Positions 1 to 19,297 of a stretch of DNA of 19,297 nucleotides are shown here, piece after piece (position 1 is the stretch's first letter; each line of letters starts with the position of its first letter). Both the position numbers and the translations under genes were made by a program. This stretch comes from Nitrospinota bacterium (lineage in GTDB: Bacteria; UBA8248): positions 1 to 19,297 of the forward strand of contig JASLZZ010000014.1 in assembly GCA_030754595.1 (NCBI GenBank). Reading direction: 5' to 3'. The notes below the pieces were generated by a model, which saw only the letters and a list, made by a program, of their open reading frames with translations, had not been told where the DNA came from and searched no databases.

Positions 1-16
1 CCGGGCCCACGACCCG

Positions 17-1030
17 CTAAAGCTTGTGCAACTCGGGAAGGAGTTCGCCCGAGATCAACCGCATGCTGTGGAGCGCGGTCGAGAGCGGCATGCCAGCCCA
101 GTGGGTCCGGACGACGAGATGGTTCACCCCGACCCGCTCCCAGTAGGGTCTGAGCTGCTCATAGCACTCCTCGGGCGAGCCGAGAATAAAGCGGTCCTTC
201 AAAAGCTCGTCGAAGGCCAGATCGAAACTCTCCTCCTCGGGCATGGCCTCGTCCTGTCCCCATTTAAAGTAATCCTTGTACTTCCCGCTGAGATAGGGGC
301 CGCACATCTCAAGCGCCTCGCGGCGGTCCCGGGCGCAGAAAACCTCCTTGATGATGGGAAGCTCCTTCGGAAACGGCCTGCCGCATCGCTCAAGCTCGGC
401 CTTGTAGAGGCCGATCTGACGCAGGTTCGTCGCCGTCGTCGAATGCGGGCTGACGAACCAGGCGTCCCCCAGCCGGGCGGCCCGCTCGACGGCCCCATCG
501 TTGTTCGCAGCGATCCAGATTGGAGGCCCCGGCTTCTGGACGGGCCGGATGTTCATGGTCACGCCTTCGAGCTTGCAGACCTCGCTCTCGTAGGTGATGT
601 TCTCCTCGGTCCAGAGCCGCTGGACGAGTTCCAGGCACTCCTCGAACCGGGCGACGCGCTTTCCTCTGGGCACCTGAAAGGCGTCGAACTCCACCTCCCG
701 GTAGCCGAGGCCCACCCCGAAGATGAAATTCCCCCGGGCGATGACGTCGAGGGTCGCCACCGTCTCGGCGACGTAGACCGGGTTGTGCAGGTTGATGAGC
801 AGGATGCCCAGTCCGATGGTCATGTCCCCCGCCTCGGCGGCGAGCCGCGCCAGGAACGGGACAATCTGGAGCTGTTTGTTATTTCCTTCGTTCAGGTAGT
901 GCTGGCCGGTGAAAAGCGAGTCCCAGCCGCTGTCCCGCGCGTGGCGGACCATGACGTAGTGCTCCTCGAGCGCGCTTACCATGTCCGTTTCGAGATACTG
1001 CTGGTTCGTGAAAAACAGGCCGACCTTCAC
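17..1030 (-). CDS. LLM-class (luciferase-like) flavin-dependent oxidoreductase
   Basis: 337 aa; GTG start preceded by AGGAGG. Family motifs: GWDSLFTGQHY, HNPVYVAETVATLD, FGVGLGYREVEF, PPIWIAAN..AVERAARLGD, GSPEEC. Confidence 0.9.
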   Translation of the reverse strand: MKVGLFFTNQQYLETDMVSALEEHYVMVRHARDSGWDSLFTGQHYLNEGNNKQLQIVPFLARLAAEAGDMTIGLGILLINLHNPVYVAETVATLDVIARGNFIFGVGLGYREVEFDAFQVPRGKRVARFEECLELVQRLWTEENITYESEVCKLEGVTMNIRPVQKPGPPIWIAANNDGAVERAARLGDAWFVSPHSTTATNLRQIGLYKAELERCGRPFPKELPIIKEVFCARDRREALEMCGPYLSGKYKDYFKWGQDEAMPEEESFDLAFDELLKDRFILGSPEECYEQLRPYWERVGVNHLVVRTHWAGMPLSTALHSMRLISGELLPELHKL

Positions 1031-1407
1031 CGGGGCGCCCTCCTATTTTTTCTTTGGGATGCCTCCATTGGGATGCAGGGTTGAAAACCAGCCTATCCGG
1101 CGAGGGCCCGCCTGACAAGAAGGAGCCGGGAGAAAGGGCGTTTTCGGCATCCATCTGCCGAACCAGATGAGCCCCGGCCGGGCGGAATGGCTCACAGGCA
1201 AAGGTTTTCCGGTTCACGAGTGGGACAGCAACAGCCTGAAATCCTATATCATCACAGCCGTCCAAAAGTCACTGACAAAGGCCTCATAGGCCGCGGGGCG
1301 GCCTCCTTCACAGGGGACCGGTCCGCCCTCCTCAGTCCGCTTTTCAAGCCCCGCTCCGGGGCGGCTCCAATGACCCCAACACCCAAGCAGGAACGGCACG
1401 CCCTCGA

Positions 1408-2202
1408 TCACACCAGCCGATAGACGCCCGGATGCTCCTCGGGGAAATTCCGGAGGATTTCGTTATCGTGGCCGGGGAAGATGAGGGTGGGTTTATCGGC
1501 GAGCGCTTTCACCGTGTCGAAAGCCGAGAGGCAGTCGTCCACATGGACGTGGATGCCCGGCGGTATCATCGATTCGAGGCTCCGGAAGACATAGGCGGCG
1601 TCGGCGGCGAGAACGGCCCAGCCCTCCCCGGTGCGGACCCGGACGATCTGAAGACCCGGGGTGTGACCCCCGACGGGATGGACGGTGACGCCGGGGGCGA
1701 TCTCGGCCTCTCCGTCGAGCAGATGGAGGCGTCCCTCACTCTCGAGCCCGGCGGCGTCTTCAAGATCGGTGATGAAATAGCGCAGGAAATGATAGTCGCT
1801 CTCGGGAGCGCGCCAGAACTCGAGCTCCCGCCGCTGGAGGTGAAACTCGGCGCCCGGGTAGAGGCGGGAGGCCGCGAAATGATCCCAATGCAGGTGAGTG
1901 AGGATCACCCGGCTCACGTCGGCGGGCGCGAGGCCGAAGGGCGACAGAAGGTCACGCGGCCGGCGGTAGTCCTCGAATCCGATATAGCGCGACTTGTGGT
2001 CGTCCTCGAGGAACCCGGTGTCCACGAGGATGGGTTCGCCCTCCCCGGGCACGAGGACCCAGAAAAAGTAGGGAACCCGGGTGAGGTGGCCCGGGTTGGT
2101 TAAATAAAGGAGAGTCGAGACGTCGCCCTCCCTCCAGCCCTGGCACAGCGCGTAGATCGCATAGGTGGTCGAACTCAACGGCCGCTCCTCCATGGAAGTC
2201 AT
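1408..2202 (-). CDS. Metallo-beta-lactamase-fold hydrolase, N-acyl homoserine lactonase family-like
   Basis: ILVDTG, THLHWDH (HxHxDH), GGHTPGLQ, LAADA, FPGHD metal-ligand motifs. The start may instead be the second Met at 2193. Confidence 0.88.
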   Translation of the reverse strand: MTSMEERPLSSTTYAIYALCQGWREGDVSTLLYLTNPGHLTRVPYFFWVLVPGEGEPILVDTGFLEDDHKSRYIGFEDYRRPRDLLSPFGLAPADVSRVILTHLHWDHFAASRLYPGAEFHLQRRELEFWRAPESDYHFLRYFITDLEDAAGLESEGRLHLLDGEAEIAPGVTVHPVGGHTPGLQIVRVRTGEGWAVLAADAAYVFRSLESMIPPGIHVHVDDCLSAFDTVKALADKPTLIFPGHDNEILRNFPEEHPGVYRLV

Positions 2203-2334
2203 TTGATATTGTGACCTTAATTATTTTTAATCCCCACCCCCGGGAGGATTATTCCTTGCCCAGCCTGTTCATCTATGTAATTATATTATAAACGTTTGCA
2301 TGATATCTCCCCCTGATTGAGACGGGGAATTATT
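2203..2334. promoter_or_regulatory. AT-rich divergent promoter region between the lactonase-like gene and the mrp operon
   Basis: Visibly AT-rich stretch (ttaattatttttaa, tatgtaattatattataaac) between divergent genes, with an imperfect inverted repeat taatcc...ggatta. Exact promoter boxes cannot be assigned. Confidence 0.5.
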
Positions 2335-4686
2335 TTGGAATCGATTTCCGTAGCTGTTTTCTTCCCTTTCGCGGTAGCCGTCGCGGTTCCCTACTTCGCC
2401 AACCGACACAGATCCATTGCGGCCTGGATGGCTATGCTCGCCCCCGTGGTGAGCCTCTGGGCGCTCGTCCTCCTGTACGGGGAATGGTCGGCGGCGGGCC
2501 GGGGGGCGCTCCTCTATTCCTTCTCCTGGGTTCCCTCGGCGGGCCTGGACGTATCCTTCCTGGTCGATGGCCTCAGCATCATGTGGGGCTTCCTCGTCGC
2601 CGGCGTCGCCTTCCTCATCGTCCTCTATTCGAACTTCTATCTCCACGAACACGAGGACCTGGGGCGCTACTACGGCTGGCTCATCGCCTTCATGGGCTCG
2701 ATGATGGGGGTGGTGTTCGCCGACCATCTGCTCACTCTCTTTATCTCCTGGGAGCTGACCAGCGTCACCTCCTTTTTTCTGATCGGTTTCTGGAGCGATC
2801 GCGAGGCCGCCCTCTACGGCTCCCAAAAGGCGCTGCTCATCACCGGTGGCGGCGGGCTGGCGATGCTCGCGGGTTTTCTCCTTCTGGGCCAGGCGACCGG
2901 GGAATGGCACCTCTCGAAGCTGATCGCCATGAGCGGGGTAGCGGGCAAGGTCTCGCTCGCCGCCTTCGTGCTCATCATCCTGGGCGCGGCCACCAAGAGC
3001 GCCCAGTGGCCTTTCCACATTTGGCTGCCCAACGCGATGGAGGCTCCGACGCCCATCAGCGCGTTTCTCCACTCGGCCACCATGGTGAAGGCGGGAATCT
3101 ACCTTCTATCGCGCTTTTATCCCATCCTCGGGGAGCATCCGGCCTGGGGATACATCGTCATCGGACTCGGGATGACGACCATGATCGCGGGCGGGCTGTT
3201 GTCGCTGCGCGCCTACGACCTCAAGGCAATCCTGGCCTACGGGACGATCAGCCAGCTCGGCCTGATCGTCACCTTCCTGGGCTACGGGGGCCAGGAGGCC
3301 ATCATCGGGAGCACCCTCCATCTTTATAACCACGCGGCGGCGAAGGCGGCCATGTTCATGATCGTGGGGATCATCGACCACGAGACGGGAACGCGCGACG
3401 TCAGGCTGCTCGACCATCTGGCCCGGAGGATGCCGCGCGCTCATATCCTCGCCGTGCTGGCGGCGATCAGCCTCATCGGGGTTCCACCGATGGGCGGATT
3501 CCTCACCAAGGAGATGCTCTACGGCGTGAGCATCCATCCCGGCGGGCCGGGAGAGTGGGCCGCCTTCTGGCCCTGGCTCACCCTCGCCGCGGGGATTATC
3601 ACCGCCCTCTACCATCTGCGCTTCCTGGGCGCTCCTTTCTGGACCCCGGCCGAGGGAACATCCCCCAAGCCGGGCCACGATCCCTCCACCGGCTTCCTCG
3701 CGGCTCCGGCCATTCTCGTGGCCCTGGCGATTGCCTTCGGCGTCGCGCCCGGCCTGATCGAGGGCACTTTCGTGGCCCCCGCCGCGGAGGCCACGCTGGG
3801 CGGCGGCGGCCACCTCGAATTCCACCTCGCCCTCTGGCACGGCGTAAATCAGCCGCTCGTCATGTCCATCATCACGGTGGCGGCCGCAGGTTTTCTTTAC
3901 TGGAAACTCGATTGGGTGTCGGGCATCCTAGACGCCGTGGCGGAAATGTGGAAAAAGGGCCCCGGGCCGAACAAGGCCTACGATGGGGCGATCTTCATCC
4001 TCAAGGAGCGCACCTGGCCCCTGCTTTTATCGCTCCAGGACGGCAACCTCCGCCGCTATCTGCGCTGGTCGATGACGGTGCCCGCCCTCTTGCTCCTCGC
4101 CGCCGCCCTGTGGTTGGACTGGGGCGAGGGCATCTGGCCCGCGTTTAGCGGGGCGACGTTCATCGGCGCCTCGGTTTGCATCCTGATCTCGATCTCGGCG
4201 CTGGCCACCGCCCTGTTTCCGGGCCGGCTCCCGGCCATCCTGGCGCTGGGGACGGCGGGTTATGCCATCGCTAGCCTCTATGTCGTCCTGAAGGCGCCCG
4301 ATCTGGCCCTTACCCAGATCATGATCGAGTCCGCCTCGATCATTCTTTTCCTGCTGGCCTTCTGGTTCCTCCCCGAAATCAAAATCATCCCCAAACCCCT
4401 CAGCCGCCGAGCGCGCGACTGGGGAATCGCCATCTTCCTGGGCGCTTCGTCCGCCGCGGGCATGGCGCTCGCCATGAACTCCCATAACCTCAGAACCATC
4501 GCCGACTACTTCTTTCTCACGAGCAAACCCATCGCCGGGTTCCAGAACGTGGTCAACGCCATCATCGTGGACTACCGGGGCTACGACACCCTGGGGGAGA
4601 TCACCGTATTGGTGATTTCCGGGGTCGCCATCCACGCGATGCTCCGCATCGTGGGCACGATGCAGGACGAGGGGGAGGGCCACTAG
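2335..4686 (+). CDS. mrpA: Multisubunit Na+/H+ antiporter subunit A
   Basis: NuoL-like motifs: WELTSVTSFFLIG, TKSAQWPFHIWLPNAMEAPTPISAFLHSATMVKAG, APDLALTQ, NVVNAIIVDYRGYDTLGE. Likely TTG start at 2335 after GGGGA; the ORF is open from 2317. Confidence 0.95.
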   Translation: MESISVAVFFPFAVAVAVPYFANRHRSIAAWMAMLAPVVSLWALVLLYGEWSAAGRGALLYSFSWVPSAGLDVSFLVDGLSIMWGFLVAGVAFLIVLYSNFYLHEHEDLGRYYGWLIAFMGSMMGVVFADHLLTLFISWELTSVTSFFLIGFWSDREAALYGSQKALLITGGGGLAMLAGFLLLGQATGEWHLSKLIAMSGVAGKVSLAAFVLIILGAATKSAQWPFHIWLPNAMEAPTPISAFLHSATMVKAGIYLLSRFYPILGEHPAWGYIVIGLGMTTMIAGGLLSLRAYDLKAILAYGTISQLGLIVTFLGYGGQEAIIGSTLHLYNHAAAKAAMFMIVGIIDHETGTRDVRLLDHLARRMPRAHILAVLAAISLIGVPPMGGFLTKEMLYGVSIHPGGPGEWAAFWPWLTLAAGIITALYHLRFLGAPFWTPAEGTSPKPGHDPSTGFLAAPAILVALAIAFGVAPGLIEGTFVAPAAEATLGGGGHLEFHLALWHGVNQPLVMSIITVAAAGFLYWKLDWVSGILDAVAEMWKKGPGPNKAYDGAIFILKERTWPLLLSLQDGNLRRYLRWSMTVPALLLLAAALWLDWGEGIWPAFSGATFIGASVCILISISALATALFPGRLPAILALGTAGYAIASLYVVLKAPDLALTQIMIESASIILFLLAFWFLPEIKIIPKPLSRRARDWGIAIFLGASSAAGMALAMNSHNLRTIADYFFLTSKPIAGFQNVVNAIIVDYRGYDTLGEITVLVISGVAIHAMLRIVGTMQDEGEGH

Positions 4687-5124
4687 ATGCGCTCGCTCAT
4701 CCTTAGAACGATTGCGCCGATCGTGTTGCACCTGACGCTGATCTTCTCGCTATTTCTCCTGCTCTACGGGCACAACCAGCCGGGCGGTGGCTTTATCGCC
4801 GGCCTCATGACGGCGGTGGGAATTGTTCTTCAGTGGGTCACCTTCGACGCCGACGACGGGTGGCACCGCTACAACTGGCCCTGGGACCGCATCTTCTCCT
4901 ACGGCCTGGCCCTTTCGGCCTGCGTCGGCTTGTTCGGGCTTCTTTCGGGATACTTCCTCAAGGGCTCGGCCTACGAGTTCAACCTTCCGTTCATCGGCGA
5001 GGTCGAGGTGTTGACGGCGTTTTTCTTCGACGTCGGCGTCTACGCGGTGGTGGTCGCCGTGTTGCTGTCGATCCTGACGACCTTCTGCGACCGCCGCGCG
5101 GTCATCCGGGGAACCCCGAAATGA
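4687..5124 (+). CDS. mrpB: Na+/H+ antiporter subunit B
   Basis: GHNQPGGGFIAGL and FFDVGVY motifs; upstream GGAGG SD; operon position. Confidence 0.93.
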   Translation: MRSLILRTIAPIVLHLTLIFSLFLLLYGHNQPGGGFIAGLMTAVGIVLQWVTFDADDGWHRYNWPWDRIFSYGLALSACVGLFGLLSGYFLKGSAYEFNLPFIGEVEVLTAFFFDVGVYAVVVAVLLSILTTFCDRRAVIRGTPK

Positions 5125-5468
5125 TCTGGTTCCTTTCGATCACGATCGGCGTTCTGGTGACGGCGGGAGCCTACCTGGCGATGCAGCGCCGGTTGATCCA
5201 GATGGTGCTGGGATTCTCGCTGCTGAGCCACGCCACCAATCTGATGATCGTCGCCTCGGGATGGGTGGGAGACGGTTTCTCGCCCATCCTGCGCTCCTAC
5301 AAGGCCCCGGACCCTGCCACCTATGTGGACCCCCTGCCGCAGGCGATGGTCCTGACCGCCATCGTGATCAGCTTCGCGGTAACGGCCTTTCTTCTCGTGA
5401 TTGCCCTGATGGCTTACCGCAGTTTCGAGACCGACGACATCGACGAAATGCGGAGGCTCAAAGGATGA
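5121..5468 (+). CDS. mrpC: Na+/H+ antiporter subunit C
   Basis: ATG at 5121 overlaps the mrpB stop (ATGA); LLSHATNL and DPLPQAMVLTAIVISFA motifs. Confidence 0.93.
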   Translation: MIWFLSITIGVLVTAGAYLAMQRRLIQMVLGFSLLSHATNLMIVASGWVGDGFSPILRSYKAPDPATYVDPLPQAMVLTAIVISFAVTAFLLVIALMAYRSFETDDIDEMRRLKG

Positions 5469-6940
5469 ACTTGTTCCTTCCGGTCCCGGTGCTGCTCCCG
5501 CTGGTCACAGCGATCGCCTTGTTCCTGGTCCGCCAACATCAGAAAATCCAGGAGCGCCTCAGCAACGCCTCGCTGGCGGTCAACCTCGCCTTCGCGCTCT
5601 CGCTCCTCTCCGCCACGGCCGGGGGAGATATTTTCATTCACCGGATGGGAATGTGGCCCTTCCCCTTCGGAATCATCCTCGCCGCGGACCGCCTGACGGG
5701 GACGATGGTCGTCCTCGCGGCGGCCATCGTGGCCGCCTGCACCTTGTTCGCCCAGGGATATCTGTCCACGAACCAGCGCCGCGAGGTGTTCCACCCGCTC
5801 ATTCACTTCCAGCTCATGGGCATCCAGGGTGCGTTCATGACGGGCGACCTGTTCAACCTTTTCGTTTTCTTCGAGGTTATGCTCATCTCGACTTACGCGC
5901 TCCTCGCCTTTTACTACAACCTCGACCAGCTCGAGGTGGCCCTCAAATACACTTTCCTCAATCTTGTCGCCTCGGCGATGTTCCTCGTGGGCATATCGTT
6001 TCTCTACGCACAGGTGGGCACCGTCAACATGGCCGATCTATCGGTGAAAATCCGGGAGCTGGGCCCTCAACCGCTCATGGTGGTGACGGCGTTCATCTTT
6101 TTGTTCGTCTTCTCGATGAAGGCGGCGCTGTTTCCGATGCACCTGTGGCTGCCCTCGGCCCACTCGATTTCACCCACCCATATCGGCGCGGTTCTCGCCG
6201 GGGTCCTCGTCAAGGTGGGCATCTACAGCATCATCCGGTGCGCGTGGTTGATCTTTCCGGGTCCGTTCAAAGTCCTTCAGCCCATGATCATGACGATCGC
6301 GCTGGTGACGATCGTCTGGGGCGCGCTGGGGACGCTTCCGCAGCGGAGCCTCAAACGGATTCTGGCCTACTCGACTATCAACCAGCTCGGCTACATCGCC
6401 TTCGGCGTCGCGCTCCTCTCGCCCCTGGGGATGACGGCCGCGATTTTCTACATCGTCAGCCACGCCTTCCTCAAAAGCTCGATGCTCCTGGGAGCGGGAC
6501 TGAACCAGAAGTTGACGGGCACCGTCGATCTCGACGAGATGGGCGGGATGATGGCGAAAGCGCCCTACGCGAGCGCGCTCATGCTAGTGGGTTTCCTCTC
6601 CCTGGCCGGGATTCCGCCGCTGAGCGGTTTTTTCTCGAAATTATTCTTACTCCAGGCGGGGTTCACCCAGGGGGCCTATCTGGCGACCGGGCTGGCGCTT
6701 CTGATGGGCGTCATCTCGCTTTACTACAACTTCACCACCTATCAGCGGATGGCCTGGGGAACGGGCGGGAACGAGGCCCGCGAAGCACCGGCGACCATGT
6801 ATTCGTCGGTCAGCTTCCTGGCCTCGTTCGCGGTGATTTTCGGCATCGGCGCCGCCTGGCTCTACGAGTGGTCTCATCTGGTCGCCAGTCAGATCACACG
6901 GCCCGAGCTATACATCAACGCCATGCGGAACGCGCTTTAG
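5465..6940 (+). CDS. mrpD: Na+/H+ antiporter subunit D
   Basis: ATG at 5465 overlaps the mrpC stop; GDLFNLFVFFEVML, KAALFPMHLWLP, VKVGIY, LAGIPPLSGFFSK motifs. Confidence 0.94.
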   Translation: MNLFLPVPVLLPLVTAIALFLVRQHQKIQERLSNASLAVNLAFALSLLSATAGGDIFIHRMGMWPFPFGIILAADRLTGTMVVLAAAIVAACTLFAQGYLSTNQRREVFHPLIHFQLMGIQGAFMTGDLFNLFVFFEVMLISTYALLAFYYNLDQLEVALKYTFLNLVASAMFLVGISFLYAQVGTVNMADLSVKIRELGPQPLMVVTAFIFLFVFSMKAALFPMHLWLPSAHSISPTHIGAVLAGVLVKVGIYSIIRCAWLIFPGPFKVLQPMIMTIALVTIVWGALGTLPQRSLKRILAYSTINQLGYIAFGVALLSPLGMTAAIFYIVSHAFLKSSMLLGAGLNQKLTGTVDLDEMGGMMAKAPYASALMLVGFLSLAGIPPLSGFFSKLFLLQAGFTQGAYLATGLALLMGVISLYYNFTTYQRMAWGTGGNEAREAPATMYSSVSFLASFAVIFGIGAAWLYEWSHLVASQITRPELYINAMRNAL

Positions 6941-6964
6941 ACGGACGCAAGGAGGAATCTTTCT

Positions 6965-7438
6965 ATGCCGCTTGCCACCCTCGCCTTGAGCATTTCGGTC
7001 ATCTGGCTCCTGCTCAAGGGCGACGGTTCGCCGGGTAATTTCTTCGTCGGGCTGATTTTGGCGATGATTCTGATTTATTTCCTCCGCCGGACCTATCACC
7101 AGGAGCGCTCGTTCCGCCGGGTGGGGGATATCGCTCACTTTCTCATCAATTTCACGCGCGAGTTGATCGTGGCGAATATTCAGGTCCTCAAGATCGTTCT
7201 CTCCCCGCGCATCAGCATCCGCCCCGGCATCATCGCCTTCAAGACCGAGTGCAAGACGCCGCTGGGAATCACCCTCCTCGCCAACTCGATCACCCTGACG
7301 CCGGGGACCCTCAGCGTGGACATCTCCGAGGACCAGACCACCATTTTCATTCACACGCTCGACATCGAGAATCCCGACCAGGTGCGCGACGGCATCCGGC
7401 GGGGCCTCGAGGAGCCCGTGAAGGGGGCCTGCGAGTGA
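6965..7438 (+). CDS. mrpE: Na+/H+ antiporter subunit E
   Basis: Strong SD AAGGAGG; LLANSITLTPGT motif. Confidence 0.93.
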   Translation: MPLATLALSISVIWLLLKGDGSPGNFFVGLILAMILIYFLRRTYHQERSFRRVGDIAHFLINFTRELIVANIQVLKIVLSPRISIRPGIIAFKTECKTPLGITLLANSITLTPGTLSVDISEDQTTIFIHTLDIENPDQVRDGIRRGLEEPVKGACE

Positions 7439-7704
7439 TACAGGGCGCCGTCCATATTGCGCTGGTGATGCTCATCGCCTCGACCGCGCTGAGTTTTTAC
7501 CGGCTGGCGAAAGGTCCCACCACCCCGGACCGGATCATCGCCGCCGACAATATCGCCACCAACCTCACCGGGATTCTCGCCCTGTTCGCGATTCAGACCG
7601 GAGAAAAACTAATCATCATCGCTGTGGTCGCCCTGACGATTCTCAGCTTCGTCGCGACGGCGGTGCTCGCCAAGTTCCTCGAGAGGGGGAAAATCATTGA
7701 GTGA
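7435..7704 (+). CDS. mrpF: Na+/H+ antiporter subunit F
   Basis: GTG at 7435 overlaps the mrpE stop (GTGA); RLAKGPTTPDRIIAAD motif; three hydrophobic segments. Confidence 0.9.
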   Translation: MIQGAVHIALVMLIASTALSFYRLAKGPTTPDRIIAADNIATNLTGILALFAIQTGEKLIIIAVVALTILSFVATAVLAKFLERGKIIE

Positions 7705-8119
7705 TTTCGTCGCCTCCGCCGTTATCCTGGTTGGCGCGTTTTTCATGTTCGTCGCCAGCCTGAGCCTCGTGCGCTTTCCCGACCTCTACACCCGCATGCA
7801 CGGCGCGACGAAGGCCACCACCTTCGGCATGGGCGGAATCTTGATAGCGACGGCCCTGGCTTTCGGCACCACGGACGTGGCGGCTCAGTCCATGTTGGCG
7901 CTCGTATTCTTGTTCCTGACGGCGCCGGTGTCCGGTCACCTGATCTCGCGCGCCGCCTACCGCAATGGGCCCAATCTCACCCCAATCACGACGGTGGACG
8001 ACTACGGCCCCTACCTGGACGCCGAAAAAGCGGCCGACGAGAAAAAAGCCGAAGAGGAAAGCGAGGGCGGCGAGGAAGGAGAGGCGCCCAGCCATCCCTC
8101 GGCGAGCCCGCTCCCCTGA
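7697..8119 (+). CDS. mrpG: Na+/H+ antiporter subunit G
   Basis: TTG start overlapping the end of mrpF; RFPDLYTRMHGATKATT and FLTAPVSGHLISRAAY motifs; acidic C-terminal tail. Confidence 0.92.
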   Translation: MSDFVASAVILVGAFFMFVASLSLVRFPDLYTRMHGATKATTFGMGGILIATALAFGTTDVAAQSMLALVFLFLTAPVSGHLISRAAYRNGPNLTPITTVDDYGPYLDAEKAADEKKAEEESEGGEEGEAPSHPSASPLP

Positions 8120-8174
8120 CCGGCGGTCCGTGCGGCGGCCTTCGCCCGGGCGGAGGCCCGGCGGTCTAGGCCCT

Positions 8175-8204
8175 GTGGTGCCATCGCCCAGGCGATGGCA
8201 CCAC
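8175..8204. repeat. Perfect 14-bp inverted repeat downstream of the mrp operon
   Basis: GTGGTGCCATCGCC-CA-GGCGATGGCACCAC; no U-tract follows. Confidence 0.7.
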
Positions 8205-8270
8205 CCCTTGAAATCCCCCCGGCAATAATGGTTTTATCTCCGGCTGAACGTTTGCGCCTCCACGGCAGGA

Positions 8271-9128
8271 ATGAGCGGAATGAAAGAGAGCGCTGTGAAT
8301 AAGCCCAAGGACATTTACATCGAACGCGGCGGGGTGCGCCTTCACGCCCTCGACCACGGCGGGTTGGACCGGCCGATATTCCTCATGCTCCACGGGGCGG
8401 TGGCCCACGCGCGCTGGTGGGACCCCATCGCCCCCGGCCTCACCGGCCTGGGGAGGCCGATCGCCGTCGATCTGAGGGGCCACGGCGAGAGCGAGTGGGC
8501 CGAGGACTACAGCTACGAGGCGTTCTATAAGGACCTCGGCGCCTGGATCGAATGGGCCAAGGAGGAGAGCGGCGAGCCGCCCGGCGTGGTGGCGCACTCG
8601 TTCGGGGCCGGGACCACCCTCAAGCTCCACGAGGCCGCCAACCCGCGCCTCCGCTTCATCGTCCTGGTTGACGTTCCCCTCGAACTCAGCGAGCGCATCA
8701 TCGGCCCCCTGAGAAAAGTGGCCGACCGGCCGAGCCGGCCCTGGCCCTCCCGGGAGCTGTTCGTCGAAAAATTCCGCGTCGTCCCCTCCGGGGACAACGT
8801 CTCGCCCGAACTCCTCGCCCACGTCGCACGCCACAGCGTCCGCCCGCTCGAGGACGGCACCTGGGCGCTCAAGGCCGATAAATCCTTCCATAAAAACCGG
8901 CCCGTAACCGACTTACGTCCCGGCTGGCGAAAGGTGGAGGCGCCCGCCCTGCTGGTGGTGGGAGCGGAATCGGATCGGCTCACCGAGGCCGACCTGGAGT
9001 GGATACGGGAGTCCCGTGCGGACGTGCGGATCGAGTCCGTCCCGGGGGCCTATCACCACGTCCACCTGGACGCCCCGGAGATTTTTCTGAGTTTGACCCA
9101 GGATTTCTTTTCTTCCATCCTTTATTGA
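8271..9128 (+). CDS. Alpha/beta hydrolase
   Basis: MLHG, DLRGHGES, nucleophile elbow AHSFG, GAESD, catalytic-His region AYHHVH. The start may be GTG 8295. Confidence 0.88.
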   Translation: MSGMKESAVNKPKDIYIERGGVRLHALDHGGLDRPIFLMLHGAVAHARWWDPIAPGLTGLGRPIAVDLRGHGESEWAEDYSYEAFYKDLGAWIEWAKEESGEPPGVVAHSFGAGTTLKLHEAANPRLRFIVLVDVPLELSERIIGPLRKVADRPSRPWPSRELFVEKFRVVPSGDNVSPELLAHVARHSVRPLEDGTWALKADKSFHKNRPVTDLRPGWRKVEAPALLVVGAESDRLTEADLEWIRESRADVRIESVPGAYHHVHLDAPEIFLSLTQDFFSSILY

Positions 9129-9193
9129 CCGGCCGGTCTGTGGCAATCTGATTGGAGACGGCCCGAATCTCATAGCGAACCGGTGAGGCACAG

Positions 9194-9628
9194 ATGGCGG
9201 ACACCCCAAATACAACGGAAACCACCGAGGCGGACTGGTCCGTCTCCGAGGCCGAGTCCGCCACGGCGAACCAGGCGAGCGCCAAGCTGGGTAAGGAGGA
9301 GGACGACAAGGGCGAATTTCTGCTCAACCTTCTCTCGTCCTATTCGAGGCACCGGCTTCTTCCCCTCACCGAGCTCCCGCGCGAGGGCCTGATCCACGCC
9401 TTTCTCGGGGGAGGCATTCACGAACCGCGCGTGATGACCTTCTATCTCTCCGAGGAGCAGGTTTCGCGCCTCACCTCCCTGATGGCTGTGCCCGTCAGCA
9501 AAAACTACGAGAGCGTCACCCTCGACAACCTCAACGAGGTCACCTCCAATCCTCCCCACATGCTTTTGGTCCACATGGAGAATTCGGGCGGAGACGAAGC
9601 GGAAAAGGTCGTCGGCAAGCAGATGTAG
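9194..9628 (+). CDS. Probable N-terminal part of the diguanylate cyclase (first half of a degenerate receiver-like domain), ending at an in-frame TAG
   Basis: GAGG SD before ATG 9194. NPPHMLLVHM resembles the REC PDLILLD strand. Same frame as ORF 9638, separated by TAG plus three sense codons. Confidence 0.55.
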   Translation: MADTPNTTETTEADWSVSEAESATANQASAKLGKEEDDKGEFLLNLLSSYSRHRLLPLTELPREGLIHAFLGGGIHEPRVMTFYLSEEQVSRLTSLMAVPVSKNYESVTLDNLNEVTSNPPHMLLVHMENSGGDEAEKVVGKQM

Positions 9629-9637
9629 GTCCCCACG

Positions 9638-10354
9638 ATGGGATTTTCATCCGTCGTCGCCCTCGTCAAGGACGAATCCTCGCACTACCTCCAGGCGGGC
9701 CCCTCCTGGGCCCAGACCGTTCTGCCGCTGAGCCTGATGGACCAGGCGTTCCGCCGGCACCTGAAAAACCTTCTCGACCTGGCCCACGCGCGCATGGATC
9801 TCGAGACGATTTATCTGGCCCACCGCGTCAGCCGCGAGCAGCTTCACGCCGTGCAGTACACCGATCCGCTCACGGGGCTGTTGAACCGAAGGGGATTCGA
9901 GGACTCCGGGGCGCGCGAACTCTCCCGGACCGCCCGGACGGGCCAAACGATGGGTTTCGTGATCCTCGACATCGACAAGTTCAAGAACATCAACGACACC
10001 TACGGCCATCCGGCCGGGGACGATGTGCTCCGCGAACTGGCGCAAATTCTCCGCGAGCAGACGCGGACACTGGACCACGTATTCCGGTTCGGCGGCGAGG
10101 AGTTCGGAGTAGTCCTCCCGCACACCCCGCCCGAGGAGATGATCCATGTCTGCGAGAGGATCCGGACAAAGGTCGAGGAGACCCACTTCGCGTCCATGCC
10201 CAAGGCAGGCGCCGTGATGATCAGCATGGGCGCCCTATCCGTGGGCTCTGAAAAACGCCCCAAGCTCGAGAACGTTTACCCCGTCGCCGACGAGCTCCTC
10301 TACCGCGCCAAACAAGAGGGCCGGAACCGGGTCATCTCCGACACCTTCAGATAA
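9638..10354 (+). CDS. GGDEF diguanylate cyclase (probably the C-terminal part of a gene starting at 9194)
   Basis: TDPLTGLLNRR, DIDKFKNINDTYGHPAGD, I-site RTLD five residues before the active GGEEF, ADELLYRAKQEGRNR. Confidence 0.9.
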   Translation: MGFSSVVALVKDESSHYLQAGPSWAQTVLPLSLMDQAFRRHLKNLLDLAHARMDLETIYLAHRVSREQLHAVQYTDPLTGLLNRRGFEDSGARELSRTARTGQTMGFVILDIDKFKNINDTYGHPAGDDVLRELAQILREQTRTLDHVFRFGGEEFGVVLPHTPPEEMIHVCERIRTKVEETHFASMPKAGAVMISMGALSVGSEKRPKLENVYPVADELLYRAKQEGRNRVISDTFR

Positions 10355-10361
10355 ATTTCAA

Positions 10362-11156
10362 TCAAACGATCGCCACCGGGCGGACGGGCGATCCCGTTCC
10401 CCCGCGGATTTTCAGCGGAAGCGCAACAAATAGAAATTCGTAGGTCCTCGTCCGGCCCAGTTCCTCGAGGTCGGCGATCTCGAGAAGGTGAATCCCCTTC
10501 TCCACCAGCATGTGAACGTGCACCGGGCTCGCGGGGTCGGGCCTCACTTCGACGCAGTAGGTGTCCGAGCCCACCATCCAGATGCCCCTATCGGAGAGCC
10601 ACTTCGCCCCCTCGAGATTGAGGCCCGGCTGGCCGCTCTTCTGGAAGTAATAGTCCCGCTCGGGCCAGTGCCCGAATTGGCCCGTGCGGACGAGGACGAC
10701 GTCGCCCTCGCCGATCCGCACGCCCTGCGCTCCGGCGGCGGCATCGAGTTCGGCGGGGCCGATGCCGAATCCGCCTTCGAGGACCTCTTTTTTCAGGTGA
10801 GCCGCCACATCGAGGAGCACCCCCCGCTGCACGAAGGGCGCCACCGTCTCGATGCCGTGGGCCTTCATTCCTTCGGTCTTGCTCTGAACGCTCACTGCGT
10901 CGATGCCGCCGTGGAGCTTCAGGTCCTTCGAGTAATGGCTCAGCGCGTCGATGTGTGTCCCGGTGTGACCTGTGCAGAAAATGGCCTCGACGGAGGAGCA
11001 GGCCCCGCCCTCGACCATCCAGTCGCCGTGCTCGCGGTTCAGGGTGAAGCCGTAGGGGGCGTGAAGGGGAACATGGGGCATCCCCGGAAACAGATCGACA
11101 CCCATGTCGAACACCTGGCTGCCGCGGACAAACGAGCAAAGATCTTCGAAATTCAT
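10362..11156 (-). CDS. Cyclase family metal-dependent hydrolase (kynurenine formamidase-like)
   Basis: HTGTHIDALSH (HxGTHxDxxxH), GDVVLVRTG, PLKIRGGTGSPVRPVA. ATG 11156 follows a G-rich SD; the ORF is open from 11192. Confidence 0.9.
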   Translation of the reverse strand: MNFEDLCSFVRGSQVFDMGVDLFPGMPHVPLHAPYGFTLNREHGDWMVEGGACSSVEAIFCTGHTGTHIDALSHYSKDLKLHGGIDAVSVQSKTEGMKAHGIETVAPFVQRGVLLDVAAHLKKEVLEGGFGIGPAELDAAAGAQGVRIGEGDVVLVRTGQFGHWPERDYYFQKSGQPGLNLEGAKWLSDRGIWMVGSDTYCVEVRPDPASPVHVHMLVEKGIHLLEIADLEELGRTRTYEFLFVALPLKIRGGTGSPVRPVAIV

Positions 11157-11296
11157 AGCGGACCCCCGATAGGAATGGATGGACGTATTCACCGCTCTGG
11201 AAAAATGGACACTTCCATTCTAGACTTCACCTTACGCCCCGACAATGCGGCAGCCCGCCACCCGCACCCGGCGCCCGGAACCGACGAGAAACCGAT

Positions 11297-11716
11297 TTGA
11301 GCACGATAAGCGCGTTTATCCATCCCGCCGTCCAGACGGTCTCGCTGATCCTCGGTCTCTTCCTTCTGGCGCTGGGACTGCGGATCAGAAAAAGCCGTCA
11401 GTCGGGGGCCCAAACCGCCCGGCTCTCGTCCCTGCACATGCGGCTGGGCCGGTGCTTCACCGCCCTGATCGCGGGGGGTTATCTCATCGGCCCGATCGGG
11501 ATGCGCTACGCGCTGGGCGAACCCGTATTCGCCTCGGCGCACGGTTACTTCGGCACCCTCGCGCTCGCTCTCTTTTTGGGGACCGCCTACCTCGGACGAA
11601 AACTCAGGCTCGCCCCGGACAGTGAGGATTTTCGGCAAATCCACGTTTTTTGCGCCTTCATCGCCGTATTCGTCTCCCTCGCCGTGGCGATTCTGGGGTT
11701 TCAGCTGCTCCCCTGA
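11297..11716 (+). CDS. Four-TM membrane protein with four His, DUF4079/cytochrome b561-like
   Basis: Four hydrophobic helices, each with a His near its start (IHP, LHMRLG, AHGYFG, IHVFC). The family call is from pattern recall. Confidence 0.65.
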   Translation: MSTISAFIHPAVQTVSLILGLFLLALGLRIRKSRQSGAQTARLSSLHMRLGRCFTALIAGGYLIGPIGMRYALGEPVFASAHGYFGTLALALFLGTAYLGRKLRLAPDSEDFRQIHVFCAFIAVFVSLAVAILGFQLLP

Positions 11717-11943
11717 AGCGGCGAAAACAGGGCATAATACGGTCTCTCCCTTTGCCTCCCCGCCAAAATGATCACCCGCCTACGGAATAAGACCTCGCCT
11801 GGGATGTTCCATAAAAAGAATATCTTCTATCGATTCAAACAAGGGAAACTGACTTTTGAAACCAACAATCCACCGGTTGTCGATACTTTTTGACGATATT
11901 TCCGGGCCTCGCGGGTCCGGCCCTTTGCGGAGGTAAGCAGGTC

Positions 11944-12561
11944 ATGTCTCGACGATTAGTGACGATCTCGTTCGGCGCGCTCCTCGCCCTCTCTCTGTGG
12001 GCGGCGGCGCCCGCCGATCGGGCCAGCGCCCAAAACCCCTGCGGGGGGGGCAATCCCTGCGCGGCCAAAAACCCGTGCGCTGCGAAGAACCCCTGCGCGG
12101 CCAATCCGTGCGCTGCCAAAAACCCGTGCGGCACTAATCCCTGCGCGGCGAAGAACCCTTGCGGCGGAAACCCCTGCAACCCCTGCGGCGGCGGGGGCGC
12201 GAGCGCCCGTTTCGAAGGTGTGATGATCTCGGGCAAGGTGGCCGGTTACAAGGGCAATTTCCTGAACATCCAATCCGCGAACGGCAAGGTCATTCCTGTC
12301 CACCTTCAAAAGACCACCATCGCCCACATCGGCAACAAAACCGTTGGCGCCAAAACCCTTCGCCGGGGAATGGCGGTGAGCATCTCGACCCAGGCGCGCG
12401 GAAATTACCACAAGGCCAACTTCATATACGCCCGGGCCGGAGGCGGAGGCGGCAACCCGTGCGGCGGAAATCCCTGCGCAGCGAAAAATCCTTGCGGCGG
12501 GAAAAATCGCTGTGGCGGGAACCCCTGCGCAGCCAAAAACCCCTGCGCAAAGAGAAAATAG
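11944..12561 (+). CDS. Secreted NPC-repeat (Cys-rich) protein with a central small beta domain (DUF5666/OB-fold-like)
   Basis: GGAGG SD at 11929; signal peptide MSRRLV...ASA; 10 NPC units, a ~85-aa beta-rich domain (ISGKVAGYKGNFLNI...LRRGMAVSI), then 5 NPC plus 1 NRC; ends TAG TAA. Confidence 0.85.
   Translation: MSRRLVTISFGALLALSLWAAAPADRASAQNPCGGGNPCAAKNPCAAKNPCAANPCAAKNPCGTNPCAAKNPCGGNPCNPCGGGGASARFEGVMISGKVAGYKGNFLNIQSANGKVIPVHLQKTTIAHIGNKTVGAKTLRRGMAVSISTQARGNYHKANFIYARAGGGGGNPCGGNPCAAKNPCGGKNRCGGNPCAAKNPCAKRK
12034..12186 (+). repeat. Coding tandem repeat block 1: 10 x NPC with AAK/AA/GG/GT spacers
   Basis: AAY-CCN-TGC units with varied synonymous codons. Confidence 0.95.
12454..12546 (+). 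repeat. Coding tandem repeat block 2: 5 x NPC plus 1 NRC
   Basis: NPCGGNPCAAKNPCGGKNRCGGNPCAAKNPC. Confidence 0.95.
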
Positions 12562-12626
12562 TAAGCCGCTTGAGCGGCGATTCCTTTCTCGGGAATGTTG
12601 TTTTTATATAATCGGAGACCAAAAAA

Positions 12627-13331
12627 ATACGAAAGCTCTGTTCGTTCATTGTAATCGCGCTCACGGCGGCCCTAGCCCTTCCAATGGCGTATTCCGAAGC
12701 TGCCACGCAAATCGCCAAGAAGAAAACCGTTACGCCGCCTCCCTTCTTCTTCACCCAGAAGCGAGACGGATGGGGAAGCTCCATCGCCGTCTCCGTCAAG
12801 CGGGGCAAGAAGGTCTTCCGCGATGTCGGCTGCGTGGGCTGTCACCCCCGTGGCCGCACGGTCGGCGGCACGGCCGTGGACGTCATGGGCAACCGCAACC
12901 CCGTGCCCATCCCGACTCTAATAGGCGCGGCCGAGCACTTCCCGCGCCTGAGCCCGGCCGGCCAGGTCATCAACCTGGGACAGATGAACGACCTCTGTGC
13001 CGCCGTCTTCACCGTCCATCCGCCGATGGACCCCTACTCACAGAAGTACAAAGACCTCGAAGCCTACGTCTCCTCCCTCTCGCCGAAGAAATACAAGCGG
13101 ATGCTGAGTTGGGAGAAAAAGCGCAAGGCCTTGCTAGCGAAAGTGAAGCCCGCCGGAGGCGGCCGCTCCAATCCGTGCAACCCCTGCGGAGGAAACCCCT
13201 GCGCCGCGAACCCCTGCGCGGCAAAGAACCCTTGCGGCGGAAACCCTTGCGCCGCGAAGAATCCTTGTGGCGGAAATCCCTGCGCCGCGAAAAATCCCTG
13301 CGCGGGCAGGAACCCCTGCGCGAGGAAATAG
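12627..13331 (+). CDS. Monoheme cytochrome c (SoxA/TsdA-like domain, predicted His/Cys ligation) with C-terminal NPC-repeat tail
   Basis: CVGCH at 12831-12845; AAEHFP...VINLGQMNDLC...DLEAYVSSL pattern. The signal peptide RKLCSFIVIALTAALALPMAYSEA is complete only from ATA 12627, after a GGAG SD; the first ATG is at 12684. Confidence 0.8.
   Translation: MRKLCSFIVIALTAALALPMAYSEAATQIAKKKTVTPPPFFFTQKRDGWGSSIAVSVKRGKKVFRDVGCVGCHPRGRTVGGTAVDVMGNRNPVPIPTLIGAAEHFPRLSPAGQVINLGQMNDLCAAVFTVHPPMDPYSQKYKDLEAYVSSLSPKKYKRMLSWEKKRKALLAKVKPAGGGRSNPCNPCGGNPCAANPCAAKNPCGGNPCAAKNPCGGNPCAAKNPCAGRNPCARK
13170..13319 (+). repeat. Coding tandem repeat block 3: 10 x NPC
   Basis: NPCNPCGGNPCAANPCAAKNPCGGNPCAAKNPCGGNPCAAKNPCAGRNPC. 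Confidence 0.95.
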
Positions 13332-13407
13332 CGCGAGCGCAAATTTTCACGGCGGGAGAATTCCTGTAGCATTCTTCGCCAGCGCATCCATTTCATCGGG
13401 TCTCGCC

Positions 13408-13449
13408 CGGGCGCGGAAGAAGCCGGGTCCTCTTCCGCGCCCGAGTTTT
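13408..13449 (+). terminator. Intergenic 13-bp hairpin; possible weak terminator or mRNA stabiliser
   Basis: CGGGCGCGGAAGA-10 nt-TCTTCCGCGCCCG followed by AGTTTT. Confidence 0.45.
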
Positions 13450-13486
13450 GCCTGAACCATCGACCGAAAGAGAGGATCAATACGCC

Positions 13487-14284
13487 ATGAGCCGCAACGC
13501 GCTGACACGGACGGGAATCGCGGCCTTCGCACTGGGCCTTCTCGCCGCCTTCTCCGCTCCCGCCCTCGCCGCCCCCGCCAAGCACCCCCGCCGAGCGGAA
13601 TTGAACAAGGGCGACTACTGGCTCGGCAAGGAGATCTACGAGGAGATCTGCTTCTCCTGCCACGGCACCAAAGGCAACGGGCAAGGCCCGAGTTTCAGGT
13701 CCTCCCGCCCCCGGCCCCAAGTGTTCACCAGCTCCTATATGAAGCGCATGACGGACGACTATATTTTCCTAATCGTCAAATTCGGAAAAATAAATGTCCT
13801 GCTCGATAAAACCAAGGGTTTCAAACTCAATGCAACCACCCCGACGGCGATGCCCGCCTTCGGCGAGGTGCTCGAGGACGAACAGATCCGCAAGCTGATC
13901 AAATGGGAGCACGGCCTCACCACCGGCAAAAAAATCAAGGACGAGGAGTCGACCGAGATATTCAAGGACGCATGCTCCCAGTGCCACGGCCTCGCGGGCC
14001 GGGGCGACGGCGAGCGCCCCCGGGGCAGCCAGCCTCTCGGCAAACCCTTCGTGAGCGAGATTCAGCCGCCTCCGATGGACTACACTCTAAAAGAGCAGAT
14101 GGCCCGCTTCGACGACGAATTCCTCTTCACGCTCATCAAGTACGGCCGCCTTGAGGCCACCACCGTCAAAAAATTCGACTACATGAAGGCCTACGGCCAT
14201 GTCCTGAACGACGATGAAATCTGGGGCGTCGTGCGTTATGTGCGCGAGACATTCATCAACGGGAAACCGCGAAAGAAAAAATAG
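13487..14284 (+). CDS. Periplasmic diheme class I cytochrome c
   Basis: GAGG SD; signal peptide ending ALA; CFSCH (13649) and CSQCH (13973), each followed by G..G.G.G; distal Met candidates TAMPAF and YMKAY; two-fold internal repeat. Confidence 0.9.
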   Translation: MSRNALTRTGIAAFALGLLAAFSAPALAAPAKHPRRAELNKGDYWLGKEIYEEICFSCHGTKGNGQGPSFRSSRPRPQVFTSSYMKRMTDDYIFLIVKFGKINVLLDKTKGFKLNATTPTAMPAFGEVLEDEQIRKLIKWEHGLTTGKKIKDEESTEIFKDACSQCHGLAGRGDGERPRGSQPLGKPFVSEIQPPPMDYTLKEQMARFDDEFLFTLIKYGRLEATTVKKFDYMKAYGHVLNDDEIWGVVRYVRETFINGKPRKKK

Positions 14285-14290
14285 GCGGCC

Positions 14291-15070
14291 ATGAGTACCG
14301 GCGGCGCCAAAGCGGCGATCCTCACAGCGGCAATCCTCGCCTGTCTCCCGGCCACGCCGGGGTGGACGGCCACGCAAAAACCACCAACCGGCGATAAAAT
14401 GGTTTTCGTCGAGGCGGGTTCCTTCATCCAGGGAAGCGAGGACGGCCCGCTTCAGGAGCTTCCCGTCCGGCGAATCCATCTCGACAGCTTCCGGATAGAC
14501 CGCGACGAGGTCTCTGTCAGTGAATGGGAGCGCTTCCGGAGCGCGACTGGCCACCGGCCTTCCAAATACGCTTTCGACTCCGCACTACACCGCCCGCGGC
14601 TTCCCATAACCGGCGTCAGCTGGCACGACGCGTCGGCCTATTGCCGCTGGCGGGGAGCGCGGCTACCCACCGAGGCCGAGTGGGAAAAAGCCGCGCGCGG
14701 ACCGGGCGGGCGGCGCTACCCCTGGTGAGATGCTTTCGACCCCGCCCTCGCGGCCCACGGCGGCCGGGGCGCCCCTCCCCCGGTGGGTGGGAGGCCCGGC
14801 GGCGAGAGCCCCTACGGCGCGCGCGGGATGGCGGGCGACGTCTGGGAGTAGACCCACGACTTCTGGGATGAGTTCTACTACCGCGAGTCCCCGGCGCGGA
14901 ATCCCCAGGGCCCGCCCTCGGGATTTCTCCACACCATCAAGGGCGGCTCCTGGCGCAACGCGCCCGAGATGCTCCGCGCAGCCACCCGCTTTCGCCTCGA
15001 CGGCATCATCCGCTGGAAAATCTTCGGCTTTCGCTGCGCGAAGGACGCCCCCTCCTCTCCCTCACCCTAG
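14291..15070 (+). pseudogene. Exported FGE-sulfatase-domain (SUMF1/NirV/PvdO-like) protein with two in-frame stops
   Basis: One frame gives VSWHDA.AYCRW, RLPTEAEWEKAARG, YPW*(TGA 14726), SPYG..GMAGDVWE*(TAG 14849), KGGSW and GFRC, ending at TAG 15068-15070. Confidence 0.85.
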
Positions 15071-15109
15071 CCCTAGCCCTAGCCCTAGCCCTCTCCCAGA
15101 GGGAGAGGG
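15059..15109. repeat. REP-like palindromic element with an expanded hexamer: CCCTCA-(CCCTAG)4-CCCTCTCCC-AGA-GGGAGAGGG
   Basis: Four exact CCCTAG copies at 15065-15088 and a perfect 9-bp stem at 15089-15109. Confidence 0.75.
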
Positions 15110-15179
15110 GATAAATGCTCCCCCCCCCCCACCGCCACCGGGAAAGGTGCGCCGGGGGCGGTCCCGAGTTCTCCTCAAA

Positions 15180-15225
15180 GTCCACATTATGTGGACATTA
15201 TCCCTCTATTCCTATAAAGTAGGAA
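15180..15225 (+). promoter_or_regulatory. Sigma70-like promoter overlapped by two palindromes
   Basis: TGGACA (15192-15197), 17-nt spacer, TAAAGT (15215-15220). Palindromes GTCCACAT-T-ATGTGGAC (15180-15196) and TTCCTA-N5-TAGGAA (15209-15225). Confidence 0.55.
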
Positions 15226-15301
15226 CAATTCCTGAAGAATGCTGGACTTCCCTCCTTCGGAATTGCCCCTGCCGGCCTTCGGGTGCGGCGGGGGTTTTTT
15301 T
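15226..15301 (+). ncRNA. Candidate ~75-nt small regulatory RNA
   Basis: Lies between the promoter and the terminator. Stem CAATTCC(T)GAAG/CTTCGGAATTG has a loop exposing CTTCCCTC (anti-SD-like). No family recognised. Confidence 0.5.
15266..15301 (+). terminator. Rho-independent terminator
   Basis: GC stem CCCCTGCCG-GCC / GGT-G-CGGCGGGGG closed by a cTTCGg tetraloop, then T7 (15295-15301). Confidence 0.8.
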
Positions 15302-15404
15302 GACTTCCCTCTCAAAATTTCTCCGTATCCCGTCCCCCTCCGGGGTAGAATCCGGCCGAATCGCTAGATTTTCTCCTGCACTTATGTCCGTGGAGGTGAT
15401 TTGC

Positions 15405-15869
15405 ATGGAACAAAGATTCAGCGTGGTGACACTCGGGGTGGCCGACCTGGACCGGGCGCGGCGGTTCTATGAGGAAGGCCTGGGATGGACGCCTTCGGGC
15501 GAGGGGAGCGGTGAGATCGTTTTCTTTCAAACGGGCGCCTCGGCCCTGGCCCTCTACCCGCTCTCCGCTCTCGCCGAGGAGTTCACTCCGCCGGGCGGCG
15601 AAGCGGCCTCCGGCGGAGTCGCGGACTCCTGCGGAAGCGGGGGATTCGGCGGGGTCACGCTCGCCCATAACGTCCGCCGCCGCGAGGATGCGGTCCTGAC
15701 GCTCAGGGAGGCCGAAGCCGCCGGGGCCGCGATCCTCAAGCCCGCGCAGGATGTCTTCTGGGGCGGCTACTCGGGCTACTTCGCCGACCCGGACGGCCAT
15801 CCCTGGGAGGTCGTCTGGAACCCGCACTGGGAGATGAATGAGGATGGAGGGCTGATCCTGCCCGGCTAA
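15405..15869 (+). CDS. VOC/glyoxalase family protein
   Basis: GGAGGTGA SD; VVTLGVADLDRARRFYE, VTLAHNV, FWGGYSGYFADPDGHPWEVVWNP. Confidence 0.92.
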   Translation: MEQRFSVVTLGVADLDRARRFYEEGLGWTPSGEGSGEIVFFQTGASALALYPLSALAEEFTPPGGEAASGGVADSCGSGGFGGVTLAHNVRRREDAVLTLREAEAAGAAILKPAQDVFWGGYSGYFADPDGHPWEVVWNPHWEMNEDGGLILPG

Positions 15870-16073
15870 CGGGGAGGCGCTCCGGCACAAAAAGGCCTTC
15901 CGGGGCCGGGAGGAAAGGATTGTTCCGCCTGAAAACGGGAAAAGCCGCCTCCCGGCCGCGGTTTCCAATGGGGGTGCCTCACATCGTATTTTCAGCTAAA
16001 CTCGGGGATATCTATGCGGGAAACACCGCCGGAATCGTGAGCGCTCGATGGGATATCAGGACAAGAGCCCCGG

Positions 16074-17536
16074 TTGCCGCATCATTCCGGTTTACCCATA
16101 AACACACTCAGCCTATGGAGAAACAGGGCCATTTCCCATGAACCGGTTAATCTGAAGAATAAAGGCGTTTATAAGGCCGTATGGTCAGCGCGGCAGTGCG
16201 AACGCTCGCCCATTGAAGTTTTCCACATTTTCTCGAATCTAGGGGAACGCCCCGCATTTTTTTTTCTGGCGGAGTCTCCGAGGAACGCCACAGTCTGATC
16301 GCGCTCTCCCCCGAGCCCGCTCTTCACGTTCACCCCGATACCCTCGAAGATCCATTCACGCTGCTGCGTGACGTTCTCAATCGCGGGAGCTGGTGCGGTT
16401 CGGACAAACCGCCGATACCCTTCATCGGTGGTTGGGTGGGATACCTGTCGTACGACCTGGCCCATTGGATCGAGCGCTTGGACACCTCGTCCCGCGTCGA
16501 TCACGGCTTCCCCCTCATGGAATTCGCGTTTTGCCGCCGCATTCTCGCTTACGACCATTCCCAGAGTGTGTGGACCGCAATCGAGCTTTTGAACGAAGAC
16601 GCTCCATCTGGAAACACGGCCCGAGAATTGGAAAATCAGTTAAATATGGTCGCCGGGGCCCCGAATCCCAAGAGCGGCCGCCTGCCCGCGTTATCGGGCG
16701 ATCTTCAGAGCAATTTCTCCCGGGAGAGTTACGAAAAAGCTGTCCGAAAAATTCTGGGACACATCGCGAGCGGGGATGTTTACCAGGTAAATCTATCGCA
16801 GCGCTTCGAGGGGATGCTTCGAATTCCTCCAGAGGAGTTGGCCCTCCGCCTGTTGGATTTAAATCCCGAGCCTTTTAGCGCTTTTCTATCTTTCGGCGAG
16901 CGGGCAATCGTTTCCTCGAGTCCGGAAAGGTTTCTCCGGGTGCACGATCGCGCGGTGGAAGCGTGGCCCATAAAAGGCACACGCCCCCGGGGAAAGACAC
17001 CTGAGGAAGACAAGCGTTTTCTCGAGGAATTGCTCGCCTCGGATAAAGATCGCGCGGAACTCGTCATGATCACCGATTTGATCCGCAGCGATCTCGGGCG
17101 CGTTAGCGCCACCGGCTCGATACGCGTTCCCGAGCTACGGACGGCTGTGTCTCACAGCAACGTCCACCATACCCTCAGCCGGGTGACGGGAAGGCTTCGC
17201 GCCGAGGTGGATTTGGCCGATTTGCTCCGGGCCACCTTTCCGGGCGGAAGCGTTACGGGCGCCCCGAAGATTAAGGCGATGAAAATTATCGAAACACTTG
17301 AGCCCACGGCCAGAGGTCCCTACTGTGGGGCGATAGGCTATATCGGCGTGGACGGCGCGATGGATTTGAATATCGCCATCCGGACGGTTCTGTGCGAGGG
17401 CGGACGCATGACGTTCCAGGTTGGCGGGGGCATCGTGGCCGAAAGCAGCCCGCCCGACGAATTCGAGGAAACACATCAAAAGGCAAAGGGCATCCTGAAG
17501 GCCCTGGGTTCAAACATGGATGAATTCTTCAAATGA
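16074..17536 (+). pseudogene. pabB: Aminodeoxychorismate synthase component I, frameshifted at a T9 tract near the 5' end (true start uncertain)
   Basis: PFIGGWVGYLSYD, GDVYQVNL, SSPERFL, PIKGT (the Lys distinguishes PabB from TrpE PIAGT), FPGGSVTGAPK, GGGIVAES. The main frame is open from 16217 but has no ATG/GTG/TTG before 16436; the N-terminal segment (SPIEVF...PAFF) lies in another frame. Confidence 0.8.
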
Positions 17537-18417
17537 ACAAAGAGATCGCCTCGTTTGTGATTCTAAATGGAGATGTCGTCCCGGCGAACGAGGCGTCGCT
17601 TCCGGTTGACGACCGGGGATTTCTTTACGGCGAATCGGTTTTTACCACGATTCGATGCTACGGGGGCGTTCCCTTTCGGGTGAATCGACACTTCGATCGT
17701 CTAAACGCCTCGTTGACTTCACCCGTGATGGAAATCGACCATAAGCTTGACCCCGCGAAACTCGAAACCGATATCAGGCAACTCCTCGAGTTGAATAAAT
17801 GCCCCGATGCCGCGGCGCGCTTCACCATCACCCGGGGTTGCGCCCCGGGGCCGCTGCCGCCCCGAGAACTCGCCCCGACGGCCCTTCTGAGCGTCCGCCC
17901 CTATGTTCCCGATACATCCCTCCCGGGCCGGGGAGCTTCTTTATGCATATCCACCGTTCGCCGGGACCCCGCGGGGGAACTGGGAAAACACAAACTGGGC
18001 AGCTACTACCCCTCCATCCTGGCCAGACGGCAGGCATTCGCCAAAGGGCATGACGAAGCGGTGATTTGCGACACGGACGGCAACTTTCTCGAATGCGCCT
18101 GTTCGAATCTATTCGCGGTGCGCGACGGAATTCTCCTGACGCCCGATGTGAGGGAGAACATTTTGCCCGGCATCGCCCGCGAAGCGGTGCTGGAATGCGC
18201 CGCAGCCATCGGATTGAAAACATCCTTCGAGACGCTGACACCCGAAATCCGTACAAATGCGAAAGAATGGTTCATCACCAACTCACTGCTGGAGATTGTT
18301 CCGGTCGCCCGCCTGGCGGAAAACATATTTCCCGTTCCGGGACCCGCGACAGGCCGTCTGCTCAACGCATACAAGGACCTGGTGACTTCCGAAACGCTCA
18401 TCGCGAAAGGAGGATGA
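17533..18417 (+). CDS. pabC: PLP-dependent fold-type IV enzyme, probable 4-amino-4-deoxychorismate lyase
   Basis: DRGFLYGESVFTT, catalytic Lys in HKLGSY, E...SNLF, ILPGIAR, FITNS; ATGA overlap with pabB. The family is firm; the specific function rests on context. Confidence 0.7.
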   Translation: MNKEIASFVILNGDVVPANEASLPVDDRGFLYGESVFTTIRCYGGVPFRVNRHFDRLNASLTSPVMEIDHKLDPAKLETDIRQLLELNKCPDAAARFTITRGCAPGPLPPRELAPTALLSVRPYVPDTSLPGRGASLCISTVRRDPAGELGKHKLGSYYPSILARRQAFAKGHDEAVICDTDGNFLECACSNLFAVRDGILLTPDVRENILPGIAREAVLECAAAIGLKTSFETLTPEIRTNAKEWFITNSLLEIVPVARLAENIFPVPGPATGRLLNAYKDLVTSETLIAKGG

Positions 18418-18662
18418 ATCAATCCGCTCCAATCTCCCCGGCCGCCTCATCGCTTTGAATCCCCTGTAACAGATTGCGCTAATTGAACTGCACGATTTTC
18501 CCTGGAAGCTCCCCAAAAACCCACAACACAATTTTTATTATTTCCGTTATTTCATGTGTTGGTTATTACGAAACCATTACTTCAGCCTTACGCTGGCATA
18601 ACAATCCGGATTCGGAGAAAACGTAGTTTGGGGGCGAGCATTTTTGCGGGGACGGGACCGGT

Positions 18663-19289
18663 TCATTGAGCCGGCACCCGGGTCTTCCGGTTCATTGGTC
18701 TTTTCCGGTCTACATGGAGATTTCGGATATGGGTTTGAGAGCCGAGCAGCGCCGGCATTCCCGGATGGAGGTTCCCATTCAAATTGATTTGCCGCGCCTC
18801 GCCCGGCCGCCGGCTCTCCACGTGCCGCTCCCTGAAGCAGGGGTTGGCCTTTTCAATCGCCGCCGCCTGGGCGGGGGTGAGCTTCACCTTCTCCCTCGAG
18901 GCCCGCTCCTCGAGCTTGAGCAGCCGCTCGTAGCGCGAGCCCAGCCCCCGTTTGATGAGAATCTTCTGAATGACAGGGCTCGATACAGAAACCCCCGCGA
19001 ACTTGAGTTGCTGGCTCAGCCGCGTGCAGCCCCGCATCGGGTTCTCCGACGAGAGCGCGAGAATCTTCTCCACCGTCTCGGGAGGCGTCGTCATGGGATG
19101 GGACTTGTGCACCGGGGGCAAATCCCTGAGGCCCTCCAGACCGTGCGTCTGGAAACGCCGTTTGTACTCGTAGAACTGGGTGCGGCTCATGCCTCGCCTT
19201 CGGCAGGCCTCGGACACGTTCCCCAAAGCTTCGGCCAATTGCAAGGCACTCAGGCGCCCTCGAACCACCTTCTTCTCGGCAACGGTCAT
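18663..19289 (-). mobile_element. Truncated IS481-family transposase (HTH part only)
   Basis: LAEALGNVSEACRRRGMSRTQFYEYKRRFQTHGLEGL...RERHVESRRPGE. Similarity stops near 18798, just before the expected DDE integrase core. Confidence 0.8.
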
Positions 19290-19297
19290 ACTCGCTT

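Follow-up and report, generated by a model that had tools for sequence, protein, structure and literature searches.

The locus at positions 11297-15070 of a Nitrospinota contig raises the question of what a membrane protein, two c-type cytochromes and a secreted protein rich in NPC repeats might do together in the periplasm. It lies in a window of 19,297 nucleotides, by which we mean the whole stretch of DNA that was analysed; the host is a relative of marine nitrite-oxidisers. The original prediction described five co-oriented genes (g1-g5) at this place. All five reading frames were found there in one orientation, but the frame of g5 is broken by two in-frame stops. Signal peptides and the four transmembrane helices given below were read by eye. 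The features are as follows.

10362-11192, minus strand: divergent neighbour of the Cyclase (PF04199) family (Pfam 91 bits)
11297-11716, plus strand: g1, DUF4079/cytochrome b561-like four-helix membrane protein (TTG start, 139 aa)
11944-12561, plus strand: g2, secreted protein made of an NPC array, a small beta-barrel and a second NPC array (205 aa, 16 Cys)
12034-12186, plus strand: g2 N-terminal array, 10 NPC units (translation; tandem repeat, period 18/33)
12217-12441, plus strand: g2 core, predicted OB-like beta-barrel (AF2 strands 94-164, pLDDT 83-94)
12454-12546, plus strand: g2 C-terminal array, 5 NPC and 1 NRC (translation)
12627-13331, plus strand: g3, secreted monohaem cytochrome c with a C-terminal NPC tail (translation)
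12831-12845, plus strand: g3 haem-binding motif CVGCH, its sole CxxCH (C72 and H73 invariant, C69 in at least 90% of 28 family members)
12996-12998, plus strand: g3 Cys124 (TGT), putative distal haem ligand or reactive residue, nearly invariant in the family
13170-13319, plus strand: g3 NPC tail, 10 NPC units (translation; tandem repeat)
13487-14284, plus strand: g4, secreted dihaem class-I cytochrome c (ATG at 13487; CFSCH at 13649-13663, CSQCH at 13973-13987)
14291-15070, plus strand: g5, FGE-sulfatase-fold gene, a pseudogene in this species (TGA at 14726-14728, TAG at 14849-14851)

Synteny was assessed in the loci of 20 relatives, selected for carrying g3. The dihaem gene g4 was present in 18 of them and g1 in 15, while g2 and g5 occurred together in the same 10. 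The order g1-(g2)-g3-g4 held between classes and at identities as low as 50%, and the genes form a conserved syntenic unit across the family. The Cyclase gene adjoins g1 in 14 of the 20 loci; it is conserved at this place, and its membership in the system is putative. The literature searched contained no description of the gene cluster or of the NPC-repeat motif, in agreement with the earlier statement that no characterised pathway with this arrangement is known, and the conserved cluster is apparently unpublished.

g3 had been proposed to be a His/Cys-type monohaem cytochrome c with 10 more NPC units, and the counts (one CVGCH, 10 NPC) were right. Its start codon is ATA, replaced by ATG in a relative of the same genus (G001), and the start is polymorphic in nature, with G at 12629 in two of four runs. 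A core-only profile, compared with PF21342 proteins from Proteobacteria, gave a probability of 79% (E 1.6e-5), and the profile of the family holding g3 matched SoxA (1h31_A) with an E of 1.4e-4 and TsdA with an E of 0.05. The protein of the window itself gave no match to Pfam PF21342 at E <= 0.01, and its AF2 model was poor (pLDDT 57). The profile of a sister clade, not the one holding g3, aligned its CxxCH His and conserved Cys with TsdA 'CRHCH...RIGDC' (E 1.3e-8) and this Cys with 'MINAC' in the first (haem-1) domain of SoxA (E 1.6e-10); one member of that clade scored 47 bits on PF21342 (cut-off 27). By sequence, g3 belongs to the SoxA/TsdA superfamily of cysteine-ligated cytochromes. The Cys that ligates the haem in both enzymes falls, on alignment, at the conserved Cys of g3, as the His/Cys assignment implied, and Cys124 may likewise ligate the haem. 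The residue four positions before the conserved Cys is Met or Phe (Met in g3), versus Arg in TsdA, and the alignment with TsdA showed the thiosulfate-site Arg to be absent from g3.

The Cys124 codon was replaced by TGA in four of the 18 orthologues read (L034, L036, L037 and L038). In these the sequence downstream was conserved, the UGA being followed at about 13 nt by a hairpin, and SelB scored above cut-off in 46 of 61 relatives. As read from the codons, this position is occupied by a Cys/Sec pair.

The secreted protein g2 starts at ATG 11944, which is preceded by a GGAGG box, and not at 11890. The 16 repeat Cys attributed to it were counted again (10 NPC, 5 NPC and 1 NRC) and are all confined to the two arrays. 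Its C-terminal array is length-polymorphic, contigs of two of four runs holding 84 extra bases (joint 12547>12502 plus 38 letters). No family in Pfam or NCBIfam matched g2, and a word search found 11 homologues of the core, a small family. In the AF2 model the core had a pLDDT of about 90 and the arms below 50. A Foldseek search of the core against pdb gave nothing at E <= 0.001; the best rows, all above that value, were cold-shock/OB folds, and Cu(I)-CusF (2vb2) ranked seventh (E 9.7e-3, TMt 0.69). The modelled likeness to CusF is weak and the OB fold generic. An Atlas match of the core to DUF5666 at 0.82 is a lead only.

At the DNA level the NPC arrays repeat in tandem with period 18/33, far beyond chance. 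They are Lys-rich, and the Cys is kept in every unit while adjacent residues vary. The arms of both g2 and g3 had an AF2 pLDDT below 50 and are disordered in these models; they may be free thiols that are kept reduced. That the same module sits on unrelated domains was borne out by g2 and g3, and extends to P460-like, YHS (including a YHS (seleno)protein domain), OB and MerT-like proteins. The tails are not randomly distributed; they turn up repeatedly on proteins of the periplasm with redox or metal roles. In this genome an NPC-only gene is followed by a ResA/TlpA-like redoxin gene. The same genome has a fourth NPC tail, at the end of a membrane protein weakly similar to MerT (E 0.0038), whose neighbours are a regulator of the MerR family, a MerT-like gene, MerE (39 bits, above the cut-off) and TrxB.

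g4 matched the Pfam families Cytochrome_CBB3 (72.9 bits) and Cytochrom_C (63.9 bits), and both of its CxxCH motifs, together with MP and YMKAYG stretches, are conserved in nine orthologues. Its best solved relative was 6h5l_B (E 2.2e-10). It lies directly downstream of g3 in 18 of 20 loci, which agrees with the predicted pairing of a dihaem c with a His/Cys cytochrome, TsdB following TsdA in the same manner. g1 matched DUF4079 (51.7 bits, cut-off 31.4) and Cytochrom_B561 (29.8 bits, cut-off 23), and a sequence search for solved structures returned no relative. It was described as having four helices and four His, and its His number exactly four (9, 47, 82 and 116), none of which varies among the 13 aligned orthologues.

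The exported FGE-fold protein could not be retained as an essential part of the system. The first 145 aa of g5 matched FGE-sulfatase (Pfam, 108 bits), and where the two stops stand, the closest relative reads GGA (Gly) and TGG (Trp). Because contigs of all four runs, from four independent seawater studies, span both stops with no other letter, g5 is a fixed pseudogene and not an assembly slip. An intact orthologue matched human FGE (E 7.8e-31) and lacks both Cys of the catalytic CxxxxC; the orthologue in another genome, G042, is independently broken. Dead here, devoid of the catalytic Cys pair even when intact and broken in G042, g5 is not an essential part.

In the sister clade the cytochrome bears Met-rich arms in place of NPC arms (15.7% Met, 0.6% Cys) and is followed by a dihaem c gene in 28 of the 36 loci with a reading frame called; ECF sigma/anti-sigma pairs lie upstream of the Met-rich cytochrome in four metagenome loci. 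Among 80 proteobacterial loci, in which neighbour clusters were labelled from crude ORF calls with one representative scanned per cluster, the commonest neighbours were DUF6969 (46) and a YeeE/YedE-type sulfur/selenium transporter (35). True MerA (883 bits) lay within 7 kb of the cytochrome in 15, and an ExtKL-like multihaem gene (69 bits, below the cut-off of 250) also occurred in 15. Redoxin/Trx genes were found in 10 (5+5), CcdA in 5, DUF3379 in 5, MerR in 4, LMW-phosphatase/ArsC-type genes in 3 and MbnB with DUF2063 in 3.

We propose, tentatively and at somewhat less than an even chance, that g1-g4 make up a periplasmic, haem-serviced module of poly-thiol arms for thiophilic cargo. The module probably acts outside the cell, catching and redox-processing a metal, oxidant or sulfur compound with an affinity for thiols. 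The disordered, Lys-rich arrays of g2 and g3 would be free multi-thiol arms that seize the cargo, for which a soft metal, e.g. Cu(I) or Hg(II), is the favoured candidate. The distal Cys of g3 (Sec in some relatives) would be the reactive residue of the haem domain, carrying out two-electron S-S or S-metal exchange with arms or cargo. Electrons would move between the low-potential g3 haem, the dihaem g4 and g1, taken as a four-His membrane protein with two haems b, a path that would tie the arms to membrane or cytoplasm; the direction proposed earlier, from the membrane carrier through the dihaem c to g3, is putative. g5 may be an accessory travelling with g2. Counting against the scheme, class-I dihaem c cytochromes are usually high-potential, which would suit substrate oxidation better than disulfide reduction.

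Sulfane sulfur and Cu/Ag/Hg had both been named as cargo. The balance tilts towards a thiophilic metal or oxidant, because the sister clade has Met-rich arms in the place of NPC arms, the MerR/MerT/MerE locus of this genome includes an NPC tail, MerA lies near the cytochrome in the proteobacterial loci mentioned and the thiosulfate-site Arg is absent. Against a metal, every member of the haem family that to our knowledge has been characterised acts on sulfur anions, and DUF6969 and YeeE/YedE-type neighbours are commoner than MerA. The Nitrospinota cluster itself contains no metal pump, P-type ATPase, CusCBA, multicopper oxidase or metal regulator. The ExtKL-like genes, the position of g3 below PF21342 detection, its poor model and the weak CusF likeness of g2 also count against the thiol-arm module.

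The cluster could instead be a self-contained analogue of SoxAX/SoxY that carries sulfur or selenium, which we regard as rather doubtful. The g3 haem would oxidatively join thiosulfate, sulfide, polysulfide or selenium species to arm Cys, or cleave such adducts, and electrons would exit via g4, as from TsdA to TsdB. The downstream dihaem partner fits this scheme, Lys-rich arms would draw anions, and the SoxA/TsdA-type domain aligns its Cys with a catalytic or ligand Cys (PMC4423706). A Cys/Sec pair is typical of residues attacking S-S or Se-S bonds, and the ExtKL-like neighbours, alongside the YeeE/YedE-type transporters, recall ExtKL (MccSep), a polysulfide/selenite reductase (both PMC13510729). 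Yet Met/Phe replaces both the TsdA Arg and 'RFRGC' of the second (haem-2) domain of SoxA, the motif matching 'MINAC' of the first domain instead. Met cannot carry sulfane sulfur, and the same core bears Met-rich arms in the sister clade. NPC tails are present on MerT-like and YHS proteins too, and a search of this genome, 96.9% complete, for SoxY found none. According to PMC10839748, sulfide and thiosulfate oxidation in Nitrospinota is assigned to classes other than the nitrite-oxidising one.

Also unlikely is a sacrificial system that soaks up reactive species of chlorine or oxygen, or electrophiles; its Cys arms, or in the sister clade its Met arms, would be oxidised instead of essential periplasmic proteins and be re-reduced by the haem chain g1-g4-g3, by analogy with MrpX and MsrP/MsrQ. 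Cys and Met are the first residues hit by such oxidants, and the same core bears either arm type; the membrane partner g1, presumably a haem-b protein, is reminiscent of MsrQ. The redoxin, Trx, CcdA and DUF3379 neighbours, and the ECF pairs of the sister clade, point the same way. The window, however, holds neither a sigma/anti-sigma pair nor an Msr gene, and the MerA/MerR/MerT context is left unexplained. We know of no reduction of sulfenates, protein disulfides or Met sulfoxide by a His/Cys haem, and a His/Cys haem of low potential would have to take electrons uphill from a typical class-I dihaem c. A precedent is nevertheless given by MrpX, according to PMC4436054 a proven hypochlorite sink: a Met-rich periplasmic peptide, reductase-regenerated and under ECF sigma control. 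Very improbable, finally, is that the genes adjoin by descent only and that the arrays are generic low-complexity linkers or anchors with no chemistry of their own. The functions of all parts are predicted only, g2 and g5 are missing from half of the loci, g5 is dead here and in G042, and array length varies in nature. Against this stand the gene order kept across classes, the cytochrome-dihaem pair recurring in the sister clade, the Cys preserved in every unit amid variable residues and the non-random placement of the arms.

The thiol-arm module resembles several known systems in part. With the thiosulfate-oxidising SoxAX/SoxYZ system it shares a c-type haem domain of the same Pfam family, g3 itself lying below detection, a Cys aligned with that of 'MINAC' and, as proposed for g3, work on Cys borne by a flexible arm. 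The carrier arm of SoxY is a single GGCGG tail, whereas the arm here is a 5-to-10-unit NPC array fused to a cytochrome or OB protein; the g1-g5 cluster is without SoxY, SoxZ and SoxX, and g3 without the active-site Arg pattern 'RFRGC'. The thiosulfate dehydrogenase TsdA with dihaem TsdB is alike in the aligned CxxCH His and distal Cys and in the dihaem class-I cytochrome encoded alongside, but TsdA has two haems to the one of g3, Arg where g3 has Met and no Cys arms, and the best solved relative of g4 is not TsdB. The formylglycine-generating enzyme (human SUMF1, 2aft) is matched over its fold by the intact g5 orthologue, but has the catalytic Cys pair that this orthologue lacks.

Flexible segments rich in sulfur ligands lie next to the redox centre in CueO and PcoA, as in this module, where the redox centre is haem and not copper. 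Among the folds listed for the OB-like g2 core, no other periplasmic protein comes closer than the Cu(I)/Ag(I) chaperone CusF, a likeness of fold only. By analogy, homology not being claimed, MrpX/YedY(MsrP) also pairs a disordered periplasmic peptide rich in oxidisable sulfur with a dedicated regenerating redox partner (PMC4436054), and the sister clade adds Met-rich arms and ECF sigma neighbours; it differs in using Met rather than Cys and a molybdoenzyme rather than haem c proteins. MccSep/ExtKL combines Cys-ligated haem chemistry with an active-site selenocysteine, and an ExtKL-like gene, absent from the window, neighbours proteobacterial NPC cytochromes. In contrast to monohaem g3, MccSep has, according to PMC13510729, a Cys that ligates haem and a separate Sec that catalyses, whereas in the relatives of g3 Sec would replace the putative ligand Cys itself.

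All five co-oriented genes anticipated by the original prediction were present between 11297 and 15070 of the window, which is contig C14 of a 3.55-Mb genome in 138 contigs. The named relatives of the window proteins, as found by protein search, were Nitrospinota/Nitrospinae MAGs. The repeat counts were also correct, with 16 Cys in g2, all of them within its two arrays, and 10 NPC (Asn-Pro-Cys) units in g3.

Genes of the window cluster
11297-11716, + strand: g1, DUF4079 and cytochrome b561 Pfam models both above cut-off; exactly four His
11944 (ATG, behind GGAGG) to 12561, + strand: g2, predicted signal peptide, 10 NPC, core of ~75 residues, 5 NPC and 1 NRC
12627-13331, + strand: g3, predicted signal peptide, core of ~150 residues containing one CVGCH and the conserved Cys124, followed by 10 NPC units
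13487 (ATG) to 14284, + strand: g4, dihaem class-I cytochrome c
14291-15070, + strand: g5, FGE-sulfatase fold, 108 bits over the first 145 aa

The b-type membrane gene with four His foreseen for g1 was borne out by the two models and by the invariance of these His in 13/13 orthologues. g1 is a good fit to cytochrome b561/DUF4079 membership, with both models above cut-off and two pairs of putative haem-ligand His on four helices. The NPC arrays are tandem DNA repeats (period 18/33), and both were disordered in AF2 models (pLDDT under 50). The g3 start site is polymorphic in nature, as contigs from four runs, each of a different study, indicated: the codon is ATA in the window and ATG in the same-genus genome, and G was read in two of the four runs. 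The C-terminal array of g2 (12502-12547) is length-polymorphic, with 84 extra bases in contigs of 2/4 runs. Scans for promoters and terminators gave counts that were not above shuffles (2 versus 1.0 and 8 versus 5.6), and the runs listed for the window stretch included no RNA data set. Elsewhere in the window, a complete Mrp-type multisubunit cation/proton antiporter operon (Proton_antipo_M twice, MnhB, MNHE, MrpF and MnhG families) occupies 2317-8119, and a transposase-type HTH protein is encoded at the contig end (18663-19289, - strand); the contig break may coincide with a mobile element.

The identity of the cytochrome g3 was assessed on its core. g3 alone had no Pfam match at E <= 0.01, and thus none to PF21342, the family borne by its proteobacterial counterparts. 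Among 28 aligned members, C72 and H73 of the haem motif CVGCH (residues 69-73) were invariant and C69 was at least 90% conserved. The profile that includes g3 matched SoxA (1h31_A, E 1.4e-4) and TsdA (E 0.05). Since the E-values of the whole-protein hit list were inflated by the repeat tails, they were excluded from the evidence on core homology and core-only tests were used. In hhalign, the Nitrospinota core profile matched the PF21342-bearing proteobacterial cores with a probability of 79% (E 1.6e-5), the CxxCH and the Cys being aligned. A search with the core alone against 1.84 billion representatives returned only 81 clusters at E <= 0.001, of which the more remote ones make up a sister clade in which CxxCH and M-x3-C are invariant too. 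The sister-clade profile matched SoxA 1h31_A (E 1.6e-10) and TsdA 4wq7 (E 1.3e-8), and one member (L146) scored 47 bits on PF21342, for which the cut-off is 27. The AF2 model of g3, built on a 28-row alignment, was poor (mean pLDDT 56.8).

Cys124 of g3 is nearly invariant and aligns with the sister-clade Cys, which aligns in turn with the Cys of TsdA 'RIGDC' and SoxA 'MINAC'. We take these ligand Cys to be those numbered C96 and C114, which is consistent with counting in the alignment. In TsdA, as PMC4423706 describes, the aligned Cys is the haem ligand where a thiosulfonate intermediate forms. Because of this alignment, a putative His/Cys-ligated haem is a sound reading for g3. The residue four before the Cys is Arg in TsdA 'RIGDC', and the second domain of SoxA reads 'RFRGC'. 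The corresponding sequence is 'QMNDLC' in g3 and either 'QFND[LWF]C' or 'IMNDL-Sec' in its orthologues; Met or Phe replaces Arg, and the thiosulfate pocket is therefore not conserved.

The codon for Cys124 (window 12996-12998) was TGA in four of the 18 orthologues with a readable motif.

TGA-bearing orthologues of g3 (locus and positions)
L034:9828-10313
L036:9292-9795
L037:3061-3531
L038:1219-1638

Conservation in these orthologues continues in the same frame beyond the UGA. About 13 nt downstream of this codon is a hairpin; its core, CUCGGCCGUGAGCCGAUGG, is invariant and hence uninformative on covariation. SelB exceeded the cut-off in 46/61 relatives, including the carrier genomes G012, G041 and G042 and excluding the carrier G022 (67% complete). 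An internal TGA was also flagged in two further genomes in the search of 61 relatives, and Cys was present in all 63 proteobacterial motif matches. The four orthologues fit bacterial selenoprotein criteria and look like a putative Sec form of a SoxA/TsdA-type cytochrome. The table of prokaryotic selenoprotein families in a review, as far as its available part goes, holds no such monohaem cytochrome (PMC13188914). The Cys/Sec pair marks residue 124 as a presumably chemically active position, and selenolate-haem chemistry has a natural test case in this Cys/Sec switch at a putative haem ligand.

g3-like sequences were found in 33 of the 61 relatives searched and in 28 of the 36 genomes of the window's own family. 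When 20 loci fetched around such sequences were searched by tblastn, g4 was present in 18, g1 in 15 and a divergent Cyclase-family gene in 14. The order g1-(g2)-g3-g4-(g5) holds to about 50% identity, also in another family of the same class. The synteny proposed for all five genes thus held for g1 and g4, with the order kept, but g2 (searched as its core) and g5 were present in only 10 of these g3-selected loci, the same 10 for both; the stable core of the cluster is g1, g3 and g4. The co-occurrence of g2 and g5 (both in 10, neither in 10) is perfect, with one of the loci counted as having neither (L038) on a contig that ends before the expected place of g5; it is weak evidence, and since all loci without both genes belong to one genus, one loss event may explain their co-absence. 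Thirteen seawater or marine studies (20 runs) contained the window stretch in near-identical form (at least 0.8 of its words). The cytochrome itself is widespread, with at least 560 confirmed stretches among 619 candidates in one-genome-per-species data, and cultured carriers of the proteobacterial version include, for example, Stutzerimonas, Zobellella, Oceanisphaera and Amphritea.

The exported FGE-fold protein that had been predicted is not intact in the window. g5 is interrupted in frame by a TGA at 14726-14728 (Gly in relatives) and a TAG at 14849-14851 (Trp in relatives); both stops were spanned by contigs of 4/4 runs from four studies, with no other letter seen. An assembly error was rejected because the four independent assemblies agree, and an alternative genetic code because two different codons are involved, at Gly and Trp positions, and the other window genes read normally. 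As a pseudogene, g5 is fixed in a widespread marine population. The orthologue in the relative G042 has its own TAG (L034, about 6440, 'LTWQ*ARAYC'), which differs from the window stops and indicates that the FGE-fold gene was lost independently more than once. Directly after g5, 15050-15160 contains a repeat resembling (CCCTAG)n ('PSPSPSP') and a run of 10 C, with a terminator-like hairpin 3' of the repeat at 15274-15296. Compared with a same-genus locus (L021), the commonest substitution class over 11200-15150 was A in the window and G in the relative, with 50 cases versus 26 in the opposite direction; of the three damaging changes, two were G>A and one was G>T.

NPC arms were also found on other proteins. 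Only four NPC reading frames are present in the window's genome: g2, g3, an NPC-only peptide and a MerT-like tail. The core of g2 was folded confidently by AF2 as a small OB-like barrel, for which Foldseek gave no match among solved structures at E <= 0.001; the best rows were folds of the cold-shock/OB type, Cu(I)-CusF ranking seventh. The NPC-only peptide is a secreted protein of 90 aa with 13 Cys; the gene immediately after it encodes a ResA/TlpA-like thiol-disulfide oxidoreductase (redoxin) whose ORF looks N-terminally short (both on contig C41, L122, 459-1144). A selenium link through an AIRS-family gene two genes past the NPC-only gene was rejected, this gene being ThiL. On contig C94 (L121, 1811-5558), an NPC tail is attached to a weakly MerT-like membrane protein (E 0.0038), followed by a glutaredoxin-like ORF, a regulator of the MerR family (128 bits on its best model, MerR, below cut-off), a MerT-like ORF, MerE (above cut-off) and TrxB; the NPC ORF seems to be without MerT's first helix, possibly via a frameshift. 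Among 35 further proteins scanned, seven had P460-like haem domains and 27 had no family; NPC arms also flank a YHS (seleno)protein domain and OB-like cores. The proposal that the NPC module is joined to unrelated domains extends from g2 and g3 to MerT-like, P460-like, YHS and OB-like carriers.

The one-genome-per-species scan also provided gene context. The best 80 of the 560 confirmed loci were analysed (L041-L120); they are mostly from Gamma- and Betaproteobacteria, including sulfur-oxidising symbionts, and their neighbours were labelled from crudely called ORFs, which were clustered and scanned through a single representative of each cluster.

Neighbours of NPC cytochromes in proteobacterial loci (best 80 of 560)
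46/80: DUF6969
35/80: YeeE/YedE-type transporter
17/80: secreted ~160-aa Cys protein, motif 'YSCPLNPTPDY'
15/80: ExtKL-like multihaem cytochrome
15/80: true MerA (883 bits)
15/80: DUF3179
10/80: redoxin/thioredoxin
6/80: FGE-fold (g5-like) genes
5/80: CcdA-type DsbD_TM
4/80: MerR
3/80: ArsC-type phosphatase
3/80: MbnB and DUF2063

Among these best 80 loci, the most faithful neighbour was DUF6969, whose best match to solved structures (E 0.35) is meaningless. None of g1, the g2 core and g4 was found in the 80 loci by tblastn at E <= 1e-4, a result that may reflect divergence only. The sister clade is represented by 52 confirmed metagenome stretches out of 170 (L123-L174; proteins P0135-P0170), and the cytochrome frame was called in 36 loci. 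There the cytochrome is followed by a dihaem c (28 of 36 loci), then by a CarboxypepD_reg protein (9) and DUF3179 (5), and preceded by an ECF sigma/anti-sigma pair with TonB in four loci and by ExbB-ExbD in three. The arms of this clade contain 15.7% Met and 0.6% Cys. The CarboxypepD_reg protein has a stretch, 'HNIH...CDVHRWM', that is copper-site-like by eye.

Thiol-reducing helper genes recur near NPC genes. Taken with the conserved cytochrome pair and the variable arms, this recurrence suggests free sulfur-ligand arms that would be processed at the haem. The cytochrome and the dihaem protein would form the conserved engine, and the arms, Cys or Met, its variable business end; the cargo or redox state of the arms would be processed at the putative Cys/Sec-ligated haem, and g4 and the putative two-haem-b g1 would link this chemistry to the membrane. 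As to the cargo, we tentatively favour a soft metal, because of the replacement of Cys by Met, the MerT/MerR/MerE locus, the MerA neighbours, the YHS fusion and the lost anion-binding Arg. If the arms bind copper or mercury, the cluster would matter for how the ocean's main nitrite oxidisers handle trace metals. A sulfur or selenium carrier system, which would be a new branch of Sox-like chemistry, is suggested by the precedent of the SoxA/TsdA family, the Sec switch in relatives and the YeeE and ExtKL-like neighbours in proteobacterial loci; the loss of Arg speaks against it, and we consider it rather unlikely. The arms might also be sacrificial oxidant scavengers on the MrpX/MsrP pattern (PMC4436054). 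Such a haem-driven counterpart of MrpX/MsrP would account equally well for Met arms, Cys arms and sigma factors, and appears to us unlikely.

Pursuing the soft-metal reading, one may combine these elements. NPC arrays would be a new, widespread class of periplasmic poly-thiolate arms on which a SoxA-type haem acts in cis, with an axial Sec in some Nitrospinota (a natural selenolate-ligated c-type haem); with the dihaem c and the DUF4079 two-haem-b protein, they would make up an unrecognised transmembrane electron line governing copper or mercury capture and release in abundant marine nitrite oxidisers. As a whole, this joint reading is improbable and is put forward as a conjecture. Marine nitrite oxidisers have already been discussed in connection with ocean mercury methylation. 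Since cultured proteobacterial carriers exist, the question of function is directly testable.

No published description of NPC repeat strings, of 'NPC repeat' in this sense or of DUF6969 was found in the open-access article texts searched, where DUF4079 had a single passing mention; the view that no characterised pathway has this arrangement agrees with this outcome. A word search of a Nitrospinota comparative-genomics paper for b561, diheme, sulfatase and selenocysteine found none of these terms (PMC10839748). Known systems differ from the cluster in several respects. The intact g5 orthologue matches human formylglycine-generating enzyme in fold (E 7.8e-31), but it has no Cys at the CxxxxC catalytic pair, and the window gene carries two stops. 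A mer operon has MerR, MerT/P and MerA together with the gene; none of these is in the window, and no MerA above cut-off is in its genome. The Sox multienzyme system uses a SoxY/SoxZ carrier; for SoxY, the window's genome (96.9% complete) gave no PF13501 match. To our knowledge, the SoxA/TsdA haem family is known only from sulfur-anion enzymes. The basic residue that holds the sulfur anion in TsdA and catalytic SoxA is missing in g3. In the g3-type protein the SoxA/TsdA domain is a monohaem core, flanked by arms in which a single residue type (Cys or Met) recurs, and the cluster as a whole places a SoxA/TsdA-family cytochrome in an architecture and an operon for which the searches gave no earlier description.
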